Shown here: positions 1 through 64,000 of the stretch, piece by piece
How the letters are laid out: every line of letters starts with the position of its first letter
How positions within the stretch are numbered: position 1 is the stretch's first letter
Notes under the pieces: model-generated
What the model was told of the DNA's origin: nothing
The model's input: the letters and a program-made list of their open reading frames with translations, nothing else
Database searches by the model: none
Made by a program: the position numbers and the translations under genes
Sequence record: OL825705.1
DNA from: Escherichia phage vB_EcoM_DE7
Length of the DNA: 64,000 nt
Reading direction: 5' to 3' (one strand)

Positions 1-10
1 GAACACAATA

Positions 11-388
11 ATGGCATATGAAGGTTTTACTAAGCTAGGTAAAAGAGAACCTCTGAATGATATCATTCTTTGGGAACAGATTACCCCAACAGGTCACTCT
101 CGTAAAGAGTACACTCCAGTTGCTTCAACAGAATACCGTGTAGGTGAAGTTCTGAAAGCAGATGGTACTAAAGTTGCAGCAGGGGAAGAAACTCAGGCTG
201 ATTCTGTATGTATCGTTAATTTTTATGCAGACCTGCAACTGTCTTACCACGGTCAGTTGAAAGTTGTTGGTATTTACCGCGACGCAGAACTGAAAGACAT
301 GCTTACTCTTGAGTCTGGTGTTAATGCTGAGAACGTCAAGAAAGCTCTGGCTGCTAAAGGTATTGATTTCGTACCAACTGGCCTGTAA
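11..388 (+). CDS. putative head decoration protein
   Basis: 125-aa ORF immediately upstream of the capsid-sized ORF on the same strand; call from size and position only. Confidence 0.3.
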   Translation: MAYEGFTKLGKREPLNDIILWEQITPTGHSRKEYTPVASTEYRVGEVLKADGTKVAAGEETQADSVCIVNFYADLQLSYHGQLKVVGIYRDAELKDMLTLESGVNAENVKKALAAKGIDFVPTGL

Positions 389-421
389 TAACAATAATAA
401 GACATTCTGGAGAATTTTACA

Positions 422-1525
422 ATGTTGACTAATTCTGAAAAAAGCAGATTTTTCCTTGCTGACCTGACTGGTGAAGTCCAGTCTATCCCAAATACTTATG
501 GGTATATTTCCAACTTAGGTCTGTTCCGTTCAGCACCAATCACCCAAACTACTTTCCTTATGGACTTGACTGATTGGGATGTTAGCTTGCTTGATGCAGT
601 AGACCGTGATAGCCGTAAAGCAGAGACTAGCGCACCTGAGCGTGTTCGTCAAATCAGCTTCCCAATGATGTACTTCAAAGAAGTTGAAAGCATCACTCCT
701 GATGAAATTCAGGGTGTACGTCAGCCAGGCACTGCAAACGAGCTTACTACTGAAGCTGTAGTACGTGCTAAGAAGCTGATGAAGATTCGTACCAAGTTTG
801 ATATTACTCGTGAGTTCCTGTTTATGCAAGCTCTGAAGGGTAAAGTTGTCGATGCTCGTGGTACTCTGTACGCTGACCTGTACAAGCAGTTCGATGTTGA
901 GAAGAAGACTGTTTACTTCGACCTTGACAACCCTAATGCTGATATCGACGCTTCTATTGAAGAACTGCGTATGCACATGGAAGACGAAGCGAAGACTGGC
1001 ACTGTAATCAACGGTGAAGAAATTCACGTAGTTGTTGACCGTGTGTTCTTCAGCAAGCTGACTAAACATCCTAAGATTCGTGACGCTTATCTTGCACAGC
1101 AGACTCCGCTGGCTTGGCAACAGATTACTGGTTCTCTGAGAACTGGTGGTACTGACGGCGTTCAGGCTCACATGAACACTTTCTACTACGGTGGTGTTAA
1201 GTTTGTCCAGTACAACGGTAAGTTCAAAGACAAGCGTGGTAAGGTTCACACTCTGGTGAGCATTGATGGTGCAGCAGCAACTGTTGGTGTTGGTCATGCC
1301 TTCCCTAACGTTTCTATGCTGGGTGAAGCAAACAACATCTTCGAAGTGGCTTATGGTCCATGTCCTAAGATGGGTTACGCAAATACACTTGGTCAGGAAC
1401 TGTACGTATTCGAATACGAAAAAGACCGTGACGAAGGTATTGACTTCGAAGCTCACTCTTACATGCTGCCATACTGTACTCGTCCTCAGTTGCTGGTAGA
1501 TGTTCGTGCTGACGCCAAAGACTAA
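422..1525 (+). CDS. major capsid protein
   Basis: 367-aa ORF at the head of the co-oriented structural operon, followed by neck-sized ORFs; positional and size evidence. Confidence 0.55.
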   Translation: MLTNSEKSRFFLADLTGEVQSIPNTYGYISNLGLFRSAPITQTTFLMDLTDWDVSLLDAVDRDSRKAETSAPERVRQISFPMMYFKEVESITPDEIQGVRQPGTANELTTEAVVRAKKLMKIRTKFDITREFLFMQALKGKVVDARGTLYADLYKQFDVEKKTVYFDLDNPNADIDASIEELRMHMEDEAKTGTVINGEEIHVVVDRVFFSKLTKHPKIRDAYLAQQTPLAWQQITGSLRTGGTDGVQAHMNTFYYGGVKFVQYNGKFKDKRGKVHTLVSIDGAAATVGVGHAFPNVSMLGEANNIFEVAYGPCPKMGYANTLGQELYVFEYEKDRDEGIDFEAHSYMLPYCTRPQLLVDVRADAKD

Positions 1526-1546
1526 TATTCTTAAGGAGGGTTATGA

Positions 1547-1996
1547 ATGTGTTATACAGGCGACCCAGCCAATAACCCTCTTGATAGAGTAAGAATCCTC
1601 TGCACAGACACCAATAATGATGAAATTCTTATTGAGCAGTCTGTGCTAGAGTGGTTCTATCTAGAATCTGGAAAGGATGAAAAGAAAGCAGCCATCAAAG
1701 CTCTTAAATATTTACTCTTTCAAGTAGCCAAGATGGGAGATGAGAAGGTTGGTGGTGTTTATTTACGTAACTCTTCCAGATTCAAATCTCTGAAAGCTGT
1801 TTATGATGACCTTGTTAAAAGCTCTGTTTCAGGACTGCCCTATGCAGGTGGTATTAACCAGTGCGACATTGACATGCGTCGTCAGAATCCTTGCTCTGTC
1901 AAGAAATACACAGAATATGGTGATGCTGCCAGATACGAAGGCAGAGATTACTGCAACCGTGTTAATGGCGTATTTATTATCGAGCGAGATGAATAA
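1547..1996 (+). CDS. head-tail connector/neck protein (hypothetical)
   Basis: 149-aa ORF between capsid and sheath genes, SD GGAGGG upstream. Confidence 0.25.
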   Translation: MCYTGDPANNPLDRVRILCTDTNNDEILIEQSVLEWFYLESGKDEKKAAIKALKYLLFQVAKMGDEKVGGVYLRNSSRFKSLKAVYDDLVKSSVSGLPYAGGINQCDIDMRRQNPCSVKKYTEYGDAARYEGRDYCNRVNGVFIIERDE

Positions 1997-2478
1997 TGGT
2001 TAAAAGGGTTATTCACCCCGCTAGAGCAAAATTAGTCGGGGCTATGAAGAACTTGCAAACGGCTAATGCTCAAGTTGGGTATTTTCAAGAACAAGGTCAA
2101 CATAGCTCTGGTTTTTCTTATCCTGCTTTAATGTATTTACAAGAAGTTATTGGGGTTCCTTCAGCTTCTGGTAAAGTATATCGTAGGTTGTTTGAAATCA
2201 CTATGATGCTAAACAGACAGACCTTGTTAGAGCAGACTAAGAAGAATCTATATAAGCAACTTAGCAGTCTCAACACAGACCCTTCAAATACCTTAGAAGC
2301 ATTTGCAAAGAATGCTCAAAAGGCAATTAAAAGAGGTTTTGGTAATTCTGCTATCCTCCCTCCTAACGCACCTTCCACAGTCAAGAAAAAAGGCTTTAAT
2401 GCACCTCTTGTTGAGACAGGTGACTTAAGGGAGAACCTTGCTTATAAAATTTCTACTAAGAAGGGTATTAAAAAATGA
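1996..2478 (+). CDS. head completion/neck protein (hypothetical)
   Basis: 160-aa ORF, start overlaps preceding stop; position in neck module. Confidence 0.25.
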   Translation: MVKRVIHPARAKLVGAMKNLQTANAQVGYFQEQGQHSSGFSYPALMYLQEVIGVPSASGKVYRRLFEITMMLNRQTLLEQTKKNLYKQLSSLNTDPSNTLEAFAKNAQKAIKRGFGNSAILPPNAPSTVKKKGFNAPLVETGDLRENLAYKISTKKGIKK

Positions 2479-2876
2479 GACTCTTAAATAGACACAGCTT
2501 TGTAGTAAAGCGTAAAGTCTCTGAAGACGGTTATTATAATGATGATGGTGATTGGGTAGCTTCACAAAATATTGTAGAGGTTAACTGTAAAGGTAATATC
2601 CAGCCATATATCAAAGGTTCTGTAAAGAATGGTACACAGATTGCTTTACCGGAAGGTATTAGACTTACCGATACAAGAATCCTGTATACTACATATAAAC
2701 TTAGAACTTCAGATGATGTAGAGTGGAATGAGTCTGACATTGTTATGATTGATGGTCATGAGTATGAAGTATTTATGACTATGGATTGGTCACAGCAATT
2801 AGCCCATACGTCCCATTATGAATATATCATTATTAGAAGGGATAAAATGAATGCAGTTAGAAACAGCAGAACTTGA
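2475..2876 (+). CDS. neck/tail completion protein (hypothetical)
   Basis: 133-aa ORF, ATGA overlap with upstream gene. Confidence 0.25.
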   Translation: MRLLNRHSFVVKRKVSEDGYYNDDGDWVASQNIVEVNCKGNIQPYIKGSVKNGTQIALPEGIRLTDTRILYTTYKLRTSDDVEWNESDIVMIDGHEYEVFMTMDWSQQLAHTSHYEYIIIRRDKMNAVRNSRT

Positions 2877-3450
2877 AAAAGGTCTAGTTAGAACCTTAGT
2901 GGATGTTATTGGTCACAGACTAGCTCGTGATAAGAATAATAGACCAAACGTAATTAGAGCTTACCCTTCTGATAACTCAAATGACAAAGGTTTAAAACCT
3001 GACCAGCCATTTATTACCGTATATTGTCAAGATGCTGCAACACCTTATGGTTGGGTTCTTGATAAGTTTGTTGAGGATGATGTAGTTTGCTACAGAATTG
3101 CTTTTCAGATTCCAGTGTTAATTATGGTGAATGGTAAAGGTGCTCACAGTATTATGCTTGAGCTTAAACAACGATTAGAGATGAGTTCAGTCAGAGATTT
3201 AATCCTTGAAGAAACAGGAGCTACAGTACTAGACACTGGAGCAATCCCTAATGATTATACTTATCTCAATACAGATTTCGAAAATTCTGCACCTCTTGTT
3301 GTAACTCTTGTAAAAAACTCAGTCCTGAAAGATGAGCGTGGAAGTATTATTGAGCGTGTCATTGTTGATGGTGAGTTAGTTTATGAAGAAGGACAAGAGC
3401 CACCAGAATATATTATCCATCTAGATGTAGACTCCAAAGGGGTAAAATAA
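2851..3450 (+). CDS. tail completion/sheath terminator-like protein (hypothetical)
   Basis: 199-aa ORF immediately upstream of sheath-sized ORF. Confidence 0.25.
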   Translation: MQLETAELEKGLVRTLVDVIGHRLARDKNNRPNVIRAYPSDNSNDKGLKPDQPFITVYCQDAATPYGWVLDKFVEDDVVCYRIAFQIPVLIMVNGKGAHSIMLELKQRLEMSSVRDLILEETGATVLDTGAIPNDYTYLNTDFENSAPLVVTLVKNSVLKDERGSIIERVIVDGELVYEEGQEPPEYIIHLDVDSKGVK

Positions 3451-4803
3451 ATGTGGAATCCAATTGTTAATGTAGATATTACATTGAACACCGCAGGAAC
3501 TACAAGAGAAGGTTTTGGTTTACCACTATTCTTAGCTTCAACAGATAACTTTGAAGAAAGAGTACGTGGCTACACTTCCTTAACTGAAGTTGCTGAAGAT
3601 TTCGATGAGAATACTGCTGCATATAAGGCTGCTAAACAACTTTGGAGTCAGACTCCTAAAGTAACTCAGCTTTATATTGGTAGACGTGCTATGCAGTACA
3701 CTGTATCAATTCCTGATGCCGTTACCGAAAGTACAGACTACTCGATTACTGTAGCTGCTGGCGGTGGAATTTCTCAACCATACCAGTATACAGCGCAAGA
3801 CTCAGACACTGCTGAAGTAGTGTTGCAACAGTTTAAAACACAGATTGAAGCTGACCCAACAATCAAAGATAAGGTTTCTGTGAACGTAACTGGTAGTGGT
3901 GCTTCTACCACAATGGTTATTACCAAAGCTGGTGATAATGACTTTGTGAAGGTAACAACTACAGCACAGACTGTATATATCGCAAGTACAACTGCTGATA
4001 CAGCATCAACTGCTCTGGCAGCTATTGAAGCTTATTCTACTGACTGGTATTTCATCGCAGCAGAAGACAGAACTCAACAGTTTGTCTTAGCAATGGCTTC
4101 TGAGATTCAGGCTCGTAAGAAAATCTTCTTCACTGCTAACTCTGATGTAGCAGCACTGCAAGGTACAGAATTAAACAGTGCAAATGATGTTCCAGCACAG
4201 CTTGCTAAGAACATGTACACCCGTACAGTTTGCTTGTGGCATCACACAGCAGCAGAAGACTATCCAGAGATGGCATACATTGCTTATGGTGCTCCATATG
4301 ATGCAGGGTCAATTGCTTGGGGTAATGCTCAGTTAACTGGTGTAGCTGCTTCTCTGCAGCCATCTAATCACAGACCTTTGACAAGTATTCAGAAGTCAGC
4401 TTTAGATGCACGTCACTGTAACTTTATTGACCTTGATGGTGGTGTTCCAGTGGTTCGTAGAGGGATTACTTCTGGTGGGGAATGGGTTGATATCATCCGT
4501 GGTGTTGACTGGTTAGAATCAGACCTGAAAACTTCTCTGAGAGACTTGCTAATTAACCAGAAGGGTGGTAAGATTACTTATGATGATACTGGTATTACCC
4601 GTATTCGTCAAGTCATTGAAACCTCTCTGCAAAGAGCAGTCAACAGAAACTTCCTGTCATCTTACACAGTTAATGTTCCTAAAGCCTCTCAAGTTGCTTT
4701 AGCAGACAAGAAAGCTCGTATCCTGAAAGATGTTACCTTCGCAGGTGTCTTAGCAGGTGCTATCTTGGATGTTGACTTGAAAGGTACAGTGGCTTACGAA
4801 TAA
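3451..4803 (+). CDS. tail sheath protein
   Basis: 450-aa ORF followed by a 148-aa tube-sized ORF, chaperone pair and tape measure: canonical contractile-tail gene order. Confidence 0.5.
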   Translation: MWNPIVNVDITLNTAGTTREGFGLPLFLASTDNFEERVRGYTSLTEVAEDFDENTAAYKAAKQLWSQTPKVTQLYIGRRAMQYTVSIPDAVTESTDYSITVAAGGGISQPYQYTAQDSDTAEVVLQQFKTQIEADPTIKDKVSVNVTGSGASTTMVITKAGDNDFVKVTTTAQTVYIASTTADTASTALAAIEAYSTDWYFIAAEDRTQQFVLAMASEIQARKKIFFTANSDVAALQGTELNSANDVPAQLAKNMYTRTVCLWHHTAAEDYPEMAYIAYGAPYDAGSIAWGNAQLTGVAASLQPSNHRPLTSIQKSALDARHCNFIDLDGGVPVVRRGITSGGEWVDIIRGVDWLESDLKTSLRDLLINQKGGKITYDDTGITRIRQVIETSLQRAVNRNFLSSYTVNVPKASQVALADKKARILKDVTFAGVLAGAILDVDLKGTVAYE

Positions 4804-4818
4804 TAGAGGTAAATTGGA

Positions 4819-5265
4819 ATGGCTATGTATCAGCAATATTCCCCTAAAGACGTTGTATGTAGCTGGAATGGTATTGCCATTGAAGGCTTTGCTCCAGACT
4901 CATTCTTACGTCTACAGAGAACATCACCACTTATCACACCAGTTGTTGGTGCAGGTGGTCAAGTTGCTCTGACAAGAAATGCAGACAAGACAGGTACTAT
5001 TGAGATTGAGCTAATGCAGACTTCTCTCTCTAATCAGATGCTTTCTGCAATTCAAGCTAAACAAGACAATATGGAACTTGAAGAAGATATCTCTTCTAAC
5101 TTCGTAATCTACGACCCATCAGGCTCTGTTCTGGCAACTGGTATTAACGCTTGGTTGCAGGAATTACCACAGATTGAACTTGGTCGTGACCAGAACTCTA
5201 AAACTTGGATTTTTGGTTGTGAGAAGCTAGACTACACTTCTACAATTCCAGCGTCAAGTGTTTAA
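4819..5265 (+). CDS. tail tube protein
   Basis: 148-aa ORF between sheath and chaperone genes; strong terminator after it. Confidence 0.5.
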   Translation: MAMYQQYSPKDVVCSWNGIAIEGFAPDSFLRLQRTSPLITPVVGAGGQVALTRNADKTGTIEIELMQTSLSNQMLSAIQAKQDNMELEEDISSNFVIYDPSGSVLATGINAWLQELPQIELGRDQNSKTWIFGCEKLDYTSTIPASSV

Positions 5266-5276
5266 TATATCCTATA

Positions 5277-5309
5277 AGGGGGAGACTTTAAAAGGTCTTC
5301 CCCTTTTTT
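5277..5309 (+). terminator. rho-independent terminator
   Basis: GGGGGAGAC/GTCTTCCCC stem followed by TTTTTT directly after tail tube gene. Confidence 0.6.
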
Positions 5310-5338
5310 GTTTCTTTTAAAAGTATTAAGGAATCACA

Positions 5339-5737
5339 ATGAAAACAGAATCTAGAGTAATTAATGGCAAGAAAGTAAATATCATTCTGCTTGGGGCAAG
5401 AGATGGTATTAAGATGTCTATGAAGTTGGGTAAAATTGTTGTTCCAACTTTTGCACAGATGCTATCAAGTCTGACTGATAAAGATAAGAAAGAAGCTCCA
5501 ATGGTTCCATTTAAAGAACTTGTTGAAGCTTGTTTTGACAGAATTGAAGAAATTAACCTTGAAGAAATGGCTACCCTATTATTTCAAGGGGCAACTGTTG
5601 ATGACTTCCCACTTAATATTGATACATACTTCCAAGCAAACTATGGTGAATTTATTGATTACTTAGCATTTGCGCTGGAGGCAAATTTCGGAAGTTTTTT
5701 CGAAGCAAGCATTTTCAAAAGCCTAACTTCTCAGTAA
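5339..5737 (+). CDS. tail assembly chaperone (G-like)
   Basis: 132-aa ORF directly upstream of tape measure; contains slippery T TTT TTC near its 3' end. Confidence 0.5.
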   Translation: MKTESRVINGKKVNIILLGARDGIKMSMKLGKIVVPTFAQMLSSLTDKDKKEAPMVPFKELVEACFDRIEEINLEEMATLLFQGATVDDFPLNIDTYFQANYGEFIDYLAFALEANFGSFFEASIFKSLTSQ

Positions 5738-5739
5738 AC

Positions 5740-5978
5740 ATGGGTAACACTCTACAGACACCACTAACTGATGCTGCTGTAGAGGCAACCTATGAAGAAG
5801 CAGACGAGATGAAATTTGTGCTTGCTATTTATGGTATGGAAGGGTGTAAAGAAACACTTGACCAACTCTTTGCTATGACATTCTCTGATTTATTATCATT
5901 GAGACAATTCCTTGAAATTCAGAGGTCGTATAAAGAGGAAATTGCTTACAACGAACTTAGAAGAGCAGGAAAAATGTA

Positions 5979-5979
<1 letters not shown>
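5740..5979 (+). CDS. tail assembly chaperone -1 frameshift extension (GT-like, probably expressed as fusion with 5339..5737)
   Basis: ORF in -1 frame relative to upstream chaperone; -1 frame open from 5659; heptamer T TTT TTC at 5695-5701. Confidence 0.4.
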
Positions 5980-14013
<8,034 letters not shown>

Positions 14014-14015
14014 TA

Positions 14016-15203
14016 ATGGCAGTAGGTGAAATTCAAATTAGTGCCTTGCCTCAAGCAGCCTTACCAATTGACCTTAGTGATATCTTCCATCTTAAGCAGG
14101 GTATTGAGGATAAGAGGTGTACTCTTGAGCAATTACTTGCTCCACACTCAAGCCTAAAAAATAACCCTCATGGTGTTACTAAAACACAAATTGGTTTAGA
14201 TAATGTTATTAATGCTCTTCAGTTAGTCGCTGCAAATAACTTATCAGATATTGTTAATGTAGCTGAGGCAAGAGCAAATCTACAGATTATGTCTTCAGAA
14301 GAGGTTAATAACCTTGTTCAGCAACATATCAAGGACAAGAGTAACCCACACAATACAACTAAGGCACAGGTTGGTTTAAGTAATGTTCAGAACTGGACAA
14401 CATCTAACCTGTATAATGAAGATGCAGATAAGTATGCTACAGCAAGAGCAGTAAATAATTTGTACAAGGCTGTTCAGGCTTCTTATCCAGTAGGTACTAT
14501 CCATCTTTCTATGAACTCTGCAAACCCTTCTACATACTTAATTTGTGGAGGTACTTGGGAGTTGGTTTCAAAAGGTAGGGCATTGGTTGGCTATGACTCT
14601 GATACAAGGCCAGCAGGTTCTGTATTTGGTGCTTCGACTGTCACTTTGTCAGTTAATAACATGCCTCAACACTCCCACTCTGTATCTCTTGGTGGTGGTG
14701 GTCACACTCATAATGCAACTGTTTCAATCTCAGCTTTTGATTATGGAACTAAGACTACCAACTCTTTTGACTATGGAACAAAGACCACTAACACAACTGG
14801 TAACCACAATCACGTTGGTAGTGGGTCAACAAGTGCTGCTGGTGCTCACAACCACAGATTGACTTATGAAGCAGGTGGTGGTCTGTCGGAAAGACCTGCA
14901 ATGGTTTGGTCTACAAGGAATGACCAATCGTGGTACTCATCAGATGCTGTCTGCGAAGTCGCTGGCTCGCACACCCACTCTTTTAGCGTTACCACTAATA
15001 CAACTGGTAACCATAATCATACGGTGGGTATTGGTGCTCATAGTCATACAGTTGGTATTGGTTCACATACGCACAACGGTACTGTGACAGTTTCTTCTTC
15101 TGAGCATACACATAGCGGAAACACTAATAGTGTTGGTGGTGGGCAAGCTTTCAACATTGAGCAGCCATCCTTCGTACTGTATGTATGGCAGAGAACAGCT
15201 TAA
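14016..15203 (+). CDS. tail fibre protein with His-box (HxH) repeats
   Basis: 395 aa; C-terminal SHTHS, GNHNHT, AHSHT, SHTHN, EHTHS repeats and C-terminus similar to next gene (…YVWQRTA vs …MAWVRTA). Confidence 0.55.
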   Translation: MAVGEIQISALPQAALPIDLSDIFHLKQGIEDKRCTLEQLLAPHSSLKNNPHGVTKTQIGLDNVINALQLVAANNLSDIVNVAEARANLQIMSSEEVNNLVQQHIKDKSNPHNTTKAQVGLSNVQNWTTSNLYNEDADKYATARAVNNLYKAVQASYPVGTIHLSMNSANPSTYLICGGTWELVSKGRALVGYDSDTRPAGSVFGASTVTLSVNNMPQHSHSVSLGGGGHTHNATVSISAFDYGTKTTNSFDYGTKTTNTTGNHNHVGSGSTSAAGAHNHRLTYEAGGGLSERPAMVWSTRNDQSWYSSDAVCEVAGSHTHSFSVTTNTTGNHNHTVGIGAHSHTVGIGSHTHNGTVTVSSSEHTHSGNTNSVGGGQAFNIEQPSFVLYVWQRTA

Positions 15204-15212
15204 TTTCTTTAC

Positions 15213-15233
15213 AGGGGCTTTATAGCCCCTTTT
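15213..15233 (+). terminator. rho-independent terminator
   Basis: AGGGGCT/AGCCCCT hairpin followed by TTTT after first fibre gene. Confidence 0.5.
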
Positions 15234-15249
15234 AAGAGGAAAATTTATA

Positions 15250-17625
15250 ATGGCAGATTACAAGTTGAGTGAATTAAACTCAATCGACACAATCCGTTCA
15301 GACGACCTTCTTCATGTCAGAGTTAAAAAGAGACCTGAAATGCTGGGTGATGAAGACCGTCGAATGACCTATCAAGACTTCTTAGCGTCTTTTAAACTTG
15401 AAAGATTTGTTCAGATTGCTGGTAGTAATATGACAGGTGACTTAGGGATTGTTAAGCTACTTTATGGCGGTAAGGCAGTATTTGACCCAACAGACTCTTC
15501 TGAGATTAGTATTGGGGATGTTTTAAAGACTTTTAAAATTAACGCAAATGGTCTTAAACTAACTATTGCAGATGCTTCAAGGTCGGCAACTGTTTACCAT
15601 ACTCTGAATAAACCAAGTCCTAATGAGCTTGGGATGAGAACTAATGAACAGAATGATGCAAGGTATGCAAGGCTAAGCGTTGGTAATACATTTAAAGCTA
15701 AACAGATTATCACAGTAGATGGTGAAGCATTAGCACTTAAAAATACTTCTGATATGCCATCTTTATATATTAGAGGTAAAGATTCAGGAGATAGATTAAA
15801 GTGGTACGTTGGATTTAACACAGAAAATAAACTTGGTTTATCTAATAGTGTTACTGGTACAACACTACTATTAGATGATACCGGTATTAACTCAAATAAA
15901 AATCTAAATATCACTGGTCAGGTTAAACCCTCTGATTGGTCTAACTTAGATGCTAGATATTTTACTCAGACAGTAGCTAATCAGAGATTTGCACAGTTAG
16001 CTGGGAATAACACTTTTAGTGGCACTAATACGTTTAAAAAAGATGTTATCTTTAACTCAGATGTTCCGGTTGTTCTTAAGAACTTAACAGCTAATAAACC
16101 ATTGTATATTCAGGGTAAGGATTACCAGAATACTAGTTTGTGGTTTGTTGGTAAGGGTGGAACTGGTACTGAGATTAAATTTTATAACTATGCGACTGAT
16201 ACAGTTTTAGAGTTGTCTGAGACGGCTAGATTTAATAAAACTTTGAAGGTTACTGGACAGGTTCAACCGTCTGATTGGGCTAACATTGACTCTAGATACA
16301 TTCCAGCAGCAACTTTAAGTACTCTTGCAAAAATTAATGCTAAGAATACTTTTTCTCAAGGTCAGATTATTAAGGTTGACGGAGAGGGTATTAGACTTCA
16401 GGGGGTAAATGATACTGGTGGTTTGTTCTTGCGAGGTTATACTTCTGATGGTACTAAGAAGTGGTTTATGGGTACTAATGCTTCAGGTAACTTCACTATC
16501 AGGGAGATGGTGCTAGGCACTGAACTGTCTCTTAGGGAGAACTATATCCAGTTTAATAAGAATGTAACAATTAATGGGCAGGTTCAACCATCCGACTGGG
16601 CTAACCTAGATGCTAGATACTATACAGGTTCAGCAGCAAATGCCAGATATATGTATGCGGAAAGAACTGGTGAAGGTGCTGATGAGGGTGCTATTGCTTG
16701 GAATGCTAAGACAGGAGTATATAATGTCAAGACGGGAGCCGCATCATCAAATCTTGTACTTCAGTTCTATCAGGGGTCGGGGTCTATCCCATCTACGCCA
16801 TCTGCGCAGCTAAGATTTAAATGGGCGAATGGTGGTATGTGGTATAGGACATCAAGAGATGGTAATGGCTTTGAGAAAGGTTGGTCTATGGTGTACACAA
16901 CTGCACAGAAGCCAACCCCTTCAGATATTGGTGCATATACTAAAGCAGAAACTGACCAGAAAATTGCAACAGCAATTAGTGACTCTACAGACCTGAATAA
17001 AATCTATCCAGTAGGTATTGTAACGTGGTTTAACAGTAATGTTAACCCTAATACAGCACTCCCTGGTCTAACTTGGACGTACCTGAATAATGGTGTTGGC
17101 AGAACTATTAGAATTGCAGCAGCAAATGGTTCAGATGTTGCTACAACTGGTGGTTCAGATTCTGTAACGTTATCTGTTGGTAACTTACCTTCACACACAC
17201 ACAGTTTCTCTGCTACCACTTCATCATTTGATTATGGTACGAAGGGCACTAATAGTACTGGTGGACATACTCACTCTGTAAGTGGTACAACAAGTGCTGC
17301 TGGTAACCATGCTCACCACTTAGGTCTACTATTGGTTAATGGCGGTGATGCTCAGTACGGATATACCACTATTGGTAACAGCAAGACAAGAACTCTTGAC
17401 TGGCTTGATAGAAGAGATAACAAGTTCCCTAACACTAACACAACTGGTAACCATACACACACATGGTCTGGTACTACAAGCGGTGCTGGTAACCATTCCC
17501 ACTCTGTAGGCATTGGTGCTCACAGCCACACAGTTAGTGGTAACACTGGTAGTACAGGTTCTGGTTCAGCATTTAGTGTTACTAACCAGTTCTATAAGTT
17601 AATGGCTTGGGTAAGAACTGCTTAA
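15250..17625 (+). CDS. long tail fibre protein
   Basis: 791 aa; three internal ~110-aa tandem repeats each ending GQVxPSDWxNxDxRY; C-terminal HxH boxes shared with 14016..15203. Confidence 0.6.
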
Positions 17626-17632
17626 TCCCTTG

Positions 17633-17697
17633 TTGACTGATTGTTAAGATGGTGTTAATATTCTTTATGGGTATTCTCACCATCTTGGCTGATGAGG
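17633..17697 (+). promoter_or_regulatory. sigma70-like promoter (TTGACT-17-TAATAT) with overlapping 9-bp inverted repeat
   Basis: TTGACT 17633-38, TAATAT 17656-61; AAGATGGTG (17646-54) and CACCATCTT (17678-86) flank the -10. Confidence 0.4.
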
Positions 17698-17704
17698 TGA
17701 TTAA

Positions 17705-17902
17705 ATGCCTACAATCCTAGCAATTCTTCTAAAAAATCTAGGTAGCTTCTTCTGGAAACTCATTTTATCCCTTCTAAGTGAATACATGATTGAGAAAGTG
17801 TTCTTTAGGCTTGCAAGATACCTTGCGAGTAAAACAGACACACCTATTGATGATGAGTTCGTAGATAACTTAGAAAAAGCTTTTAAGGGGGAGAATAAAT
17901 GA
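17705..17902 (+). CDS. small membrane protein (possible lysis/holin-like)
   Basis: 65 aa with hydrophobic N-terminal segment, SD GAGGTGA. Confidence 0.3.
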   Translation: MPTILAILLKNLGSFFWKLILSLLSEYMIEKVFFRLARYLASKTDTPIDDEFVDNLEKAFKGENK

Positions 17903-18270
17903 AGTGGCTAGAGGAGGCTTTTAAAAATAATATTGGTGCAATTGTAGTTGGTATTCTTAGTGTTATTGGGATGTATACCACCATGCAAGTTTCGGAAGGT
18001 AAACAAGAAGTGTCTATCACAACAAAATTACAGCAGTTAGATAATTATTCCAAAAGTAATTATTCAGCTATTCGTGATTTACAGTCTGATATGAGGCTGC
18101 TTCAGCTAGGGATGGAGAACCAGAAAGTCCAGTTAGAGAATGTTAAGGGTGAGAACGCAAAACTTACTAAAACCCTTGATAAATTCTCTGACAGTGTGAA
18201 CAATCTGGCTCAATCAGTATCAGCCCTCCAAGCTATTACTGAAAAGAACACAAAGAATACTGAAAAGTAA
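17899..18270 (+). CDS. membrane-anchored coiled-coil protein
   Basis: 123 aa; N-terminal TM (IGAIVVGILSVIGMY) then heptad-rich region. Confidence 0.3.
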   Translation: MKWLEEAFKNNIGAIVVGILSVIGMYTTMQVSEGKQEVSITTKLQQLDNYSKSNYSAIRDLQSDMRLLQLGMENQKVQLENVKGENAKLTKTLDKFSDSVNNLAQSVSALQAITEKNTKNTEK

Positions 18271-18275
18271 AATTT

Positions 18276-18304
18276 AAGGCTCCTTTTTACGGGAGCCTTT
18301 TTTG
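18276..18304. terminator. bidirectional rho-independent terminator between convergent operons
   Basis: GGCTCC/GGAGCC hairpin with T-run on + strand; sits between + gene ending 18270 and - gene ending 18307. Confidence 0.6.
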
Positions 18305-18306
18305 TT

Positions 18307-19206
18307 TTACTTACCTACTGACAAAGGTGCTTCAATCTTTCCTGCATGTTGGTAATTGTTAATACCACCAATAAAGTCACTTGCAGTGAGATGTTTTAAG
18401 TCACTTAAAGTGTTAAGTGGGATACCAATCTCAAAAGTTGGTGCATGGAACTCTTCATTGTTCATCAGTTCATAAACCTGCTTCATATGATTCTGATAAA
18501 TCTGAGTATCCCCAAAGACACCTATCAAGTACCGTGGAGTGTATCCAGTCATCTTACAAAGAACTTCCAGAATAAAACCATAAGATGCAATATTAAACGG
18601 AAGTCCTAAAAAGGTGTCTACTGAACGCTGATACCATTGTAAGTCAACTTCACCCTCGTTAGTAATATAAATCTGAAACAGAACATGACAAGGTGCTAGA
18701 GCCATTGAGTTTGCTGCAATATCTGCTGCATTCCAAGCATTAACAAGCATGTAACGGTCTGTGATATCACCTTTCATCTTCGTTACTAAGGCCTCTAGTT
18801 GGTCTACAACACAACCGTTATGACCTTCAAAGTTTCTCCACTGAACCCCATAAATTCTTCCACCTGCATCTTCTAACCAATCTTGTTCAGAAGAGTAATT
18901 AGAGCTTAACCAGCGTTTAAAATCATCTGACCAGATTGTCCAACGTTCTCCGTCATTTTCATCCCAAGTACGGTAACGGAGTTCACCAAGCTTATTCTCA
19001 CCGTTCAGGAACCATAAAGCTTCCCCAATAACTTGCCGTGTAAACACCTGTTTAGATGTTAAGAGAGGGAAACCAGTTCGCATATCAAAACGAAACTGAG
19101 GTGGAGCAAATGCAGAGATAACATCTCCAGTTCGTGTAGTACGCAGTTCACCGACGGATAAAACATGGTTCAGGATATTTTTGTAACTTGAATCTGCTTG
19201 TGACAT
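18307..19206 (-). CDS. thyA: thymidylate synthase
   Basis: ThyA signatures in translation: FPLLTSK, ALWFLNG, active-site LAPCHVLFQIY, QRSVDTFLGLPFNIASYG. Confidence 0.9.
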   Translation of the reverse strand: MSQADSSYKNILNHVLSVGELRTTRTGDVISAFAPPQFRFDMRTGFPLLTSKQVFTRQVIGEALWFLNGENKLGELRYRTWDENDGERWTIWSDDFKRWLSSNYSSEQDWLEDAGGRIYGVQWRNFEGHNGCVVDQLEALVTKMKGDITDRYMLVNAWNAADIAANSMALAPCHVLFQIYITNEGEVDLQWYQRSVDTFLGLPFNIASYGFILEVLCKMTGYTPRYLIGVFGDTQIYQNHMKQVYELMNNEEFHAPTFEIGIPLNTLSDLKHLTASDFIGGINNYQHAGKIEAPLSVGK

Positions 19207-19207
19207 A

Positions 19208-19753
19208 TTAAAAGTGTCCTTTTACTTGTGGAACATAAATTTCAAAAGTTGCTTTACCATCCTCTGATGGTTTTGACTGTACCTTTGTAAATACATGGTT
19301 ATCATACAGCTTCTCAAAGAAGTTTTCAAAAGGTAAATACACAGTGGCCTCTTCAGTAACTTTATGGAAAACTGTATGGAACACTACACCAGCATACGGT
19401 AAAGCATTGACAAGGACACCTGCACCACCAATTACAAAGACATCTTCATCAATAGAGCTATCAAGATACTTCAAAAATGCTCCAAATGACTCTTTACTGG
19501 CTTTAGCATACATTACATCATCTTTGCCAAAGTCTATGCCTAAGTATGGTACAGAATTTGTTAAGATGAGGTTTGCACGTTCTGGTAAAGGTTTACTACC
19601 CAGAGTCTTAAAAGTCTCATTCCCCATCACTACTAAGTTATTTTTAGTGAGTCTCTTAAACTCTTGCATGTCCTGTTTATGTCGAGGCCACGGCATACCA
19701 GTTGGAGTACCAAACTCACCATTTTCACCACTTGCAAAGATTAATTTAATCAT
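19208..19753 (-). CDS. frd: dihydrofolate reductase
   Basis: N-terminal IFASGENGEFGTPTGMPW and VVMGNETFKTLG motifs typical of DHFR; adjacent to thyA. Confidence 0.85.
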   Translation of the reverse strand: MIKLIFASGENGEFGTPTGMPWPRHKQDMQEFKRLTKNNLVVMGNETFKTLGSKPLPERANLILTNSVPYLGIDFGKDDVMYAKASKESFGAFLKYLDSSIDEDVFVIGGAGVLVNALPYAGVVFHTVFHKVTEEATVYLPFENFFEKLYDNHVFTKVQSKPSEDGKATFEIYVPQVKGHF

Positions 19754-20010
19754 TTTGTAAACCCTTTCTTAATGAACCAGTTGATAACAGTCTTCACAGC
19801 TTTATTGCTATGGTAGATTAAGTGTGGTGTAGGTTGGTATGAACCATAAGCCCAGAAAGCAATGATTTCACTACACCCTGTACACCTTGTGCTCTCTTCA
19901 GCAATATGACCGTTGACTATTTCACTCACCTCACCTTGCAAGTCTGTACACCCACAATGTGGACAACGTATAGGTGCTCCATCAGACTCATAGCAGTGTT
20001 CAATTTTCAT
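19750..20010 (-). CDS. small zinc-ribbon protein (hypothetical)
   Basis: 86 aa with CPHCGC ... CTGC cysteine pairs. Confidence 0.4.
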   Translation of the reverse strand: MKIEHCYESDGAPIRCPHCGCTDLQGEVSEIVNGHIAEESTRCTGCSEIIAFWAYGSYQPTPHLIYHSNKAVKTVINWFIKKGFTK

Positions 20011-20532
20011 CTATTTAACCTCAAAAACTGGCTCAAGAACCAATATAAAGTCTACACAGTCATCTTCTTCATCCAGAATACCATCAAAGTTCTTAGGAAC
20101 GAAGTCGAAGAGGCTCATAACAAAACAGTCAGAAGTAACCCTTATAGTGCCTCCCATATTCTCTACAGTCAACACTGTACGGCTTTCTTTTACCTCTCGC
20201 AGAAGATTGCTCACAAAGTCATCTAAGAAGTACTTCATCAGTGACTTAAAGCCTTTAGGGTAATCTGTACCAGAGTATGTTTCAATCTGAGGTACAAGCT
20301 TAACATTTATACTAGTCTTTGTTAAGAATGTGCTAGAGAACATGCTATCAGGTAGCTTACAAACAGTCTTTCCAGTACCTTCATGTTCAATCTCAACAAA
20401 ACCAGCTTCATCACCACACGTGACTATTTTAAAAGATGCTTCATTCTCATACTGTGAAGCCATAAACTTTTTAAGCATCACTTTAAGGAAGTCTGCATGA
20501 GCATCTTGTAAGTAGATATCAATCATAGTCAA
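20011..20532 (-). CDS. hypothetical protein
   Basis: 173-aa ORF in co-oriented tightly packed block. Confidence 0.4.
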   Translation of the reverse strand: MTMIDIYLQDAHADFLKVMLKKFMASQYENEASFKIVTCGDEAGFVEIEHEGTGKTVCKLPDSMFSSTFLTKTSINVKLVPQIETYSGTDYPKGFKSLMKYFLDDFVSNLLREVKESRTVLTVENMGGTIRVTSDCFVMSLFDFVPKNFDGILDEEDDCVDFILVLEPVFEVK

Positions 20533-20539
20533 TCACCTA

Positions 20540-20899
20540 TTATGGGAACAGACACTTGATGTCATCATTTTTGAAAACAAAACTTGTGTAATTGTGACCG
20601 TCAACATCCAGCCAAACAGCCTGAACATCTACACCATCAAGATTGTGGTAAAGCTCTTTGATGAAGTGGTCTTTTACAATCTGACTACTAGTGGTTTCCA
20701 GCTTAATGTTTGAGATTGCTGAACCTACAGCCATATAGCCCATGACACGTTTCTTTTCAGTATGCTTAATCTTACCATCTTTGTAAGCCATAATGAGATT
20801 GGAAAGAATCTTCACACCATAATACTTTTCAAGGTGAGTAGGTACACCATAAAAGCCTAATGCAAAGTTTTCAGAGTGGATAATGTTTTCACGTTTCAT
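20540..20899 (-). CDS. hypothetical protein
   Basis: 119-aa ORF, co-oriented block. Confidence 0.4.
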   Translation of the reverse strand: MKRENIIHSENFALGFYGVPTHLEKYYGVKILSNLIMAYKDGKIKHTEKKRVMGYMAVGSAISNIKLETTSSQIVKDHFIKELYHNLDGVDVQAVWLDVDGHNYTSFVFKNDDIKCLFP

Positions 20900-20900
20900 A

Positions 20901-21230
20901 TTAATCTGCCAGCCTTAAATTAAAATTAACACCAAATTTTTCGCATACTTCCAACATATACTCAAGGGAGACATTACCAGTGAGGTGGATTATGTTGGAT
21001 ACACGAGCCTGAGAGATACCACAAATTTTAGCAACTTGCTCTTGAGAAAGACCTCTGGATTTAATCTCTCTCTTAAAACGATGTGCAACGAAATCTCTCA
21101 TTTCGTCTACATCCATTGGACAAATATAACTTTCCATTTCAGCCTCTCTGTCAGCCTCCCAATCATCTTGTGGAGCATAAGGGTCAAAAACCTCATTCAT
21201 CTTTCTTCTTCCGTTTTCGTGAAGTGTCAA
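20901..21230 (-). CDS. HTH (XRE-like) DNA-binding protein
   Basis: C-terminal helix-turn-helix-like segment LSQEQVAKICGISQARVSNI. Confidence 0.5.
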   Translation of the reverse strand: MTLHENGRRKMNEVFDPYAPQDDWEADREAEMESYICPMDVDEMRDFVAHRFKREIKSRGLSQEQVAKICGISQARVSNIIHLTGNVSLEYMLEVCEKFGVNFNLRLAD

Positions 21231-21405
21231 TCAATGAATCTATGTTTGTAGCCCTAACCTTTTCACGTTCATCGTTAAGATAATCATCAAGAGCCTTTTC
21301 AATCTGTGAATCATCTTGACAGATAACTGTAAAGACTGTAAAGCCATCTGTATCATCAATTATCTTACCATAACCGCTTCTGGGATGTAACTTTTTAAGA
21401 GCCAT
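21193..21405 (-). CDS. hypothetical protein
   Basis: 70-aa ORF with basic C-terminus. Confidence 0.3.
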   Translation of the reverse strand: MALKKLHPRSGYGKIIDDTDGFTVFTVICQDDSQIEKALDDYLNDEREKVRATNIDSLIDTSRKRKKKDE

Positions 21406-21406
21406 A

Positions 21407-21790
21407 TCAAATACCTGTGCAGCTTCTGTTTTCTAAGAAATACTCAACACCATACATAGCTTTTTGCATCAAATCTTCTTTAAACTGGATACGATGATTA
21501 AGCATAGCCTGTACATCAATATCATCATGGTGTTTCTCTTTAATATTTGCAGATTGCAGGAAATACTCTGCAAGAACACGATACTGATAGTCAGTTACCT
21601 TATCAGTCATCTCTGTTAAAGACTCTTCAGAGATTGGTTTAAGCAACTCACCATTAGATAGCGCAACACCTTTTACAATCTGGCAAGTATCTTCTGGAAC
21701 ACCTGATAAGTCCACATTTGGGAGTTCTGTTGCATTGACTGGTAAATTCATTGCCATAACCATTGCAGCAGCTAATAAAATCTTTTTCAT
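21407..21790 (-). CDS. secreted/periplasmic protein (signal peptide)
   Basis: N-terminus MKKILLAAAMVMAMNLPVNA resembles a Sec signal peptide. Confidence 0.45.
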   Translation of the reverse strand: MKKILLAAAMVMAMNLPVNATELPNVDLSGVPEDTCQIVKGVALSNGELLKPISEESLTEMTDKVTDYQYRVLAEYFLQSANIKEKHHDDIDVQAMLNHRIQFKEDLMQKAMYGVEYFLENRSCTGI

Positions 21791-21896
21791 AATGACCTCA
21801 AAGTTATATTAAATTTTATATTACATTGAGTATAAAAAATAAGCTATAACACCTGACTTGTCAACAGATTTTATAGCTTACTTGGCAGATTTTTTA

Positions 21897-21975
21897 TAAG
21901 GCTACTGCCATCCTTCCATACCAAACCACACCAAACCCTGCCAAACCAGAGCCTACTAGACCATACCGAACCAAA
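21897..21975. repeat. CCAAACC direct repeat cluster (GGTTTGG on coding strand)
   Basis: CCAAACC x3 plus CGAACCAAAC within ~70 bp in the intergenic region upstream of the 21790 gene. Confidence 0.4.
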
Positions 21976-22079
21976 CATCACTTAAGAACCTTTTAAAAGT
22001 GTTTTTAAGTGATGCTGGTGAGTACCCGTTGGTTTATGCTGCTCAGTATACTCACCAAATTTTCTATGTCAACAACTTT

Positions 22080-23216
22080 TTATTCGTAGTCTCGAATAAC
22101 TAACCCAACAGGGAACTGTAAAGAACCTTTACGAGTCATCTTCTGGAACTGAACCGTTAAAGGCTTCCCGATAAACTCTTCAGGATGCTCAGCAAGATAC
22201 TGTTTCTTCTCATGAGTAGTCTTCCATGAGACATCTACAAAGACGTTAGGGAGAGTCTCTACAACGAACTTGCCATGACCACGTTTATCGGTCTTGACAC
22301 CAGTCACTTTAAACTCTTCAGTGTGCATCTTCTTGTGCTTAATCAAGAAGTATGAACGGTGACAACACTCATAGAAGGAGTCTTCAGAGATTGAACGGTA
22401 CATTGCACCTTCAAACTTAGCTTCAACCCACTTATCATGGGCTTCATCAAACTCTTCCCAAGAGTTAACACGACGAGACTTAACAGGGACAACTTTACAG
22501 CCATCTCTGAAATCATTCAATGGTGAAGTCTCAATAATATCTCTACGCTCAGGCCACGTCATAGTGCTGTCACAGATATCGTACCAGTAGAACTGGAGTA
22601 GATGTCGGTCTGGATTGTCAGCATTCTTAATCATAGACACAATATCTTCTAAGTCCCAACCATGAGCATAAATCTCACCATCAAAGTCTTCGACTTGTGG
22701 ATGCAATTTAAGCAACAAAAGCAAATCTGGGATTAGTTCTGCTGGGACGTTGTAAACAGTATTCTCACGAGAATAAGCCGTGAAACTAACTGAATCAGCG
22801 TCTCTTGAAATTCTACAACGAACACCATCAAGTTTTGGTTGAGCATCAGCAGGGAACCTCAAATACTTTGCGTGACTAACCTTTGCAGCATCATGAGCAA
22901 GCTGTACACCTACCTTCTCAGTGTTCTGTGCAGACTCTTTTGTGTAAGCATAGCCTTTACGGTCAACCTGCTTTTTATACTTAGCAGAAACTTCAAAGAG
23001 AGCTTGCTGTTCAGCGTTACGCTCATTCTTTTTACCGATGTTTTTAGGTTCTGCTGTATACTCTTCAAACATCATCTTGCCATTTTCTTTACCATAGGTT
23101 GTGATAACTTTGTCACCTACAGCAACGCATGACCAGACGTTAAAAGAGCCGTCTTTATTTTGTTTGTATAGAATTGTCATTTTTAACCTCTGAGTGATAC
23201 CAAGTGTTGCAAGCAT
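22080..23216 (-). CDS. ATP-dependent DNA ligase
   Basis: Adenylation motif I KLDGVR in a 378-aa protein. Confidence 0.85.
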   Translation of the reverse strand: MLATLGITQRLKMTILYKQNKDGSFNVWSCVAVGDKVITTYGKENGKMMFEEYTAEPKNIGKKNERNAEQQALFEVSAKYKKQVDRKGYAYTKESAQNTEKVGVQLAHDAAKVSHAKYLRFPADAQPKLDGVRCRISRDADSVSFTAYSRENTVYNVPAELIPDLLLLLKLHPQVEDFDGEIYAHGWDLEDIVSMIKNADNPDRHLLQFYWYDICDSTMTWPERRDIIETSPLNDFRDGCKVVPVKSRRVNSWEEFDEAHDKWVEAKFEGAMYRSISEDSFYECCHRSYFLIKHKKMHTEEFKVTGVKTDKRGHGKFVVETLPNVFVDVSWKTTHEKKQYLAEHPEEFIGKPLTVQFQKMTRKGSLQFPVGLVIRDYE

Positions 23217-23373
23217 TACATGCGTAAAGCTCTAAGTCATTTTTATCTGGTTTATGGAAACAGTTTGACCCGCAACGACACCTGAATAGCTTACCATCAA
23301 CACGAAGAATGAATGTTTCAAGCTCACCATCTTCTGTAAGAACTGCGTTCTTAAATTTATCTTCTACAGTCAT
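23155..23373 (-). CDS. zinc-binding small protein (hypothetical)
   Basis: 72 aa with CRCGSNC ... CNACN. Confidence 0.35.
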   Translation of the reverse strand: MTVEDKFKNAVLTEDGELETFILRVDGKLFRCRCGSNCFHKPDKNDLELYACNACNTWYHSEVKNDNSIQTK

Positions 23374-23576
23374 TTTCTCTTACCACCAATCTCTACGTCG
23401 ATAACCTGAACATCACTAGCAACATCAAACTTGTGAATGATGCTTTCCACAGTGTAAGTCCAACCCTCGATTCTAACCAACTCACCTTCTCGTGGGACGA
23501 TTGGGTTACGTTGAGCTACGGTTGTAGTGGAGTGAATAACATCATAACAGTAGATATAGTTTACTAGGACTTCCAT
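23370..23576 (-). CDS. hypothetical protein
   Basis: 68-aa ORF coupled to downstream gene. Confidence 0.35.
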   Translation of the reverse strand: MEVLVNYIYCYDVIHSTTTVAQRNPIVPREGELVRIEGWTYTVESIIHKFDVASDVQVIDVEIGGKRK

Positions 23577-23585
23577 ACCTTTTCC

Positions 23586-23738
23586 TTAAAATGATAAGTC
23601 AACACTGATACGTTCACCCTTAAGGACTCCTGTGCGGTCTCTTGCAATCTTACCGTCAACAATAAGGATATGCGCAGACTTTAAAGATTCACTATTAAAA
23701 CCTTTTACGAACTTACTAGGCATCACCACAATAAGCAT
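23586..23738 (-). CDS. small ORF (hypothetical, about 50 aa) not in the ORF track
   Basis: Hand-translated from the reverse complement; preceded in frame by a 17-codon ORF with AGGAGG SD (start 23804) ending in TAG. Confidence 0.2.
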   Translation of the reverse strand: MLIVVMPSKFVKGFNSESLKSAHILIVDGKIARDRTGVLKGERISVDLSF

Positions 23739-23855
23739 CTCTTGAATCAACTATGGAGTATAGCAATTGTCGTGAAGTTGCTGAATAACGTCTGCAAGTG
23801 TCATATAACCTCCTATATAAGATATTGTATAAGGTACTCTTCCATGAGCACCTTG

Positions 23856-24371
23856 TCAAGATAGTTTTGCAAACTCTCCGTGGAGTTTCACAGCAGCTTC
23901 ACAGTAAGCTTTATGGGCTTCTTCTTCTGTTGTGTACGTCCCGATATGTATAGTCTTACCATTATGGTTAATCTGGGCTTTCCACTTACCAGACTTACTT
24001 CTACTTGTACCTTTTAAGTTTTTTGATGTTCTAGGTTGCCTCCTATTAGACATGTTCTGTTCTTTTGTGGCCTCTCTAAGATTGTCCCAAGCATTATTCA
24101 AACCGTTCCCGTCTTTGTGGTCAATATGATTGTCAGGCCACTTACCTGTCATCCAGAACCAAGCAATTCGGTGATTGCCTGTCCTGTATCCTAAAATCTG
24201 GGTTTGCATATACACACCAGACCTTGTGCGCTTGATTGTACCAGCCTGTCTTCCAATCACCACCCTACTGCTATGTGGAGGTCTGCCAATCCAAGTCAAG
24301 ACCCCTGTTTCGGGGTCGTAGTCTAACCAAGATTTTAACTGTTCATGTGTGAATCCACAATCTCTCATCAA
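23856..24371 (-). CDS. HNH homing endonuclease with AP2-like DNA-binding domain
   Basis: HNH motif IDHKDGNGLNNAWDNLREATKEQN plus C-terminal AP2-like segment SGKWKAQINHNGKTIHIGTYTTEEEAHKAY. Confidence 0.75.
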   Translation of the reverse strand: MMRDCGFTHEQLKSWLDYDPETGVLTWIGRPPHSSRVVIGRQAGTIKRTRSGVYMQTQILGYRTGNHRIAWFWMTGKWPDNHIDHKDGNGLNNAWDNLREATKEQNMSNRRQPRTSKNLKGTSRSKSGKWKAQINHNGKTIHIGTYTTEEEAHKAYCEAAVKLHGEFAKLS

Positions 24372-24927
24372 TGTACCTCATACCACGATTTACCAACCTT
24401 TGCTGTACCAGTTACAAGTGTTTCTTTCCTCAAACCTAAGTTTTTTGAAGCTTGTCCATACATCCAGTCAGCAATTGCTTTCATATCATGTGTCATACCC
24501 TCTGGACATTCCCAACTATTTTCATCGTGATATGCCAGAAGTAACCTTGCTCCGATAGCTGGTTTTCGAGCATTCAGTTTTGTCAGACCATCTTCACAGG
24601 CTTTTCTTGCTGCTAGGTTGATGGCCTCATTCTGAATCTGTGCTTCCGAACTCATCAGGAGGTAGTTCAGTAGTTTATGTGGAGATTTGCACCATATCCA
24701 TGCTCCAGCGACCCTGATATAACCACCTTTAGCAATTGAAGAATTCTTCCCAAAAACCTCTTCCAGAGCCTTTTTAGACGCCTTAAAATCGGCTTCTAAG
24801 CTATCAAGTAACTTCTTAATCTTTGGCAGACGCATATAGTAGGTCTGCTTAGTCAATGCACCTTCCTCTGTAGAAGCTGCCTTAATGGTTTTGGCAAACT
24901 TCTCATCACCTGCACCGAACAATACAT
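24368..24927 (-). CDS. DNA polymerase (family A), exon 2
   Basis: Begins with motif B remainder LFGAGDEK and ends ...KSWYEVH like the Pol I C-terminus; no ATG, joined to exon 1 by splicing (junction +/- 3 nt). Confidence 0.7.
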
Positions 24928-25732
24928 CTGGTCAATACACTCGCAAGGTGTACCAGTTCTCTTATGAACTTCTCCGCATTTCTACGGAGTGTCGGACTAT
25001 ATCACGTAGTAGTTATACTACCGTTGCACTTGGGAATGGTCATTAGCTTACCACCCTACTCTACTCAGTTCATACATTAAGTATGCTTTTCGATAGTCTC
25101 TGAACGTTTCTCTGTTAGGAATCTCTATAGTTATATCATTTGCTTAGATAGTCAATTGCTCTTTGCATGTTATCAACACTATCTGCAAGCAACCCCAAAG
25201 CTCTGTTGCAATTGTGGCATAACATACCTCTTACCTTTCCGGTTTTATGGTCATGGTCAACAACAAGTTTAGCCTTGTGTCGTGAGCCATTCATGATAAA
25301 ACCTTCACCGCCACAAATTTGACATTTGTAATCACAGTCACGGAGTAGGGCTTCAACCTCTTCTCTTTCCAATCCATATGTTCTTAGGTAGTAATTCTTA
25401 ACTCTACCTTTCTCACCGCAATGTGACGAACAATAAACTTGCCTTGCTGTTCTCGGCATGAACACATTCTCACAACTAGGACATTTCTTAGTAAGAACCC
25501 TGTGTTCCGCCCTTCTGTCAAATTTTAACACACAACTTCTGCACCGTTTTTGATTGTATTGGTACGGTTTAAACTCCGTGCCACACTCAGTGCATAATCT
25601 CTCTTCGTAACCTGCCATTGTCTCTCTCCTTTGTTTTAGGAGTCCTAACAGAGACTTCGCTGCTGATTACCATATCTTTACAGACTTAGGCTTCCAGCAA
25701 TTCACAACGTTTTACATGCGCCACTGACGCAT
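24928..25732 (-). other. group I intron in DNA polymerase gene, carrying an endonuclease ORF
   Basis: Interrupts motif B; stop codon just inside; AGACUA ... GAUAUAGUCCGAC P7-like elements shared with the nrdD intron; hairpin with U-G at proposed 5' splice site; G before exon 2. Confidence 0.6.
25136..25618 (-). CDS. intron-encoded Endo VII-type HNH endonuclease
   Basis: VVDHDHKTGKVRGMLCHNCNRALG motif and zinc-binding cysteines; own SD AAAGGAGAGAGA. Confidence 0.7.
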   Translation of the reverse strand: MAGYEERLCTECGTEFKPYQYNQKRCRSCVLKFDRRAEHRVLTKKCPSCENVFMPRTARQVYCSSHCGEKGRVKNYYLRTYGLEREEVEALLRDCDYKCQICGGEGFIMNGSRHKAKLVVDHDHKTGKVRGMLCHNCNRALGLLADSVDNMQRAIDYLSK

Positions 25733-27902
25733 AAATGCCATTTTTGCTCTTCTTACGACCTTTTGTAATCTCGTGAAGAAGTTCCTCATCCTGTGTCTCC
25801 CTGCAACGAACAATATCCTCTTCTTTGTTAAGACCAAAGTAAATACTGTTCAGTGTATGCGCATCAGTCCCTGTGTAGACTTCATAGAGGTCATTTTCAG
25901 CATCATAACGCAGATACTTGTCAGTTTCTGGGTTAAGATACTTGTCAAGATGTTTACAGTAGTATCTACCATCATCTTGCTTAGTGAACTCTACTGACTC
26001 TTTACCCTCAGTTACCGCTTTAGTGAAGTCTTCATCACCCATAAAGTTACAAAGAAGAACTAGCTGGGCTGAGTTCTGGTCAACAGAAACAATGTTAGTC
26101 CCCTCTTCACAAATCCACACCTCCCTCATAGGTGCTCCATAGACAGCAGCGCCAGACGGTACGTTTACAATACCATATTGAGTCATACGTCCAGTTGAAG
26201 TACCAAATACCATTGCACCAGCACTAAGGCGACCATCAGGACGAATCTGGTTCAACCAACCTTTTTCATCATCCTTTGAGTTCTCAATAGTTCTGCGTCG
26301 GTGCATCAAAGTATAGTATTTAGCAATCTTCTGTCCAAGCTCACCTTCAATCGTATCATAAGATGATTCAGTAAGTTTTGGTGAAGTACGGATTAAACAA
26401 GGTTCAAGTAAATCTGTGTACTTCTTCACAGACCAGTTATGTTCAATGTACTGGACACCTTCATGTTCAACATAACTCAAACCACACCGTTCCACCATCT
26501 CATCCCACTTAGGATGCTTTGTAATCATCTTTTTGTTGTCTTTGAAACGACAAACTTTGACAGGACGACCATCTGAGTCTTTCTTATAGTTCCAGTCATC
26601 TGGAATCCAACCAACTGATTTCAAGTAGTCTTTAACAACCGCTACCTGAGTCATACGAGAAACTTCGAACTCAATTGGTGTATATGGTGCATCAATCAAA
26701 CCTGTGTAGCGACTTGACTCAAGCTCAAAGTGGTTAACAACATGACTGTTATAGTACTTCACAGTTTTTACTGTTTTTACTGGCTTCCAGTCTTTGCATT
26801 TCTTACCAATCTTTGCATTCAACTCATTGCAAATTGCACGAGCATCCTTCATTGCTACAAAACCTTCCTTGTACTCTTCACCAGTTACAGAGTTGGTTGG
26901 TGTATAGCAATTCCGTTTTTCAATGTTAAAAATCTTTGTAGTTGGCTTACCAAATGGCTTGATTTCATATGTCTGCATTTCACCGTTACGTACCTGCTGA
27001 CGATACTTTGTCTTAGGGTACTTGGTAATTCTCTTCAGTCCATCTGCATGACCAAATGCTTCAACATACTCATTCCAAGCTTTTGCAAACTCTTCTCCAG
27101 TGACTTTACCTTTGGTTTTAATAGTCGGAGGTAGATGTGGTTCAACCTCTGAAGCAAGCTCATTAGTCAACTTGTCAAGTTCCTTTACATGAAACTCCAT
27201 AAGTTCTTTATCAGCTTTCCAACCATTGATAGCCTGTTGACTCATCCAGAAAGATGTTTCTTTAGCTCGCATATAGGTTTCATAGGTGTCTACGCCACAC
27301 TTCTTTAACTTCAGATATTCATTATCCAGTGCACGTTTAGTTTTGGCGTTAATACGGATATCCTCTACAACACGAGTGAAGATTTCTGCATTCCACACAC
27401 CCCAATGTTCAATCTCTGGTTTACGTACACCAACACGAGCACCCCATGCAGCCAAGCCATGAGCACCTTTGTAGCCCTTTGGAGTTGGTCTATCCATCCA
27501 CTGAACACGAGACTGGATAAGAGAATCCTGAAAGAAATTACTCCACGGCTTACACTTTGGATTATCAAAGTTCCACAAATCAGGTGCAATGTGATTGAAA
27601 ACCCACCAGTCATATCCCAGACCATTATGGATGCAAAGTCGTTTTGCCTTTAACGCAAACTCAACACCTTCACGCAAACCACCCTTGATGTACTTGGTAT
27701 ACTTGTGACCGAGGATAGGTTCATCTGTAAAGACCCATACAGGTGGCTCTTCATCGTCAGACTTATAGTCTGCGAAAGCCATTACGTGCACTTTAGTGAA
27801 CTCAAGGAGTAAACCATCAGTTTCTGTATCACCAACTAAATGTAAGTTTTTAAAATCTACGTTTTCCATTTCTACTCCCTCTAAATCATTAACCTCATAC
27901 AT
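25733..27902 (-). CDS. DNA polymerase (family A), exon 1 (exonuclease and N-terminal polymerase domains)
   Basis: Pol I-type region DAHTLNSIYFGL ... RKKSKNGIY (motif B start); track ORF 25686..27902 runs 15 codons into the intron before a stop. Confidence 0.8.
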
Positions 27903-28125
27903 TACTGCAAAAAATTATAAAAAGCAAGTTGACAATGTACTTGACAAGGTGTTAATCTTTGCGAAGTGGGTTTTTACTTAAAAGGTTACTTAACAGTTTA
28001 ACTATACAGATACTTTAAAACTCTTAAAAGATTATTTAATAGCTTTTAAAAAGCTTTAAAGTATAACGTATAGAATACGTTAAGATAAAAGATTAAAACT
28101 TAATAGTTACTTAAAAGAGGCTTAC
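27903..28125. promoter_or_regulatory. divergent AT-rich control region between polymerase operon (-) and + strand operon
   Basis: Tandem TTGACA hexamers (TTGACAATGTACTTGACA) and AT-rich spacers; separates divergently transcribed blocks. Confidence 0.4.
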
Positions 28126-28548
28126 ATGCAGAAAATGTTTGTTCACCCAGACATAGCTGACTTTGTTAGAGCTTTGCAGAAGTTGGAAGAACTTGACATT
28201 GCTGCTCAACGGGAATATGCTCACCATCACAGGAGAATGGTTGATATACAACATGAAATAGAGTTGTCTGAAAACTATGAAGATGACTTAAAATGCTCTG
28301 TATTTGAGCATATGAAAGATGTTGCTACAGCGAGACGTAAAGCTAAAGACACAGTTGCTTTACTAGATTCTCTTAAAAAGAAGTTGCAAAGTGGTACAGA
28401 CCTGTGTAATCTAGCGTCACTGATTAATGATGTTGAAACTTCTTGGGATAGACATTACTATCCACGTTCTGAAAAGACACTTGACTTTTCTTCATCCGAA
28501 AACTTAAAATGCTCTAGAAAGAAACTTAACCAACTGAGAGAGAAATAA
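28126..28548 (+). CDS. hypothetical protein
   Basis: 140-aa ORF with SD AAAGAGG. Confidence 0.4.
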   Translation: MQKMFVHPDIADFVRALQKLEELDIAAQREYAHHHRRMVDIQHEIELSENYEDDLKCSVFEHMKDVATARRKAKDTVALLDSLKKKLQSGTDLCNLASLINDVETSWDRHYYPRSEKTLDFSSSENLKCSRKKLNQLREK

Positions 28549-28549
28549 T

Positions 28550-29362
28550 ATGAACACTACTGTAGACCAGATGCTTAAAGAAAAAGGTGTTGACGAAGCA
28601 TTCTTAATCAATGCCGTAGAAAGCATGGCTATGATTCTTCGTGGAAACAACTATACAGAACAGTTTATGCCTGCAAGCTATAACTTGCCTAAAGACAAGT
28701 CTGATAACGGTGCTTTTGCAGAACAGGTTAATATGATGCTGTGTGACAAAAAGCTTGCCTTAGCATCTATTGTTGTAGGTGTTGATGCTCTTGCAGAGTT
28801 CATTTTTTATGAGATGCAGAAAAATGACTATATTGCCATGACACCTGAAGAAAAAGACTCGCTACTACTCTTAGATAATAATGAGCTAGTTGACCTGTTA
28901 ATTTCGTCAACGAGTGCTGTTATGGCTGCTCTTGAGAAGCGAATGGAAGAGAAGCTTTCACGGTATGAAAAACTTGATTGGGGTGTAGAAGAGTTAAACC
29001 CACGAATCAAAGAGATTATCCAGCAAACTAAAGACTCTTTAGCAGAAGCTGTGAAAGATGATTCTGTAGCTGATGTAGAACCACTACAGGTTAAGGTTGC
29101 TCTGATGATTCCTGCTATCTCTACGATGATGAATATCGTTGCACTAATCCAACTTTCACAGATGATGGGTACAAGCATTGAGTTCATTGAGAGCATGACT
29201 GGTGGTGTGAGTATGCAAGCCATCAATGATGTTTTGGTAAGCATCGGTGCTTCAATCATTGAAGAGAAGCTTCGCATTAACTTCGGTGATGATTTTGTTA
29301 AGCAAATTTCAGCTATGGCTGAAAAAGAACACTCACAGATTACCAGTGACCAACTGCACTAA
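28550..29362 (+). CDS. hypothetical protein
   Basis: 270-aa ORF tightly coupled to upstream gene. Confidence 0.4.
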   Translation: MNTTVDQMLKEKGVDEAFLINAVESMAMILRGNNYTEQFMPASYNLPKDKSDNGAFAEQVNMMLCDKKLALASIVVGVDALAEFIFYEMQKNDYIAMTPEEKDSLLLLDNNELVDLLISSTSAVMAALEKRMEEKLSRYEKLDWGVEELNPRIKEIIQQTKDSLAEAVKDDSVADVEPLQVKVALMIPAISTMMNIVALIQLSQMMGTSIEFIESMTGGVSMQAINDVLVSIGASIIEEKLRINFGDDFVKQISAMAEKEHSQITSDQLH

Positions 29363-29423
29363 ATCTTTATAAATCTTACAAGCCTCCTTAGTTGGGGGCT
29401 TTTTAGTAATTAAGGGAGACAAA

Positions 29424-30167
29424 ATGAGTGATATTATCGCATTTACTGGAAAGGCACGTTCTGGAAAAGATACCTCATGCTCTATTGTTAAGAATATCCT
29501 AGAAGATGAGTATGGCTACAATGTTGCAGTAATGGCCTATGCAGACAACCTTAAGCTATCTGCATCAAAGATATTTGACTTGACATGGAATGACCTGTAC
29601 GGCGAAACTAAAGAGACTCCACAGGTTTTTGATTTATCATACTCTGAACTTATGTTTAAAGTTACAGAAGCTATGGAGTTTACCTTCAAAGGTGAACGTT
29701 ATCATACGGACTTTAAACTTATGTCAGAGTTAACCGGACGATTAATCATGGAGCTTAAGAAGGTTGCTAAACCGACTCTATTAACACGTCTGGGATTTAG
29801 TAAAAAGTATAAATTCTCATCAAGACAGATTCAACAGATTTGGGGTACTGAAGTTATCCGTAAAGTTATGGGTGACAAATTCTGGGCTAAAGACCTCGAA
29901 AAACGAATGGCAAATTTCTTTGACGTTTGCTCACTTAGAAATCAAGATGGTGTTGTTTTAATCAGTGACTTAAGGTTTGACTCTGAAGCTGAGTGGTTGA
30001 GCAGATTTGCACACCAAATTATTGAAGTAAAAAGAGACAATGTGGATAAGGTTTCATCACATGTTTCAGAAAATGGGATTTCTACCAAATATGCGCGTGA
30101 CATTATCCATAATAATGGTACTCTTGCAGACCTTGAAAGCAAGTTAAGAGCTATCCTGAAAATTTAA
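29424..30167 (+). CDS. deoxynucleoside monophosphate kinase (P-loop)
   Basis: N-terminal IIAFTGKARSGKDTS resembles the T4 gene 1 dNMP kinase P-loop as recalled; size 247 aa. Confidence 0.6.
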   Translation: MSDIIAFTGKARSGKDTSCSIVKNILEDEYGYNVAVMAYADNLKLSASKIFDLTWNDLYGETKETPQVFDLSYSELMFKVTEAMEFTFKGERYHTDFKLMSELTGRLIMELKKVAKPTLLTRLGFSKKYKFSSRQIQQIWGTEVIRKVMGDKFWAKDLEKRMANFFDVCSLRNQDGVVLISDLRFDSEAEWLSRFAHQIIEVKRDNVDKVSSHVSENGISTKYARDIIHNNGTLADLESKLRAILKI

Positions 30168-30175
30168 AAGAGAGA

Positions 30176-30376
30176 ATGAAGATGAGAGTAAAAGATAATT
30201 TCAAAGTTATTGACCATCGTTTAGTGGAACTCTCATCTCTTTCCAATGAGGTAATGATTGAACGTCTTAAGAGAGTTGAATCACGAAGGAAAGAGATTGC
30301 AGATGAAATTCATGAACTGGACAAGATTGAAAACGGGTTGAAGGCAGAACTACAACGAAGAGGTGCTAATGTCTAA
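30176..30376 (+). CDS. hypothetical coiled-coil protein
   Basis: 66-aa ORF overlapping primase start. Confidence 0.3.
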   Translation: MKMRVKDNFKVIDHRLVELSSLSNEVMIERLKRVESRRKEIADEIHELDKIENGLKAELQRRGANV

Positions 30377-32354
30377 AGGTCGTAAATTGAAAGAGGCTGG
30401 TCAGTTTATTGGTCATTGTGCATGTCCACGTTGTGGTTCATCAGATGCTGGTTCAATCTACCACCATGACGATGATTCTTATTCGATGACTTGTTTTAGC
30501 TGTAACAAAGGTTTCCCAGAGTGGGATTTTGATAAAGGACAAATCGTGAGCACTTATTCTACTGGTTCAGATAATAAAAACCGTACTTTCCGTGGAATGG
30601 GTTTAGATGATGTAAAAGAAAACCTAGAAGCGATGGACTTGAAAGACAGGAAGATTCCTGCAAAAGTTCTTGAACGCTTAGGTATCAAGGTTGACATTGA
30701 TAGTGATGGTGAAATTGATGCACATTTCTATCCAACTTACAAACGTAATGAAGATGGCAAGTTAGAACATGTTGGCTACCGTGTTCGTCACCGTTACCCA
30801 GAAGACCATCCAAAAGAACACCTACGTGGTAAGCTAAAAGACTTTTCAGGTGGTGTTGGAGATATTAAAGGTGAACTGGCAATGTTCGGTTCATGGATTG
30901 CTCCAGAAGGTGGAAACCGACTGTTCATCTGGGAAGGTGAGATGGAATGTGCGACAGCTATCTACATGACTTCTTTGGCGATTAAAGATAAGTCTCGTCG
31001 TAAGAATTACTGTCACGTATCTGTTCCATCAGGTGCAAACATCAAGTCTATCAAAGACAACTATCAGTACATCACATCATTTGATGAGATTTACTTGTGC
31101 TTTGATAACGATGAAGCAGGTGCTAAAGCTACCAAAGAGGCTGCTGGTATCCTACCTATTGAGAAGGTTCGTTTATTCCAGTATCCAGAAGGTGTAAAAG
31201 ACCTTAATGAATGGTGGACAAAGTTCTATAAAGAGAAAGACACAGTTCTGGAAGGATTTAAGCAGCGTATCTACAATGCACCTCGTTACTGCCCTGCTGG
31301 TATCAAGAACTTTGCAGACGGTTTTGAGGCAATGAAGAATCGTGGTCAGATTCCATTGATTCCTTTCCCAGAGTCTTTCGGGGATTTGAACAGGCTGACT
31401 TATGGTGGTTATGGTTTAGGTGAGATTACAACTATTGCAGCACCATCTTCAGTAGGTAAGTCAGCTTACACTCGTGAGATGATTTATTCAGCTTGGAAAG
31501 AAACTGATTATAATATCGGTGTAATTCCTGTAGAAGATACTTACGAAGAGTTGATGGAGATGCTCTGTGCAATCCACCTGAGTAAACAGATTTCTGAGAT
31601 TCCTTATGATGAACGGGATTGGGATGAACTAAAAGGAGCACACGCAGAGCTTTCTAAAGGTCGTCGTATCCATATCGTCGACCATCAAGGGGCAATTGAC
31701 CAAGATAACCTGCTAGAGTTTGTTGACTATCTTGTTAACAGCTTAGACTGTAAGATTATCATTCTTGACCCTATTACGTTGGCTCTGTCACGTTCTGATA
31801 CGGATGAAGAGGAAGTTTTGTCTGAGCTATTGCGTCGTTGCAAACGCTACCAGTATGCGCAGGTAAACGTGTGTCACGTTCGTAAGAGTGCAGGTGGTCA
31901 GAAAGCCAACTCTGAAGGTGGAGATATCTCTGAAGAGGATATTAAGGGTTCTGGTGCATACTTCCAGATTTCCATGAACAACATTCTGTTAATGCGTAAC
32001 AAGGTTGACCCAGACCCTGTTAAGAAAAACTTGACAAAAATCAAGTTAACTAAGTGTCGTCGTCATGGTAAGTCAACAGGTATTGCTGGTCATACTTGGT
32101 ACAATCCAGATACAGGACGTCTTATCAAAGCTTCTGGATGTGGTGTTGATATTGATGGTGCAGCAGAAAATATTCGTCAACAGTTTGGTATTGGTGAAGC
32201 TGAAGACCATTACGATGACTCTTTACCTCATTATGAGGATGAAGTGTTTGACCGTGAGACTGGTGAAGTCTATACTGAAGAACAGCGTCAAAGCTCAACG
32301 ATTCCACCTGTATTAAGTGAGGATGCAGATGACTGCCCGTTTGAAACTGAGTGA
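30363..32354 (+). CDS. bifunctional DNA primase-helicase (T7 gp4-like)
   Basis: N-terminal zinc ribbon CPRCGSS ... CFSCN, central primase region, DnaB-type Walker A APSSVGKSAY and Walker B IIILD. Confidence 0.85.
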   Translation: MLMSKGRKLKEAGQFIGHCACPRCGSSDAGSIYHHDDDSYSMTCFSCNKGFPEWDFDKGQIVSTYSTGSDNKNRTFRGMGLDDVKENLEAMDLKDRKIPAKVLERLGIKVDIDSDGEIDAHFYPTYKRNEDGKLEHVGYRVRHRYPEDHPKEHLRGKLKDFSGGVGDIKGELAMFGSWIAPEGGNRLFIWEGEMECATAIYMTSLAIKDKSRRKNYCHVSVPSGANIKSIKDNYQYITSFDEIYLCFDNDEAGAKATKEAAGILPIEKVRLFQYPEGVKDLNEWWTKFYKEKDTVLEGFKQRIYNAPRYCPAGIKNFADGFEAMKNRGQIPLIPFPESFGDLNRLTYGGYGLGEITTIAAPSSVGKSAYTREMIYSAWKETDYNIGVIPVEDTYEELMEMLCAIHLSKQISEIPYDERDWDELKGAHAELSKGRRIHIVDHQGAIDQDNLLEFVDYLVNSLDCKIIILDPITLALSRSDTDEEEVLSELLRRCKRYQYAQVNVCHVRKSAGGQKANSEGGDISEEDIKGSGAYFQISMNNILLMRNKVDPDPVKKNLTKIKLTKCRRHGKSTGIAGHTWYNPDTGRLIKASGCGVDIDGAAENIRQQFGIGEAEDHYDDSLPHYEDEVFDRETGEVYTEEQRQSSTIPPVLSEDADDCPFETE

Positions 32355-32610
32355 TAGTTATAAAAGAGAGGGGTTCATACCCTTCTTTGAAGAAAAAAGT
32401 TTAAATAAATTTCAGGAAGAGTGTTTGACAAAGATTGATAGGTTCTATAGAATGCTTCTCATGAAATGCGATGGGGAGGTTGCTATAAAAGAAGATTCCT
32501 ACCAAAGCACGATTACAGTCATCATTACACTGCCTCAGCATAATATTAGTTGGCTGTTTATAATTAAAGAAAATGTGTTTGAATATCAAGTATATCGGAG
32601 AATATCATGA
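32317..32610 (+). CDS. hypothetical protein (weak)
   Basis: 97-aa ORF overlapping primase-helicase 3' end; coding status uncertain. Confidence 0.2.
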   Translation: MRMQMTARLKLSDSYKREGFIPFFEEKSLNKFQEECLTKIDRFYRMLLMKCDGEVAIKEDSYQSTITVIITLPQHNISWLFIIKENVFEYQVYRRIS

Positions 32611-32762
32611 AACACTCTAAAGCATTTGAAAAAGTTTTTGGGATTCCTTAAAAGCCACTGCTGGCAAACCAGCAAAATACTATGAAGAGAAGCGTGTAAG
32701 AACTGGAAAAACTGCACGCAAAGCCGCTTCTAAAGATAAGCACAACTTCCAGTAATTAATGT

Positions 32763-32827
32763 TTGACAATAGAGTATCAACAAATTAGAATTGGTACTCT
32801 TCATAAATTGAGATAGAGGTTTAAATA
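32763..32827 (+). promoter_or_regulatory. sigma70-like promoter TTGACA-17-TAGAAT and RBS for SSB gene
   Basis: TTGACA 32763-68, TAGAAT 32786-91, SD GAGG before ATG 32828. Confidence 0.5.
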
Positions 32828-33685
32828 ATGTCTAAAGTTGTTAAAATGAAAGCTCCGGTAGAGAAGTACAACGGTACTGAACGTCAAACTCTGCGTTACC
32901 TTCTGAAAGATGTTTGGTTTTATTACCTGAACACTTCACCACGTCCGGGAAAAGGTAAATCCATTGATAAGAAATTCCCAGGAAAAGACTGCAACTATAG
33001 TGTTTCAATTCTGGCAGAAGATGGTAACAAGCTGTTTAAAGAGTTCACTAAGTCTAAGAAAAACCCAGAAGGTTGGGATAAAGTTACTACTGAAGCAGTT
33101 GATGCAGATGACTTTGAAGAGAAGTTTGGTTGCAAACCACCATTTGAAGCAGACACTTACTACATCTTGAAAGTAAGTCGTGCAGCAGCTTATAAGGATG
33201 GTGCTGTGTGGACAGCTAAACAGTCATTCCCTGTAATGCTGATTGAAGAAGTAAATGGTAAGCGTGTAGCTGTTAAACAGCCGATGAAGAAAATCAAAGC
33301 TCAAGCATCTGACAAACATGAAGATGACAAGAACTATGATGTAATTCATCCAGATATCGCAGTCGGTAACGGTTCTTTTGGTAGTGTGATTCTTTCTACT
33401 CACTTCTACACTTTTGAGAACAATGTTCTGACAAAACCTATTCAGGAACAGTTTATCATTGATACCCTTGTACCTTACACTGGTGGTAACGGTGCTAACG
33501 GTGAACCTGAACTGGATGAAGACGAACTTGCTATGCTTGGTCTTGATGGTGTTGAAGATAACGGTGAAATCAATGAAGAAGACGCAAAAGACCACAAACC
33601 TTCTAATGATTCTGATGATGGTGACGATGAAGACTTGCCAGACCCAGATGACGAAGAAGATGAAGACTTCGATACAGAAGACTAA
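32828..33685 (+). CDS. single-stranded DNA-binding protein with acidic C-terminal tail
   Basis: 285 aa; C-terminal DDGDDEDLPDPDDEEDEDFDTED tail like T7 gp2.5-type SSBs; sits between primase-helicase and FEN. Confidence 0.5.
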   Translation: MSKVVKMKAPVEKYNGTERQTLRYLLKDVWFYYLNTSPRPGKGKSIDKKFPGKDCNYSVSILAEDGNKLFKEFTKSKKNPEGWDKVTTEAVDADDFEEKFGCKPPFEADTYYILKVSRAAAYKDGAVWTAKQSFPVMLIEEVNGKRVAVKQPMKKIKAQASDKHEDDKNYDVIHPDIAVGNGSFGSVILSTHFYTFENNVLTKPIQEQFIIDTLVPYTGGNGANGEPELDEDELAMLGLDGVEDNGEINEEDAKDHKPSNDSDDGDDEDLPDPDDEEDEDFDTED

Positions 33686-33699
33686 TCTCTAAAAGTTAC

Positions 33700-33732
33700 T
33701 TTAAAGCCCTGTACTTAGTATGGGGCTTTTTC
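33700..33732 (+). terminator. rho-independent terminator
   Basis: AAGCCC ... GGGCTT hairpin followed by TTTTT after SSB gene. Confidence 0.5.
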
Positions 33733-33747
33733 ATATGGAGAGTCACA

Positions 33748-34788
33748 ATGGAGAAGTATACACTAACAAAACTTCCCGATTCAGTTACACATGTCTTTAT
33801 TGACTCTGACAGTATTGCCTATAAAGGTGCTTGTGTAGTTGAGAAAGCAAAATATAAGTATGTCAATAAACTCACAGCAGAAGAATCTGAACCATTTGAT
33901 AATGCAAAAGATGCTGCAAGATGGTTAGCAGACCAGAGAATCTTTGTAGAAGAGCTTGGCCTAGCATTTGATGAAGATGAATGGGAAAGACAGACTTGGA
34001 AAGAAGCTAAGAGTGAAAAAGAAGCTATCATGGCTACTCAGCAGGTTCTTCAGGAATGGCTTAAGGTTGTTGGTAAAGAAAGAACTTGGGTAGGTTACTT
34101 GACAGAGAAGGGTGTACATAAACATAAAGACATTAAAGGTCTTGAACACCAATATCAAGGTAACCGTAAAGATGCTGTCACACCAACACACTTAGTTGCT
34201 TGTCGTGAATATCTTTTATCCAGACCAGAGTTCAAATTGATTCTTGATGGATTTGAAGCTGACTCTATCGTTATTGCTAAAGCTGAAAAGATGGGAAAAA
34301 AGGCTGCCTTAATGAGTATTGATAAAGACCTTCGCCAAGCTGAAGGTACTTACTGCATTGATATGACCTATGAAAAATCACCTTTAATTTTCATTGCTGA
34401 TAACAACGTTGGTGAAATTTGGGATTGTCCAATAAAATCGACACCAAAAGCTAAGAAGACAGTTGGTGTAGGTTTTAAATTTCTTTGTTATCAAGCTGTG
34501 GCTGGTGATAATGCGGATAATTACTTTGGTTTAAAGGGTGTTGGCAAAGCTGCTGTGATGAAGGCTCTTGAGGGGAAAACAACTTACAAAGAGTGTCTTG
34601 ATGCAATTTACGAGCTATATGCTAAGAAAGACTCCTATACTTATGTATCATGGGATGGTCAAACAATTACCAGAACACCTTTAGAATTAATGCAGCAACA
34701 CTTTTTCTTAGCTTATCAGGAAAGAAATAAGAAAGATGATTTTACTTTTAAGAAATATAATTGGGAGCCATGTATGAATGAAGATTAA
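33748..34788 (+). CDS. 5'-3' exonuclease / flap endonuclease (FEN family)
   Basis: H3TH-like motif GDNADNYFGLKGVGKAAVMKAL and N-terminal acidic catalytic region (VFIDSDS). Confidence 0.8.
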   Translation: MEKYTLTKLPDSVTHVFIDSDSIAYKGACVVEKAKYKYVNKLTAEESEPFDNAKDAARWLADQRIFVEELGLAFDEDEWERQTWKEAKSEKEAIMATQQVLQEWLKVVGKERTWVGYLTEKGVHKHKDIKGLEHQYQGNRKDAVTPTHLVACREYLLSRPEFKLILDGFEADSIVIAKAEKMGKKAALMSIDKDLRQAEGTYCIDMTYEKSPLIFIADNNVGEIWDCPIKSTPKAKKTVGVGFKFLCYQAVAGDNADNYFGLKGVGKAAVMKALEGKTTYKECLDAIYELYAKKDSYTYVSWDGQTITRTPLELMQQHFFLAYQERNKKDDFTFKKYNWEPCMNED

Positions 34789-35275
34789 AGGATTTGGCAA
34801 TTGCCCTACCTATGGTCATTGGGTATCTTTATGTGGGGAAGTTGACCCCACTAAACATTTTGGATTTGTCTATTTAGTACACTGTAAGAAGACTGGACAA
34901 TATTATATAGGAAAAAAACAGTTTAACAGTGTTACCAAAAGAAAAGTTGCTGGGAAGACTCGGAAGAAGATAGTCACTAAGGAAAGTGATTGGATGACTT
35001 ATGAGACTTCTTCTGAGTATATTAAAAAAGATATTGAGAGCTTTGGAAAAGAATTTTTTGACTTTTACATTATCCAAACCTACTACACGAAAGGTGGTCT
35101 AGTTTATGGTGAAGCAAACCTTCAACATAAATTCGATGTAATGACAAAAAGGATTGACTCTAAGCTCAGACTCTTCTACAATGCCAATATTGCAGCAATT
35201 AAGTTTATCACTAAAGAAACTTATGAAGATGCTGAAAAAAGAATCCATAAGGTAATGAAAGCGAATTGTGCTTGA
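34778..35275 (+). CDS. GIY-YIG homing endonuclease
   Basis: N-terminal GFVYLVHCKKTGQYYIGKK GIY-(10)-YIG motif. Confidence 0.7.
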   Translation: MKIKGFGNCPTYGHWVSLCGEVDPTKHFGFVYLVHCKKTGQYYIGKKQFNSVTKRKVAGKTRKKIVTKESDWMTYETSSEYIKKDIESFGKEFFDFYIIQTYYTKGGLVYGEANLQHKFDVMTKRIDSKLRLFYNANIAAIKFITKETYEDAEKRIHKVMKANCA

Positions 35276-35281
35276 TAACTA

Positions 35282-35545
35282 TTGAGAGAGAATAAAATGT
35301 TTAACAAAAGTAAAGCTGTGAGTTATGTAGCAAAGGTTGACAGCAAGATTGAAGAACTTGAGCGCATTCTTGCAAATGCCAGAGAGTCAGTAATTAAAGA
35401 AGTTGAAGCTGTTGAATCTCAAATGCAGCACCTAATGCTCAAACGTCAAGAGTTACGTGAGCATCTGGAATATATTGAAACACGAGAGCTAAAGGTTAAC
35501 AGATATTTTAAGGAGTCCGAATGTTTAACTCAAGAGAATCAGTAA
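35282..35545 (+). CDS. hypothetical coiled-coil protein
   Basis: 87-aa ORF with SD GAGAGAGA. Confidence 0.35.
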   Translation: MRENKMFNKSKAVSYVAKVDSKIEELERILANARESVIKEVEAVESQMQHLMLKRQELREHLEYIETRELKVNRYFKESECLTQENQ

Positions 35546-36276
35546 AAAACTGGAATCTTCGTTGCGGAAACACCCAAAAGCAACCTTACAGTGGTGAGTA
35601 TTGGGAATCTTTGAAATCCCAGTCTCTGTGTATGCTTGAAGAAGCAAAAGAGCTTGTAAAAGCAATTGAAGAGAAAGACCCCATTGAGACATTGGATGCT
35701 CAGGCAGATTTGCAATATGTTCTTGACGGTTTGATTTACCTGTCACAACATGACCATAACGGTGCTATGAAAGCTGTTTGCCATAATAATGACCTGAAGT
35801 ACACAGACGACTATGAAGAAGCTTTAAAACGTCTTGCAGATATTGAGAAGCGTACTGGTCAAGAGTGTATCATCAGAATGTCAGTAGTTGATGGTAAAGA
35901 ATGGTATGCGATTGTCCGTGCAGCCGATGGGAAGATTATGAAGCAATCAAATCTCCCTAAAGTACAGCTTGGTGAATACATTGTAGAGCTTGAAAGCCAA
36001 GAACTTTTTGTGGTAGTATCTGAGACATGCGTTATCTGCAAAGGTATTGTAGGTAGCTTAAAGGATTTGGGTGTAGATGGTTTTGTAGAAGTTAATCCAA
36101 TTACCTCTAAAGCAGATAAAGATTTCTGTAAAGAGAATGGACTATGGATTGCAGATATTGTTTACTACGATGGTGAGCAGTTCCATGTAACCTCATACCC
36201 GAAACTGAATTATGATGCTAATAACCTGAAGTGCTGGTTAAAAGGGGTTGGTTATAATGGATTCACAGAACATTAA
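35521..36276 (+). CDS. hypothetical protein (possible MazG-like N-terminal domain)
   Basis: 251 aa; EEAKELVKAIEE ... DLQYVLDGL loosely resembles NTP pyrophosphohydrolase helices; weak. Confidence 0.3.
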   Translation: MFNSRESVKNWNLRCGNTQKQPYSGEYWESLKSQSLCMLEEAKELVKAIEEKDPIETLDAQADLQYVLDGLIYLSQHDHNGAMKAVCHNNDLKYTDDYEEALKRLADIEKRTGQECIIRMSVVDGKEWYAIVRAADGKIMKQSNLPKVQLGEYIVELESQELFVVVSETCVICKGIVGSLKDLGVDGFVEVNPITSKADKDFCKENGLWIADIVYYDGEQFHVTSYPKLNYDANNLKCWLKGVGYNGFTEH

Positions 36277-36580
36277 TAAAGAAGGTGTGGCTCAGAAGAG
36301 CCACTTTTCAAACTACAATATCTCTATGACGGTATTTATGAATGACCCGTTACTTGAGAAGTATGGTGAGACTCCAGATACACTTCTGGATAATGAACAA
36401 GTTTTAAAAGCAGTCCTGTACAAATATGGGATTGATATCGAGAAAGAGTATTCCTTTGAAATCTGCCTACACAGAAATACTTTTGGGAAAGTTGTGATGG
36501 CTCCACTCTTCATGGGTGTAGAAAGAACTGACTATGGTTGGTTATATCTAAAAAGAAACTTGGAGAAATACCGTGTCTAA
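36248..36580 (+). CDS. hypothetical protein
   Basis: 110-aa ORF. Confidence 0.3.
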   Translation: MVIMDSQNINKEGVAQKSHFSNYNISMTVFMNDPLLEKYGETPDTLLDNEQVLKAVLYKYGIDIEKEYSFEICLHRNTFGKVVMAPLFMGVERTDYGWLYLKRNLEKYRV

Positions 36581-36911
36581 AGCAAAAAAGTTATCTTATG
36601 ATGACATTGTCTCAGGTGCTAAGTTAGGTGTGGACAGTATCTGGCAAGACGTTAAGCACGGAGACACAGTTATGTACTGTGATGACCGAAGAGGAAGAAG
36701 TGCAATCTTGTTTGGAAGAATTGTTTGCAAGATACGAGGTAATTACGTTGTTGCAGACATGGATGTGAACGTTACACAAAAACTTGAAACAATTATGGAT
36801 GCTAGTGCACCATTATGGTTCTCCCTGAATTGTATGCACACTTCTTCAGTCACAAAAGTAAGTGATAAGTTTTACGATATGTGGCAGAATGAGCAAATTT
36901 TCAAGATTTAA
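36573..36911 (+). CDS. hypothetical protein
   Basis: 112-aa ORF followed by strong terminator. Confidence 0.35.
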   Translation: MSKAKKLSYDDIVSGAKLGVDSIWQDVKHGDTVMYCDDRRGRSAILFGRIVCKIRGNYVVADMDVNVTQKLETIMDASAPLWFSLNCMHTSSVTKVSDKFYDMWQNEQIFKI

Positions 36912-36917
36912 ACTAGG

Positions 36918-36940
36918 GAGCCTCTTCGGAGGCTCTTTTC
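36918..36940 (+). terminator. rho-independent terminator
   Basis: GAGCCTC-TTCG-GAGGCTC hairpin followed by TTTT. Confidence 0.65.
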
Positions 36941-36957
36941 ATCTGTAGGATTCAAAA

Positions 36958-39192
36958 ATGATTAAGACAATTAAAAAATCAAACGGTACAGTAGTAAACT
37001 TTGACCCAGAAAGACTGAATAAGTGGGCATCATGGGCAGACAAGCGTGGAATTATCTGGTCAGAAGTCACTATGGAAGCTATGAAACGTGTCTATGAGGG
37101 TTGCACTACAAAAGAGATGCACCAAGCCATGATTGATGTTTGTGTTGATAAGCAAACTCAAGAGTACTCAGACATGGCTGGGCGGCTACTTCTGGGGATT
37201 ATCTACAAAGAAGCCTTTGGAGGCTTTACTAAGGTTCCTACGCTGGTTACCTTCGTTAAAAATATGGAGAGAGCAGGACTTTGGGAGAAGATGGACTATT
37301 CTCAGGAAGAGCTTGAATATCTGCAAGGGTACATTGTGCACTCAAAAGATATCTCTTACGGTTATGCAGTCCTGAAACAGTTCAGAGACAAGTATGGTAT
37401 CCGTGATATTAAAACGGGAAGACTTTTTGAGTCACCACAATTTATGTTTATAGGTATGGCTATGAAAGCCTTTGAGAAGCAACCAAAGCACCGTAGACTG
37501 CAAGATGTTATCAAGCTGTACACTTACCTATCTGACCTGAAGATTAATGCCCCTACGCCTTATCTGAATGGTTTAAGAGCTACTAAATCAGGTTATGCGT
37601 CATGCTGTTTGATTAAGGCAAATGATACTGCTGAGTCTCTAGGTATTGCCGCAAAGGTTGCCTATGACATGACCACAAAGCAAGCCGGTATTGGGATGCT
37701 GATGGAGACTCGCACTATTGGTGATGGTATCCGTCAAAACACTATTGAGCACATGGGTAAACTACCTTATTACAAGCTTGTACGTTCATCTGTAGAGGCA
37801 AACAAACAGAAGAGCCGTGGTGGTTCAGCTAACAACTTCTACACCGCTCTAGACCCGCAGATTGAAGATTTACTGCGTTTGAAGCACCCTACAACGGTTC
37901 CTTCGAAACGTATTAACGAGATGGACTACTCATTTGGTACAAATGATTATTTCTGGCAGTGTGTTCAATATGATACAGACTGGTTGCTATTCTCTTACAA
38001 GGATGCACCAAAACTCTATGACATGTTCTACACAGCATCTGCTGATGAGTTTGCTATGGCAGTTGGTCATGCAGTACATTCAGGTGTTAAGCACAGACGG
38101 GTGAAGGCTCGTGAAATTGCTAAACTGTTTATCCAGCAGCGTTATGCAACAGGTCGTGTGTATCCATTCTTCACGAATAATGCAAACACACATACACCAT
38201 TTAAAGAACCTTTGAAGATGTCAAATCTTTGTATGGAAATTGTGTTGCCAGTGTACGGCTTTGAGAAAGAGACAGACCTTTACAGAGATGATGCTGTGAA
38301 AGAGGATGGTGAGGTAGCTCTTTGCTTCCTAGCTAGTTTGGTTGCAGGGAGAATTTCAGAAGATGAATACGCTGACGTTGCTTATTATGCTCTTGCAATG
38401 GTTGACTCCGTTATTGACCTTATGGATTATCCGTATCCGTCGATGCGCAACCATGTTCAGAAGCGTCGTTCTGTTGGGATTGGCCTTACAAATGTGGCTC
38501 ATTACCTTGCGAAGAACTACGTGAACTACTCTTCACGAGCAGGTAAGACAAAACTTCATGAGCTTGCTGAAATGCACTCTTACTACTTACACGAAGCTTC
38601 TTTAAGACTTGCTAAAGAACGTGGTGTACCTGAGTATATGCAGTTCACTAAGTATCCTGAAGGTTGGGTTCCTCCGAAAACAGCTAACAGTAAGATTGAT
38701 GAGAAGCATGATGCAAAACTTCGTTATGATTGGGATGACTTAGCACAGCGTATTAAAGAAAATGGTGGAATCCGTAACTCTGTATTAGAAGCTTACATGC
38801 CTAATGAGAGTTCTTCACTGGCAACTAATACGACAAACGGCTTGTACCCAATTCGTGACTTTATTTTAACTAAAAAGTCTGCAACTGGTAACGTACTGTT
38901 TATTGTTCCAGACTACGAAGAGTTGAAGTATGTCTATGAAATTGCTTGGGATATTGACACCTTTGACCTGATTGATTGTTATGCAATTGTTCAAAAGTTC
39001 ACTGGTCAAGCTATCTCTTCAGATTTCTATGTTGACTATGCAAAGTCTAAGAAGGTATCATTGTCTCAAGCTTTGAAGTACATGATTTATGCCAACTCAG
39101 TAGGTATGAAAACCATGTACTACCTTAACAGTCGCATTGGTGTAGGTAAATCTGCACTGCAAGATGCTTATTGCGAGGGTTGTGGTGTTTAG
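36958..39192 (+). CDS. nrdA: ribonucleotide reductase class Ia large subunit
   Basis: N-terminal ATP-cone-like region, active-site NLCMEIVLP motif, C-terminal CEGCG cysteine pair. Confidence 0.9.
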   Translation: MIKTIKKSNGTVVNFDPERLNKWASWADKRGIIWSEVTMEAMKRVYEGCTTKEMHQAMIDVCVDKQTQEYSDMAGRLLLGIIYKEAFGGFTKVPTLVTFVKNMERAGLWEKMDYSQEELEYLQGYIVHSKDISYGYAVLKQFRDKYGIRDIKTGRLFESPQFMFIGMAMKAFEKQPKHRRLQDVIKLYTYLSDLKINAPTPYLNGLRATKSGYASCCLIKANDTAESLGIAAKVAYDMTTKQAGIGMLMETRTIGDGIRQNTIEHMGKLPYYKLVRSSVEANKQKSRGGSANNFYTALDPQIEDLLRLKHPTTVPSKRINEMDYSFGTNDYFWQCVQYDTDWLLFSYKDAPKLYDMFYTASADEFAMAVGHAVHSGVKHRRVKAREIAKLFIQQRYATGRVYPFFTNNANTHTPFKEPLKMSNLCMEIVLPVYGFEKETDLYRDDAVKEDGEVALCFLASLVAGRISEDEYADVAYYALAMVDSVIDLMDYPYPSMRNHVQKRRSVGIGLTNVAHYLAKNYVNYSSRAGKTKLHELAEMHSYYLHEASLRLAKERGVPEYMQFTKYPEGWVPPKTANSKIDEKHDAKLRYDWDDLAQRIKENGGIRNSVLEAYMPNESSSLATNTTNGLYPIRDFILTKKSATGNVLFIVPDYEELKYVYEIAWDIDTFDLIDCYAIVQKFTGQAISSDFYVDYAKSKKVSLSQALKYMIYANSVGMKTMYYLNSRIGVGKSALQDAYCEGCGV

Positions 39193-39247
39193 TTTTAATA
39201 ACTATGAGGGTCGTAAAAGACCCTCTAAAATTAACTTTGGAGAAACT

Positions 39248-39454
39248 ATGAAAGACTTAATAGAAAAACATGAGCGGCCAATATACTTGCTCTACAAACC
39301 CCGCAAAACATTGTACTATGTGAGCAGCACAGGCATCATGATAAAGCAGAATGATGACTTATGGGTCACTGGTGTCTCTTACATCTCTACAGCAGATGGT
39401 AAAATCTATGCAAGACCTTATGACATGTTTAACAAAGAAATTGGGAAGTTTTAG
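39248..39454 (+). CDS. small hypothetical protein between nrdA and nrdB
   Basis: 68-aa ORF from ATG 39248 with SD GGAG; track ORF 39164 start is probably an upstream extension. Confidence 0.3.
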   Translation: MKDLIEKHERPIYLLYKPRKTLYYVSSTGIMIKQNDDLWVTGVSYISTADGKIYARPYDMFNKEIGKF

Positions 39455-39500
39455 ACAGAAAACAAGCCTTAGAGATGATAAAGAAAGGAGAAATCACACT

Positions 39501-40574
39501 ATGATTAACCAACACCCAATCTTTTTAGGTGGTGAGAGAAAGACGTTTGACTCACTTAATAAACACTACCCAAAAATCTTTGAACTATATAAACAACAAA
39601 AAGCACAAGACTGGTCAGAAGATGAGTTCCCTTTTGAACAATCACGTCTTGATTTTGAGAGTGTACCAGCATCAATGTCAGGTGTAATGCTTGAGATTCT
39701 TAAGTGGCAGTGGGAAGCAGATACCCAAGTTGCTAAGAGTTTAGCGTTTGCCTTTGCGCCATTCATCTCTGATGACATTTATGCAACTGCAATTATGAAG
39801 CAGTCTGAGATTGAAAACCTACATGCTCTTACTTATTCGGAGATTGTAAGGCAATGTATTAAAAACCCTGAAACAATCTTAGATGAGATTAACCAGAACA
39901 TTGCTGTACAAGACCGATTAAAAACTGTGAATCGTGTTCTTGAAGAATTACTGGATGAAGGCATAAACTATCGTCTGAGTTATGTCCGTGACTCGCTTCT
40001 GGACAAAGACCCTTTACACTTCCATAAAGTGATTCTAAAAGGTCTATTTGCAGTGACTGCGCTTGAAGGCATTTCTTTTATGGCATCCTTTGCATGTACT
40101 TTTGCACTTGATGCTCAAGATAAATTTCAAGGTATTGCTCAAGCTGTCCAGAAAATTATGCTTGATGAAATCCTTCACACTAAAATTGATATTGAAGTTT
40201 TAAAAGAAACTTTAAGAGATGATGAGTGGCAAAAAGCTTTCCAACAAATTCTTCCAGAGATTAAAGTAATCTTAGATGAAGTAGTTGAAAGTGAAGAGAA
40301 ATGGTCGTATTATATCTTCTCCGAAGGACGTGCTGTAGTTGGGTTAAATACAAAGCTTCTTCATGAGTGGGTTTACTATAATGCTGCCCCACTGTATGAT
40401 ATGTTTGGCATTCCCAGAGATTTTGTAGCTCCTAAAGAACCACCTTTGAAGTATATGATTAAGAAGATGGAAATTGATAAAGAGCAGAATGCTAATCAGG
40501 AGCAACAGAACGGTGCGTATCTATTGAATACTGTTGTAGATGATTTGAATAGTGGATTTTTAGAGGTTCCTTAA
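39501..40574 (+). CDS. nrdB: ribonucleotide reductase class Ia small subunit
   Basis: Ferritin-like R2 protein; start set at ATG 39501 (SD AAAGGAG) rather than the track start 39351. Confidence 0.85.
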   Translation: MINQHPIFLGGERKTFDSLNKHYPKIFELYKQQKAQDWSEDEFPFEQSRLDFESVPASMSGVMLEILKWQWEADTQVAKSLAFAFAPFISDDIYATAIMKQSEIENLHALTYSEIVRQCIKNPETILDEINQNIAVQDRLKTVNRVLEELLDEGINYRLSYVRDSLLDKDPLHFHKVILKGLFAVTALEGISFMASFACTFALDAQDKFQGIAQAVQKIMLDEILHTKIDIEVLKETLRDDEWQKAFQQILPEIKVILDEVVESEEKWSYYIFSEGRAVVGLNTKLLHEWVYYNAAPLYDMFGIPRDFVAPKEPPLKYMIKKMEIDKEQNANQEQQNGAYLLNTVVDDLNSGFLEVP

Positions 40575-40816
40575 TGACTTATGTAATTTACTCCAAAACT
40601 GGATGCCCTCAGTGTGAGACTGCAAAGAATTTTGCAAAAGCTCGTGGTATTGACCATGTTGTGAGAATGTTAGGGCAGGATTATGAACTGCCAGACCTGA
40701 TGGATATTGCACAGATGCCAGTTCGTCAGATGCCATTCATCATGAAAACTGATGGTCAAAACCTAGAGCCTGTTGGAACGCTACAGAATTTTATGGCAGA
40801 GGTGAATAATGCTTAA
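40574..40816 (+). CDS. glutaredoxin/thioredoxin-like redoxin (probable RNR electron donor)
   Basis: 80 aa with N-terminal CPQC redox motif (YSKTGCPQCETAK); coupled to nrdB. Confidence 0.6.
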   Translation: MTYVIYSKTGCPQCETAKNFAKARGIDHVVRMLGQDYELPDLMDIAQMPVRQMPFIMKTDGQNLEPVGTLQNFMAEVNNA

Positions 40817-41015
40817 ACGCCTTTGGGAAGGTTTGGTTGTTGATGCACCAGCTATTGTGATTGGTATGCTTGTTGTTAACCTATTTACTGATTTTGAACA
40901 AGGTTCATTGTTTGGAGCCATGTTACTATGGGTTATCTTTGAAATATTAGAAATACAGCTAGGCATCACTGAAAAACTAAGAGAACTCTTTTCAAAGTTT
41001 TCTAAAAAGATTTAA
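40809..41015 (+). CDS. small membrane protein
   Basis: 68 aa, two hydrophobic segments. Confidence 0.3.
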   Translation: MLKRLWEGLVVDAPAIVIGMLVVNLFTDFEQGSLFGAMLLWVIFEILEIQLGITEKLRELFSKFSKKI

Positions 41016-41025
41016 AATGAAAGGG

Positions 41026-41046
41026 TCTCTTCGGAGACCTTTTTAG
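41026..41046 (+). terminator. rho-independent terminator
   Basis: GGTCTC-TTCG-GAGACC hairpin followed by TTTTT. Confidence 0.65.
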
Positions 41047-41063
41047 CATGTAAAGGGGCAATA

Positions 41064-42260
41064 ATGAACAAAGTACAGATTATTAAAAAGAATGGCTCAC
41101 TTGAAGAACCGGATATCAAAAAAGTTTTAACAGCAGTAACTAAGTCAGCTAACAGGGTTGGTTATAAAGAACTCCCACCAGATGTTATCCAAGCTCTTGA
41201 GTCAGCATTTATGAGGATTCTGGTAAAATCCACTAAGCAGAATAACTTGCTCATCTCGGTAAATGATATCCACAGTATCGTTGAAGGTGCTTTGGCAGAA
41301 GTCAATCACGAGATTTATGAGTCTTACTCAACATATAGAAATTACCGTAAAGAGGTTGCTCAAAATTGGGATGAACTTTACCAAAAGACCAGAGACACGC
41401 TCTTCTTAGGTGACCGTGAAAATGCTAACTTTGACAGTAGTTTAATTTCTACAAAAGGTTCAATTATTCGTGGTTATCTGACTAAAGAAATCTTTAAACA
41501 GTACCATTTAACACCAGAGGAACTTGAAGCCATTGAAAAAGGGTTTATCTACATCCATGACTTAAGAGACCTAATTTTTGGTGGTATTAACTGTTGCCTG
41601 TTCGACATTGGTAAAGTACTGAAAGGTGGCTTTGAAATGTCTGGCATCGAATACTGTGAACCTAAGTCTGTGCTGTCAGCCTTACAGGTTATTGGTGATG
41701 TAGTTCTTTCAGCAACTGCACAGCAATTTGGTGGCTTTACTTTAGCAGAGATTGATAAGGTGCTTGTACCGTATGCTAAGAAGTCTCTACGCTATCATGC
41801 TGAGAAAGCAGCATCTTATGGTATCCCTAAAGAACATTACCATAATTATGTCATGGAGCAGCTACAGATTGAATTAACTCAAGGTTTCCAGTCACTAGAG
41901 ATGAAGCTAAATACTGTACCTTGCAGCCGTGGTGATTTTGCATTCACAACTTTAACATTTGGTTTACTTGACTCAGATATGTCTAATGAAGACAACCGAC
42001 TACAATACATGATTGCAAACACCATTCTTGATGTTCGTATGAATGGACAAGGTAAGAGCAAGAAACCTGTTGTATTTCCTAAACTGGTTTATATCTATGA
42101 CCAGAAGAGACACGATGAGAATATCTGTCAAGGTCAACTGTACAGTAAAGCTATTGAGTGTTGCTCTAAAGCAATGTATCCAGATTTCTTAAGCGTCTCT
42201 GGTCATGGTGCTGTAGCAGAGGCTTTTGAGCGTTCTGGTAAGGTTATTTCACCGATGGGT
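41064..42260 (+). CDS. nrdD: anaerobic ribonucleotide reductase, exon 1
   Basis: N-terminal ATP-cone-like region; reading frame ends ...ISPMG then stop inside the intron. Confidence 0.85.
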
Positions 42261-42576
42261 TAACAAGCTCTATAGCTCATCTAAAACGTGCCTAAACAGG
42301 GAAACTCTACAGGTGTAGACAATCCTGTGCTAAATGATGTACGATGTAAGAAACTATATAACATAGAAGTATTACATGCCAAATAACCTCGAATATGAGT
42401 TTGAGTACATTTAAATGCCGAACGACTAACCGTGATGAATGTAGCGGTGTAGGGTCAAGCGACTCGAAATGGCACGCTACTTAGAAATAAGTAGAAGATA
42501 TAGTCTGGACTTACTGGCGACAGTAAGCAGCTTGAATAAAGCGGGGTAAGCGTAGCGAACTTACCTGAACAACAAG
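42261..42576 (+). other. group I intron (no ORF) in nrdD
   Basis: GUAGACAAUCCUGUGCUAAAU, GACUAACCG and AGAUAUAGUCUGGAC segments resemble the T4 td-type intron core as recalled; exon ends in U, intron ends in G; exons join in frame across PMG|CRAFL. Confidence 0.8.
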
Positions 42577-43524
42577 TGTAGAGCATTTTTATCACCATAT
42601 CATAACGAAGATGGTGAAGAATTTTATGTAGGTCGTGCTAACATTGGTGCTGTATCTTTGAACTTGCCAATGATTTACCAGTATTCTAAAGAGAATGGTT
42701 TAGATTTCTGGAAAGAGCTTGATAAGTACCTAGAGATGATTCGCAGTTTTCACAAGAAACGCTATGAAATGATTGCTAATATGCCAGCAAGTTCTAACCC
42801 TCTTGCATTCACACAAGGTGGTCTGTACAAAGGGACTAAGAAACCTACTGACAAGGTTGGTTGGGATATCGTGAAGTCCTTCACAGCCTCTTTTGGGGTT
42901 ACTGCACTTGATGAATTATCTGTTCTTGCTGAAGGTAAACGACTTCATGAAGTTGGAAGCTATAGTTTTGCATACGATGTTCTGGCATACATTAACATGA
43001 AAACTGAAGAGTTTAAGAACGAAGATGGCTTCTTGTATGCGGTATATGGCACTCCAGCAGAATCACTTTGTGGAACTCAGTTAAAACAGTTCAGAGATAT
43101 GTTTGGCGTTATTAAAGGTGTCTCTGACAAGGAATACTTTACAAACAGTTTCCATATGAATGTTGCAGCAAACATCTCACCATTTGAGAAGCAGGACTTA
43201 GAAGAACCATTCTTCCATATCTGTAGAGGTGGTAGAATCCAGTATGTAAGGGTAGCTAACCCAGAAAACTTACCAGCACTTAAAAGTTGTATTACAAGAG
43301 GCATGTTGAAAGGCTTTTATCAGGGGCTTAACTTTGACTTAGCAATCTGTGAACATTGTGGTAACAGACCAAAGGCTGATGTCGAAGAATGTGAAGTTTG
43401 CCATTCACATGATATCTCTGTGATTAACAGGGTGTGCGGGTACTTGTCATTCACAAAAATTAAAGGTCAGTCTCGAATGAATGACGCTAAGATGGCAGAA
43501 ATTAAGGATAGAGTCTCTATGTAA
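42577..43524 (+). CDS. nrdD: anaerobic ribonucleotide reductase, exon 2
   Basis: Starts CRAFLSPY; C-terminal Zn site CEHCGN ... CEVCHSHD and glycyl-radical motif RVCGYLS. Confidence 0.85.
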   Translation, partial: CRAFLSPYHNEDGEEFYVGRANIGAVSLNLPMIYQYSKENGLDFWKELDKYLEMIRSFHKKRYEMIANMPASSNPLAFTQGGLYKGTKKPTDKVGWDIVKSFTASFGVTALDELSVLAEGKRLHEVGSYSFAYDVLAYINMKTEEFKNEDGFLYAVYGTPAESLCGTQLKQFRDMFGVIKGVSDKEYFTNSFHMNVAANISPFEKQDLEEPFFHICRGGRIQYVRVANPENLPALKSCITRGMLKGFYQGLNFDLAICEHCGNRPKADVEECEVCHSHDISVINRVCGYLSFTKIKGQSRMNDAKMAEIKDRVSM

Positions 43525-43533
43525 AACTTGACA

Positions 43534-43575
43534 AGGTGGTGTAGGTCTTGATAGGCTTACATCACCTTTTTTATT
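43534..43575 (+). terminator. rho-independent terminator
   Basis: AGGTGGTGTA ... TACATCACCT hairpin followed by TTTTTT after nrdD. Confidence 0.55.
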
Positions 43576-43678
43576 GGATGTTAGACATGGCGGAGAGTAT
43601 TATTGGGCTGTTCATAGGTTCTGTCTTACTAGGGTTCTTTTTAGGACTTTCTTATTGTGAGTTGAGAGATAAGTTAAA

Positions 43679-43879
43679 ATGTTTAAAATATCAAAAACGT
43701 TGATATACATACTTCACATTCTAATCTTCTTCTTTGGGGTTAGTGTTATGGTATGGGGTTTTTCAGACCCACAATGGAGTTTATCATATCATGGACAAAT
43801 GGATTTATGGTCATGCTTCAAACCATTTTTAGGGTTAGCTATAGCATTCAGTGCATTGCCAACTAAGGTGAAATTATGA
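43679..43879 (+). CDS. small membrane protein
   Basis: 66 aa, two hydrophobic helices. Confidence 0.3.
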   Translation: MFKISKTLIYILHILIFFFGVSVMVWGFSDPQWSLSYHGQMDLWSCFKPFLGLAIAFSALPTKVKL

Positions 43880-44271
43880 TTAAGTTGAACAAAAAACAGC
43901 TAGAGTGGATTAAAGATTACGCCGAAGAGTGTGGCTCTTGCGAAAAGAATCACGTAAAATACTCAACATTCCATACAGTCTTCACATTGTACATCAGCGA
44001 CAATGTTCTAAGTGATTCCGTGGAAGACGGTGTAGCGTTACCTAATGAGTTACTTGATAAACTAGCTGTAGTCACTGGAACTTGGTCTGAAGAAGACGGT
44101 CATGAATTATCTGATGATGTTGTCTTCTACACTCTTGAAAACATCATGAATCCAGAGTACATTATGCTAATGACTTGTGCACAAGACTGTGTGCCATTAC
44201 AAAACTTCATTAAAGAACACTGTGAAGAATTTATTACTAAACAGGTTCCTTGTCAGGTAGTGTTTGAATAA
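43876..44271 (+). CDS. hypothetical acidic protein
   Basis: 131-aa ORF. Confidence 0.35.
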   Translation: MIKLNKKQLEWIKDYAEECGSCEKNHVKYSTFHTVFTLYISDNVLSDSVEDGVALPNELLDKLAVVTGTWSEEDGHELSDDVVFYTLENIMNPEYIMLMTCAQDCVPLQNFIKEHCEEFITKQVPCQVVFE

Positions 44272-44306
44272 GTAAAACAATTAAATAATATTGGTGAGGT
44301 AACTAG

Positions 44307-44792
44307 ATGAATTACATGGAGATTCGACCATTTGACACAGCTAATGGTGAAGGGGTTCGTGTAAGCCTCTTCGTAGCTGGCTGTAAACATCACTGTGAAG
44401 GCTGCTTTAACAGGGAGTCTTGGAAGTTTAATGCTGGTAAAGAGTTTACTTATGCAATCCTCTACGGCATCATTAAGTTAATGGATGATAATGCTATCAG
44501 TGGGCTGTCAATACTTGGTGGAGAACCTCTTGATGACAGAAACATTCAGGAAGTCACCAACATATGTAAACGTATTAAAACTGTTTACCCAGAAAAGTCT
44601 ATCTGGCTCTGGACAGGTTTTCAGTTACACGAAAAAATTCATCTAGATGTGATGAAATATGTTGACGTGGTGATTGATGGTAAGTATGATTCGTCTAAAC
44701 CAACAGTTAAACCATATCGTGGTTCTGATAACCAAAACCTCTGGAGAAAAGAGTATGGATGGCAAGGCGATTGTCAATGGCGAGCAGAGTAA
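44307..44792 (+). CDS. nrdG: anaerobic ribonucleotide reductase activating protein (radical SAM)
   Basis: CxxxCxxC cluster VAGCKHHCEGCFN near N-terminus; 161 aa; adjacent to nrdD. Confidence 0.8.
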   Translation: MNYMEIRPFDTANGEGVRVSLFVAGCKHHCEGCFNRESWKFNAGKEFTYAILYGIIKLMDDNAISGLSILGGEPLDDRNIQEVTNICKRIKTVYPEKSIWLWTGFQLHEKIHLDVMKYVDVVIDGKYDSSKPTVKPYRGSDNQNLWRKEYGWQGDCQWRAE

Positions 44793-44829
44793 ATCTCATC
44801 GTAAAATTGGCTACGGGAAAGGTGAGATA

Positions 44830-45132
44830 ATGATTATCTCTTTTAATAGTGCTTTATTAGGCACTTATAAGGTCAAGACCGAACTCCTTGATGAGTGGAA
44901 AAAGTATACAAACTCACTGTTCGGTAATGTTGGAATGGAAGCTTTAGCAGAGATTGAGAAGGCGGGAACATTCGAAGTTGTTGGTAAAGGCCACTTTACA
45001 ATGTTCTACAGAACAAACCTAAACGTTGGTGACAGTATTGTTGGTGTCACTGAAGAAGAACTTAAAACATTTTGTGAAAAGATTGAGAGAGATACGAAAT
45101 GGGAATCTGGAACAGTTTTAAATCAAAAATAA
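44830..45132 (+). CDS. hypothetical protein
   Basis: Track ORF 44674..45132 trimmed to internal ATG 44830 with SD GGGAAAGGTGAG; start uncertain. Confidence 0.3.
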   Translation: MIISFNSALLGTYKVKTELLDEWKKYTNSLFGNVGMEALAEIEKAGTFEVVGKGHFTMFYRTNLNVGDSIVGVTEEELKTFCEKIERDTKWESGTVLNQK

Positions 45133-45356
45133 AAGCAGCACTGGCATCACTAGGTATGCTCACTGGTGTTGACGTTACTCATCTCATGCAGAACTTCAAG
45201 ATGGATGAGAAGCTGGCTAATGAGATTATGAAAAGCATCTATGTAGGTCGTGGAAAAGGTGGTAAAAAACAAGCACATCGACCAACTGGTGCAGCAGCAA
45301 TTAAACGTGCAGCTAAAAAAGCTCGTAACCGTAAACGTAACAAGAAGGCTAAATAA
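45099..45356 (+). CDS. hypothetical protein with basic C-terminus
   Basis: 85 aa, C-terminal KRAAKKARNRKRNKKAK. Confidence 0.3.
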   Translation: MGIWNSFKSKIKAALASLGMLTGVDVTHLMQNFKMDEKLANEIMKSIYVGRGKGGKKQAHRPTGAAAIKRAAKKARNRKRNKKAK

Positions 45357-45358
45357 TC

Positions 45359-45679
45359 ATGAGCAAAGTTTATAACACTCGTAAATTACAGATTTTCGTA
45401 CTGTGCCAGTTTATGGCTAAAGAGTATAACTGCTACTATTGTGGTACAGGGTTCATTAGTGATAATGACGGCTCATATCTACCATTCAAAGAGGCTGTAA
45501 AACTCTTCAATGAAGAGAAAAGCTCTAAGAAAGATATTGAAAAGGTTAAGCTAACCTACAGCAAGAAAGATAAGAAGATTATCTGCCTAGATAACTTTGT
45601 AAAAGTTACTGGAGAAGCAAAAGAGTTTATGGATGAGAGTGAAATCTCATTCACAAGCATCTTGAAAGTAGCTCAGTAA
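45359..45679 (+). CDS. hypothetical protein
   Basis: 106-aa ORF followed by terminator. Confidence 0.35.
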   Translation: MSKVYNTRKLQIFVLCQFMAKEYNCYYCGTGFISDNDGSYLPFKEAVKLFNEEKSSKKDIEKVKLTYSKKDKKIICLDNFVKVTGEAKEFMDESEISFTSILKVAQ

Positions 45680-45730
45680 ACAGATACTATAAGGGAATTG
45701 TAAAGGTTCCCTTTTTATTTTGGAGATAAT

Positions 45731-46246
45731 ATGTATCTGTCAAATCTGAAACGTTCGGCTGCAATGTCAGTTCTAAGACTCAGCTTTGAGGAACGTCAAG
45801 AGTTCATTGACTCCCACCAATACGACCCTTCTAACTCAAATCACATGATTCTCTGGAATCGTGATAACTTCCGTGAAAGAGCACTTGTCCGTTATTACCC
45901 ACACTACACAATAGATAACCTGTATGAATGGTGTGTCGTGAAGAACACTATTGCAACACTGAACAATCTTTGCAGGTATACAGGTAAGCAAACATTCACA
46001 CTAGGCCACCATAAACCTGTTACAAAAGGTGGTGAGCATCACTGTGCGAACTGGTTTATCCAAACTAAAGCTGATAACCAGAAGCAAGGAGATAATCTTC
46101 TAAGCACTCCTAAGATGACCTATGAAGAGCAAGAGAAATATATCAAAAATAATATGCCAGATGTGCTTGACAACAACTATACAGATTTGGCAATATCTCT
46201 CCTGTTGAAGTTCGAGACAGTTTATAGGGCAACTTACAATGGCTAA
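45731..46246 (+). CDS. hypothetical protein (possible HNH-like motif)
   Basis: 171 aa; LGHHKPVTKGGEHHCANW loosely resembles an HNH core. Confidence 0.3.
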   Translation: MYLSNLKRSAAMSVLRLSFEERQEFIDSHQYDPSNSNHMILWNRDNFRERALVRYYPHYTIDNLYEWCVVKNTIATLNNLCRYTGKQTFTLGHHKPVTKGGEHHCANWFIQTKADNQKQGDNLLSTPKMTYEEQEKYIKNNMPDVLDNNYTDLAISLLLKFETVYRATYNG

Positions 46247-46517
46247 AGAGAAGTGGGAGATTTTACCACTAGTTAGTGAGTGCGGCAATGGTTGTGAAAT
46301 GTACATGATACGTGGTCATGTTCCAGAACCAATTGCACTTGAGATGATAAACAATTTTACAGATGGTTCTTACAAAGACTTAGGAGAACCAACTGTCAAG
46401 CAACAATGGGTTAAACCTGTACCAGACAGCACAGGTAACTGTAGTGTACTTTATCACGTTGTAGACCCTGCAAAATGCAAATCTGCAATGGCAGTAACAA
46501 ACGTAACTTTTGATTGA
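46239..46517 (+). CDS. hypothetical protein
   Basis: 92-aa ORF. Confidence 0.3.
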   Translation: MAKEKWEILPLVSECGNGCEMYMIRGHVPEPIALEMINNFTDGSYKDLGEPTVKQQWVKPVPDSTGNCSVLYHVVDPAKCKSAMAVTNVTFD

Positions 46518-47410
46518 GAGAGAAAACTATGAAAACATCTATCCGTGTTACAGTTCATTCACCAACTAAAGGAACTCATGAAGAAGAGTTTAACATCATC
46601 CAATTCCCTTCTGGTGAGATTGGTGGAAACTTTTCACCAGAGTTTGTTGATTTTACTGCTTATGCAGCATCATCTATCAACAATGTGGTTATGATTGTAA
46701 AAGGTTATGATAAAGATACATTGTTTGCTGTGGCACTTGCTAAAGAGGCGGTGGACAACTTAGTACCTCATAAGTTTGCTATGAAGACCATTATCTTTTA
46801 CTATTTGCCAAATGCACGTTATGACCGTCACATGTTTAAAGGTGATGCAGCAGCTTTGAAAGTGTTTGCACAACAGGTTAATGCAATGGGTTTTGATGCA
46901 GTCTGTGCAGTTGACCCTCACAGCTATGTACCAGAGAACCTATTTAACTGCTTCCAGAGTATTCCTCAAAAGGAAATTGCAGTCCACTATGCAAATGACC
47001 CACTGGTTGATTACTTAGTAGCCCCAGATGCAGGTGCTGCTAAGAAGATTGCAGAGACTGCTAAAGAGGTGGATAAACCATACATCACAATGTCTAAAGT
47101 GCGTAACCTCAAGACTGGTGAGATTACCGGTATGCGAATCCTTGATGATATTGATTTGACCGATAAAACCGTTATGATTCTCGACGATATCTGTGATGGT
47201 GGTCGGACCTTCATAGAAGCAGCTAAACATCTTCGTGAAGCAGGTGCAAAACGTGTGGAGCTTTATGTAACTCATGGCATTTTCTCTAAAGGTGTTGAAA
47301 ACCTTCTTGACAATGGCATTGACCACATCTACACTACAAACTCTTTAGGGGAAGCTAAAGACCGTGGCTTAGCACATTATGGTCAAGTTACTGTAGCAAA
47401 CCTTGATTAA
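46514..47410 (+). CDS. ribose-phosphate pyrophosphokinase (PRPP synthetase) family protein
   Basis: PRS-like motifs YLPNARYDR, VDPHS, APDAGAAKK and PRPP-binding loop VMILDDICDGGRT. Confidence 0.7.
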   Translation: MREKTMKTSIRVTVHSPTKGTHEEEFNIIQFPSGEIGGNFSPEFVDFTAYAASSINNVVMIVKGYDKDTLFAVALAKEAVDNLVPHKFAMKTIIFYYLPNARYDRHMFKGDAAALKVFAQQVNAMGFDAVCAVDPHSYVPENLFNCFQSIPQKEIAVHYANDPLVDYLVAPDAGAAKKIAETAKEVDKPYITMSKVRNLKTGEITGMRILDDIDLTDKTVMILDDICDGGRTFIEAAKHLREAGAKRVELYVTHGIFSKGVENLLDNGIDHIYTTNSLGEAKDRGLAHYGQVTVANLD

Positions 47411-47417
47411 AACTTTA

Positions 47418-47442
47418 TAGGGGCTTAAAAGCCCCATTTTGA
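47418..47442 (+). terminator. rho-independent terminator
   Basis: GGGGCTT/AAGCCCC hairpin followed by ATTTT. Confidence 0.45.
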
Positions 47443-49238
47443 GAGAGATTAAAAAGATGACTAAATCACTTTATGCAGTACCAGCAGGTTTAAACGCAGA
47501 TGCTTACAAGGCATCACATATATATCAGTATCCAGATGCTACACAGTATCTTATGTTGAACCTGACACCACGTAGTGACAAATGGTTTAACAGTCCTTTA
47601 GCCATTGACGGTGTAGTTGCTTTTGGTATTCAACGTTTTGTTAAAGATTACCTGATAGACCACTGGAACGCCACCTTTTTTGAACGTGACAAAAAAGAAG
47701 CAATTGACGAAGTCTTAGAAGTCATGAACGGTGTTCTGGGTAAAGATGCTATTGGTCGAGAACACTGGGAAGCACTACATGACTTAGGTTATCTACCAGT
47801 TGAAGTGTACGCTGTAGAAGAAGGCACAGTTGTACCTATGCGTGTACCAATGATTGTCTTCCAGAACACTGTTTCAGGTTTCCATTGGGTAGCTGGGTAT
47901 CTGGAAGATGCTTTCTCTGCTGAGATTTGGAAGGCTTGCACCATTGCAACTATTGCATTGCACTACAAACGTATCTGTAAGAAGTGGGCTGACCTTACTT
48001 GTGACAATGACTTACATTTGCCTTATCAGTGCCATGACTTTGCCATGCGTGGTATGTCTGGCTTTACTGATGACGCATTTAACGCTGTAGGCCACTTAAC
48101 CAGCTTTAAAGGAACTGACAGCTTCCCTGCTGTGTATACAGCTAAACGCATCTATGGACAGTCCTACCCAATCTCTGATATTGGTAGTTCTGTGCCAGCT
48201 ACTGAACACTCTGTAATGTGTGCAAACATTGCTTGGGAAGGTGGTAATGAGTTGATTGAAGAAGAAAGACGCTTTAAAGGTGAGTTACAAACCTTCCGTC
48301 GTTTCTTAACAGAAACTTACCCAACTGGTATTGCAAGTGTTGTTTCAGACACTTATAATTTCTGGAGAACTGTATCAGAAATCTTACCAGCACTTCGTAA
48401 AGAGATTATGGAACGTGACGGCAAACTGGTAATTCGTCCTGACTCTGGCGACCCTGTACATATTGTCACAGGTTATAAAGCAATCCACTTAGAGTGTGCT
48501 AAAAAAGCTTATTACGAACACCTAAGCAAGCTGGAAGCCAGCGACACAAAGTTGAATGCTGTTCTGAACATGAATCTTGAAGACATTCACTATATTATGG
48601 CTGGGTGGTTACGTACAGAAGGCTATGAAATGGTGGTTGACAGAGAAGACTTTGAAGTAGCTGATACAGTGCTTCTGAAAGATGCCTACATCAACGGCTC
48701 TGCAAACGTTGTAACACGTCCTGTAGCAGAGATTGATGGGGCTATTAAGACCCTGTATAACATCTTCGGAGGGACTATCAACTCTAAAGGTTTTAAAGTA
48801 CTGGATGAACACATTGGCCTTATCTATGGTGACTCTATCACGCTGGAACGTGCAAACGAAATCCTGAAGCGTCTGTATGAAATGGGTTTTGCAAGCTCTA
48901 ACGTAGTGTTTGGTGTAGGTTCTTACACTTACCAGTACATGACTCGTGACACCTTTGCATTTGCTGTCAAAGCAACTCTTGCAAGCATTGGTGGCAAAGA
49001 GATTATGCTTGCAAAAGACCCTAAAACAGATAGCGGTGTTAAGAAGTCTGCTTTTGGTGGTGTAGCACCTGTGTGGGATGGCGATAAGCTGAAAGCTGTA
49101 GATGGCTATGGATTCCAGAGCTTTGCAGATGTGCTTGAACATCCAGCTTGTGCTTTACGTTTAGTCTTTAGTGACTCTGAGCAGTTCGGTTACACAACTC
49201 TTGGTGATATTCGAAATAATATTGACAAGCAACTCTAA
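47439..49238 (+). CDS. nicotinamide phosphoribosyltransferase family protein (Nampt/NadV-like)
   Basis: N-terminal DAYKASHIYQYPD matches the Nampt substrate-binding signature (DSYKVTHYKQYPP in human NAMPT, from memory); 599 aa. Confidence 0.8.
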   Translation: MREIKKMTKSLYAVPAGLNADAYKASHIYQYPDATQYLMLNLTPRSDKWFNSPLAIDGVVAFGIQRFVKDYLIDHWNATFFERDKKEAIDEVLEVMNGVLGKDAIGREHWEALHDLGYLPVEVYAVEEGTVVPMRVPMIVFQNTVSGFHWVAGYLEDAFSAEIWKACTIATIALHYKRICKKWADLTCDNDLHLPYQCHDFAMRGMSGFTDDAFNAVGHLTSFKGTDSFPAVYTAKRIYGQSYPISDIGSSVPATEHSVMCANIAWEGGNELIEEERRFKGELQTFRRFLTETYPTGIASVVSDTYNFWRTVSEILPALRKEIMERDGKLVIRPDSGDPVHIVTGYKAIHLECAKKAYYEHLSKLEASDTKLNAVLNMNLEDIHYIMAGWLRTEGYEMVVDREDFEVADTVLLKDAYINGSANVVTRPVAEIDGAIKTLYNIFGGTINSKGFKVLDEHIGLIYGDSITLERANEILKRLYEMGFASSNVVFGVGSYTYQYMTRDTFAFAVKATLASIGGKEIMLAKDPKTDSGVKKSAFGGVAPVWDGDKLKAVDGYGFQSFADVLEHPACALRLVFSDSEQFGYTTLGDIRNNIDKQL

Positions 49239-49244
49239 AAGTAT

Positions 49245-49628
49245 ATGATAAGAGGCTCCTACGGGAGCCTTTTTAATCTTCTGGAGAAGATTATGAAAAT
49301 CAAAGAAATGAATATCAATATTGTCTTAGAAGAACGTTGGGAGAACATCAAGAAGCCTGAAAATGGTCATAAGTTCCTCAACAAAATCTTAGTAGCAGCT
49401 AAAGAAGAACTGACTGGCAAGGTTGCAGCAGCAATCACAATAAAGGTGTGTGTAAAAGGTCTTCCAGACAATCACCAATTTGCACTTGACGAGTTTAAAG
49501 AGAGCTTCTACAATCCAAACAAACAGATGCTTGAAAGTAACTTTGCAGTATCTACAAGTATCGTCCATGACAGAAGCTTTATCCTTTACAAGAATATGAG
49601 AGGTGAGTCATGCAAGCATATTGGATAG
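49245..49628 (+). CDS. hypothetical protein
   Basis: 127-aa ORF after terminator hairpin GGCTCC-TACG-GGAGCC. Confidence 0.35.
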   Translation: MIRGSYGSLFNLLEKIMKIKEMNINIVLEERWENIKKPENGHKFLNKILVAAKEELTGKVAAAITIKVCVKGLPDNHQFALDEFKESFYNPNKQMLESNFAVSTSIVHDRSFILYKNMRGESCKHIG

Positions 49629-49786
49629 AAATTTTCCTGTCACTTGGTAGTGTAGCAGTATTTGTTTACCTTCTTTGCAAGTACTATGCAGAACACAAAA
49701 AATGTGACTTCTGTAATGGAGAAGGTTATACAAGAGCAGGTTGTTGCCCTATGTGTGGCGGTTCTGGTAAAATGTTTAATAAGTAA
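49610..49786 (+). CDS. small membrane peptide with two CxxCxGxG zinc-finger motifs (not in ORF track)
   Basis: 58 codons: hydrophobic segment then CDFCNGEGY and CPMCGGSGK. Confidence 0.3.
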   Translation: MQAYWIEIFLSLGSVAVFVYLLCKYYAEHKKCDFCNGEGYTRAGCCPMCGGSGKMFNK

Positions 49787-49814
49787 TTCAACAGTAAATT
49801 AAGAGGAAAGTATT

Positions 49815-52181
49815 ATGCGCATGGTAAACGACCACGCAGAAGTGATTAAGAGTTCAACTTCTTTAGAGACGTCTCAAGCACAGATTACAATGACACCCGA
49901 AATGTTCAGCCTTTTGAGTTCTGGTGTATATACATTTAAAGAGCGAGCAGTAATTCGTGAACTGTCATGTAACGCAGTAGATGCTCAGAAAGAAGCTGGA
50001 AAAGAGAACATCCCGTTCCATGTGCATTTACCTACTCGTTTTGAGCCTTACTTTGAAGTTCGTGATTTTGGAACTGGATTGACTCATGATAAAGTTATGA
50101 GTTTGTATCTAAATTACGGGGCTTCTACGAAGAATGACTCTAATGACTACATTGGTGCAATGGGTATCGGCTCAAAATCCCCATTTGCAATTGCTCAGTC
50201 ATTCACAGTATCTAGCTATGTTGATGGTGTTGTCAATAAGTACTCTGTTTATCTTGAGAATGGTATCCCTCAAGTAACTAAGCTGACCACCAACCCAACA
50301 AAAGAGCCTAATGGTTTAGCTGTACGTGTAGCAGTTGCTGACCATCGTATTTCAAAGTTCTTTGAAGAGGCTGGTAATGTATACTCATACTTTGCTGTAA
50401 AACCAGAAAGTAATATCGAGTATGACGATGTGTTAGCAGACATGAATGTCATTGCCCGTGAAGAAGGTGTTTATGATGCCATGATTCACAAACAAAGCTG
50501 GCGTTCTAGTGGCAACAGGACAGAGTTTAATGTGGTGATGGGTAACATTGCCTACCCAGTTAACATGGAAGCATTACTTGGTGATGATTTCTTCAAAGTC
50601 TTGCCAGAGTTTTTCCGTAGGAGCGTAGACCTTGTAAACATCTACATGCCTATTGGTTCAGTTGCTATTGCAGCTTCTCGTGAAGCATTGCAGATGAATG
50701 ACACGACAAAAAATGTTATCATCGAGGCTACTAAAAAGATAACTGAAGCAATTACAAAGGATGTTATCAAGAAAGTTAATAGTCAACCTACACTCATGGA
50801 TGCTGCACAGGCTTATGCTGAGTTACGCTTGAACTCACGAGAGATGTTTAATGCTGTGTGTCCAAAGCTAGAGTGGGGAGGCGTTAAGCTTGATTCTCTG
50901 GAAGAAGAATTACTAAACATTCGTCGTGGAATTATCTACGCAGAAGACGGCTCAGTTATCTATGAACGTGATGGTAAAGGTAATATTAAGGTTGATAGGA
51001 ACGGAAACAACATTCCTAAAGTAGATTATCTTTATGACCCAGTTGCTTATGTCAAGTTTAACTCTTTAGAGAGTAAGATTCGTGCAACAGCGCTTTCCTA
51101 CACTCAAGAGGCAAGTATGTTCAATATCTTTGGTGCAATGCGTAAAAGTCAAATTGAACAGTTTTTGTTTGTTATAAATGACCGTCGAAATAAAAACGGT
51201 ACTGAGAAGACTGTAGGACGCAACCAAATCTTGCGTGGTGCATGTCGAGACTATGCCAGTGAATCAAGTCTGTTTCACAGATACAATGGTATTGTCTTTG
51301 TATTCTCTAATGAGAAAGAGCTAGACGACTTAATCAATCTGCACAAACTTGATAAAAGCTTGTTAAAGATTGTGAAGATGTCTGATAAGGAACACCATTA
51401 TCAGCGTAAAGAAGCTGTAAGAGGCGTTGTAAAACTTTGGAAAGCTGTTCCAGCAGAAGGTGTAGCTTCCTATAAAGAGGTTTCAGAGGACTTTGATACA
51501 ATTGAAGAACCTCAGCTTTATATCAAGGCTGTTGGTGACACAGTTGATGGCGAATGTTTTTGCTCATCTCCAGAAGATGTAGCTAAGTCAGTTGCTAATG
51601 TTACAGGGAAGACAGTCTATGTTTTCCGAAAAGCGAATTGGAAAAAGATACCAGAAGACTGGATTGAAGTAGATGAGAAACTCTTGAACGACAGCTTAAC
51701 TGATGTTCATTGGATTAATCATAACAGGTATATGACACGTATCTATATGAATGGTGTCCTTGACCTCACAAGCAGTTGGATTATTGCCAGAAACTTTACG
51801 TTCAATAACAGGAAGATTTCTCGTGGCTATTGTTATTCACGGGATACAAACAAAACTATCTTCTTAGAAGGTAATGAAGATGCTGTAGAGGCAATCTTCG
51901 GTAAAATCCAATACGTTGCTGCACCGTTTGCATACACTTACACTGTTAGCAGGTTGCAAACTTTGAAAGAATGCCTTGACAACGATACAAAGCTGTACAA
52001 GAAAATCAAGAAAGCTGGTGACCGTATGGTCATTAAGGTGACAAACTATCTTTCAAAAAGAAAACAAGAAAACTTCTTGCTTTCTCATTTAGATTGGAAT
52101 AAAGTGTCACCCATCGAAGTGAGTAAGTTCTTAGGCTTTGATGTGAAGTGTGTTCCAGAAGGGACTACAATTTACGATTAA
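49815..52181 (+). CDS. rIIA: rIIA-like protein (N-terminal GHKL-type ATPase fold)
   Basis: 788 aa; Bergerat-fold-like motifs ELSCNAVDAQ, DFGTGLTHDKV, GAMGIGSKSPF; followed by rIIB-sized ORF. Confidence 0.5.
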   Translation: MRMVNDHAEVIKSSTSLETSQAQITMTPEMFSLLSSGVYTFKERAVIRELSCNAVDAQKEAGKENIPFHVHLPTRFEPYFEVRDFGTGLTHDKVMSLYLNYGASTKNDSNDYIGAMGIGSKSPFAIAQSFTVSSYVDGVVNKYSVYLENGIPQVTKLTTNPTKEPNGLAVRVAVADHRISKFFEEAGNVYSYFAVKPESNIEYDDVLADMNVIAREEGVYDAMIHKQSWRSSGNRTEFNVVMGNIAYPVNMEALLGDDFFKVLPEFFRRSVDLVNIYMPIGSVAIAASREALQMNDTTKNVIIEATKKITEAITKDVIKKVNSQPTLMDAAQAYAELRLNSREMFNAVCPKLEWGGVKLDSLEEELLNIRRGIIYAEDGSVIYERDGKGNIKVDRNGNNIPKVDYLYDPVAYVKFNSLESKIRATALSYTQEASMFNIFGAMRKSQIEQFLFVINDRRNKNGTEKTVGRNQILRGACRDYASESSLFHRYNGIVFVFSNEKELDDLINLHKLDKSLLKIVKMSDKEHHYQRKEAVRGVVKLWKAVPAEGVASYKEVSEDFDTIEEPQLYIKAVGDTVDGECFCSSPEDVAKSVANVTGKTVYVFRKANWKKIPEDWIEVDEKLLNDSLTDVHWINHNRYMTRIYMNGVLDLTSSWIIARNFTFNNRKISRGYCYSRDTNKTIFLEGNEDAVEAIFGKIQYVAAPFAYTYTVSRLQTLKECLDNDTKLYKKIKKAGDRMVIKVTNYLSKRKQENFLLSHLDWNKVSPIEVSKFLGFDVKCVPEGTTIYD

Positions 52182-52260
52182 AGTGTTTGACAAGGGGCTT
52201 TGAAGCCCCTTAGAATAGCCTTACAAAATGATTTATTAACTAACAAGAGAGAGTAATAAG

Positions 52261-53370
52261 ATGACTACTAAAACTAAAGCACAGATTGACGCAGAAATTT
52301 ACAAACTGGTTAAAGAAGGCAAGCTGACTAAAACAGCTATTGCACAGAAGTTCAACACTTCAACCCGTTCAGTTGGTCGTGCTGTAGAGCGTCATGAAGC
52401 AACCTTAAAGGGTAAGAAAAAGGCAGCTTCGACACCAGCTAAGAAGACTTTGAAGCAAGTTGCTAAGTCAGTTAAAAAGAAAGCTGGAAAACCAGTTGAA
52501 AAGGTTGTTAAAGACACTGTACAGAAAGTTCCAGTAAATAAACTGCACGAAGCTATGCAGAAAGATGACAAGATTGAGTACATGATTACTGGTGACTCTG
52601 TAATTATGACTTACGGTTCAGAATCTGAAATTGTTGAGTCTACTCATCCGAACTATCAAGAAATTGTAGTTCATGTTGTGAAAGGTGAGTTCAAGAAAGC
52701 ATTTGAACTGATGAACATTCGTAAGTCTATCGAAAACTTCACTCAGGGTGCTATCACAATCAAAGGTGACAAGTTATTCTACGGTGCTGTTGAGATGCGT
52801 TCTACTCTGGTTGACCGTATTCTTCACATGATGAAGACTGGTGATAAAGGTTTTGAACGACTTGTAATGTTCTTCGAAAAACTGATGGAAAACCCATCTA
52901 AAGATTCTGTAGAACAACTTTGGGGATTCGTATCTCACCTTGATGTTGAAATTGATGAAGAAGGTTACATCATTGGTTGGAAGAAAGTCTCTACTCGTGA
53001 AGGCAAGTTGGTTGACTCCCACACCTACAAAGTACCTAATGATTTGGGTAACATTGTAGAAATGCCACGTTGGATGGTTGACAACAACCGTAACGTAACT
53101 TGCTCTCAGGGTCTTCATGTTGGTGCTTGGGATTATGTTCGTTGCTTCTCAGGTGATACAATCCTGAAGGTTCGTGTCCATCCACGAGATGTTGTATCTG
53201 TTCCGACTGATTACAACGATATGAAGATGCGTTCATCCCGTTATGAAGTTGCAGCAATCGTTGATAATCAACGTAAAGTGTTGAAAGCATGGGACGGTAA
53301 GACTGAAGCTTTGCATGTCATCGTTGGCACTGCTGGTGAACTCATCTCCCAACGTAAACGTGAAATCTAA
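52261..53370 (+). CDS. rIIB: rIIB-like protein
   Basis: 369-aa ORF immediately downstream of the rIIA-like gene; positional inference. Confidence 0.4.
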   Translation: MTTKTKAQIDAEIYKLVKEGKLTKTAIAQKFNTSTRSVGRAVERHEATLKGKKKAASTPAKKTLKQVAKSVKKKAGKPVEKVVKDTVQKVPVNKLHEAMQKDDKIEYMITGDSVIMTYGSESEIVESTHPNYQEIVVHVVKGEFKKAFELMNIRKSIENFTQGAITIKGDKLFYGAVEMRSTLVDRILHMMKTGDKGFERLVMFFEKLMENPSKDSVEQLWGFVSHLDVEIDEEGYIIGWKKVSTREGKLVDSHTYKVPNDLGNIVEMPRWMVDNNRNVTCSQGLHVGAWDYVRCFSGDTILKVRVHPRDVVSVPTDYNDMKMRSSRYEVAAIVDNQRKVLKAWDGKTEALHVIVGTAGELISQRKREI

Positions 53371-53387
53371 TAAGTAATTTCTTAAAA

Positions 53388-53409
53388 GGCTGCTTCGGCG
53401 GCCTTTTTT
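53388..53409 (+). terminator. rho-independent terminator
   Basis: GGCTGC-TTCG-GCGGCC hairpin followed by TTTTTT. Confidence 0.65.
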
Positions 53410-53470
53410 ATTTGTATTTTGTGCAGAGTGCTGTATAATTGTTGTCACGATAAACTAAACAGGAGAACCA

Positions 53471-54019
53471 ATGAAGAAGTTGATTCTAGGTTTGTGCTTA
53501 ATGTTTACAGCACACTTATCTTATGCAGTTGACTGCCCAGAGCTATCAATTAGCCAAAAAGTTAACATGTTAAAAGCTTACCAGTATGGTGAGAATAATA
53601 TGGGGAAGGGCTGGGGTATTACTCTAGCAGCTATAGCCTTACAAGAGTCAGAGTTAGGTCTGAAGGTAGAGAATAAAAAGACCCATGACTATGGTATTTT
53701 CCAGAATCACTTGAAGACTGTTGTAAAGCGTAACAAAATCAGTCCTAATGTGGCTAAAAAGAAACTCTTAAAAGACTTTGACTATGCTGCAAAGGAAACA
53801 CACAAAGAGCTTGAGTTTTGGACTAAGGTACATGGTCAACCAAAGTCAAAGAAGACTTTACAAAAAGTTTTAGCGTCATATAATGCTGGGTATTCGTACA
53901 AAATCCCTAAAGCTAAGAAATACTCTCAAGATGTTTACAACAATATGAAAGTCATCGCTCAATGTGAATTTGCAACAAACATTTCTAAGGTAAACCATGA
54001 AAAAATTAAGAAAGTCTGA
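53471..54019 (+). CDS. secreted lytic transglycosylase-like protein (possible endolysin)
   Basis: Signal-peptide-like N-terminus MKKLILGLCLMFTAHLSYA; SLT-like AIALQESELG ... YGIFQ. Confidence 0.4.
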   Translation: MKKLILGLCLMFTAHLSYAVDCPELSISQKVNMLKAYQYGENNMGKGWGITLAAIALQESELGLKVENKKTHDYGIFQNHLKTVVKRNKISPNVAKKKLLKDFDYAAKETHKELEFWTKVHGQPKSKKTLQKVLASYNAGYSYKIPKAKKYSQDVYNNMKVIAQCEFATNISKVNHEKIKKV

Positions 54020-54692
54020 TGAAGTACTGTGTCATGCTTATGACTTACATCCTCATGAGTTAGGCCTTGATTCCTGTGTATGGACCCCAGAACAGTGCAG
54101 AGATTTTGAAGATACTGCAAGAGAGGTTGTATGCTCACTTGAAGAGTTCCACACATCAGAATCAATTGTGAACGTTGTGGACAAAGAGACTGGACAATCT
54201 ATAGGTGTAAGACGTGACAGTTTAGTCATAGTCAATAAAGACCTTGTAGAAAAAGGTAACCTCATCTTAGCAGATATTGATGGTGTTCTTACAAATTTTA
54301 ATCACGAAGATTACTCAACGGAATTGATTGATGGGTCATTTTCACAGTACACTAATTTGCTTGACTCTGTAAGAGCAAAACCAACGTATGTTTTCAATAT
54401 TATTGATGCAATTGCTAACCATGCTGCCATTGGACTCTTGACAGCGAGGGGTGAATCTCAGAGAATACCTACTGAGATGTTTTTAAGGCATTACATAGAG
54501 CATGATTACATGCTTTTTATGCGTGGTTTTGGAACTAACTCGATAAATGCAGAAAGTTTGAAAGTGAGGATGATTCAGTCTTGCATTATTCCTTACTTTA
54601 ATATAGTATGCTTTATAGAAGATACAGAGAAGAATGTTCAGAAGGTAAACAGAATCCTTCCACACATCAAAACCATGTTAGTTAAACATTGA
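53997..54692 (+). CDS. HAD-superfamily phosphatase-like protein
   Basis: HAD motif I ILADIDGVLTN and downstream FIEDTEKN. Confidence 0.5.
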   Translation: MKKLRKSDEVLCHAYDLHPHELGLDSCVWTPEQCRDFEDTAREVVCSLEEFHTSESIVNVVDKETGQSIGVRRDSLVIVNKDLVEKGNLILADIDGVLTNFNHEDYSTELIDGSFSQYTNLLDSVRAKPTYVFNIIDAIANHAAIGLLTARGESQRIPTEMFLRHYIEHDYMLFMRGFGTNSINAESLKVRMIQSCIIPYFNIVCFIEDTEKNVQKVNRILPHIKTMLVKH

Positions 54693-54703
54693 GAGAAAAA
54701 CTT

Positions 54704-55168
54704 ATGAACAATATCATTACGGTAGCACTGGACGTCACAGCAAACAAATCTGAAGTAGTTCGTAACATTATCAAGAACAACTTTGAGGGTAAAATCTTCC
54801 GTGCTGTCAACGTAAAAGCAGATGGTAACATTCGAGAGTATCGTGCCCTTTTGAATGTTAAGAAACACGTAAAAGGCGCTGGTTCAACGACTGCACACAA
54901 AGAAAACCTGATGACTATCTATGATATGGGTATGGCTTCAGAGTTAGGTGCTGAAGGTATCGTTAAAGAAGGTGCTCCGTATCGCTCTTTCAATCTGGAA
55001 ACTGCTCTTATGCTTTCCTTTACAAGTGGTTCTAAAACAACTACTTATCTCTTTACTGATGCTGCAACGGTATCTGCTATCAAGGATAGCACCGTCAAAG
55101 CTGGGGTAGCTGCTGCTGCAAAAGCTTCTTCGATGGCTGCAAATGTCCTTGCTAAAGTCCTCGGTTAA
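54704..55168 (+). CDS. hypothetical protein
   Basis: Track ORF 54689 trimmed to ATG 54704; 154 aa. Confidence 0.35.
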   Translation: MNNIITVALDVTANKSEVVRNIIKNNFEGKIFRAVNVKADGNIREYRALLNVKKHVKGAGSTTAHKENLMTIYDMGMASELGAEGIVKEGAPYRSFNLETALMLSFTSGSKTTTYLFTDAATVSAIKDSTVKAGVAAAAKASSMAANVLAKVLG

Positions 55169-55180
55169 GGTTAAGATACA

Positions 55181-55205
55181 GGCTCCTTCGGGAGCCTTTT
55201 TCATT
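55181..55205 (+). terminator. rho-independent terminator
   Basis: GGCTCC-TTCG-GGAGCC hairpin followed by TTTTT. Confidence 0.6.
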
Positions 55206-55220
55206 TCAGGAGATTGTTAA

Positions 55221-55568
55221 ATGACATTTAAAGAGTTCTGTCAAGCTACTTTCATAATTGTTTTCTTAGTTGGAGCAGGTGTCTGGGGAGGATACTCTTA
55301 CAGAGACTATCAAGTTGTTGAATCTGAGCTAAACAATGAGAAACTAATCAGTGTTGCTAAAGATGCTTATCAGGAAGGTTTAGCCACACTCAGCACCAAT
55401 TACAAAAATGATTTGAAAGATGTGCTTGCTAAGAATAAGCATACAAAAGAGGTACTAACGTATGAAAAGACTAAGCCAGAGTTTTATAATGTTTGTGTTA
55501 CTGATAATTATGTCAGGGTGTTCAACGAACAAAGTGAACAGTACATTCAAAAACTCCCAAGTAAGTGA
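55221..55568 (+). CDS. i-spanin (Rz-like)
   Basis: N-terminal TM (FIIVFLVGAGVWGGY) followed by charged coiled-coil; overlaps a lipoprotein ORF in another frame. Confidence 0.55.
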   Translation: MTFKEFCQATFIIVFLVGAGVWGGYSYRDYQVVESELNNEKLISVAKDAYQEGLATLSTNYKNDLKDVLAKNKHTKEVLTYEKTKPEFYNVCVTDNYVRVFNEQSEQYIQKLPSK

Positions 55569-55731
55569 GAGTGACAAGTACACTCAAGAAGAGTCAAGAT
55601 TCACTGTCAAAGGCAACACTGGTAGTGATGTGGCAGCAGCCCTTGAGTTTTATCGTGATGGTTTTTACCAGTGCACAATCAAAGCTAATAATCTTATTGA
55701 TATGATTTTATTAGGAAACAAACATCAATGA
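55462..55731 (+). CDS. o-spanin (Rz1-like outer-membrane lipoprotein)
   Basis: Signal peptide with lipobox-like IMSGC; gene starts inside the 3' part of the i-spanin gene in a different frame. Confidence 0.55.
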   Translation: MKRLSQSFIMFVLLIIMSGCSTNKVNSTFKNSQVSESDKYTQEESRFTVKGNTGSDVAAALEFYRDGFYQCTIKANNLIDMILLGNKHQ

Positions 55732-55997
55732 AAGAGAATGAAGACACTTTCTATGTGGAAGGGTACTTACTGTTACCACGACCAAAAGAAACTTATATGC
55801 GGGTTGATTTCTCACCAACAATTATGGATAACGTAATGTGTCATATCTTTATGCAAGGTGTCACAGCACAGCTTAAGCATGTTGGTAAAGAGTGCAAAAT
55901 AAAGGTTGACACTCATCCAGAAATCAAAGAGAATCACTACACATGGTTCTTACCAGACTCTAAAGAAATCTTAGCAGTTCTAAAAACGAGGAAGTAA
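55728..55997 (+). CDS. hypothetical protein
   Basis: 89-aa ORF. Confidence 0.3.
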   Translation: MKENEDTFYVEGYLLLPRPKETYMRVDFSPTIMDNVMCHIFMQGVTAQLKHVGKECKIKVDTHPEIKENHYTWFLPDSKEILAVLKTRK

Positions 55998-55999
55998 CT

Positions 56000-56323
56000 A
56001 TGCAGATTAATGGAAGAGATTTTGTAGCAGTTTACTACGAGAAAGATAAAGAAGTTGGCGTAGCACAAGTATCTTATGGTAATGGTAAGTGGTTGTATGG
56101 GACAATCGCAGTAGTCGGGGCAAGAAGTGATACAAAAACTTTTAAAGATTGTGTTGACCTTCTTGAAGAATCCATCCACAATCATTGGTGTCTGATATGG
56201 ATGACTGACAACGAAGTGATAGAACGCTTCAAAAAGATTGGTATCAACATTGATAGCATTGAGCATGTTGATTTGTATGAGCTAACTGAGAAGGTAAACT
56301 ATGAAAGCTCTAGAGGTAGTTGA
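56000..56323 (+). CDS. hypothetical protein
   Basis: 107-aa ORF. Confidence 0.3.
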   Translation: MQINGRDFVAVYYEKDKEVGVAQVSYGNGKWLYGTIAVVGARSDTKTFKDCVDLLEESIHNHWCLIWMTDNEVIERFKKIGINIDSIEHVDLYELTEKVNYESSRGS

Positions 56324-56528
56324 CAAAGACACTGGAGAAGTCATATCTGCATGTGTTTTCATAAGCGATGACACAGTGATACCATTTTACAACCTTGATG
56401 GTTTTAGTTTTACAGGGATAACTCCAGAAGAATACTTTGAAGACCTCACCTTTGCCAGAATCTCTATAGATACATTCTATAAATGTTTCTATGATGAAGG
56501 TAAAGAGTTACGAGAAACTGAACTATAA
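56301..56528 (+). CDS. hypothetical protein
   Basis: 75-aa ORF. Confidence 0.3.
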   Translation: MKALEVVDKDTGEVISACVFISDDTVIPFYNLDGFSFTGITPEEYFEDLTFARISIDTFYKCFYDEGKELRETEL

Positions 56529-56539
56529 GGCGTATATTT

Positions 56540-56740
56540 ATGGCTGACTTCTGCAAAGATTGTGCTATCGAAATGTTCGGACGTGATACAGGAGACTTAA
56601 AAGGTCTTATCACTGAAGATGACTTTAAAGCTGGCTATGCAATGCCAGTAATCTGTGAAGGTTGTGGATGTATCTGGGTAGACCACGAAGGACAACGTGT
56701 AAAACCTTCAGAAGATAAAGAATCTTGGGAGAGATGCTAA
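56540..56740 (+). CDS. small zinc-binding protein (hypothetical)
   Basis: 66 aa with CKDC ... CEGCGC. Confidence 0.3.
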   Translation: MADFCKDCAIEMFGRDTGDLKGLITEDDFKAGYAMPVICEGCGCIWVDHEGQRVKPSEDKESWERC

Positions 56741-57526
56741 ATGGGTATTGTAAAAATAATCAATGGGGATATCTTCTCCGCATTTGATAAAGGTAAGTTT
56801 GATATCATTGGTCACGGTTGCAACTGTATGAACTTAATGGGTGCAGGTATCGCTGACAAGATTTCTAAACTTTACCCAAAAGCATATGAGACTGATACAG
56901 AAGTTTATCTGTATGCAGGTGGTATAGGCCACAAACCCTGTGAAAATTTACTAGGCAATTTCTCTGTAGCACGTTTAGAACAAGGCCGTATAGCTAACCT
57001 TTACACTCAGCTTAAGACTGGTAAAGATGCCCGATACAGTGCTTTAGAGTCATCTTTGAAACAGCTTAACAGATACTGTGGAGTCAATCAGTTGAAGAAA
57101 GTTGGGTTACCTATGATTGGTGCAGGTATCGGTGGACTAGACTCTCAAGCCGTCACAGTCATCATTAATCAGGTGATGAAGAGCGTAGATGTTTACCTGT
57201 ATGTCTACGAGACAGAGATGTACAACGAGTTACACTCAGGTTGGAAGAACTACTGCGAACCGGAATACTTTGCAGGTGTAGTAACGTTCACAGACAATAC
57301 AGTTACCCTCTTCAGACGAAGAAAGGGTAAGGTACATCAAAGTAACCCTCCGGTTGAAAAGATGTCCCTAAGTAACGCTCTAGTTACCCACCTGTCGAAG
57401 AGCAATCACAGAATTGCCGTAACATTTGGCAGTGATGCAGATACATATATCTATGCAAGAACTGATGAGGATGTTGAGGAAATTTTCTCATCATCAGAAG
57501 TTACCTTCTTAGACGCAAAGAACTAA
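56741..57526 (+). CDS. macrodomain protein (TARG1/OARD1-type ADP-ribose hydrolase-like) with C-terminal extension
   Basis: NGDIFSAF ... DIIGHGCNCMNLMGAGIA matches the GDLF ... HC.S ... MGAGIA pattern of OARD1-type macrodomains (from memory). Confidence 0.5.
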   Translation: MGIVKIINGDIFSAFDKGKFDIIGHGCNCMNLMGAGIADKISKLYPKAYETDTEVYLYAGGIGHKPCENLLGNFSVARLEQGRIANLYTQLKTGKDARYSALESSLKQLNRYCGVNQLKKVGLPMIGAGIGGLDSQAVTVIINQVMKSVDVYLYVYETEMYNELHSGWKNYCEPEYFAGVVTFTDNTVTLFRRRKGKVHQSNPPVEKMSLSNALVTHLSKSNHRIAVTFGSDADTYIYARTDEDVEEIFSSSEVTFLDAKN

Positions 57527-57595
57527 GAAACTCTGTAGAATATTCACAATAGACTAAGCCTTTCTTATCTGGTAAATTTTTCAGGTAAGGAGGGC

Positions 57596-57790
57596 TTTTT
57601 CATTTCAGGATTGTGCAGGTAGATTTCTGGACAGAAATCTGTAGAGAGGATTTTGAACTCCAAAGAGAAAATTCATTTTCAAACTGTGCAGGTAATCTCC
57701 AAAGAGCTTTTTCATTTTCAAAACGTGCAGAGAAAAATCAGGTCGGGCAAGAAAAATCATTTTCGAATTGTGCAGGTAGGTGGGTGCAGG
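57596..57790. repeat. iteron-like direct repeat array (4-5 copies of CATTTTCAAAnTGTGCAGGTA)
   Basis: Copies at ~57601, ~57673, ~57714, ~57759 plus a GTGCAGGTGGGG extension; spacing 41-72 bp; non-coding. Confidence 0.6.
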
Positions 57791-57954
57791 TGGGGATGTC
57801 GCCATTTCTCACAAGGCTACCACATCTAGAAATAAAAGTCAACAGAAAAATTTGTAGCGGCTTGAAAAATAATTCTTGATTGTAGTTCTGTTTTGTGGTA
57901 GTCGCGTGCGCCCGTTTCATTACATTTTTGCCAAAAATATTTTTAAAATTTTTA

Positions 57955-58048
57955 TTGACTCCTCGAACGGGTTTTTATAGTATTTGCATCAACGGGGAGG
58001 GAATGACCTTCCCCACTAAGTAAAACCCTTAAACTAGGAGATTCAAAA
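57955..58048 (+). promoter_or_regulatory. type-1 leader cassette: promoter (TTGACT-17-TAGTAT) + conserved hairpin leader + RBS
   Basis: Core ATCAACGGGGAGGGAATGACCTTCCCCACTAAGTAAAACCCTTAAACTAGGAGATTCAAAA ends at ATG 58049. Confidence 0.6.
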
Positions 58049-58240
58049 ATGGCATCAAGAAAAATCAAAGTTGGCGACGAGGTTAACGTAAAACATGAAT
58101 ACTCTTACAAAATGTTAACTATTCGCTCTTACAAGGTTTATCAGGTGGAAGCTATCCACGAAGATGGAACATTTTCACTAAAAGGATATAGCGAACGTTT
58201 CCCTGCTGAATTGTTCGAAAAATGGAGTACTAAAAAATGA
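58049..58240 (+). CDS. small hypothetical protein (63 aa)
   Basis: ORF begins directly after a type-1 leader. Confidence 0.45.
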   Translation: MASRKIKVGDEVNVKHEYSYKMLTIRSYKVYQVEAIHEDGTFSLKGYSERFPAELFEKWSTKK

Positions 58241-58443
58241 TTTACAGCCGTGAATTGATGGTTACAACTAACGTTAACACAAATGTAAAACGTTTTTATA
58301 TGCAAATCTGCGGCGCATGGCGTAGAATATCAGAATCTGACTATTGCAACTATGTAGAAACGGCTATTGATTCTAATTGCTATCTTACAAAGAATACAAA
58401 GCGACATATAAAACAGACAGCAGTTTATTACTACGATATATAA
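58237..58443 (+). CDS. small hypothetical protein (68 aa)
   Basis: ATGA-coupled to the upstream gene. Confidence 0.35.
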   Translation: MIYSRELMVTTNVNTNVKRFYMQICGAWRRISESDYCNYVETAIDSNCYLTKNTKRHIKQTAVYYYDI

Positions 58444-58532
58444 AAGTACTTTACAAGGGGCTTAAAAGCTGATATCTTAAGCCCCAGATAAAAAGCTTTA
58501 TCACATTAACCTTAAACTAGGAGATTCAAAAG
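58441..58532 (+). promoter_or_regulatory. type-2 leader cassette (divergent copy): stem-loop + conserved RBS
   Basis: Starts at upstream stop codon; GGGGCTTAA ... TTAAGCCCC hairpin, then CCTTAAACTAGGAGATTCAAAAG before ATG 58533. Confidence 0.5.
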
Positions 58533-58913
58533 ATGGCTTATCGTGCACCTAAATTCATCAATAAAGACAACTTCCGCAACGCACTGGAAAAATCACTTGA
58601 TGAGAATTTTACAGGTCAGATTATCGTTGTTCACGCATTCAATTTTAAGTATGATGTAAACGGGAATAGAATCAACCATTACACAGCAACCATGTTAGAT
58701 GGTACGCTATCAAGTGAAAAAGCTGTACTGAATGCACTTGCAGGACGTGGTAAAAACCTGATAAGATGCGATAAGAGACGTTATCAGGGTGGCGCATATG
58801 GTTATGATGATGCTGTTTATCATCTTGAAAATATGGGCTATTCAGTGGAAAAAGCTGGAGTATCTCAAATAATCGGCAGTGATGGATATGTGACAATTTT
58901 CAAAATTAACTAA
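58533..58913 (+). CDS. small hypothetical protein (126 aa)
   Basis: ORF begins directly after a type-2 leader. Confidence 0.45.
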   Translation: MAYRAPKFINKDNFRNALEKSLDENFTGQIIVVHAFNFKYDVNGNRINHYTATMLDGTLSSEKAVLNALAGRGKNLIRCDKRRYQGGAYGYDDAVYHLENMGYSVEKAGVSQIIGSDGYVTIFKIN

Positions 58914-59001
58914 TAAAGTACTTTACAAGGGGCTTATAGTTCGATAAAGTAAGCCCCAGATAAAGAGATTTACCACTAAATCCTAAATTGGAGATTCAAA
59001 A
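58912..59001 (+). promoter_or_regulatory. type-2 leader cassette: stem-loop + conserved RBS
   Basis: AGTACTTTACAAGGGGCTTATAGTTCGATAAAGTAAGCCCCAGATAAAGAGATTTACCACTAAATCCTAAATTGGAGATTCAAAA ends at ATG 59002. Confidence 0.55.
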
Positions 59002-59406
59002 ATGGCTATCAATAAACGCGAATTATCAATTTTAAAAGCACGTTTGACCGTTAACCGGATTAATGTTATTACGTCATCAGCACCAGACGAAACACTGCAA
59101 AACATTATTGGGAAGATTCAAAGTGTTATCTTAGACGTTGAAAACGTGAAAAACTCACTGACTGACGTTGCAGCAGGTATCACGCTAGACGGTGCACAAT
59201 ATGAAATGGCTGACATGTTAGGCAAATCTAAGGTAATGAATAGGGAGCTTGATTTGAAAATGTTTCGGTTTGCTGTTAAAGTGTGGCTATCTGTCGAGTA
59301 TGACGCTAACTTTGCAATCGCTGACTTTTTCGCCACTTGGTTACAACGTAATTTGACAAATCATGATTTTCGTGATATCTGTGATGCAATTTATGCAGAA
59401 ATCTAA
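59002..59406 (+). CDS. small hypothetical protein (134 aa)
   Basis: ORF begins directly after a type-2 leader. Confidence 0.45.
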   Translation: MAINKRELSILKARLTVNRINVITSSAPDETLQNIIGKIQSVILDVENVKNSLTDVAAGITLDGAQYEMADMLGKSKVMNRELDLKMFRFAVKVWLSVEYDANFAIADFFATWLQRNLTNHDFRDICDAIYAEI

Positions 59407-59415
59407 AAATTTTTA

Positions 59416-59510
59416 TTGACACTGATTTTTAGATATATTAAATTATACATCAACGGGGAGGGAATGACCTTCCCCACTAAGTAAAACCCTTAAACTAGGA
59501 GATTCAAAAA
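59416..59510 (+). promoter_or_regulatory. type-1 leader cassette: promoter (TTGACA-17-TAAATT) + hairpin leader + RBS
   Basis: TTGACA 59416-21, TAAATT 59439-44, conserved core 59449-59510, ATG 59511. Confidence 0.6.
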
Positions 59511-59714
59511 ATGGCTATTATCAACGGTTTAAACATTGAAACTACTCACATCAAAGATATTAAGGTCGGTGATATAGTCCTTTTTCACGGCGTAGAAAAA
59601 ACCGTCACCGCAAAGGATATCAAAGAGGACTCATTCATGGGCCGGTCTCTCTTCGGTGATTCGTATTGCTTAGGTTACCGTGCAGTTTTAAAAGTTGTCA
59701 AAAATAATAAATAA
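59511..59714 (+). CDS. small hypothetical protein (67 aa)
   Basis: ORF begins directly after a type-1 leader. Confidence 0.45.
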   Translation: MAIINGLNIETTHIKDIKVGDIVLFHGVEKTVTAKDIKEDSFMGRSLFGDSYCLGYRAVLKVVKNNK

Positions 59715-59799
59715 AGTACTTTACAGGGGGCTTATAGTTCGATAAAGTAAGCCCCAGATAAAGAGATTTACCACTAAATCCTAAATTGGAGATTCTAAA
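59712..59799 (+). promoter_or_regulatory. type-2 leader cassette: stem-loop + conserved RBS
   Basis: Near-identical to copies at 58912 and 61762; ends at ATG 59800. Confidence 0.55.
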
Positions 59800-60342
59800 A
59801 TGAAATGCTTTCATGGTACTACTCAAGAAAACTTCACCAACCTGATTAATAACGGTGATAAGCCATCAGGTGCATGGAATTGTTCGGATATGGATGGAAA
59901 TTTTTACGTTTATCCAGAAAATAAAATCTATGGCGACGATGCGGAAGAGATAATCTCTGAAGGTATCCAACAGGCTCTGGGCAATGCCGCTATTACCGCA
60001 GCTTTTCAGATGAAAACCCAAAACATTGTTATCTTGGAACTTGATATTCCAGAAGATGAGTTAAACGATGATTACTCATGTGATAATATGTCTGGCGTGG
60101 CAAGTTTTACAGGATATTTTGATATAAGCTGGATTAAAAAAGTTTACACCACTGAATTTAATGCTATGTTTTCACCATTTTGTCTACCTTCACTGGATAA
60201 CCCGAATTTAAACTATATTGATGAGTCTCTGGAACTCCTCGCTAAAAGCGTTCAACAGTCCGACAGTATTCAGGTTTTTTGTGACATCATGGACACACTG
60301 ACGGGAAACATCATAGAAAGAGATTTAAAGGGCTTTTTATAA
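59800..60342 (+). CDS. hypothetical protein (180 aa)
   Basis: ORF begins directly after a type-2 leader. Confidence 0.45.
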   Translation: MKCFHGTTQENFTNLINNGDKPSGAWNCSDMDGNFYVYPENKIYGDDAEEIISEGIQQALGNAAITAAFQMKTQNIVILELDIPEDELNDDYSCDNMSGVASFTGYFDISWIKKVYTTEFNAMFSPFCLPSLDNPNLNYIDESLELLAKSVQQSDSIQVFCDIMDTLTGNIIERDLKGFL

Positions 60343-60374
60343 TAACCTATACAATCACCTTATAAACACTGATT

Positions 60375-60395
60375 AGCCCCTTCTAGGGGCTTTTA
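60375..60395 (+). terminator. rho-independent terminator-like hairpin
   Basis: AGCCCC-TTCTA-GGGGCT followed by TTTT, then SD AGGAGG for next gene. Confidence 0.45.
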
Positions 60396-60408
60396 GGAGG
60401 TTTTAATC

Positions 60409-60642
60409 ATGCTTACAACCGTTTACCTCATCCTTTCTATTTGTAACGGTCATTCATGCGATTTTAAAGGGCTTGAGGAGTTTACAGGGAGTAAAGAAAA
60501 TGCTATTCAGGTTTGCCAGATAGCAAGGCAAGACTATCCCGCCAGTGATGATATTCAATGTTACTTTAAGACAGAAGACAGCGACGGCGTTTATTTTGAC
60601 AGCGTTGATGGTCAATATGAAATTATCATTGATAAAGACTAG
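60409..60642 (+). CDS. small hypothetical protein (77 aa)
   Basis: ORF with strong SD AGGAGG. Confidence 0.4.
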   Translation: MLTTVYLILSICNGHSCDFKGLEEFTGSKENAIQVCQIARQDYPASDDIQCYFKTEDSDGVYFDSVDGQYEIIIDKD

Positions 60643-60662
60643 ACAAGCCGGATAAAAGCCGG

Positions 60663-60730
60663 TAAATTACTAATCAACGGGGAGGGAATGACCTCCCCAC
60701 TAAACAAAGTCCTAAACTGGAGTTTTCACA
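60663..60730 (+). promoter_or_regulatory. type-1 leader cassette (variant copy)
   Basis: TAAATT then ATCAACGGGGAGGGAATGACCTCCCCACTAAACAAAGTCCTAAACTGGAG, ending at ATG 60731. Confidence 0.5.
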
Positions 60731-60877
60731 ATGTCAAATGCAGTTGAAACGGTTTTTAACAATCCGGTATTTTCAGAGATGATTTTCTCGTTTATTATGA
60801 TGTTACTTGTTAAAACCATGAAAAAGGCCGAAAAATTACACTCAAAGAAAAAAGCTATTGCAAACCGTTTTAAGTAA
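60731..60877 (+). CDS. small hydrophobic peptide (48 aa, not in ORF track)
   Basis: Hand-translated ORF starting at the ATG positioned by the type-1 leader. Confidence 0.3.
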   Translation: MSNAVETVFNNPVFSEMIFSFIMMLLVKTMKKAEKLHSKKKAIANRFK

Positions 60878-60925
60878 AGCTATAGTATCAATCAAGCCCA
60901 CTTCCTAAACTGGAGATTCAAAAAA

Positions 60926-61267
60926 ATGGCTTATGTAACTGTAATTACTGATAAAGCTGGGTCATCTTGGTCAACTCAAGTAAGCGATAAGATAACACCT
61001 ATGCAGTGCCTAAAATACTTTGAGCAATGGAATAAAGGCGAGGATGTAAGCCCCTTCCAAGTAATGCAGATTATCCATACAGACGACGAAGGGGTTAAAA
61101 CGGTTTTAAATAGTGAGTACTATGCAACCCGATTTGAAACGAGATGTAAAACGATGAAACTTCTACGTGAATCTGGTTATTCTCATATTGCCGCGCTAAT
61201 CTGGGATGACTTGCTAAAAAATCAGCGTATCAGCTACGTAAAACCTGAAAAAATATTCATCAGCTAA
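60926..61267 (+). CDS. small hypothetical protein (113 aa)
   Basis: Preceded by degenerate leader ...CCTAAACTGGAGATTCAAAAAA. Confidence 0.4.
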   Translation: MAYVTVITDKAGSSWSTQVSDKITPMQCLKYFEQWNKGEDVSPFQVMQIIHTDDEGVKTVLNSEYYATRFETRCKTMKLLRESGYSHIAALIWDDLLKNQRISYVKPEKIFIS

Positions 61268-61397
61268 TCAATAACTTACAAAAAACTTTCAAAAAAGTGT
61301 TGACAATACCCCTTGACATTGGTAATGTTGTTCGAGGGGGTTTATCTTAAAGGGATTCACTTAAAAGATTTCTTTAAAGATAAACTTAAAAAATTGC

Positions 61398-61491
61398 TTG
61401 CAAAGGCAAATCAAATCAAGTAAATTACTAATCAACGGGGAGGGAATGGCCTTCCCCACTAAATAAAACCCTTAAACTAGGAGATTCTAAA
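61398..61491 (+). promoter_or_regulatory. type-1 leader cassette: promoter (TTGCAA-17-TAAATT) + hairpin leader + RBS
   Basis: Conserved core 61432-61491 ending at ATG 61492. Confidence 0.6.
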
Positions 61492-61764
61492 ATGTATACT
61501 ACTAACAACGGTCGCACCTTAAACGTAACACTGCGCCACTATGTAAACGGTGTAATGCACTTCGAAGATTTACAAGCTGAACAACATATTCTGAATTGGC
61601 AACTTGCAGGATTCCAAAAAACTGCTACCGGATACGGGAAAAAGATTCCAACTAGTTGGAAAGTATACTATGAAGGACGTTTGCGCAGAATTTATCAGGA
61701 TGTTTACAGCAATAGCGCAACAAGTTACATCATAGTAAAAGGTAAAAAATTACACTTAGTGTAA
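61492..61764 (+). CDS. small hypothetical protein (90 aa)
   Basis: ORF begins directly after a type-1 leader. Confidence 0.45.
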   Translation: MYTTNNGRTLNVTLRHYVNGVMHFEDLQAEQHILNWQLAGFQKTATGYGKKIPTSWKVYYEGRLRRIYQDVYSNSATSYIIVKGKKLHLV

Positions 61765-61849
61765 AGTACTTTACAGGGGGCTTATAGTTCGATAAAGTAA
61801 GCCCCAGATAAAGAGATTTACCACTAAATCCTAAATTGGAGATTCAAAA
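61762..61849 (+). promoter_or_regulatory. type-2 leader cassette: stem-loop + conserved RBS
   Basis: Near-identical to copies at 58912 and 59712; ends at ATG 61850. Confidence 0.55.
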
Positions 61850-62128
61850 ATGGCTATTATCAAAAACGTTGTAATTCCTGCAAAAACTCGCGATGACGCT
61901 CGCATCATGGCTAAAAAATTATGTGGAAAAGTGGTTGACAACGGAAAACAAGCTGCTGTAAGGTGGGGCGTGAAAGCTGATAAGCAACTAACCTTAAAAC
62001 GCAGTTCAAACAACCTTTTTAAAGGTGTAAAATCACTCGGTAAAGTGAACGTTTTTACCAAAAAAGGCTATAAAATGCACTTATCATTGATTGGAAGCAT
62101 TAAAAGATTCGGTGATGAATATCTTTAA
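61850..62128 (+). CDS. small basic hypothetical protein (92 aa)
   Basis: ORF begins directly after a type-2 leader. Confidence 0.45.
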   Translation: MAIIKNVVIPAKTRDDARIMAKKLCGKVVDNGKQAAVRWGVKADKQLTLKRSSNNLFKGVKSLGKVNVFTKKGYKMHLSLIGSIKRFGDEYL

Positions 62129-62151
62129 AAATTAAATTAAGAGGAAACATC

Positions 62152-62484
62152 ATGCTAATGATGGGAACCACTGCAATCATCGCCATTATAGCCCTTTATA
62201 AGGCTTACAGCGCCTACAATCTGGCAAGTAAGGCAATCACGCAACAGGTTAATAATAGCCTTGTAATGAGCTTTCTCGAGCGTTTAAGCGATGAGCAATT
62301 GAAACGGCTAGAAATGAGTTTCAGATTCAAAGCGAAAACCTATCAGATAAGTGGCATCTTAAAAGATGATTTTCAGTTGGTTGATGATTATAACTCACTG
62401 ATAAATGCTTTAAATATCAGTGACTTAAAAGACTATTACGCTGTAATTGTTCAAGAAATGAGCAAACGAAAAAATTCCTCTTGA
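62152..62484 (+). CDS. small hypothetical protein with N-terminal hydrophobic segment (110 aa)
   Basis: ORF with SD AAGAGGAAA. Confidence 0.4.
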   Translation: MLMMGTTAIIAIIALYKAYSAYNLASKAITQQVNNSLVMSFLERLSDEQLKRLEMSFRFKAKTYQISGILKDDFQLVDDYNSLINALNISDLKDYYAVIVQEMSKRKNSS

Positions 62485-62574
62485 TTTTGGTTTTAAAAGC
62501 AAGTAAATTACTAATCAACGGGGAGGGAATGGCCTTCCCCACTAAATAAAACCCTTAAACTAGGAGATTCTAAA
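62481..62574 (+). promoter_or_regulatory. type-1 leader cassette: promoter (TTGATT-17-TAAATT) + hairpin leader + RBS
   Basis: Conserved core 62514-62574 ending at ATG 62575. Confidence 0.6.
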
Positions 62575-63105
62575 ATGAACAAGTTCAAAGCTATCAACTT
62601 CATCCGCTCAAATAGTGTTATGTCAAAACCTGTTAAAGACACTTACGAATTCCGTTGTAATGGTGTACACTTTGCAACCATCACCAAATCAGAAAACGGG
62701 GCTTATTACATCCATCGCCGTAATGTTGCAACTGTTGTAGTCTCTCATTTTATGCAAGCGGTCGCGGAACTTCTCCCGATGTTTTTGGGTCTTTACTTGG
62801 ATGAGTGTAAAAACGTTCACAATCACGTTAAAAACCTTTTAAACGGTTATAAAATGGCTTACGAGCGTTCTCTCAAGTACTTAAACAAGTTTTATAAAGC
62901 CCCTGTAAACACTGTTTCAATGGCTTACAGTGTAAGCGGTGAGCTGGTTAGTCTCTTCGAAGTGGAAGAAATTGAACTATATAACTCACGTCCTAGCGGT
63001 TACGCTAAAACCATCGGCGAAGGCTTAACGTTCAATATCAAGAATTTAGAAAAAACTTTAAAAGATATTGAAAAAGATATTGACGAAACAATCAAAAATC
63101 TGTAA
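62575..63105 (+). CDS. hypothetical protein (176 aa)
   Basis: ORF begins directly after a type-1 leader. Confidence 0.45.
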   Translation: MNKFKAINFIRSNSVMSKPVKDTYEFRCNGVHFATITKSENGAYYIHRRNVATVVVSHFMQAVAELLPMFLGLYLDECKNVHNHVKNLLNGYKMAYERSLKYLNKFYKAPVNTVSMAYSVSGELVSLFEVEEIELYNSRPSGYAKTIGEGLTFNIKNLEKTLKDIEKDIDETIKNL

Positions 63106-63173
63106 ATTGCCAATCAACGGGGAGGGAATGACCTTCCCCACTAAGTAAAGTCCTTAAACTAGGAGATTCTAAA
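63080..63173 (+). promoter_or_regulatory. type-1 leader cassette: promoter (TTGACG-17-TAAATT) + hairpin leader + RBS
   Basis: -35 lies inside the 3' end of the upstream gene; conserved core 63113-63173 ending at ATG 63174. Confidence 0.6.
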
Positions 63174-63422
63174 ATGGCAACTATCCGCGCAATTGTAAAT
63201 TCTTATGGCTGCTACACTCTGGATGTTAAATTTGATATTGGTGGAACTGATGAATGCTTTTCATTAGTGAAGACGGTTATCAAGCAAGTTATCCCAGATT
63301 ATAACCCTACTGATGACTTCTGGAAAGATGCCGTGAAAGAGGCGTTAAACGATGAATACCATTACCATTACTGGGGTGATTTGATTGTATCCCTGTACTA
63401 CGATAAAAAAGGCACTAACTAA
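63174..63422 (+). CDS. small hypothetical protein (82 aa)
   Basis: ORF begins directly after a type-1 leader. Confidence 0.45.
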   Translation: MATIRAIVNSYGCYTLDVKFDIGGTDECFSLVKTVIKQVIPDYNPTDDFWKDAVKEALNDEYHYHYWGDLIVSLYYDKKGTN

Positions 63423-63473
63423 TCAACGCAACGGGGCTAAAATAGCCCCAGATACCTTTAAAGCCCCTTTATA

Positions 63474-63646
63474 CTGATTCGATAGTGATTCAGGTAATGA
63501 ATTACCTTCATAGAATCTATCTCATAGGGGCTTTTTTACGTCCTATCAAATCCCTTTCCTTTCCCTTTCCAGAATCTATCCCACTGATTCGATAGTGATT
63601 CAGGTAATGAATTACCTTCATAGAATCTATCTCATACCTTAAAAAG
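63474..63646. repeat. two copies of a ~53-bp element with internal palindrome, separated by a TCCCTTTCC tract
   Basis: CTGATTCGATAGTGATTCAGGTAATGAATTACCTTCATAGAATCTATCTCATA at ~63474-63526 and ~63584-63646; first copy sits between AAAGCCCC and GGGGCTTTTTT. Confidence 0.6.
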
Positions 63647-63727
63647 CAATAACTCTATATCTTACTCTATAGCCTTTTATTAAATCAACTTAAAGATAAG
63701 CCCATAAACCGAAGGAAAGGGCAACAC

Positions 63728-64000
63728 GTTTAAACGCTCTATAAAGCCCTATAACGGCCTTATTAACCTGACTTAAGGGATTGCATTAACTCACGTTTAA
63801 ACGCTCTATAAAGCCCTATAACGGCCTTATTAACCTAACTTAAGGGATTACATTAACTCACCATTAAAAACGCTCTATAAAGCCCTATAACGGCCTTATT
63901 AACCTAACTTAAGGGATTACATTAACTCACCATTAAAAACGCTCTATAAAGCCCTATAACGGCCTTATTAACCTAACTTAAGGGATTACATTAACTCACC
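63728..64000. repeat. tandem direct repeats, 67-69 bp unit, at least 4 copies, running to the window edge
   Basis: Unit AAACGCTCTATAAAGCCCTATAACGGCCTTATTAACCTRACTTAAGGGATTRCATTAACTCAC starting ~63732, 63799, 63868, 63937. Confidence 0.7.

Follow-up and report, generated by a model that had tools for sequence, protein, structure and literature searches.

The nrdD locus and its intron fold

Escherichia phage vB_EcoM_DE7 (OL825705.1) is a Felixounavirus, i.e., a Felix O1-like myovirus, and its nrdD region is 95-97% identical to that of many Salmonella and E. coli phages of the genus. In the window, by which we mean the whole stretch of 64,000 nt that was analysed, the anaerobic ribonucleotide reductase gene nrdD is found in two parts, which are separated by 316 nt:

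41064..42260, + strand: nrdD exon 1, 399 codons (open reading frame list; Pfam on the spliced protein; collinear with NrdD of wV8 and FO1a)
42261..42576, + strand: predicted group I intron of subgroup IA (T4 td/sunY type) without a functional ORF, 316 nt (Rfam RF00028, fold, helix table and the family model R1 at 125.5 bits)
42577..43524, + strand: nrdD exon 2, 315 codons plus stop (translation; alignment with T4 NrdD; Pfam NRDD and Gly_radical)

Exon 1 encodes the ATP-cone and the N-terminal part of the NRDD barrel and ends with ...ISPMG, the glycine codon GGT being directly followed by a TAA stop at 42261-42263, so that the reading frame of exon 1 extends over 41064..42263 and its final exon base, 42260, is a U. 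Exon 2 opens with TGT, the codon of the finger-loop radical cysteine (CRAFLSPY...); the Zn-site cysteines and the glycyl-radical motif RVCGY follow further downstream. When the exons are joined without positions 42261..42576, a 714-aa NrdD with ATP-cone, NRDD and glycyl-radical domains (Pfam) is obtained, whose Cys400 aligns with C290 of the T4 protein. This spliced product aligns with zero gaps to the uninterrupted 714-aa NrdD of wV8 and FO1a (697/715 and 692/715 identities, respectively, with the stop counted), and the intronless DNA of both phages reads GGT/TGC at the junction (here and below, a slash in a junction marks the boundary). The initial annotation had described a NrdD frame that halts after ISPMG and resumes 316 nt later at CRAFLSPY, giving a continuous protein with Zn site and glycyl-radical motif, and an insert that follows an exon U and ends in G. 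These coordinates proved exact, including U42260 and G42576, and the continuity of the protein is borne out by the gap-free alignments.

Of the Rfam families, Intron_gpI (RF00028) alone exceeds its gathering threshold anywhere in the window. It matches 42191..42527 over the full model (1-253) with E = 2.2e-11, at a score of 55.6 bits that is only modestly above the threshold of 50, and in an alignment that puts P1 wrongly in upstream exon sequence and ends at P9. P1 and P10 were thus derived by hand and checked against the introns of Krischvirus JSE and Vibrio phage F97 (see below), and the helices were verified by script. The minimum free energy fold of the intron (z = -3.6) is more stable than 100 of 100 shuffled sequences and recovers all helices outside the pseudoknot. 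The helices from P1 to P10 can all be drawn, as given below, except that P2 is absent from the 316-nt intron:

42254..42281, + strand: P1, exon GAUGGGU (42254-42260) with guide GCUCAUC (42275-42281), 7/7 pairs, with a U42260-G42275 wobble at the 5' splice site
42268..42274, + strand: P10 guide CUCUAUA, pairing with exon 2 UGUAGAG (42577-42583), 7/7 pairs; adjoins the P1 guide
42287..42292, + strand: 5' strand of P3, CGUGCC, pairing with GGCACG (42471-42476), 6/6 pairs; part of the P3/P7 pseudoknot
42296..42328, + strand: P4 (ACAGGG, 42296-42301, with UCCUGU, 42323-42328) enclosing P5 (UCUAC, 42306-42310, with GUAGA, 42315-42319); all pairs form
42329..42418, + strand: P6 (GC, 42329-42330, with GC, 42417-42418) and P6a (GAUGUAC, 42336-42342, with GUACAUU, 42405-42411)
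42424..42505, + strand: catalytic-core domain closed by P7 (GACUA, 42424-42428, with UAGUC, 42501-42505), enclosing P7.1, P7.2, the 3' strand of P3 and P8
within 42424..42505, + strand: P7.1, ACCG (42429-42432) with CGGU (42445-42448)
within 42424..42505, + strand: P7.2, GGGUC (42452-42456) with GACUC (42461-42465)
within 42424..42505, + strand: P8, CUACUUA (42477-42483), GAAA loop, UAAGUAG (42488-42494)
in the 3' peripheral region 42510..42566, + strand: P9, CUUACUG (42510-42516), GCGA loop, CAGUAAG (42521-42527)
in 42510..42566, + strand: P9.1, GCUU (42530-42533) with AAGC (42539-42542)
in 42510..42566, + strand: P9.2, GGGUAAG (42544-42550) with CUUACCU (42560-42566)
42576, + strand: terminal G (omega-G) and 3' splice site, read from the sequence; the introns of JSE, F97 and T4 and the metagenomic introns at the same site also end in G

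The P10 guide is contained in the loop of P1, and the resulting single 14-nt guide (42268-42281) pairs without a break across the exon junction, covering 7 bases on the exon 1 side and 7 on the exon 2 side. Placing the P10 and P1 guides side by side is the textbook arrangement for lining up both splice sites. All three core motifs named by the initial annotation are present, namely GUAGACAAUCCUGUGCUAAAU at 42315-42335, GACUA at 42424-42428 and AGAUAUAGUC at 42496-42505, and P7 would form the guanosine-binding helix. The assignment to subgroup IA draws on the P7.1 and P7.2 hairpins between P7 and P3 and on the homology to T4 introns. The earlier classification as a td-type group IA intron is thus upheld by these two hairpins, by matches to T4 sunY and td, and by the group I covariance model, which scored above its threshold.

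Comparison with other phages lends further support to the fold. Every helix pairs in three to four lineages, including Felixounavirus, JSE and F97, with compensatory changes in P3, P4, P6a, P7.1, P7.2, P8 and P9. The P1 guide is the same in JSE, and both sides of the helix are altered in F97 (UAUGGGU with GCUCAUG). P10 of F97 is formed by GAUUGGCA and UGCCGAUC with 8/8 pairs and fits the phage's own exon 2; in JSE, it consists of ACA with UGU plus AAACUU with AAGUUU. Depending on the lineage, the second pair of P3 is G-C, C-G or A-U, and its fourth pair, a G-C in the window, is replaced by G-U in sister phages and by C-G in F97. The third pair of P4 is A-U, G-C or C-G across three lineages, and the P6a helices of JSE (8 bp) and F97 (9 bp) are wholly different in sequence yet fully paired.

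A covariance model of the P7-P9 domain was seeded with the four cleanly alignable sequences (the window, JH2, JSE and T4), an earlier MAFFT seed having misaligned P8 and P9 in SHSML-52-1 and in the IMG/VR locus L029. The model matches 49 copies among the collected loci, of which 43 distinct sequences were used for covariation. In this alignment, 98.6% of the cells are paired, compared to 69.7% in shuffles and 28-38% when the partners are slid by 1-3 columns; since the alignment was fitted to the model, it leans towards the structure, which inflates the pairing figures somewhat, though not by the margin observed. Changes on both sides occur in 24 of the 27 pairs of the domain. While P7 is nearly invariant, all pairs of P7.1 and P7.2 (9/9) and all pairs of P8 vary on both sides, and P9 covaries at 7/7 pairs.

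The endonuclease remnant and the origin of the ORF-less intron

Loop L6a bears the trace of a former protein-coding gene:

42343..42404, + strand: loop L6a, remnant of the site of an HNH gene, with the deletion junction ...AUGCCAAAU/AAC... at about 42384/42385
42376..42414, + strand: stub ORF MPNNLEYEFEYI plus stop, 12 codons, in which the opening 3 codons of the HNH gene run in frame into its closing 9 and the stop

Many sister phages contain a 742-nt insert at the same junction, inside which a 154-aa HNH_3 protein is annotated. These longer introns (JH2, UAB_Phi87, Mushroom, BPS17W1, Bas63) share the gene, the junction GGU/UGU and a core that is 95-98% identical; unlike the window, which keeps the 12-codon stub and lacks 142 codons, they have a complete HNH gene. 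Upon alignment with the introns of JH2, Mushroom and phiWec174, the window lacks a single block of 426 nt (these 142 codons) and is otherwise near-identical to JH2. Likewise, 301 of the 316 positions match the intron of Bas63 (JohannRWettstein, MZ501086) once its 426-nt ORF segment is removed. An intact intron-encoded endonuclease is absent from the 316-nt intron, and the visible remnant of the HNH ORF supports the earlier suggestion that the endonuclease was lost. The C-terminal peptide of the stub has homologues at the C-termini of the JSE and F97 enzymes, which are also encoded in L6a and match HNH_3 and an I-HmuI NUMOD-like domain, and the ribosome-binding site of the stub is changed from AGGAG to AGAAG in the source phage only. 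Seven ORF-less copies, from phages of China, Korea, the USA and France and one record without a country, are all exactly 316 nt long and share one common junction. Since both ends of the ORF are retained and the HNH genes of JSE and F97 are homologous and located in the same loop, we conclude that the ORF-bearing state is ancestral and that the 316-nt form is its deletion derivative. Having lost 426 nt of the HNH gene, the intron is therefore unable to home on its own.

The remnant and the surrounding ribozyme differ markedly in their variability. Among ten Felixounavirus copies, 18 of the 62 positions of the L6a remnant are variable, compared to 9 of the 254 positions elsewhere (Fisher p = 2e-8), and the four helix substitutions found within the genus all preserve or compensate pairing. 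This pattern suggests that the ribozyme is under purifying selection and that the ORF stub is drifting.

Taken together, the insert is very probably an ORF-less td/T4-type group IA intron in nrdD, from which the HNH endonuclease has been deleted and whose predicted splicing restores NrdD. The following steps are inferred from standard group I chemistry. The guide CUCUAUA-GCUCAUC would hold both exons, forming P1 with the final 7 bases of exon 1, where the U-G wobble marks the cleavage site, and P10 with the initial 7 of exon 2. A free guanosine held at P7 would then attack after U42260, and the released 3'-OH of exon 1 would attack after G42576, so that ligation of the exons would yield an mRNA for the full 714-aa NrdD. 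In the presumed ancestor, L6a would have housed the gene of a 154-aa HNH homing endonuclease, which is retained in about 50 sister records, and a 426-nt in-frame deletion would have reduced it to the 12-codon stub. The intron, a degenerate mobile element, would persist because the ribozyme must work for nrdD to be expressed.

It is highly improbable that the intron is dead and nrdD is a pseudogene or a pair of separate fragments, comparable to nrdA of Aeh1, which is split by mobE. GenBank depositors do enter the gene as two CDSs or, in D1-2, as a 'similar to' misc_feature, and nrdD is probably dispensable in aerobic laboratory culture, both of which would fit such an inactivated or split gene. 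However, both exons are intact and the encoded protein is 97.5% identical to uninterrupted alleles, the P1/P10 guide fits the exons perfectly, and the core is conserved with compensatory helix changes while the stub drifts. Furthermore, an in-frame stop lies 8 codons 5' of exon 2, and the first in-frame start of its frame is found at codon 28 or later, so that the catalytic Cys400 would be missing from any exon 2 product made without splicing. A split gene or pseudogene is hence rejected on the start and stop layout of exon 2 and on the conservation of the core.

Less probable still is the reverse order of events, in which the 316-nt ORF-less form would be ancestral and the HNH gene would have entered L6a later in some Felixounaviruses. 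Endonuclease genes are well known to invade introns independently, and ORF-less alleles that share the junction are found on the JH2-like as well as the Mushroom-like core haplotype. For the deletion reading favoured here, the latter means that a single deletion needs later recombination between intron alleles, or else that the deletion recurred. Nevertheless, the ORF-less intron retains the HNH start codon and the first three and last nine codons of the gene, in most copies together with the ribosome-binding site. The C-terminal peptide is conserved with JSE and F97 at the protein level though the underlying P6a RNA differs, and the homologous HNH genes in L6a of these two phages imply that the ORF-plus state predates the genus. 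An ancestral ORF-less state was rejected on the retained ends of the ORF.

Within the genus, empty, armed and disarmed sites coexist. Exon 1 is matched by about 207 phage records, the intron (at 95% identity or more) by about 102 and the endonuclease segment by 50, all counts including RefSeq/GenBank duplicates. Roughly half of the genus is thus intronless, a quarter has the armed 742-nt intron and a quarter the disarmed 316-nt intron; the number of ORF-less records is the difference between the 102 intron-bearing and the 50 ORF-bearing records, with the junction verified directly in 7 copies. The stub is too variable for a direct count by megablast, and a 96-nt query spanning the deletion junction returned only 4 full matches. 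The 316-nt allele with the same junction accounts for about half of the intron-bearing Felixounaviruses and has been found on several continents, in phages of both E. coli and Salmonella, and the intron-minus alleles at the same site are those of wV8, FO1a and Felix O1. The natural life cycle of a homing endonuclease can be seen here in a single genus.

The exon sequence next to the intron may also record its history. The first 54 nt of exon 2 (42577..42630) contain 12 mismatches to intronless alleles (22%, compared to 7.7% for the whole gene), most of which are common to the intron-plus phages JH2 and MBP; the last 60 nt of exon 1 contain just 1-4 differences. The diverged tract includes a Phe-to-His change at residue 408 (SPYF to SPYH). 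In addition, the cysteine codon is TGT in intron-plus and TGC in intronless alleles, which turns a C-A mismatch of P10 into a U-A pair. Judged by its sequence, the tract is consistent with asymmetric co-conversion or with divergence of the target site. It is also conceivable, albeit unlikely, that the stub intron is actively favoured rather than merely in decay, as it would occupy and destroy the HNH target and would confer immunity to cleavage by armed co-infecting relatives, with neither the cost nor the harm of a nuclease of its own, and that it might even be spread in trans by the enzyme of these relatives. If so, the stub intron would be a 'vaccinated' allele in the intron-mediated competition between phages.

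Relatives at the same site and in T4

The Gly/Cys site of nrdD is occupied by introns in phages that are only distantly related to the Felixounaviruses, namely JSE (...SPMG/CRSF...), F97 (...SYMG/CRSL...) and at least 7 uncultivated viral contigs. The intron of Krischvirus JSE (NC_012740) has a length of 760 nt and still carries a 173-aa HNH/NUMOD-like endonuclease. It shares with the window the identical site, the P1 guide GCUCAUC, the location of the ORF in L6a and a homologous endonuclease, and the two cores agree at 77.8% of nucleotides; the JSE intron differs in that JSE belongs to the Straboviridae, its NrdD is only about 31-34% identical, P10 is organised differently and the helices show compensatory differences. 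The introns of Vibrio phage F97 and of the IMG/VR loci L025, L029, L030, L048, L052, L059 and L064 likewise have their end G right before the finger-loop Cys codon and share P7 and the P7.1 motif CCGUGAUGAAUGUAGCGG with the window; the NrdD identity of these phages is no more than 24-36%. In the metagenomic introns, the core is more diverged and the 3' end shorter, and F97 has an extended P7.2 and P8. Several of these nrdD genes hold more than one intron. The Gly/Cys boundary at the catalytic tip of NrdD is thus a recurrent landing site of one intron family across very distant phages.

In some phages, several members of this intron family lie near one another. The annotation of F97 (L008, 1..3700) divides nrdD into four pieces and places two HNH genes at two of the junctions between them, and the P7-P9 model matches three times each in the IMG/VR loci L054 and L064 and twice each in L059 and L028.

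Group I introns are typically found in the most conserved codons of their host genes. The tip of the NrdD finger loop, 288-MGCR-291 in T4, bears the critical radical-initiating cysteine (PMC4493059), and an intron at this tip lies in the most conserved codons of NrdD.

T4 also carries an intron in nrdD (sunY), and the initial annotation had suggested that the present intron may be a homed relative of it. The two introns are alike in several respects: they reside in the same gene, begin with UAAC, share the guide GCUCAU and similar exon hexamers (AUGAGU in T4, AUGGGU here), lack P2 and have the P7.1/P7.2 and P9 extensions. Their cores are homologous, with 77.8% identity when the T4 ORF is excised and a BLAST match of 77% to sunY. 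In contrast, the T4 intron is inserted at T4 codon 180 (also in Mosigvirus), about 110 T4 codons upstream of the present site, which corresponds to T4 Gly289/Cys290. The endonucleases are different as well, since I-TevII of T4 is encoded 3' of a contiguous core (intron positions 236-1012 of 1033) and an HNH_3 remnant is located in L6a here. I-TevII is listed as a member of the GIY-YIG family (PMC2988022). Of the proposed relationship, the homology of the core (about 78%) and the common guide hold, and the homing does not, as site and endonuclease differ. The two elements are thus homologous ribozymes that occupy different sites, and their endonucleases are unrelated and lie in different loops; homing did not give rise to the present intron. 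Direct descent from the T4 nrdD intron by homing and loss of I-TevII, which the similarities of core, 5' end, guide and exon hexamers might suggest, is scarcely credible in view of the differing insertion sites and ORF positions, and no I-TevII remnant was found in the 316-nt intron; the mapped sites contradict homing from T4 nrdD.

As homing is site-specific, a move between the two sites needs another process, such as reverse splicing into a P1-compatible site or recombination. The presence of a P1-compatible hexamer at both nrdD sites (AUGAGU, AUGGGU) hints at movement by one of these routes. At the downstream Gly/Cys site, T4 (L010) and Mosigvirus SHSML-52-1 (L009, from 2488) have an uninterrupted ...CCAAUGGGU/UGCCGU..., which would pair with the GCUCAU guide.

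The T4 td intron is the archetypal phage group IA2 intron, with its ORF in the P6 region and a P2. It is about 70% identical to the present intron over the 3' half of the core (BLAST, query 152-311), and differs in its host gene, thymidylate synthase, and in its GIY-YIG endonuclease, I-TevI.

Prior annotation and a second intron in the window

An intron in nrdD has already been recognised in Felixounavirus. In the record of Bas63, NrdD is entered as a joined CDS of two pieces with the endonuclease between them, spanning 742 nt beyond the coding sequence in agreement with the present boundaries, and one intron is given for this phage in the BASEL collection. Other publications describe the locus differently: nrdD of UAB_Phi87 was called 'split' by a homing endonuclease in the paper on this phage, and the SPJ41 paper mentions 'two introns' among the ncRNAs without detail. 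SPJ41 carries the 316-nt allele. The genome paper of Felix O1 reports no introns, and Felix O1 and FO1a are indeed without the nrdD intron. A literature search found no paper that names the Felixounavirus nrdD intron as group I. What is added here is the group I structure, the origin of the ORF-less allele by deletion, the family of introns at the same site and the exact relation to T4.

Most other GenBank records give two nrdD CDSs or a 'similar to' misc_feature. The chief value of these results is for annotation, since nrdD of phages widely used in biocontrol and therapy is one intron-containing gene that is nearly always recorded as split or disrupted. The element itself is ordinary and well understood, and the knowledge of group I introns in general is unchanged. 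Rfam-based annotation will systematically miss the armed form: RF00028 scores 35.7 bits on the ORF-bearing intron of JH2 (L002, 3105..3390), i.e., below threshold, and gives no match at E <= 0.001 on JSE (L006), whereas the contiguous core of the T4 nrdD intron reaches 105 bits. The ORF-bearing form falls below the threshold because the endonuclease gene splits the core at L6a.

The window contains a second group I intron and a free-standing endonuclease-like gene next to it:

25727..27902 and 24368..24924, - strand: exons of a family-A DNA polymerase gene; the spliced product has 910 aa
24925..25726, - strand: second group I intron, in the family-A DNA polymerase gene, 802 nt, with an exon U before it and a final G
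25136..25618, - strand: Endonuclease_7-family ORF in the polymerase intron, 160 aa
23856..24371, - strand: free-standing homing-endonuclease-like ORF with HNH_3 and AP2 domains, 171 aa, with a 4-nt overlap with the 3' end of the polymerase gene

The guide GCGCAU of this intron pairs with exon AUGCGU, and the spliced polymerase reads ...GIYA/LLFGAGDE..., as does the uninterrupted gene of phage bumzen. Rfam gives a partial match of 24.6 bits, and the P7-P9 model matches 24969..25101 with E = 8e-4. Among relatives, the polymerase site may be intronless, may hold an ORF-less intron, as in MBP4696116 and SPJ41, or may hold ORF-plus introns, whose endonucleases differ. At the position equivalent to that of the 23856..24371 ORF, a 'homing endonuclease' gene is present in phage bumzen.

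Felixounavirus nrdD or polymerase sequence (95-97% identity) also occurs in the records MG065668.1 ('Campylobacter phage A126'), MG065684, MG065690 and GU169904.1 ('Staphylococcus phage SA1'). The Campylobacter and Staphylococcus labels of such records probably reflect contamination or mislabelling.

What the first reader, a model, noticed from the sequence alone, without database searches (positions are those of the whole stretch)
46514..49238. Adjacent PRPP-synthetase-like and Nampt-like genes: candidate NAD+ salvage or reconstitution module
The 298-aa protein carries PRPP-synthetase motifs and the 599-aa protein carries the Nampt substrate-binding signature; they are adjacent and co-oriented. 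Phage PRS-like plus Nampt-like pairs have been described as NAD+ reconstitution pathways that counter NAD-depleting defence systems, the PRS homologue acting on ADP-ribose and the Nampt homologue rebuilding NAD+. The motifs alone cannot separate that from a classical PRPP/NMN salvage pair.
Basis: partly seen in the sequence, partly recalled or inferred. Interest (0 to 1): 0.6.

Follow-up and report, generated by a model that had tools for sequence, protein, structure and literature searches.

The report
Known phage NAD+ rebuilding operon (NARP1)
These two adjacent genes are the FelixO1-type phage copy of NARP1, a two-enzyme pathway already shown to rebuild NAD+ from ADP-ribose and nicotinamide when a bacterial defence destroys NAD+, so the finding is real but already explained.

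Summary
Two adjacent, co-oriented genes encode a PRPP-synthetase-like protein and a Nampt-like protein. The likely ATG starts are 46529 and 47457, giving 293 and 593 aa.

The window is a Felixounavirus (FelixO1-like phage), about 96% identical in DNA to several sequenced phages. It is collinear with Escherichia phage Bas63 (JohannRWettstein). Bas63 genes 79-80 are the operon in which NARP1 (Adps + Namat) was discovered by deletion and metabolomics.

The window proteins are 81% (Adps) and 96% (Namat) identical to Bas63 gp79 and gp80.
- The Namat carries the published ADPR-PP selectivity signature: GSYTYQYMTRD, and a Lys-Trp clamp loop as in Bas63.
- Its model matches the Namat crystal structure best.
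- The Adps keeps the catalytic residues of the solved ICP1 Adps and lacks the Prs C-terminal helices.
- It fails every equivalog-level Prs model.

No Macro (Adpp) or RyR (RyDEP) accessory gene flanks the pair, so this is the plain two-gene NARP1. Enzymology was not done on this allele.

Verdict: already known, low interest.

Minor unexplained points are a confidently folded, orphan 88-residue insertion in Namat and a mosaic 5' part of adps. Relatives in Klebsiella sit next to the ADP-ribose-sensing regulator NrtR.

The parts
46529..47410 (+). adps: ADP-ribose pyrophosphate synthetase (Prs-like), 293 aa. The mechanical ORF begins at TTG 46514.
   Evidence: ORF. ATG with a GAGAGAG Shine-Dalgarno-like run 6 nt upstream. 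81% identical, without gaps, to Bas63 gp79. ICP1 Adps residues R87, H121, D161, K185, D212, D213, C215, D216 and F221 are conserved as R97, H131, D167, K190, D219, D220, C222, D223 and F228. The Prs C-terminal tail is absent.
47420..47435 (+). Conserved intergenic stem-loop GGGGCT-TAAA-AGCCCC followed by ATTTTG, between adps and namat. Role unknown; possibly a weak terminator or attenuator, or an mRNA-stabilising element.
   Evidence: Sequence. RNA fold -12.6 kcal/mol, z = -2.5. The same stem is present in Bas63 with one loop change. The terminator scan did not call it.
47457..49238 (+). namat: nicotinamide ADP-ribose transferase (Nampt-like), 593 aa. The mechanical ORF begins at TTG 47439.
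   Evidence: ORF, ATG. 96% identical, without gaps, to Bas63 gp80. AF2 model pLDDT 92.8. The best solved-structure match is SPbetaL1 Namat 9w5x/9w5w, E 3.5e-52, TM 0.94 on the target. 17 of 20 NAD+-contact residues of SPbetaL1 Namat are identical.
47565..47585 (+). Namat selectivity-clamp loop (SCL), TPRSDKW. Lys42 is at the 'third' position and Trp43 is the stacking residue.
   Evidence: Aligns to SPbetaL1 R40. The segment is identical in Bas63. The rule comes from PMC12774641.
48228..48281 (+). Namat insertion 1 (about 14 extra residues, IAWE...LIEEERRFKG) relative to SPbetaL1 Namat.
   Evidence: Gaps in the HMMER alignment to 9w5x. Length of this site varies by lineage from 8 to 46 residues.
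48474..48737 (+). Namat insertion 2: an 88-residue alpha/beta subdomain (residues about 340-427) absent from SPbetaL1, mycobacteriophage and ICP1 Namat, from bacterial homologues and from Nampt.
48918..48950 (+). Namat selectivity-clamp helix (SCH) motif GSYTYQYMTRD.
   Evidence: [quoted passage not shown] Xanthomonas Nampt has GGALLQKVDRD and HdNadV has GAQTYQRNTRD at the same place.

Best explanation
The two genes are the NARP1 (NAD+ reconstitution pathway 1) operon of a FelixO1-like phage. When a host defence such as SIR2-HerA, type I Thoeris, DSR2 or a SEFIR system cleaves NAD+ into ADP-ribose and nicotinamide, the first enzyme (Adps, a remodelled PRPP-synthetase fold) transfers the beta-gamma pyrophosphate of ATP onto the 1'' hydroxyl of ADP-ribose, giving ADPR-pyrophosphate. 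The second enzyme (Namat, a Nampt fold with an added adenine clamp) displaces that pyrophosphate with nicotinamide and regenerates NAD+ directly, with no NMN intermediate and no host salvage enzymes. Shown here: orthology, synteny, conservation of the catalytic and specificity residues, and the fold. Inferred from published work on orthologues (Bas63 genetics and metabolomics; SPbetaL1 and ICP1 enzymology and structures): the chemistry and the counter-defence role.
For: 1. The window is a Felixounavirus. 228 phage records cover at least 80% of 46000-49700, nearly all of them at 90-97% identity, and a 25-kb stretch is about 96% identical to several sequenced phages.
2. It is collinear with Bas63 (MZ501086) from nrdG to rIIA.
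3. Adps is 81% and Namat 96% identical to Bas63 gp79 and gp80 over the full length, without gaps.
4. Deleting Bas63 genes 79-80 sensitises the phage about 20-fold to SIR2-HerA and abolishes NAD+ recovery. ADPR-PP appears only when both the operon and the defence are present. Counter-defence persists in a pncC nadR double-deletion host, so the NMN route is not needed.
5. SPbetaL1 Adps gave no measurable product in the control assay for Prs activity (the figure legend names ribose-5-phosphate + ATP as the substrates) but made ADPR-PP from ADPR + ATP. SPbetaL1 Namat makes only NAD+ when given PRPP and ADPR-PP together.
6. The Namat-specific SCH motif and the SCL Lys-Trp are present. 17 of 20 NAD+-contact residues are identical and the other three are conservative changes.
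7. The best structural match is the Namat crystal structure, ahead of HdNadV and human NAMPT.
8. The Adps catalytic Lys (K190, equivalent to ICP1 K185) and the acceptor and donor residues are conserved. The Prs alpha11-alpha12 tail is missing.
9. The protein scores 45-107 bits against Prs models (equivalog and narrower subfamily) whose cut-offs are 296-536 bits. It passes only the broad subfamily model.
Against: No enzyme assay or phage genetics exists for this exact allele. The first 60 or so residues of Adps are much more divergent from Bas63 than the rest (nucleotide identity 65-69% over 46500-46800, against 92-97% in the flanks). Two ICP1 adenine- or ATP-capping aromatics do not align to aromatics in my MAFFT alignment: F92 aligns to M102 (with F103 next to it) and F223 to E230. 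ICP1 F18 is misaligned; by eye it corresponds to F26 in FPSGE. The Bas63 proteins themselves were never purified; the in-vitro chemistry comes from SPbetaL1, ICP1 and other homologues that are 32-47% identical. Namat homologues retain PRPP-to-NMN activity in vitro, so some classical salvage flux cannot be excluded.
Confidence: 0.93

Rival explanations
1. Classical salvage. The first enzyme is a true PRPP synthetase and the second a true Nampt. Together they make NMN, which host NadR or PncC converts to NAD+ to boost nucleotide or NAD supply during infection.
For: Pfam, NCBIfam, PHROG and nearly all GenBank annotations name the pair this way. Namat homologues can make NMN from PRPP in vitro.
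Against: The Bas63 orthologues work in a pncC nadR double-deletion host and produce ADPR-PP in vivo. SPbetaL1 Adps showed no Prs activity in vitro. The window protein fails all equivalog-level Prs models and lacks the Prs C-terminal module. The Nampt-like protein has the Namat adenine clamp, not the Nampt or NadV sequence. No NMN adenylyltransferase is annotated in Bas63 37-87 kb.
Confidence: 0.04
2. Dual use. The pair is NARP1, but Namat also draws on host PRPP to make NMN when no ADPR-PP is present, so the operon gives a low constitutive NAD+ boost as well as counter-defence. This does not exclude the best explanation.
For: SPbetaL1 Namat has about half the NMN-forming activity of human Nampt when ADPR-PP is absent, and clamp mutants keep that activity.
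Against: Bas63 infection of defence-free cells gave no excess NAD+ (Discussion text), unlike NARP2 phages.
Confidence: 0.15
3. Extended NARP1. The operon works with an accessory enzyme, either a Macro-domain ADPR-1''-phosphate phosphatase (Adpp, giving NARP1-AP) or a RyR-domain cADPR glycosidase (RyDEP), encoded by one of the small flanking ORFs.
For: About 15% of NARP1 operons carry a Macro-domain gene within two genes of the core pair, and some carry RyDEP. Four small ORFs of unknown function flank the pair.
Against: None of the flanking ORFs (45099-46517 and 49245-49786) matches a Macro or RyR Pfam family even at E <= 1. They fall in PHROGs of unknown function. Only the 171-aa ORF has a homologue next to NARP1 in one other genus, Erwinia phage phiEa104.
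Confidence: 0.03

Closest known systems
NARP1 of Escherichia phage Bas63 / JohannRWettstein (genes bas63_0079-0080; Osterman et al., bioRxiv 10.1101/2024.02.11.579819)
   Same: Same virus genus and the same genomic position (between nrdG and rIIA). Same gene order and lengths (293 and 593 aa). 81% and 96% aa identity. Identical SCL and SCH clamp sequences, the same two Namat insertions and the same intergenic hairpin.
   Different: The 5' 300 nt of adps is a divergent allele (65-69% nt identity). Bas63 has one extra small gene (bas63_0081, about 350 nt) directly after namat that the window lacks.
NARP1 of Bacillus phage SPbetaL1 (the biochemically characterised Adps and Namat; Namat crystal structures 9w5w and 9w5x)
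   Same: Same fold (Foldseek E 3.5e-52, TM 0.94 on the target). 17 of 20 NAD+-contact residues identical. Same SCH consensus.
   Different: About 38% identity. SPbetaL1 Namat is 491 aa and lacks both insertions. Its clamp loop uses Arg40 to stack on adenine where the window has Lys42-Trp43.
Adps of Vibrio phage ICP1 (structures in apo, ADPR/ATP and ADPR-PP/AMP states; PMC13586617)
   Same: Catalytic Lys, the acceptor Asp-Asp, His, the RF-loop Arg and the Cys-Asp of the PP loop are conserved. The Prs C-terminal helices are absent in both.
   Different: 32% identity. The PP loop is CDGGRT in the window and CDGAAS in ICP1. One of the two Phe residues that cap the ATP adenine is Glu in the window. 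The N-terminal domain aligns poorly.
NARP2 (Vibrio phage KVP40 NadV + NatV) and bacterial NadV/Nampt (e.g. HdNadV 9ke8, Xanthomonas Nampt 7yqo)
   Same: The same Nampt fold and catalytic core.
   Different: NadV and Nampt lack the aromatic residues at SCH positions 3 and 7 (GAQTYQRNTRD, GGALLQKVDRD). They prefer PRPP and are paired with an NMN adenylyltransferase rather than a Prs-like gene.
NrtR-controlled 'prs-nadV' operons of gamma-proteobacteria (Rodionov et al. 2008, PMC2330246) and bacterial NARP1 (Paenibacillus foliorum, PMC12774641)
   Same: The same two-gene architecture. The Klebsiella michiganensis pair has a Namat-type SCH (GSFTYQYNTRD). Its Prs-like protein is 49% identical to the window Adps over 188 aa, against 28% to E. 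coli Prs.
   Different: It is chromosomal and lies next to the ADP-ribose-sensing repressor NrtR. Its Namat is 496 aa without the insertions. It is presumably housekeeping ADPR recycling rather than counter-defence.

Membership tests
NARP1 (Adps + Namat) | A Prs-like gene immediately followed by a co-oriented Nampt-like gene in a phage genome | tested here: met
   The gap between stop and start is 46 nt, with no intervening ORF.
NARP1 (Adps + Namat) | Orthology to an operon with a demonstrated counter-defence phenotype | tested here: met
   81% and 96% aa identity to Bas63 gp79 and gp80, without gaps, in a syntenic position.
NARP1 (Adps + Namat) | [quoted passage not shown] | tested here: met
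   The window has GSYTYQYMTRD. Phi3 is Met, where Asn or Val is more usual.
NARP1 (Adps + Namat) | Namat SCL loop supplying an adenine-stacking residue (Arg at the third position, or Lys/Tyr followed by the stacking residue) | tested here: met
   TPRSDKW: K42 aligns to SPbetaL1 R40 and is followed by W43, identical to Bas63. The stacking itself is inferred, not modelled with ligand.
NARP1 (Adps + Namat) | Nampt-like catalytic core of Namat (D13, Y15, F189, R192, D215, catalytic His, R306, D308, GD(A/S) loop, R399) | tested here: met
   All are conserved (D15, Y17, F195, R198, D221, H251, R327, D329, G458-D459-S460, R497), and invariant in the 48-sequence alignment.
NARP1 (Adps + Namat) | Adps catalytic Lys on the beta-hairpin and the acceptor and donor residues of ICP1 Adps | tested here: met
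   K190, R97, H131, D167, D219, D220, C222, D223 and F228 are conserved. F92 aligns to M102 and F223 to E230.
NARP1 (Adps + Namat) | Loss of the Prs C-terminal alpha11-alpha12 filament and allosteric module | tested here: met
   E. coli Prs extends 19 residues beyond the C-terminus of the window, Bas63 and ICP1 proteins.
NARP1 (Adps + Namat) | Enzymology: ADPR + ATP gives ADPR-PP, and ADPR-PP + nicotinamide gives NAD+ | not testable with these tools
   Shown for the SPbetaL1, ICP1, DyoEdafos and P. foliorum homologues, not for this protein.
NARP1 (Adps + Namat) | Rescue of phage from NAD+-depleting defence | not testable with these tools
   Shown for the Bas63 orthologue.
Canonical PRPP synthetase (Prs/PrsA) | Score above the curated cut-off of an equivalog-level Prs model; DTGGT ribose-5-phosphate loop; C-terminal helices | tested here: not met
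   The best Prs model below the broad subfamily level scores 107 bits against a cut-off of 296, and the others 45-92 bits against 297-536. The loop is CDGGRT, where E. coli has IDTGGT. The C-terminal tail is absent.
NARP2 / classical NadV-type Nampt | Nampt without the adenine clamp, partnered with an NMN adenylyltransferase and not with a Prs-like gene | tested here: not met
   The clamp is present and the partner is Prs-like. Absence of an Nmnat gene was checked only through the Bas63 annotation of 37-87 kb, not by a profile scan of every window ORF.
NARP1-AP (with Adpp phosphatase) | A Macro-domain gene (PF14519, PF01661 or PF20016) within two genes of the core pair | tested here: not met
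   No Macro hit at E <= 1 in the six flanking ORFs. Sequence profiles only; no structure-based check.
NARP1 with RyDEP | A RyR-domain gene inside or next to the operon | tested here: not met
   No RyR-domain hit in the flanking ORFs.

The most novel reading that the evidence does not exclude
Probability: 0.2. Interest if true: 0.35.

Novelty: already known. Interest (0 to 1): 0.13.

Why it matters
It matters mainly for annotation. Almost every GenBank record of this phage group, and Pfam, NCBIfam and PHROGs, still call the pair 'ribose-phosphate pyrophosphokinase' and 'nicotinamide phosphoribosyltransferase'. That implies PRPP/NMN salvage. The correct reading is Adps and Namat, a counter-defence module. 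It predicts that this phage can infect hosts armed with NAD+-depleting systems that yield ADP-ribose (SIR2-HerA, type I Thoeris, DSR2, SEFIR). It also predicts sensitivity to aRES, which yields ADPR-1''-phosphate, because no Adpp phosphatase is present. That is useful when choosing FelixO1-like phages for therapy or biocontrol. It adds no new biology beyond the published pathway.

Tried and rejected
- The PDB sequence search with Adps found only canonical Prs structures (best 4twb, 2.7e-19). The ICP1 Adps structures are not in that copy, so I did the residue mapping on the ICP1 gene fetched from GenBank.
- Finding Bas63 took accession guesses: MZ501111, MZ501080, MZ501084 and MZ501085 were wrong, and MZ501086 was right.
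I replaced it with a local MAFFT identity profile (after a file-path error).
- The flanking ORFs were scanned for Macro and RyR domains and nothing was found. A tblastn of the six flanking ORFs against NARP1 loci of six other phages and one bacterium found only the 171-aa ORF, in Erwinia phage phiEa104. There is therefore no evidence of a conserved third NARP1 gene.
- The promoter and terminator scans gave counts not clearly above the shuffles (30 against 20.2 +/- 4.1, and 5 against 5.3), so I do not rely on them for operon boundaries.
- I did not scan every window ORF for an NMN adenylyltransferase.
Full report
**Observation.** The window holds two adjacent + strand ORFs at the stated coordinates: 46514-47410 (298 aa) and 47439-49238 (599 aa). 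Both mechanical ORFs begin at TTG. ATG codons at 46529 and 47457, each preceded by a GAGAGAG run, give 293 and 593 aa, the lengths annotated for the orthologues in phage Bas63.

The family assignments are not chance.
- Protein 1 matches Pribosyltran and Pribosyl_synth, TIGR01251 (5e-36) and PHROG 619 (3.5e-99).
- Protein 2 matches NAPRTase and NAMPT_N, NF006629 (2e-141) and PHROG 448 (1.6e-202).

**Source.** The region is 90-97% identical in DNA to more than 200 FelixO1-like myophages of Escherichia, Salmonella, Shigella and Citrobacter. A 25-kb stretch around it is about 96% identical to several sequenced phages. The window is therefore part of a Felixounavirus genome.

It is collinear with Escherichia phage JohannRWettstein (Bas63, MZ501086). 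The order is nrdG, five small ORFs, the Prs-like gene, the Nampt-like gene, small ORFs, then rIIA.

**What it is.** Bas63 genes 79-80 are the operon in which Osterman et al. discovered NAD+ reconstitution pathway 1.
- Deleting them makes Bas63 about 20-fold more sensitive to SIR2-HerA and prevents NAD+ recovery.
- ADPR-pyrophosphate (m/z 720.010) appears only in infected cells that have both the operon and the defence.
- The effect persists in a pncC nadR double-deletion host, which rules out an NMN route.

With the SPbetaL1 homologues, the Prs-like enzyme showed no Prs activity in vitro but pyrophosphorylated ADPR. The Nampt-like enzyme made only NAD+ when given PRPP and ADPR-PP together.

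The window proteins are 81% (Adps) and 96% (Namat) identical to Bas63 gp79 and gp80 over their full lengths, without gaps.

**Independent sequence and structure tests: Namat.** The Namat structure paper (PMC12774641) defines a selectivity clamp that separates Namat from Nampt. [quoted passage not shown] The other is a loop giving a further stacking residue.
- The window has GSYTYQYMTRD.
- At the same place Xanthomonas Nampt has GGALLQKVDRD and Haemophilus NadV has GAQTYQRNTRD.
- The loop reads TPRSDKW. Lys42 aligns to SPbetaL1 Arg40 and Trp43 follows it, which is the arrangement described for Bas63.

Of the 20 SPbetaL1 residues that contact NAD+, 17 are identical. The rest are conservative: R40K, S190A, A362S and F392Y.

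An AlphaFold2 model built on 48 homologues has pLDDT 92.8. Its best matches among solved structures are the Namat crystals 9w5x and 9w5w (E 3.5e-52, TM 0.94 on the target). HdNadV and human NAMPT follow.

**Independent sequence and structure tests: Adps.** I aligned the window protein with Bas63 gp79, the structurally solved ICP1 Adps and E. coli Prs. The following ICP1 residues are conserved:
- catalytic Lys185 (window K190);
- Arg87, His121 and Asp161;
- Asp212 and Asp213;
- Cys215 and Asp216 of the PP loop;
- Phe221.

Two aromatic caps differ: F92 aligns to M102 (with F103 adjacent) and F223 to E230. The N-terminal Phe is misaligned by MAFFT, but by eye it corresponds to F26 in FPSGE.

The C-terminal alpha11-alpha12 segment that canonical Prs uses for filament formation and allostery is missing, as reported for Adps homologues.

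The protein passes only the broad TIGR01251 subfamily model. Against the equivalog and narrower subfamily Prs models it scores 45-107 bits, where the cut-offs are 296-536 bits.

**Surroundings.** None of the six small flanking ORFs matches a Macro domain (Adpp of NARP1-AP) or a RyR domain (RyDEP), the two known accessory genes of NARP1 operons. This is the plain two-gene version. By the published work it should not counter aRES-type defence, which produces ADPR-1''-phosphate.

A 6-bp GC-rich hairpin followed by ATTTTG lies between the two genes and is conserved in Bas63. Its role is unknown. The consensus promoter and terminator scans were not clearly above background and I do not build on them.

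**Mechanism.**
- Shown here: identity, synteny, conserved residues and the fold.
- Inferred from published work on orthologues: Adps transfers the beta-gamma pyrophosphate of ATP to the 1'' hydroxyl of ADP-ribose. [quoted passage not shown] The pathway runs only when a defence has produced ADP-ribose and nicotinamide.

I put 0.93 on this reading. The classical PRPP/NMN salvage reading gets about 0.04. A side contribution of NMN synthesis from host PRPP is possible in vitro, but Bas63 does not raise NAD+ in defence-free cells.

**Differences from the known example, and things left unexplained.**

1. *Mosaic adps.* The first 300 nt of adps are only 65-69% identical to Bas63, while both flanks are 92-97% identical. 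Across the phage collection the Adps protein falls into identity bands of 95-99% (47 records), 90-95% (107), 80-90% (23) and 60-80% (75).

2. *A missing gene.* Bas63 has an extra gene of about 350 nt directly after namat that the window lacks.

3. *Two insertions in Namat.* Felixounavirus Namat is about 100 residues longer than SPbetaL1 Namat because of insertions of about 14 and about 72 extra residues.
   - The larger one (residues about 340-427) folds confidently, both in the full model and alone (pLDDT 90.6).
   - Its length varies between lineages of phages of Gram-negative hosts. It is absent from phages of Gram-positive hosts, from ICP1 and from bacterial homologues.
   - It is the most variable part of the protein relative to Bas63.
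   - The Namat structure paper does not mention it.

**Side observation outside the window.** The nearest insertion-free relatives are chromosomal genes of Klebsiella, Cronobacter, Kosakonia and related genera, and they carry a Namat-type clamp motif.

In Klebsiella michiganensis the gene follows a Prs-like gene that is 49% identical to the window Adps over 188 aa, against 28% to E. coli Prs. The pair is divergently transcribed from an NrtR regulator.

Rodionov et al. 2008 showed that NrtR is released from the 'prs-nadV' operator by ADP-ribose, and they called the dedicated prs paralogue unexplained. An Adps-Namat reading would explain it: ADP-ribose would induce its own recycling to NAD+. I found no paper in the searchable library that links NrtR to NARP1.

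**Verdict.** It is the already described NARP1 operon in the same phage genus as the founding example, so novelty is 'already known' and interest is low.

Noticed in passing
window 42191-42527 (+): A group I intron (Rfam RF00028, 55.6 bits against a gathering score of 50, full-length model match) interrupts the anaerobic ribonucleotide reductase gene nrdD (ORFs 41064-42263 and 42658-43524). Unlike Bas63, whose nrdD is annotated as two joined pieces (an intron is inferred, not annotated) with a homing-endonuclease ORF between them, the interruption here is too short to hold one.
   Followed up: partly
[not shown]
   Followed up: yes
window 46500-46800 (+): The 5' third of adps is a mosaic allele, 65-69% nt identical to Bas63 while the flanks are 92-97%. 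Adps proteins of related phages fall into several discrete identity bands. This suggests recombination or diversifying selection on the N-terminal domain.
   Followed up: partly
window 49239-49292, compared with L005:18408-18752: Bas63 carries an extra small gene (bas63_0081, 345 nt, hypothetical) immediately downstream of namat that is absent from the window. The window ORF 49245-49628 corresponds to bas63_0082, and its PHROG match starts at residue 17.
   Followed up: no
window 47420-47435 (+): A conserved GC-rich hairpin (GGGGCT-TAAA-AGCCCC, then ATTTTG) lies between adps and namat and is also present in Bas63. It could attenuate transcription or stabilise the upstream mRNA. The terminator scan did not call it.
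   Followed up: partly
L013:3211-6491 (Klebsiella michiganensis chromosome): A bacterial Adps-like + Namat-like pair (Namat-type clamp motif GSFTYQYNTRD) sits divergently next to NrtR, the ADP-ribose-responsive repressor. This matches the 'prs-nadV' NrtR regulon that Rodionov et al. 2008 found puzzling. It suggests ADP-ribose-induced ADPR-to-NAD+ recycling as a bacterial housekeeping pathway.
   Followed up: partly
window 44800-45250 (+): The segment just downstream of nrdG is only 25-61% identical to Bas63, with indels, while the neighbouring DNA is above 90% identical. It is a replaced or highly divergent small-gene cassette.
   Followed up: no
window 45731-46246 (+): The 171-aa ORF two genes upstream of adps (PHROG 3500, weak HNH-endonuclease-like similarity, E 1.8e-06) is the only flanking ORF with a homologue beside NARP1 in another genus. 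In Erwinia phage phiEa104 the match is split over two annotated genes.
   Followed up: partly
window 1-64000: ARAGORN finds no tRNA genes in the window. The large tRNA array of Felixounaviruses (Bas63 81.9-86.9 kb) lies outside the sampled 64 kb.
   Followed up: no

What the first reader, a model, noticed from the sequence alone, without database searches (positions are those of the whole stretch)
55221..55731. Overlapped spanin pair next to a HAD phosphatase, without an adjacent canonical endolysin or holin
An Rz-like ORF with an N-terminal TM segment contains, in another frame, the start of a lipoprotein ORF with a lipobox-like IMSGC. The nearest lysis-type genes are a secreted SLT-like protein 1.2 kb upstream (53471..54019) and two membrane proteins at 17.7-18.3 kb, so the lysis functions appear dispersed. 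The HAD phosphatase next to spanins recalls the T4 pseT neighbourhood.
Basis: partly seen in the sequence, partly recalled or inferred. Interest (0 to 1): 0.35.

Follow-up and report, generated by a model that had tools for sequence, protein, structure and literature searches.

The report
Known Felix O1-type overlapped spanin genes
This is the ordinary, already catalogued pair of overlapping spanin genes (the proteins that break the outer membrane at the end of infection) of a Felix O1-like phage, and their position away from the other lysis genes is a published trait of this phage group.

Summary
55221..55568 encodes a 115-aa protein with an N-terminal membrane segment. 55462..55731, in the +1 frame and overlapping it by 107 nt, encodes an 89-aa lipoprotein precursor (lipobox IMSGC, Cys20, Ser at +2).

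The window is a Felixounavirus genome, 96.9% identical to Salmonella phage BPS17W1. GenBank and RefSeq records annotate the same two genes as i-spanin and o-spanin. Kongari et al. 2018 list the Felix O1 pair as "overlapped", with the same 348-nt gene, 107-nt overlap and ribosome-binding sites, in their "JH2" family.

- Both frames are under purifying selection.
- The lipobox Cys and one periplasmic Cys per protein are invariant across five phage lineages.
- In Proteus phage RS10pmA the homologous pair follows a holin and an endolysin gene.

Scattered lysis genes in Felix O1-like phages are published. The endolysin lies outside this window, and the putative class III holin is at 17899..18270.

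The T4 pseT parallel holds for gene neighbourhood only. The spanins show no detectable sequence similarity to T4 PseT.3/PseT.2, and one ORF plus a terminator separate the HAD gene from the i-spanin.

Verdict: real, well supported, already known, low interest. No member of this spanin family appears to have been tested experimentally.

The parts
55180..55197 (+). Intrinsic-terminator hairpin (AGGCTCCTTCGGGAGCCT followed by a T run) directly upstream of the i-spanin gene. It corresponds to terminator t5 of Felix O1.
   Evidence: Terminator scan. The same sequence is listed as t5 in Whichard 2010 Table 2. Citrobacter phage Mordin has a terminator annotated at the same place.
55208..55212 (+). Shine-Dalgarno sequence AGGAG of the i-spanin gene
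   Evidence: Sequence read. The 24-nt upstream string is identical to the one recorded for Felix01 p014 in the Kongari 2018 supplement.
55221..55568 (+). i-spanin gene (115 aa). N-terminal membrane segment at about residues 6-24, periplasmic domain about residues 28-115, periplasmic Cys92, conserved C-terminal motif YEKTKPxFYNxCxxDxYxxxFNE.
   Evidence: ORF list. Hydropathy. PHROG 1152 'Rz-like spanin', E 9.9e-41. 96.5% identical to Felix O1 ORF6, the i-spanin of the Kongari JH2 family. dN/dS 0.09-0.14. Invariant C92, E82, K83, N90 and F101-N102-E103 across 8 sequences from five lineages.
55236..55292 (+). Region coding the predicted transmembrane segment of the i-spanin (residues 6-24)
   Evidence: Kyte-Doolittle 19-residue maximum of 1.75 at residues 6-24. 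Every homologue examined has an N-terminal hydrophobic segment.
55448..55453 (+). Shine-Dalgarno sequence AGAGGT of the o-spanin gene, inside the i-spanin coding sequence
   Evidence: Sequence read. The Kongari 2018 supplement marks the same site for Felix01 p015.
55462..55731 (+). o-spanin gene (89-aa precursor, 70-aa mature lipoprotein), in the +1 frame relative to the i-spanin. Signal peptide residues 1-19, lipobox IMSG|C, acylated Cys20, Ser21, periplasmic Cys71.
   Evidence: ORF list. Lipobox test. Annotated as o-spanin in many records. 93% identical to Felix O1 ORF7, the o-spanin of the JH2 family. Synonymous sites are near saturation while dN is 0.13-0.15 in this frame only. C20, S21 and C71 are invariant.
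55462..55568 (+). 107-nt dual-coding overlap. It encodes the conserved C-terminal motif of the i-spanin and, in the +1 frame, the signal peptide and first mature residues of the o-spanin.
   Evidence: Coordinates. Nucleotide identity to Mordin/SUSP1 is 0.88-0.89 here against 0.72-0.78 in the single-coding flanks, and synonymous change is suppressed in both frames.
55519..55521 (+). Codon TGT for Cys20 of the o-spanin, the predicted lipid-attachment site
   Evidence: Sequence read. Invariant in 8 of 8 homologues from five lineages.
53471..54019 (+). Context gene: secreted Vs.1-like protein with weak similarity to lytic transglycosylases. Not shown to belong to the lysis system.
   Evidence: BLASTP to T4 Vs.1, 32% identity, E 2e-16. 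Pfam SLT 18.8 bits, below the 21.3 cut-off. PHROG 600, unknown function.
53997..54692 (+). Context gene: stand-alone HAD phosphatase related to the 3'-phosphatase domain of T4 PseT. Contains the motif DIDGVLT.
   Evidence: PHROG 3970 plus weaker matches to the C-terminal part of PseT-type profiles. Weak alignment to T4 PseT residues 158-289.
54689..55168 (+). Context gene: ORF5 homologue of unknown function, lying between the HAD gene and the spanins
   Evidence: ORF list. PHROG 2267, unknown function. Felix O1 ORF5.
17899..18270 (+). Distant lysis partner: putative class III holin (123 aa, one N-terminal membrane segment), about 37 kb from the spanins
   Evidence: 96.7% identical to BPS17W1 gp078 'holin'. 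Annotated as holin or putative holin in Moogle, SUSP2, HMD-P8 and others. PHROG 4038 is listed as unknown function.

Best explanation
These are the two-component spanin genes of a Felix O1-like myophage. They have the 'overlapped' architecture and belong to the JH2 family of Kongari et al. 2018.

Inferred mechanism, taken from the lambda Rz/Rz1 and T4 PseT.3/PseT.2 paradigms:
- The 115-aa product inserts into the inner membrane by its N-terminal segment, with its C-terminal domain in the periplasm.
- The 89-aa product is exported, acylated on Cys20 and cleaved by signal peptidase II. Because residue +2 is Ser and not Asp, it is sorted to the inner leaflet of the outer membrane.
- The two periplasmic domains bind, and homotypic disulfides form through Cys92 and Cys71. 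The resulting complexes span the periplasm through the peptidoglycan mesh.
- The holin and the soluble lysozyme are encoded elsewhere in the genome. Once they have destroyed the peptidoglycan, the freed complexes fuse the inner and outer membranes and complete lysis.

Shown here: gene structure, sorting signals, dual-frame purifying selection, conservation of the key residues, family membership, and the cassette context of a homologue. Inferred: topology, lipidation, complex formation and membrane fusion.
For: - Anatomy: N-terminal membrane segment, lipobox with Cys20, +1 frame and 107-nt overlap, each gene with its own ribosome-binding site.
- PHROG 1152 'Rz-like spanin', E 9.9e-41, for the i-spanin. 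A weak match to PHROG 456 'Rz-like spanin', E 6.7e-5, for the o-spanin.
- 257 phage records carry the locus. Many annotate an i-spanin/o-spanin pair at identical coordinates, including RefSeq BPS17W1, Mordin and SUSP1.
- The Kongari 2018 supplement lists Felix01 p014/p015 as overlapped, with a 348-nt gene and 107-nt overlap, in family JH2, with one periplasmic Cys in each protein.
- Purifying selection in each frame: dN/dS about 0.1 in the correct frame against values mostly above 1 (0.70-4.1) in the wrong frames. Nucleotide conservation is raised in the overlap.
- The same architecture, with Cys at position 20 or 21 followed by Ser, occurs in Mooglevirus, Suspvirus, Kolesnikvirus, Kuravirus/Nieuwekanaalvirus and Gorganvirus. 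The lipobox Cys and one periplasmic Cys per protein are invariant.
- In Proteus phage RS10pmA the homologous pair directly follows a holin (PHROG 198) and an endolysin (PHROG 465).
- T4 is a precedent for functional spanins encoded away from the holin and endolysin and near pseT.
- The i-spanin gene of Felix O1 (ORF6) is transcribed, with its maximum at 25 min in the same class as the lysin ORF35.
Against: - I found no experimental test of any JH2-family spanin in the papers searched. All assignments are bioinformatic.
- The mature o-spanin has no proline at all. Kongari's tables report no predicted coiled coil in the i-spanin. It therefore lacks the two features that are mutationally critical in lambda Rz and Rz1.
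- There are no Pfam hits for either protein and no detectable similarity to T4 PseT.3/PseT.2.
- The genes sit in an rII / early-gene neighbourhood behind a terminator with no recognisable promoter, so how and when they are expressed is unclear.
Confidence: 0.9

Rival explanations
1. The +1-frame ORF (55462..55731) is a chance open frame. Only the 115-aa membrane protein is real.
For: Some records do not annotate it, or annotate it from an internal start that lacks the lipobox (HMD-P8). Two comparative papers report 'only i-spanin' or 'only o-spanin' in some genomes.
Against: In the part downstream of the i-spanin stop, 24-27 of about 31 synonymous sites differ between the window and Mordin/SUSP1, while dN is 0.14-0.15. 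Reading the same DNA in the other two frames gives dN/dS of 2.3-2.9. The ORF, its start context, Cys20-Ser21 and Cys71 are kept at 27-34% protein identity in four other lineages. The missing annotations reflect the gene-caller bias against overlapping genes that Kongari 2018 describe.
Confidence: 0.02
2. The pair are envelope proteins with a role other than lysis. They could act in superinfection exclusion, lysis inhibition or receptor masking, like T4 Imm/Sp/RI or Cor-type lipoproteins. That would explain their position in the early rII region.
For: They lie next to rIIA/rIIB and other homologues of T4 early genes, Vs.1 and Tk.4. They are far from the endolysin and holin. They lack the proline-rich region and predicted coiled coils. 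No functional test was found.
Against: An inner-membrane protein paired with an overlapping outer-membrane lipoprotein gene in the +1 frame is the spanin signature. Homologues sit in a holin, endolysin, i-spanin, o-spanin cassette in RS10pmA. T4's proven spanins are also in an early-gene region near pseT. No other spanin candidate is annotated in the complete BPS17W1 genome, although a Gram-negative host requires outer-membrane disruption.
Confidence: 0.05
3. The secreted Vs.1/SLT-like protein, the HAD phosphatase and the spanins form one local lysis module, in which the Vs.1-like protein supplies the muralytic step.
For: The Vs.1-like protein has a signal peptide and E-S, G-I-F-Q and S-Y-N-A-G motifs that resemble family-1 lytic transglycosylases (sequence read). 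It has a weak Pfam SLT match. The gene order is conserved across Ounavirinae.
Against: The Pfam score is below the curated cut-off, and a sequence search of the PDB found no homologue. A terminator and an unrelated ORF separate it from the spanins. In Kolesnikvirus three more genes are inserted between them, and in HMD-P8 two. The genome has a canonical soluble lysozyme elsewhere. The Gordonclarkvirinae and Gorganvirus homologues of the spanins have no Vs.1-like neighbour.
Confidence: 0.03

Closest known systems
Felix O1 ORF6/ORF7 (Felix01p014/p015), JH2 family of overlapped two-component spanins (Kongari et al. 2018, PMC6139136)
   Same: 96.5% and 93% protein identity. Identical gene lengths (348 and 270 nt), identical 107-nt overlap, the same ribosome-binding sites, the same Cys positions, and the same genomic neighbours: rIIB, Vs.1-like, HAD, ORF5.
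   Different: Only point substitutions, for example lipobox IMSGC here against TMSGC in Felix O1.
T4 PseT.3/PseT.2 spanins
   Same: A two-component i-spanin plus o-spanin of similar sizes (117 and 99 aa). They are encoded away from the holin (t) and endolysin (e), within one gene of pseT, in an early-gene region. They are experimentally proven to replace lambda Rz/Rz1.
   Different: The T4 genes have a separated, not overlapped, architecture and lie on the opposite side of pseT. There is no detectable sequence similarity. In T4 both periplasmic Cys are in the o-spanin and none in the i-spanin; here each protein has one.
Lambda Rz/Rz1 and P2 LysB/LysC
   Same: The same logic: a type II inner-membrane protein plus an outer-membrane lipoprotein encoded in the +1 frame of the same DNA. 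P2 LysB/LysC also has the overlapped architecture. Periplasmic Cys residues are available for homotypic disulfides.
   Different: Lambda Rz1 is fully embedded in Rz, and the lambda and P2 pairs sit in lysis cassettes. Rz has two coiled-coil domains and Rz1 a proline-rich region. Here no coiled coil is predicted, the mature o-spanin has no proline, and neither protein has a Pfam match.
Spanin pair of Proteus phage vB_PmiP_RS10pmA (Gorganvirus)
   Same: Homologous i-spanin (PHROG 1152, E 2.2e-18) and an overlapped o-spanin (30% identity) with the same conserved Cys and C-terminal motifs.
   Different: There the pair is the last element of a canonical holin, endolysin, spanin cassette. Its o-spanin is not annotated in that record.

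Membership tests
Two-component spanin, overlapped architecture (Summer 2007 / Kongari 2018 definition) | The i-spanin is a small protein with a single N-terminal transmembrane segment and a periplasmic C-terminal domain. | tested here: met
   The most hydrophobic 19-mer is residues 6-24, mean 1.75, and the rest of the protein is hydrophilic. All homologues show the same pattern. N-in/C-out topology is inferred, not tested.
Two-component spanin, overlapped architecture (Summer 2007 / Kongari 2018 definition) | The o-spanin has a signal peptidase II signal with a lipobox Cys, and no Asp at +2, giving outer-membrane sorting. | tested here: met
   MKRLSQSFIMFVLLIIMSG|CSTN fits the PROSITE-type pattern, with Cys20 and Ser at +2. 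Cys-Ser is invariant in 8 of 8 homologues. No SignalP or LipoP run was possible.
Two-component spanin, overlapped architecture (Summer 2007 / Kongari 2018 definition) | The o-spanin gene starts inside the i-spanin gene in the +1 frame and extends past its stop codon. | tested here: met
   Start at 55462 inside 55221..55568, a 107-nt overlap, end at 55731. The same arrangement is found in five lineages.
Two-component spanin, overlapped architecture (Summer 2007 / Kongari 2018 definition) | At least one periplasmic Cys is available for a homotypic intermolecular disulfide. | tested here: met
   i-spanin Cys92 and o-spanin Cys71, both invariant. The rule itself is described in Kongari 2018. Disulfide formation was not tested.
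Two-component spanin, overlapped architecture (Summer 2007 / Kongari 2018 definition) | Both reading frames are real genes under purifying selection. | tested here: met
   dN/dS 0.09-0.14 for the i-only part. In the o-only part dS is 0.97 to saturated while dN is 0.04-0.15. Wrong-frame controls are mostly above 1.
Two-component spanin, overlapped architecture (Summer 2007 / Kongari 2018 definition) | Function: required for outer-membrane disruption, and complements lambda Rz/Rz1 mutants. | not testable with these tools
   No experiment on any JH2-family member was found in the papers searched.
JH2 spanin family (Kongari 2018) | Sequence homology of both proteins to listed members (Felix01, FO1a, wV8, Moogle, Mushroom, and others). 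| tested here: met
   96.5% and 93% identity to Felix O1. 76-79% identity to the Mooglevirus phage Mordin (Moogle itself, the listed member, was not compared). The i-spanin also matches the phiEco32-like phage ECBP2, as in the published family list.
T4 PseT.3/PseT.2 spanin family | Sequence homology to PseT.3 and PseT.2. | tested here: not met
   BLASTP E values of 16 and 7.8. The resemblance is in function and position only.
Lambda Rz / Rz1 families | Sequence match to Rz/Rz1 families, coiled-coil domains in the i-spanin and a proline-rich region in the o-spanin. | tested here: not met
   No Pfam family reached its threshold. The mature o-spanin has 0 Pro. Kongari's tables give no predicted coiled coil for Felix01.
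Canonical lysis cassette (holin-endolysin-spanin) | Spanin genes adjacent to the holin and endolysin genes. | tested here: not met
   The putative holin is at 17899..18270 and the endolysin is absent from the window. In BPS17W1 the endolysin lies about 14 kb from the spanins on the circular map. Adjacency is not a defining feature of spanins. The condition is met in the RS10pmA homologue.
T4 PseT polynucleotide kinase/phosphatase (for the neighbouring gene 53997..54692) | N-terminal P-loop 5'-kinase domain plus C-terminal HAD 3'-phosphatase domain (DxDxT). | tested here: inconclusive
   The HAD motif DIDGVLT and PHROG matches to the C-terminal part of PseT profiles are present. I see no GxxxxGK[ST] motif in the 231-aa sequence. 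Only the phosphatase half is therefore supported.

The most novel reading that the evidence does not exclude
The JH2-type spanins may form a structurally different membrane-fusion machine from lambda Rz/Rz1. They have no proline-rich region in the o-spanin, no predicted coiled coil in the i-spanin, and a conserved C-terminal helix-plus-Cys module in each partner. In Ounavirinae they might act together with the conserved neighbouring secreted Vs.1-like transglycosylase, for example to remodel peptidoglycan locally for complex assembly. My evidence excludes none of this, but none of it is positively indicated either.
Probability: 0.07. Interest if true: 0.4.

Novelty: already known. Interest (0 to 1): 0.07.

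Why it matters
It matters little as a discovery. The gene pair, its overlapped architecture, its family assignment and the scattered layout of lysis genes in Felix O1-like phages are all in GenBank/RefSeq annotation and in print: Whichard 2010, Nguyen 2015, Tolen 2015 and Kongari 2018.

Its practical value is for annotation quality. Many Felixounavirus records still call one or both genes 'hypothetical protein', or start the o-spanin after its lipobox, and two comparative papers report the resulting apparent absence at face value (only the i-spanin in vB_Si_DR094, only the o-spanin in SPJ41). The dual-frame selection analysis shows that both genes are present and constrained in the Felix O1-like genomes examined here.

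One small open point remains. No spanin of this family has been tested experimentally, and the family lacks the sequence features that are critical in lambda Rz/Rz1.

Tried and rejected
- Pfam scan of both spanins: only sub-threshold noise.
- BLASTP against T4 PseT.3, PseT.2 and PseT.1: no similarity. The idea that the T4 and Felix O1 spanin-pseT neighbourhoods are homologous by descent is therefore unsupported for the spanins. It does hold for the phosphatase, Vs.1 and Tk.4 genes.
- Single-sequence AlphaFold2 models of both proteins: mean pLDDT 45 and 54, too low to use. At most they hint at a disordered linker (residues 21-52) and a C-terminal helix (54-85) in the o-spanin. No fold search was attempted on them.
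- PDB sequence search with the Vs.1/SLT-like protein: no hit at E up to 1.
- Sigma-70 promoter scan: 20 sites against 16.5 expected, none between the terminator and the i-spanin start, so it says nothing about how the spanins are transcribed.
- Alternative o-spanin starts (Met10, Val12, Met17): rejected. They leave no charged n-region or remove the signal peptide, and only Met1 has a Shine-Dalgarno sequence and is conserved in all lineages.
- The phage collection and the literature already answered the question.

Full report
**Identity of the window**

A 3-kb stretch around the finding matches 257 phage records. Of these, 242 cover at least 80% of it, and nearly all are Felixounavirus phages of Escherichia, Salmonella, Shigella or Citrobacter. 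The best match is Salmonella phage BPS17W1 at 96.9% identity. The window is therefore part of a Felix O1-like myophage genome.

**The observation**

- ORF 55221..55568 (+, 115 aa) and ORF 55462..55731 (+, 89 aa) are both present.
- The second ORF is in the +1 frame of the first and shares 107 nt with it.
- The 115-aa protein has its hydrophobic maximum at residues 6-24.
- The 89-aa protein begins MKRLSQSFIMFVLLIIMSG|CSTN. That is a charged n-region, a hydrophobic core, a lipobox, Cys20 and Ser at +2.
- Each start codon has its own Shine-Dalgarno sequence.
- I applied a loose signal-plus-lipobox pattern to all 327 ORFs of at least 40 aa in the window. It found this ORF and two short antisense ORFs.

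**Are both frames genes?**

I compared the 511-nt locus with Felix O1, Mordin (Mooglevirus) and SUSP1 (Suspvirus), which align without gaps.

- The part read only as i-spanin has dN/dS of 0.09-0.14.
- The part read only as o-spanin has 24-27 of about 31 synonymous sites changed against Mordin/SUSP1, with dN of 0.14-0.15. Against Felix O1 its dN/dS is 0.04.
- Reading the same DNA in the wrong frames gives ratios mostly above 1 (0.70 to 4.1).
- In the overlap, nucleotide identity rises to 0.88-0.89, against 0.72-0.78 in the flanks, and synonymous change is suppressed in both frames. This is what dual coding predicts.

**Wider family**

tblastn finds the o-spanin in 312 phage records and the i-spanin in 401. 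I extracted the pairs from these lineages:

- Felixounavirus
- Mooglevirus and Suspvirus
- Kolesnikvirus (phiEa21-4, SeKF_13)
- Gordonclarkvirinae (EP335, ES17)
- the Gorganvirus phage RS10pmA of Proteus

Every one has an i-spanin with an N-terminal hydrophobic segment. Every one also has a +1-frame ORF starting M-[KR]-[KR]-L inside the C-terminal third of the i-spanin, with Cys at position 20 or 21 followed by Ser.

In alignments of eight sequences at down to 26-34% identity, the invariant positions are:

- o-spanin: M1, L4, C20, S21, G54, L61, C71, N76, L78
- i-spanin: M1, G24, E82, K83, N90, C92, F101, N102, E103

So the acylated Cys and one periplasmic Cys per protein never change. This fits the rule that two-component spanins need a homotypic disulfide (Kongari 2018).

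In RS10pmA the pair directly follows a PHROG 198 holin and a PHROG 465 endolysin, forming a canonical cassette. This is the best contextual evidence that the family acts in lysis.

**What was already known**

- GenBank and RefSeq records annotate these exact genes as 'Rz-like spanin' or 'i-spanin' and 'o-spanin'.
- They correspond to Felix O1 ORF6 and ORF7.
- The supplement of Kongari et al. 2018 (PMC6139136) lists Felix01 p014/p015, FO1a and wV8 as 'ovl', with a 348-nt i-spanin gene and a 107-nt overlap. It gives the same upstream strings (tttttcatttcAGGAGattgttaa and agcatacaaaaGAGGTactaacat), one periplasmic Cys each, and family 'JH2'.
- The published JH2 i-spanin family also contains phiEco32-like phages, matching my hits in Gordonclarkvirinae.
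- Whichard et al. 2010 stated that Felix O1 has no holin-lysin cassette and compared this with T4.
- Nguyen et al. 2015 wrote that in Felix O1-like phages the endolysin, the two spanins and the putative holin 'are scattered around the genome'.
- Tolen et al. [quoted passage not shown]

**Where the other lysis genes are**

The BPS17W1 annotation places:

- a holin next to the tail-fibre and thymidylate-synthase genes
- an endolysin about 14 kb from the spanins across the arbitrary record origin

tblastn puts the holin homologue at window 17899..18270 (96.7% identity) and finds no endolysin in the window.

Many records annotate the 123-aa protein as holin or putative holin. However, PHROG lists its family as unknown function, and I found no experiment on it.

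**The neighbourhood**

Upstream of the spanins lie:

- rIIB
- a secreted protein homologous to T4 Vs.1 (32% identity, E 2e-16), with a sub-threshold Pfam SLT match
- a 231-aa HAD phosphatase that matches only the phosphatase half of PseT-type profiles
- ORF5, of unknown function
- a terminator hairpin at 55180..55197, which is t5 of Felix O1

Downstream are several small ORFs and a macro-domain protein homologous to T4 Tk.4 (35% identity, E 3e-24), followed by another terminator.

However, the gene order differs and the spanins share no detectable sequence similarity.

The linkage is also loose. Kolesnikvirus has three extra genes between ORF5 and the i-spanin, and HMD-P8 has a methyltransferase and another gene there.

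**Mechanism**

This is inferred from the lambda and T4 paradigms summarised in Kongari 2018.

1. The i-spanin is anchored in the inner membrane.
2. The o-spanin is lipidated on Cys20 and sent to the outer membrane.
3. Their periplasmic domains associate and are covalently dimerised through Cys92 and Cys71.
4. After the holin-released lysozyme removes the peptidoglycan, the complexes fuse the two membranes.

Felix O1 ORF6 is transcribed with its maximum at 25 min, the same class as the lysin ORF35. No promoter is recognisable between the terminator and the start codon, so read-through or an unknown phage promoter must serve the unit.

**Caveats**

- I found no functional test of a JH2-family spanin.
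- The mature o-spanin has no proline.
- No coiled coil is predicted in the i-spanin.
- The single-sequence structure models were too poor to use.

**Verdict**

The feature is ordinary for this phage genus and already described. Confidence that these are functional spanins is about 0.9. Interest is low.

Noticed in passing
window 57598..57780, inside the non-coding gap 57527..58049: Four direct copies of a motif like TCATTTTCnAAnTGTGCAGGTA, with starts 39-73 nt apart, lie just after terminator 57556..57597. None of 100 shuffles gave four matches. The first copy begins with TTTTTCATTTCAGGA, the same 15 nt that follow the terminator in front of the i-spanin gene (55197..55211). It could be an iteron or regulatory array.
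   Followed up: partly
window 53471..54019: The 'SLT-like' secreted protein is a homologue of T4 Vs.1 (32% identity, E 2e-16). It keeps E-S, G-I-F-Q and S-Y-N-A-G motifs that resemble family-1 lytic transglycosylases. Its Pfam SLT score is below the cut-off, and a sequence search of the PDB found nothing. Function is unknown in both phages.
   Followed up: partly
window 53997..54692: This gene is widely annotated as 'polynucleotide kinase', but it carries only the HAD 3'-phosphatase half (DIDGVLT) and no visible P-loop kinase domain. The product name is probably an over-annotation.
   Followed up: partly
window 56741..57526: A macro-domain protein (Pfam Macro, E 1.2e-6) homologous to T4 Tk.4 (35% identity, E 3e-24), with an extra C-terminal extension of about 100 aa. 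Together with rIIA/rIIB, Vs.1 and the PseT-like phosphatase, this shows that the region is a block of homologues of T4 early genes.
   Followed up: partly
L001 (Salmonella phage HMD-P8) 7820..9528 and 9888..10085: HMD-P8 has a DNA methyltransferase and a hypothetical gene inserted between the ORF5 homologue and the i-spanin. Its o-spanin is annotated from an internal start that removes the signal peptide and lipobox. The full 89-aa ORF with IMSGC is intact.
   Followed up: yes
L009 (Proteus phage RS10pmA) 3501..3740; L007 (EP335) 3501..3761; L012 (ES17) 3212..3472: The overlapped o-spanin homologues in these records are unannotated or mis-annotated as short hypothetical proteins, although the lipobox ORFs are intact.
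   Followed up: yes
window 17705..17902 and 17899..18270: A 65-aa membrane protein (PHROG 402, unknown function) sits immediately upstream of the 123-aa putative class III holin and overlaps it by 4 nt. BPS17W1 annotates only a 37-aa version of it. It could be an antiholin or holin partner.
   Followed up: no

What the first reader, a model, noticed from the sequence alone, without database searches (positions are those of the whole stretch)
56741..57526. Macrodomain (OARD1/TARG1-like) protein with an unassigned C-terminal domain
The N-terminal GDIF...HGCNC...MGAGIA pattern matches ADP-ribose-processing macrodomains; about 100 further residues have no recognisable motif. A phage ADP-ribose hydrolase could reverse host ADP-ribosylation of DNA, RNA or protein, or destroy ADP-ribose-derived signals. 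It lies near the NAD module, suggesting a shared counter-defence theme.
Basis: partly seen in the sequence, partly recalled or inferred. Interest (0 to 1): 0.5.

Follow-up and report, generated by a model that had tools for sequence, protein, structure and literature searches.

The report
Phage anti-DarT-like macrodomain with orphan tail domain
This Felix O1-like phage gene encodes an ADP-ribose-removing macrodomain related to a T4 protein that protects T4 from the DarTG2 bacterial defence, fused to a fast-evolving 105-residue domain that matches nothing known.

Summary
Window 56741-57526 (+) is a 261-aa ORF. Residues 1-156 are a real macrodomain: Pfam Macro scores above its cut-off, the AF2 model has pLDDT 88.5, and the best fold matches are TARG1, DarG and Poa1p.

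The window is a Felixounavirus. The gene is already annotated in about 200 close relatives as 'phosphatase' or 'O-acetyl-ADP-ribose deacetylase'.

The nearest characterised homologue is T4 Tk.4 (35% identity, same motifs). A 2025 preprint names Tk.4 AdfM and shows T4 needs it to resist DarTG2. The likeliest job is therefore removing ADP-ribose from phage DNA. This is inferred, not shown. The catalytic Lys of TARG1 and DarG is Gln here, as it is in Tk.4.

Residues 157-261 form a confidently predicted beta-rich domain with no Pfam, PDB or viral-structure match. It occurs only fused to this macrodomain in Ounavirinae-like phages. It diverges about twice as fast as the macrodomain.

The whole gene exists as two alleles about 42% identical in otherwise ~94% identical genomes, with the break exactly at the start codon.

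The link to the NAD genes is weak: they lie 7.5 kb upstream and the pairing is absent in T4. Verdict: a known kind of counter-defence enzyme with an uncharacterised, lineage-specific appendage.

The parts
56741..57526 (+). Complete gene: 261-aa macrodomain plus C-terminal domain protein (stop codon included)
   Evidence: ORF list and sequence; phrog_335 over the full length at E 2e-111; full length conserved in 270 phage records
56741..57208 (+). Macrodomain, residues 1-156 (TARG1/DarG/Poa1p-like clade; T4 Tk.4/AdfM type)
   Evidence: Pfam Macro; PADLOC DarG 1.1e-12 and NCBIfam DarG 2.7e-12, macro part only; AF2 and Foldseek; 35% identity to T4 Tk.4, E 3e-24
56813..56854 (+). H25-G-C-N28-C29 ... 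M33-G-A-G-I-A38: first ADP-ribose-binding loop. N28 aligns with PhiKZ AdfM N23.
   Evidence: Invariant columns in alignment A1; alignment A3; PhiKZ AdfM N23A reduces activity (PMC13309987)
56996..57010 (+). N86-L-Y-T89-Q90 motif. Q90 occupies the position of the catalytic Lys of TARG1 (K84) and DarG.
   Evidence: HMMER alignment to TARG1; MAFFT alignment A3; N86, T89 and Q90 invariant in 30 homologues; same NLYTQ in T4 Tk.4
57110..57136 (+). P124-M-I-G-A-G-I-G-G132: second glycine-rich (phosphate-binding) loop
   Evidence: P124, G127 and G129 invariant; aligned with PPLGxGNGG of DarG and AdfM
57209..57523 (+). Orphan C-terminal domain, residues 157-261: helix, six beta-strands, helix
57556..57597 (+). 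Terminator-like hairpin followed by a T-run, 30 nt after the stop codon
   Evidence: Consensus scan only; not tested further
56741..57711 (+). Extent of the allele-swap cassette: the segment that is highly divergent in an otherwise 94.4% identical Felixounavirus contig (L006)
   Evidence: blastn of L006 against the window; 30-nt windows show identity of 93-100% up to 56739 and 40-77% from 56740 onward

Best explanation
The gene encodes an AdfM-type 'orphan antitoxin-like' macrodomain ADP-ribosylglycohydrolase of a Felix O1-like phage. Proposed mechanism: during infection a host ADP-ribosyltransferase of the DarT2 kind ADP-ribosylates thymidines in phage single-stranded DNA and blocks replication. 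The macrodomain binds the ADP-ribose through its two glycine-rich loops (MGAGIA and IGAGIGG) and cleaves the base-ribose bond, restoring replicable DNA. The fused 105-residue C-terminal domain is not needed for macrodomain chemistry, since T4 Tk.4 lacks it. It most likely packs against the macrodomain as an accessory or specificity module, for example a contact surface for a host or phage protein. Its rapid divergence and the two-allele cassette suggest selection by variable host partners. What is shown: macro fold; homology to T4 Tk.4; conservation of the binding loops and of the Asn that matters in PhiKZ AdfM; restriction, fast evolution and allele dimorphism of the C-terminal domain. What is inferred: the substrate (ADP-ribosyl-thymidine DNA), catalytic competence despite Gln in place of Lys, and any role of the C-terminal domain.
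For: Macro fold and family. DarG profiles hit the macro part at 1e-12. T4 Tk.4 is 35% identical at E 3e-24 and shares HGCNC / MG(A/S)G / NLYTQ / PRIGAGIG. Tk.4 is the only T4 gene depleted on a DarTG2 host, its knockout sensitises T4, and it was named AdfM (preprint 10.1101/2025.11.20.689424). PhiKZ AdfM removes DarT2 ADP-ribose from DNA in vitro, and its N23 aligns with N28 here (PMC13309987). TARG1 and DarG, the nearest solved folds, both hydrolyse thymidine-linked ADP-ribose on ssDNA (PMC12879935). C-terminal domain: mean pLDDT is higher in the full-length model (mostly 82-92 per 10-residue block, pTM 0.87) than alone (78.6), consistent with packing on the macrodomain. It is found only fused to this macrodomain. 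It diverges faster: 79% against 50-55%, and 42% against about 15%. The whole-gene allele swap has its break at the ATG.
Against: No experiment exists on any Felix O1-type protein. The Lys that is catalytic in TARG1, and (from my recollection of the DarG literature) in DarG, is an invariant Gln here, so the chemistry must differ or be weaker. The T4 evidence is genetic, from a preprint, and gives no biochemistry for the Gln-type clade. The score against the DarG equivalog is 46.6 bits against a cut-off of 250. Macrodomains of this clade also act on small molecules (Poa1p: ADP-ribose-1''-phosphate; OARD1: O-acetyl-ADP-ribose). Net charge of the C-terminal domain ranges from -6 to +4 among homologues, so neither DNA binding nor DNA mimicry is a conserved property, and its role is essentially a guess.
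Confidence: 0.55

Rival explanations
1. It processes small ADP-ribose derivatives rather than DNA adducts. Candidate activities are ADP-ribose-1''-phosphate phosphatase (Poa1p-like, the origin of the 'phosphatase' annotation), O-acetyl-ADP-ribose deacetylase, or breakdown of ADP-ribose-derived immune signals. The free ADP-ribose could feed the phage NAD salvage genes.
For: Poa1p is among the best fold matches (E 1.5e-8), and His25 lies in the HGCNC motif of the stretch that aligns with the N-terminal part of Poa1p. GenBank annotators call the gene phosphatase or O-acetyl-ADP-ribose deacetylase. The phage carries prs and nadV on the same strand. Iyer et al. argue that phage macrodomains may prefer soluble ADP-ribose derivatives (PMC9503650). 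A PNKP-like gene lies 2 kb upstream.
Against: The NAD genes are 7.5 kb away and the association is absent in T4. The only functional data for this motif clade (T4 Tk.4) point to DarTG2. The existing annotations are transferred by similarity, not tested.
Confidence: 0.2
2. It reverses ADP-ribosylation of proteins or RNA, not DNA, installed by other host ADP-ribosyltransferase toxins or defence systems. The variable C-terminal domain would select the macromolecular target.
For: TARG1, the best sequence and fold match, removes ADP-ribose from proteins and nucleic acids (search listing of PMC7237415). The fast-evolving C-terminal domain and the two alleles fit a variable macromolecular partner.
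Against: The TARG1 catalytic Lys/Asp pair used for its protein-deconjugating chemistry is missing. No ADP-ribosyltransferase partner was looked for or seen in the phage region examined. The closest tested homologue acts against a DNA-modifying toxin.
Confidence: 0.15
3. It is a non-catalytic ADP-ribose reader or sponge. With Gln in place of the catalytic Lys, it binds ADP-ribose or ADP-ribosylated targets without cleaving them, and the C-terminal domain carries the effector function.
For: Gln90 replaces the Lys of TARG1 and DarG and is invariant. One GenBank record labels the alternative allele 'high-affinity ADP-ribose binding module'.
Against: T4 Tk.4 has the same Gln and has no C-terminal domain, yet suffices genetically against DarTG2. 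Many active macrodomains, such as the MacroD and viral Mac1 types, lack this Lys (my own knowledge of the family). The Asn28 position that matters in PhiKZ AdfM is invariant.
Confidence: 0.08

Closest known systems
T4 Tk.4 = AdfM (anti-DarT factor macrodomain; preprint 10.1101/2025.11.20.689424)
   Same: 35% identity over the whole macrodomain, E 3e-24. Identical motif set: HGCNC, MG(A/S)G, NLYTQ, PRIGAGIG. Phage-encoded and orphan, with no toxin partner. A Vs.1-like gene is nearby in both phages.
   Different: Tk.4 is 155 aa, macrodomain only. The window protein carries an extra 105-residue C-terminal domain that has no counterpart in Tk.4 or its neighbours tk.1-3, vs and vs.1 (hhalign probabilities 0.4% or lower).
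PhiKZ gp104 AdfM (PMC13309987)
   Same: Phage macrodomain of the same broad clade. The catalytic-site Asn (N23) aligns with N28. It is shown to remove DarT2 ADP-ribose from DNA.
   Different: Only 24% identical. gp104 is much closer to DarG (E 9e-25 to Mtb DarG) and keeps the FPTK lysine. It has no C-terminal domain and is imported into the phage nucleus.
DarG antitoxin of DarTG2 (NCBIfam NF048014; PADLOC DarG; PDB 5M31, 5M3E, 5M3I)
   Same: N-terminal macrodomain followed by a second domain. Macro part matches at 1e-12. Fold match E 7e-9.
   Different: 46.6 bits against the equivalog cut-off of 250. The catalytic Lys is replaced by Gln. The C-terminal domain shows no similarity to the DarT-binding domain of DarG, since both profiles stop at about position 150. 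No darT gene is adjacent.
Human TARG1 / OARD1 (PDB 4J5Q, 4J5R, 4J5S)
   Same: Best PDB match by sequence (E 2e-5) and by fold (E 1.2e-9, TM 0.81-0.84). Shares the His...MGAGIA loop.
   Different: Catalytic Lys84 corresponds to Gln90 and Asp125 to Gly131. TARG1 is a single domain.
Yeast Poa1p, ADP-ribose-1''-phosphate phosphatase (PDB 6LFQ-6LFU)
   Same: Fold match E 1.5e-8. The N-terminal His-containing motif aligns. This is the source of the 'phosphatase / Poa1p-like' annotations.
   Different: Weak sequence match (E about 0.01, N-terminal 50 residues only). Poa1p has no C-terminal domain, and its substrate is a small molecule from tRNA splicing.

Membership tests
Macro domain superfamily (Pfam PF01661) | Profile score above the curated gathering cut-off | tested here: met
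   28.9 bits against 22, E 1.2e-6, residues 25-141 covering profile positions 2-117 of 118
Macro domain superfamily (Pfam PF01661) | Three-layer alpha/beta macro fold | tested here: met
   AF2 pLDDT 88.5; 233 PDB matches at E<=0.001, and all 50 listed are macro-fold chains, with TM (target) up to 0.84
Macro domain superfamily (Pfam PF01661) | ADP-ribose binding or hydrolysis | not testable with these tools
   Only the conserved glycine-rich loops are seen
TARG1/OARD1 subfamily | Catalytic Lys84 and Asp125 | tested here: not met
   Lys84 aligns to Gln90 and Asp125 to Gly131 in the HMMER and MAFFT alignments. Residue numbering of TARG1 is from my own knowledge of the sequence.
DarG antitoxin (NCBIfam NF048014 equivalog) | Full-length equivalog score of at least 250 bits | tested here: not met
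   46.6 bits; only profile positions 4-150 of 338 match
DarG antitoxin (NCBIfam NF048014 equivalog) | C-terminal DarT-binding domain | tested here: not met
DarG antitoxin (NCBIfam NF048014 equivalog) | Adjacent darT toxin gene | tested here: not met
   The neighbours are small phage ORFs; none is annotated as a toxin, and the five flanking ORFs scanned have no Pfam match
AdfM, T4 Tk.4 type (phage anti-DarTG2 macrodomain) | Sequence homology and shared motif signature with Tk.4 | tested here: met
   35% identity, E 3e-24, HGCNC / NLYTQ / IGAGIG shared
AdfM, T4 Tk.4 type (phage anti-DarTG2 macrodomain) | Protects the phage from DarTG2 and removes DarT2 ADP-ribose from DNA | not testable with these tools
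   Known only for T4 by genetics and for PhiKZ gp104 by biochemistry
MacroD/YmdB-type O-acetyl-ADP-ribose deacetylase (as annotated in some GenBank records) | Close similarity to YmdB/MacroD proteins | tested here: inconclusive
   No YmdB or MacroD chain appears among PDB sequence hits at E<=1. Only weak hits to MacroD-like viral Mac1 domains at E about 0.01. TARG1, DarG and Poa1p rank first.

The most novel reading that the evidence does not exclude
The orphan C-terminal domain is a second, non-enzymatic neutralising module that binds a DarT-like toxin or another host defence protein. The protein would then be a functional analogue of full-length DarG (eraser plus stoichiometric inhibitor) built with an unrelated, possibly new fold. 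The two ~42%-identical alleles exchanged as a cassette among Felix O1-like phages would be matched to different host toxin variants.
Probability: 0.15. Interest if true: 0.6.

Novelty: new variant of a known kind. Interest (0 to 1): 0.42.

Why it matters
Felix O1-like phages are widely used against Salmonella and E. coli in typing, food safety and therapy. If this gene is an anti-DarTG2 factor, it would explain part of their host range and would extend the newly described AdfM counter-defence from T4-like and jumbo phages to Ounavirinae. The fused domain is the more open question. It is confidently predicted, restricted to one phage lineage, evolves faster than the enzyme it is attached to, and is swapped as a cassette between near-identical genomes. 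These are typical signs of a host-interaction surface. Working out its partner could reveal how a phage eraser enzyme is targeted or reinforced. It would also test whether the Gln-for-Lys macrodomain clade uses a different catalytic mechanism.

Tried and rejected
1. The word-indexed protein search with the C-terminal domain alone returned nothing. The exhaustive HMMER profile search replaced it.

2. Long proteins hit by the C-terminal profile (P0032, P0033, P0036-P0039) were checked. Four of the six (P0033, P0037, P0038, P0039) are PQQ/BamB-type beta-propeller repeat proteins; P0032 carries reverse-transcriptase domains and P0036 only a PAS domain. All score through several weak stretches at E 5e-7 to 8e-4. 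I rejected them as spurious beta-hairpin similarity.

3. P0031 (114 aa) looked like a stand-alone C-terminal domain. It begins inside the last macrodomain strand, so it is a truncated gene call.

4. Is the C-terminal domain homologous to the DarG C-terminal domain? No signal.

5. Is it homologous to the T4 genes next to tk.4, which would indicate a fusion or split? hhalign probabilities are 0.4% or lower.

6. Charge argument for DNA binding or DNA mimicry. In the window protein the macrodomain has pI 8.8 and the C-terminal domain 5.3. Across homologues the C-terminal net charge runs from -6 to +4, so I dropped the argument.

7. I first read 'VpaE1_ev035' as an experimentally evolved derivative of VpaE1 that had swapped alleles. 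The literature search suggests it may instead be an independent isolate from an infant-gut coliphage study; I did not open that paper, and I dropped the inference.

8. The afdb50 fold library was unavailable.

9. A plasmid tblastn to obtain a full DarG sequence gave only unnamed macro proteins.

10. The small Cys-rich ORFs upstream of the gene in two lineages are not detectably homologous (E 0.5).

Full report
**What is there.** Window 56741-57526 (+) is an intact ATG-to-TAA ORF of 261 codons. The window as a whole is a Felix O1-like phage: a 2.5-kb stretch around the gene is 96.9% identical to Escherichia phage GEP101 (Ounavirinae, Felixounavirus) and matches 241 phage records. In those records the gene is annotated variously as 'phosphatase', 'putative phosphatase', 'O-acetyl-ADP-ribose deacetylase', 'ymdB' or 'hypothetical protein'. 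None of these labels rests on an experiment.

**The N-terminal domain is a macrodomain.**
- Pfam Macro scores 28.9 bits against a cut-off of 22 (E 1.2e-6) over residues 25-141.
- phrog_335 ('phosphatase') matches the full length at E 2e-111.
- An AlphaFold2 model built on 30 homologues has mean pLDDT 88.5 and pTM 0.87.
- Foldseek against PDB ranks TARG1 first (E 1.2e-9, TM 0.81-0.84), then Thermus and Mycobacterium DarG macrodomains, then yeast Poa1p.
- Sequence search of PDB gives the same three: TARG1 at 2e-5, DarG at 1.5e-3, Poa1p at about 0.01.
- The PADLOC DarG and NCBIfam antitoxin_DarG profiles hit the macro part at about 1e-12, far below equivalog level (46.6 against 250 bits), and only over profile positions up to about 150.

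**Catalytic residues.** Thirty homologues share invariant G9, H25, G26, N28, C29, G36, A38, P46, G72, N86, T89, Q90, P124, G127 and G129. The alignments with TARG1, two DarG macrodomains, PhiKZ gp104 and a T4-like Tk.4 show three things.
- The Lys that is catalytic in TARG1 (Lys84) and conserved in DarG and PhiKZ gp104 ('PTK') is an invariant Gln here ('YTQ').
- TARG1 Asp125 corresponds to Gly131.
- Asn28 aligns with PhiKZ AdfM Asn23, whose mutation reduces de-ADP-ribosylation of DNA (PMC13309987).

So the protein belongs to the TARG1/DarG/Poa1p clade by fold and binding loops, but it is not a TARG1 or DarG orthologue by catalytic residues.

**Closest characterised relative.** tblastn shows the macro part in 2794 phage records, including T4-like phages, where it lies next to vs. 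In T4 that gene is tk.4, annotated 'phosphatase; contains A1pp phosphatase motif'. T4 Tk.4 is 35% identical to the window protein (E 3e-24) and carries the same HGCNC, MGSG, NLYTQ and PRIGAGIG motifs. A T4-like copy is 36% identical. A 2025 preprint using transposon libraries found tk.4 to be the single T4 gene depleted on a DarTG2-expressing host. It showed that a clean knockout sensitises T4 to DarTG2, and it named the protein AdfM (10.1101/2025.11.20.689424). Independently, PhiKZ gp104, a different and more DarG-like phage macrodomain (24% identical to ours; E 9e-25 to Mtb DarG), removes DarT2-installed ADP-ribose from DNA and rescues DarT2 toxicity (PMC13309987). TARG1 and DarG both hydrolyse thymidine-linked ADP-ribose on ssDNA (PMC12879935). 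The best-supported function is therefore reversal of DarT2-type DNA ADP-ribosylation. This is an inference from homology. The Gln-type clade has genetic support only, and no Felix O1-type protein has been tested.

**The C-terminal domain (residues 157-261).**
- Structure. AF2 predicts a compact unit: helix 158-167, six strands (179-184, 187-194, 197-201, 213-217, 225-229, 235-239) and helix 242-250. Confidence is higher in the full-length model (per-10-residue means mostly 82-92, pTM 0.87) than when the domain is modelled alone (pLDDT 78.6, pTM 0.68). That suggests it packs on the macrodomain, but I could not inspect the PAE.
- Distribution. An exhaustive HMMER profile search of 1.84 billion representative proteins found 12 hits. 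Six are the same macro-fusion family or fragments of it. The other six are long proteins scoring through several weak stretches: four PQQ-type propeller repeat proteins, one with reverse-transcriptase domains and one with only a PAS domain. I regard all six as spurious. The domain is thus confined to this fusion.
- Lineage. Genomic contexts of three divergent members are all Ounavirinae-like and syntenic, running rIIA/rIIB, then small ORFs, then the macro gene.
- No link to T4 neighbours or DarG. It is unrelated to the T4 genes flanking tk.4 and shows no similarity to the DarT-binding domain of DarG.
- Charge. Net charge varies from -6 to +4 among homologues, so neither DNA binding nor DNA mimicry is a conserved feature.

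**Evolutionary behaviour.** The C-terminal domain diverges about twice as fast as the macrodomain: 79% against 50-55% identity in the nearer relatives, and 42% against about 15% in distant ones. More striking, a metagenomic Felixounavirus contig (L006) is 94.4% identical in DNA to window 48741-56883. Sliding windows show identity of 93-100% up to position 56739, collapsing to 40-77% from the start codon onward. Similarity resumes only at about 57712. The protein encoded there (P0009) is 42% identical overall, 53% in the macrodomain and 25% in the C-terminal domain. This second allele is at least 95% conserved in 13 sequenced Felixounaviruses from both Salmonella and E. coli, whereas about 200 records carry the window's allele at 90% or more. 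A whole-gene cassette with two deeply divergent alleles in otherwise near-identical genomes fits a gene under host-driven diversifying or balancing selection, as expected for a counter-defence factor. It does not identify the partner.

**Context.** The gene closes a run of small same-strand ORFs. The stop of a 66-aa Cys-rich ORF (56540-56740) abuts its ATG (TAAATG). A terminator-like hairpin follows at 57556-57597. They lie 7.5 kb upstream, with rIIA, rIIB and about 13 ORFs in between. The T4 homologue has no such neighbours. The two may share a counter-defence theme, but nothing indicates a functional module.

**Verdict.** The macrodomain is a member of a recently recognised class of phage counter-defence enzymes (AdfM, T4 Tk.4 type), so that part is known biology. 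What is not explained is the lineage-specific, fast-evolving C-terminal domain with no assignable fold, and the two-allele cassette. I rate the feature a new variant of a known kind, of moderate interest. Confidence is 0.55 that its main role is reversing DarT2-type DNA ADP-ribosylation. I put about 0.15 on the C-terminal domain being a second, non-enzymatic neutralising module.

Noticed in passing
window 57591-57775 (intergenic, just downstream of the gene): Cluster of direct repeats with core TCATTTTCnAAnnGTGCAG: three exact copies (57673, 57712, 57757) plus one degenerate copy (57600), spaced 39-73 nt apart. The other four matches in the 64-kb window all need three mismatches, which is within what shuffles give. 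No Rfam family matches. The 3' edge of the allele-swap cassette falls inside this array. Function unknown; it could be a regulatory or recombination site.
   Followed up: partly
window 56540-56740 (+): 66-aa ORF with CxxC...CxxC spacing (zinc-ribbon-like) whose stop codon abuts the macro gene ATG (TAAATG), suggesting translational coupling. A distant relative (L005 7810-8001) has a 63-aa CxxC...CxxC ORF in the same position, but the two are not detectably homologous (E 0.5). No Pfam match.
   Followed up: partly
window 53471-54019 (+): 182-aa signal-peptide-bearing protein that is 32% identical (E 2e-16) to T4 Vs.1. In T4, Vs.1 lies two genes from tk.4, so a Vs.1-like gene and a Tk.4-like gene sit within about 3 kb of each other in both phage groups. 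A relative's copy has a weak Pfam SLT (transglycosylase) hit.
   Followed up: partly
window 46514-49238 (+): PRPP-synthetase-like ORF (Pribosyltran / Pribosyl_synth) followed by a 599-aa NAMPT/NadV (NAPRTase plus NAMPT_N). It lies 7.5 kb upstream of the macro gene.
   Followed up: partly
window 53997-54692 (+): 231-aa ORF annotated 'polynucleotide kinase' in GEP101 and 'PseT 5'-kinase/3'-phosphatase' in phage SE5. It has no Pfam hit here at E<=0.01, and only weak or faint HAD_PNKP hits on record for relatives. The annotation looks weakly founded.
   Followed up: no
GenBank records of Felixounavirus relatives (hits H1-H20, H86-H115): The same gene is annotated inconsistently: phosphatase, putative phosphatase, O-acetyl-ADP-ribose deacetylase, ymdB, high-affinity ADP-ribose binding module, Poa1p-like macro domain, hypothetical protein. 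None mentions the C-terminal domain or AdfM.
   Followed up: yes

Follow-up and report, generated by a model that had tools for sequence, protein, structure and literature searches.

Between the macrodomain gene and the first early-gene cassette of Escherichia phage vB_EcoM_DE7 (OL825705.1; the 64,000-nt stretch analyzed here is called the window), we found an array of four co-oriented direct repeats, with cores at positions 57600, 57673, 57712, and 57757 (i.e., start-to-start spacing of 73/39/45 bp). On the basis of its sequence and conservation, the array quite probably represents three to four docking sites that are selected at the DNA level and serve one sequence-specific protein. We infer the protein binding, and we guess, from position only, that its effect is on transcription and not on replication. 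Our preferred reading, to which we assign a probability of a little more than one in three, is that the array acts on transcription as a multi-site docking platform at the junction of a terminator and early promoters. The array is a new, unannotated example of a familiar type of element. No description of it was found in the literature searched, its annotation was absent from every GenBank record inspected, and the Felix O1 genome paper gives direct repeats other than this array (PMC3185647).

A 3-kb stretch around the array matched 241 phage records at 90 to 96% identity, nearly all of them Escherichia, Salmonella, Shigella, or Citrobacter phages of the genus Felixounavirus. Thus, the window is about three-quarters of one genome of a Felix O1-like myovirus (Felixounavirus, Ounavirinae). 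The gene order was taken from the annotated relative UAB_Phi87. The flanks of the array are as the initial annotation had stated, with the macrodomain gene on the 5' side and promoter/stem-loop/RBS cassettes on the 3' side, where many small genes each have a cassette of their own. The array resides in the 522-bp gap from the macrodomain gene to the first early-gene cassette (57527 to 58048), which is among the largest non-coding gaps. The main features are as follows.

1 to 17.6 kb, plus strand: structural genes (UAB_Phi87 annotation).
18 to 28 kb, minus strand: DNA polymerase/ligase/thymidylate synthase cluster (UAB_Phi87 annotation).
From 28.5 kb, plus strand: long block with the primase-helicase, ribonucleotide reductases, rIIA/rIIB, spanins, and the macrodomain gene.
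56741 to 57526: macrodomain gene (Pfam Macro), upstream of the array.
57556 to 57597, plus strand: intrinsic terminator of the upstream operon (macrodomain gene), with a 17-pair stem and an 8-nt loop, then TTTCATTTCA.
57581 to 57621, plus strand: repeat R1, core TCATTTCAGGATTGTGCAGGTA at 57600 to 57621; PWM score, 49.4; ortholog in every related array.
57654 to 57694, plus strand: repeat R2, core TCATTTTCAAACTGTGCAGGTA at 57673 to 57694; 0 mismatches; PWM score, 53.1.
57693 to 57733, plus strand: repeat R3, core TCATTTTCAAAACGTGCAGAGA at 57712 to 57733; 3 mismatches; PWM score, 48.6.
57738 to 57778, plus strand: repeat R4, core TCATTTTCGAATTGTGCAGGTA at 57757 to 57778; 1 mismatch; PWM score, 46.1.
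57779 to 57833, no strand: variable spacer, G-rich here (including the partial GTGCAGGTG) and C-rich in most relatives.
57834 to 57857, plus strand: conserved block AAAAGTCAACAGAAAAATTTGTAG; columns invariant or nearly so in 9 genomes from 3 genera.
57864 to 57904, plus strand: A/T-rich tract and promoter-like site TTGATT-N17-TAGTCG (site, 57876 to 57904) with a weak -10.
57930 to 57983, plus strand: UP-like A/T-rich tract and first early-cassette sigma-70 promoter TTGACT-N17-TAGTAT (promoter, 57955 to 57983).
3' of the first early promoter: stem-loop (57994 to 58014), RBS, and first cassette gene (58049).

In the minus-strand cluster, the DNA polymerase gene (23856 to 27902) is split into an N-terminal part (25686 to 27902) and a C-terminal family-A fragment (24368 to 24922). 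These parts are separated by an endonuclease VII-type ORF (25136 to 25618), and the C-terminal fragment is directly followed by an HNH-AP2 homing endonuclease ORF (23856 to 24371). Just 5' of the macrodomain gene is encoded a Cys-rich 66-aa protein (CxxC...CxxC; 56540 to 56740), which is also present in the relative L116. The 522-bp gap contains no GATC site, and a mononucleotide shuffle expects about 3.8.

At three or fewer mismatches, TCATTTTCAAANTGTGCAGGTA matched only 57673, 57712, and 57757 in the whole 64 kb (chance expectation, 0.01; none of 100 shuffles gave three matches); the copy at 57600 is a fourth one, with four mismatches. The anatomy of the unit was derived from 132 units in 33 distinct arrays. 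It consists of a 5-bp A- or T-tract, TCATTTY, six variable bases, and GTGCA. ATTT (+2 to +5) and GTGCA (+13 to +17) are invariant in 131 to 132 of the 132 units, and T0, C1, and G-6 are almost so. Only A or T occurs at positions -5 to -1, which form an A-rich tract in 62 units and a T-rich tract in 70, and the 6 to 7 bases between the TCATTT and GTGCA blocks vary freely. Conservation reaches from about -19 to +21, which makes the unit about 40 bp long, whereas the initial annotation gave 21 bp. The same annotation counted four to five copies spaced 41 to 72 bp apart. The array and four true copies stand, at the spacing given above, but the supposed fifth copy (57783 to 57792) is only GTGCAGGTG without the TCATTT half and is missing from most relatives. 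A single Chi-like octamer with one mismatch is located at 57786, within this nonconserved partial copy. By eye, R4 and unit 3 of Erwinia phage phiEa21-4 (GGCAAGAAAAATCATTTTCGATTTGTGCATAG) differ very little.

The gap sequence was present in 289 phage records. The array occupies the same position in all four genera (i.e., Felixouna-, Moogle-, Susp-, and Kolesnikvirus); in Moogle and phiEa21-4, this is the same syntenic slot, after the macrodomain gene and before the early cassettes. For the Erwinia and Hafnia phages (Kolesnikvirus and relatives), the repeats are the sole part of the 522-bp gap that is detectable by blastn. The conservation of repeat number, which had been suggested as a check, holds for most lineages (four copies), with three copies in Si3-type phages and L116. 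Copy numbers and start-to-start spacing are as follows.

Felixounavirus (22 distinct sequences): four copies, 73/39/45 bp.
wV8: four copies, 73/39/43 bp.
Moogle-type phages: four copies, 75/41/45 bp.
L027: four copies, 77/39/45 bp.
Erwinia phages: four copies, 37/37/39 bp; the units abut one another.
Si3-type phages: three copies, 75/45 bp.
L116: three copies, 75/39 bp.

Among nine genomes from three genera, 69% of the alignment columns in the units were invariant, compared with 24% in other intergenic DNA. Because this difference exists despite macrodomain proteins that are only 64 to 70% identical to that of the window, we consider the units to be under purifying selection. The array is among the most strongly conserved non-coding elements of the regions compared. 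The genes beside it differ between lineages and the array itself stays, which argues that it is an autonomous module. Erwinia phage BoyaciRG1 (L007/L077; OR125561.1) has an exact 1,232-bp end duplication that includes the array (1 to 1232 and 84523 to 85754); the boundaries of the duplication are inside genes, and it may reflect an untrimmed circular assembly and not a true terminal repeat.

PWM scores were 43 to 53 at the array and 16 at the next-best site (window and whole UAB_Phi87 genome), so that each genome carries one array. The only other site with any PWM score, located downstream of rIIB, is the one that scored 16 in UAB_Phi87, which is probably a coincidence. In the window, the corresponding region (53388 to 53445) comprises a terminator after rIIB and then a near-consensus promoter, TTGTAT-N16-TATAAT, the spacer of which contains TTGTGCAGAG. 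Pattern scans of IMG/VR, JGI/ENA metagenomes, and GTDB genomes left only Ounavirinae-type contigs after PWM filtering; the other matches were coding repeats or due to chance. The array had no similarity to 5,426 E. coli genomes and 72,556 plasmids, and we rejected a host-derived sequence.

The array had been placed in non-coding DNA, with ORF 57613..57879 as the only ORF there and as a by-product of the repeats. The non-coding claim was borne out, since the frames over the array are not conserved in relatives. That ORF is not the sole one, however: four ORFs of 58 to 88 aa, on both strands, overlap the array. None of the four is conserved, and indels of 2, 4, and 10 bp in the alignment break every frame across the array. 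ORF 57613..57879 (plus strand; GTG start) is indeed built from the repeats and spurious, as its reading frame is not preserved in relatives, and we rejected it as a gene. It encodes 88 aa here and 50 aa in most Felixounavirus phages (CGA here versus TAG inside R4 in most relatives), and it is absent from Moogle-type phages, L025 to L027, and phiEa21-4. The annotators of relatives disagree on the strand and extent of the ORF over the array, and many GenBank records contain spurious ORF annotations across it. A CRISPR array was also rejected: the intervals between cores (17 to 51 bp) are partly repeated themselves (CTCCAAAGAG) and are kept between phages, unlike unique spacers. Tandem sigma-70 promoters were not found by a consensus scan of both strands from 57527 to 57950. 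Readings of the units as sigma-54, sigma-E, or -35/UP-like elements, judged by eye, failed on spacing or on the conserved positions.

At 57556 to 57597, a G+C-containing hairpin followed by a T-run lies at a gene end, as expected of an intrinsic terminator, and its T-tract (57596 to 57609) doubles as the left half of R1. This terminator is t13 of Felix O1, the strongest one listed for that phage (-21.8 kcal/mol; PMC3185647), and the records of wV8 and AYO145A mark its equivalent as a terminator. Across genera, the 3' arm of the hairpin (CAGGTAAGGAGGG) never changes, in contrast to the variable 5' arm. On the other side of the array, the block 3' of R4 is G-rich in this phage, VpaE1, EC6, and GEP101 but C-rich and G-poor (CCCACCATCCCCTCTTACTCCCC) in wV8, Moogle-type phages, and Erwinia phages. 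The G-rich block is not an inverted copy of the C-rich one, as we found no significant similarity between them in either orientation. The conserved block AAAAGTCAACAGAAAAATTTGTAG resembles, by eye only, a repeat unit minus the TCATTTTCAAA segment. Since this segment is missing, the block is probably not a binding site of the repeat-unit kind; it may belong to the promoter-like site that follows, as a distal UP-like part. The latter site is present in all of the genera aligned (TTGAYT, 17-nt spacer, TA(G/T)NNG), with the -35 and the spacing conserved. Its assignment as a promoter is tentative because the consensus scan did not report it. Just 3' of it, a short G+C-rich dyad (57895 to 57915; alignment judged by eye) changes in sequence by genus and keeps its symmetry (CGTG..CACG, GCGT..ACGC, and CGCA..TGCG); possible identities are an operator and a 5' hairpin.

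The early cassettes that follow are repeated (57930 to 58048, 58443 to 58532, 58915 to 59001, and 59406 to 59510), and each consists of an A/T-rich tract, a sigma-70 promoter, a stem-loop, and the common RBS AACTAGGAGATTCAAAAATG. Repeat families D3, D9, and D12 show that the first cassette recurs at 59406 to 59500. Taken together, the terminator, the four sites, the spacer, the conserved block with the promoter-like site, and the UP-like tract with the early promoter look like a composite control region.

In the mechanism that we propose, the four co-oriented sites would dock one sequence-specific DNA-binding protein, either a conserved phage protein of no assigned function or a host factor common to Enterobacterales. 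About one helical turn separates the TCATTT block from the GTGCA block, and the 5-bp A/T-tract precedes them, such that the protein may read two adjacent major grooves and a narrow minor groove. The bound complex might strengthen or tune termination and shield the early promoters from read-through; alternatively, it might represent an upstream control region for these promoters. An action on transcription appears the most likely because the array starts in the t13 T-tract and ends about 100 to 180 bp before the early-cassette promoters, and the invariant association with the terminator tail and promoters is our reason for preferring it. A feature duplex DNA, and not RNA, would present is also argued for by the alternation of A-tract and T-tract versions between units.

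As in an operator array, a conserved recognition sequence is repeated at one control region. No promoter hexamers occur in the array, and none is overlapped or closely flanked by its sites. The nearest -35-like hexamer lies about 100 bp 3' of R4 and the early promoter lies about 177 bp 3' of it; the gap of about 100 bp is far for a classical repressor or a class I/II activator. The initial annotation had offered multi-site regulator binding, for example an early-gene switch. The invariant half-sites, kept across four genera, favor a selected element with several protein-binding sites. A switch would suit the position, which is directly 3' of the strongest terminator and 5' of the first early promoters; on the other hand, the repeats are overlapped by no promoter, and the flanking genes are early on both sides. 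In Felix O1, the genes on both sides of the array (13; 16 and 20 to 22) were assigned by reverse transcription-PCR to the 5-min class (PMC3185647), and the array is therefore not an obvious temporal boundary. The only recognizable sequence-specific regulator of the phage is an XRE HTH protein (20901 to 21230; minus strand), which was present in 258 Felixouna-, Moogle-, and Susp-type records and in none of the array-carrying Erwinia phages. This absence weakens both the switch and the candidacy of the XRE HTH protein as the cognate binder. Consensus patterns for classical host factors (IHF, DnaA, CRP, Fis, sigma-54, LexA, ArcA, PhoB, and boxA) were not enriched in the gap, and none was located inside the array.

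Several known systems resemble such a platform in part. The p4 region of phi29 contains four A-tract-based sites between early and late promoters, and the array likewise has four A/T-tract sites that would jointly organize a complex controlling phage promoters. The phi29 sites, however, are inverted repeats overlapping the controlled promoters; the array consists of direct repeats that overlap no recognizable promoter, and no p4-like protein was identified. Arrays of Fis sites lie upstream of rrn P1 together with UP elements, and arrays of the AraC/MelR type are composed of asymmetric 17- to 18-bp sites. The array shares with these systems several asymmetric, irregularly spaced sites upstream of a strong UP-element sigma-70 promoter, and its bipartite core of about 18 bp is similar to the AraC/MelR-type sites. 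It differs in lacking a Fis consensus, in its greater distance to the promoters, and in that no AraC-family gene was found among the proteins scanned. The early regions of T4-type phages carry repeated promoter/stem-loop cassettes (PeSL). PAK_P1-like phages have 41-nt promoter repeats (PMC4309531). The window's own early cassettes are comparable to both, and the array resembles these systems in that it stands at the head of a hyperplastic region in which small early genes have repeated sigma-70 promoters. The PeSL and PAK_P1 repeats are promoters dispersed between genes, whereas the array is a single tandem cluster without promoter hexamers.

The main rival, second to a role in transcription and in our view possible but doubtful, is an iteron-type replication origin, which the initial annotation had also suggested. 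Binding of an initiator to the four repeats would bend or wrap the DNA and melt A/T-rich sequence close by, and an RNA primer or transcriptional activation would come from the strong early promoters next to it, as at lambda ori or T4 oriE. Four co-oriented direct repeats with a 22-bp core at one locus per genome (iteron arrays have at least three of about 17 to 22 bp), in one of the largest non-coding gaps, agree with this suggestion. So do the A/T-tract in every unit, the A/T-rich promoter region 150 bp downstream, and the deep conservation. In addition, no origin has been described for the Felix O1-type group in the literature searched, which contained nothing relevant on origins, iterons, or transcriptome data for this group. 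Of the defining origin features that can be judged from sequence, however, most are lacking or equivocal in the array; the absence of helical phasing and of a linked initiator and the direction of the skew speak against an origin. The spacing (73/39/45 bp) corresponds to 7.0/3.7/4.3 turns, i.e., not to multiples of about 10.5 bp, and it varies by genus (75/41/45 bp in Moogle-type and 37/37/39 bp in Erwinia phages), with only three copies in some lineages. The least stable DNA near the array (57915 to 57954) ranks only about 120th among the 40-bp windows of the stretch and is a UP-like tract common to other cassettes. No initiator-like gene is linked, the neighbors being the macrodomain gene and small cassette genes that differ by lineage; a scan of 10 proteins found no Rep/O/DnaA-like domain, and the replisome genes are 25 to 30 kb away. 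The GC3 skew of plus-strand genes is -0.04 upstream and -0.21 downstream of the array, a shift opposite in direction to that expected at an origin, which is weak evidence. The change starts about 1 kb before the array and may only reflect another class of genes. Moreover, two gaps among the replication genes (21.8 and 28.0 kb) look more origin-like. The gap beside the DNA ligase gene (21790 to 22080), which looks at least as origin-like as the array, contains the least stable 40-mer of the window (21803 to 21842), two 19-nt palindromes, and short CCAAAC/ACCAAACC repeats at 10- to 15-bp spacing (21912 to 21976). The other gap (27990 to 28115) separates the minus-strand DNA polymerase cluster from the plus-strand primase-helicase block and has divergent promoters, the least stable 100-mer of the window (28016 to 28115), and a 27-nt A/T-rich palindrome within 28010 to 28064. 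Known origins differ from the array as well. Lambda ori has four O-protein binding repeats with A-tract bending beside an A/T-rich region, and the array shares four repeats at one locus, an A/T-tract in each, and a nearby A/T-rich region and promoters. The lambda iterons, however, are regularly spaced 19-bp inverted repeats inside the initiator gene O, while the array has asymmetric direct repeats at variable spacing (37 to 75 bp), no linked initiator, and no outstanding unwinding element. T4 oriE reportedly has iterons near an early promoter and depends on RepEB. It is similar in being a set of direct repeats near early promoters in a lytic myovirus, away from the main replisome genes; it differs in that no repE-like gene was recognized beside the array, the sequences are unrelated, and the origin role here is only proposed.

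A signal for another DNA transaction (i.e., a genome-entry pause or stop, a polar replication-fork barrier, or a packaging site remote from the cut) is unlikely. The T5 first-step-transfer stop region, a proposed pause site for stepwise genome entry, is a precedent. All units of the array have one orientation, the 22 kb from the left end of UAB_Phi87 to the array hold the tRNAs and all early cassettes, and the GC3 skew shifts near the array in the direction expected of a terminus, although this shift, beginning upstream as noted, may only mirror gene class. The ends of UAB_Phi87 were mapped by Bal31 digestion and run-off sequencing (PMC4837284), and in its record, each end carries the same exact 542-bp repeat, which falls within the tRNA cluster. 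The array is found at 22.2 kb, about 25% of the genome from the left end. Because 22 kb separates it from the 542-bp terminal repeat, the array is not at the packaging cut site, and we rejected a genome terminus or pac/cos site; two-step DNA entry was not reported for the group in the literature examined. It is improbable that the array is an evolutionary relic, i.e., a tandem duplication of a terminator-tail/RBS module with no function of its own or serving only as a homology patch for module exchange. Terminator 55183 to 55221 is t5 of Felix O1 (PMC3185647), and its tail plus the RBS of the next gene (55195 to 55221; CTTTTTCATTTCAGGAGATTGT) closely resembles R1 (CTTTTTCATTTCAGGATTGTG). This near match hints that the units may have arisen from such a module, and lineages with different flanking modules join within or beside the array. 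Neutral repeats, however, would not hold ATTT and GTGCA in 132 units beside unalignable intergenic flanks, nor would they keep three to four copies at near-constant spacing within each genus. An RNA-level element, in which a non-coding RNA with repeats titrates an RNA-binding protein or acts as an attenuator, is very improbable. In its favor, the units run in the direction of transcription from a terminator onward, and the plus strand folds slightly better than shuffles (z = -2.3), a signal that comes mostly from the terminator hairpin. We rejected a structured RNA because the consensus fold is weak (-13.6 kcal/mol for 219 columns), includes no compensatory pair, and has an unfavorable covariation term (+0.83), and an Rfam search of the array found nothing at gathering score. 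The A-tract and U-tract versions of one unit position would also be very different RNAs, and no promoter lies upstream of or within the array, which is preceded by the strongest terminator in the genome.

Beyond the local platform that we prefer, the array might nucleate or anchor a DNA-binding factor that governs the whole block of early cassettes as a unit, an idea that we regard as a long shot. Examples would be a silencing or insulating complex spreading from the array, or an entry stop/pause signal that would hold the first quarter of the genome (tRNAs and early cassettes) in the cell before the rest, comparable to the first-step transfer of T5. If true, such a whole-block mechanism would be one undescribed for Felix O1-type phages. 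How the transcription of Felix O1 is timed has been stated as not known (PMC3185647), and Felix O1 and related phages are classics in typing and biocontrol. Since the array is strongly conserved and unannotated, and since transcription timing and the origin are undescribed for this group, the four GTGCA cores provide a small and concrete target for finding either the origin or the missing regulator of the early program.
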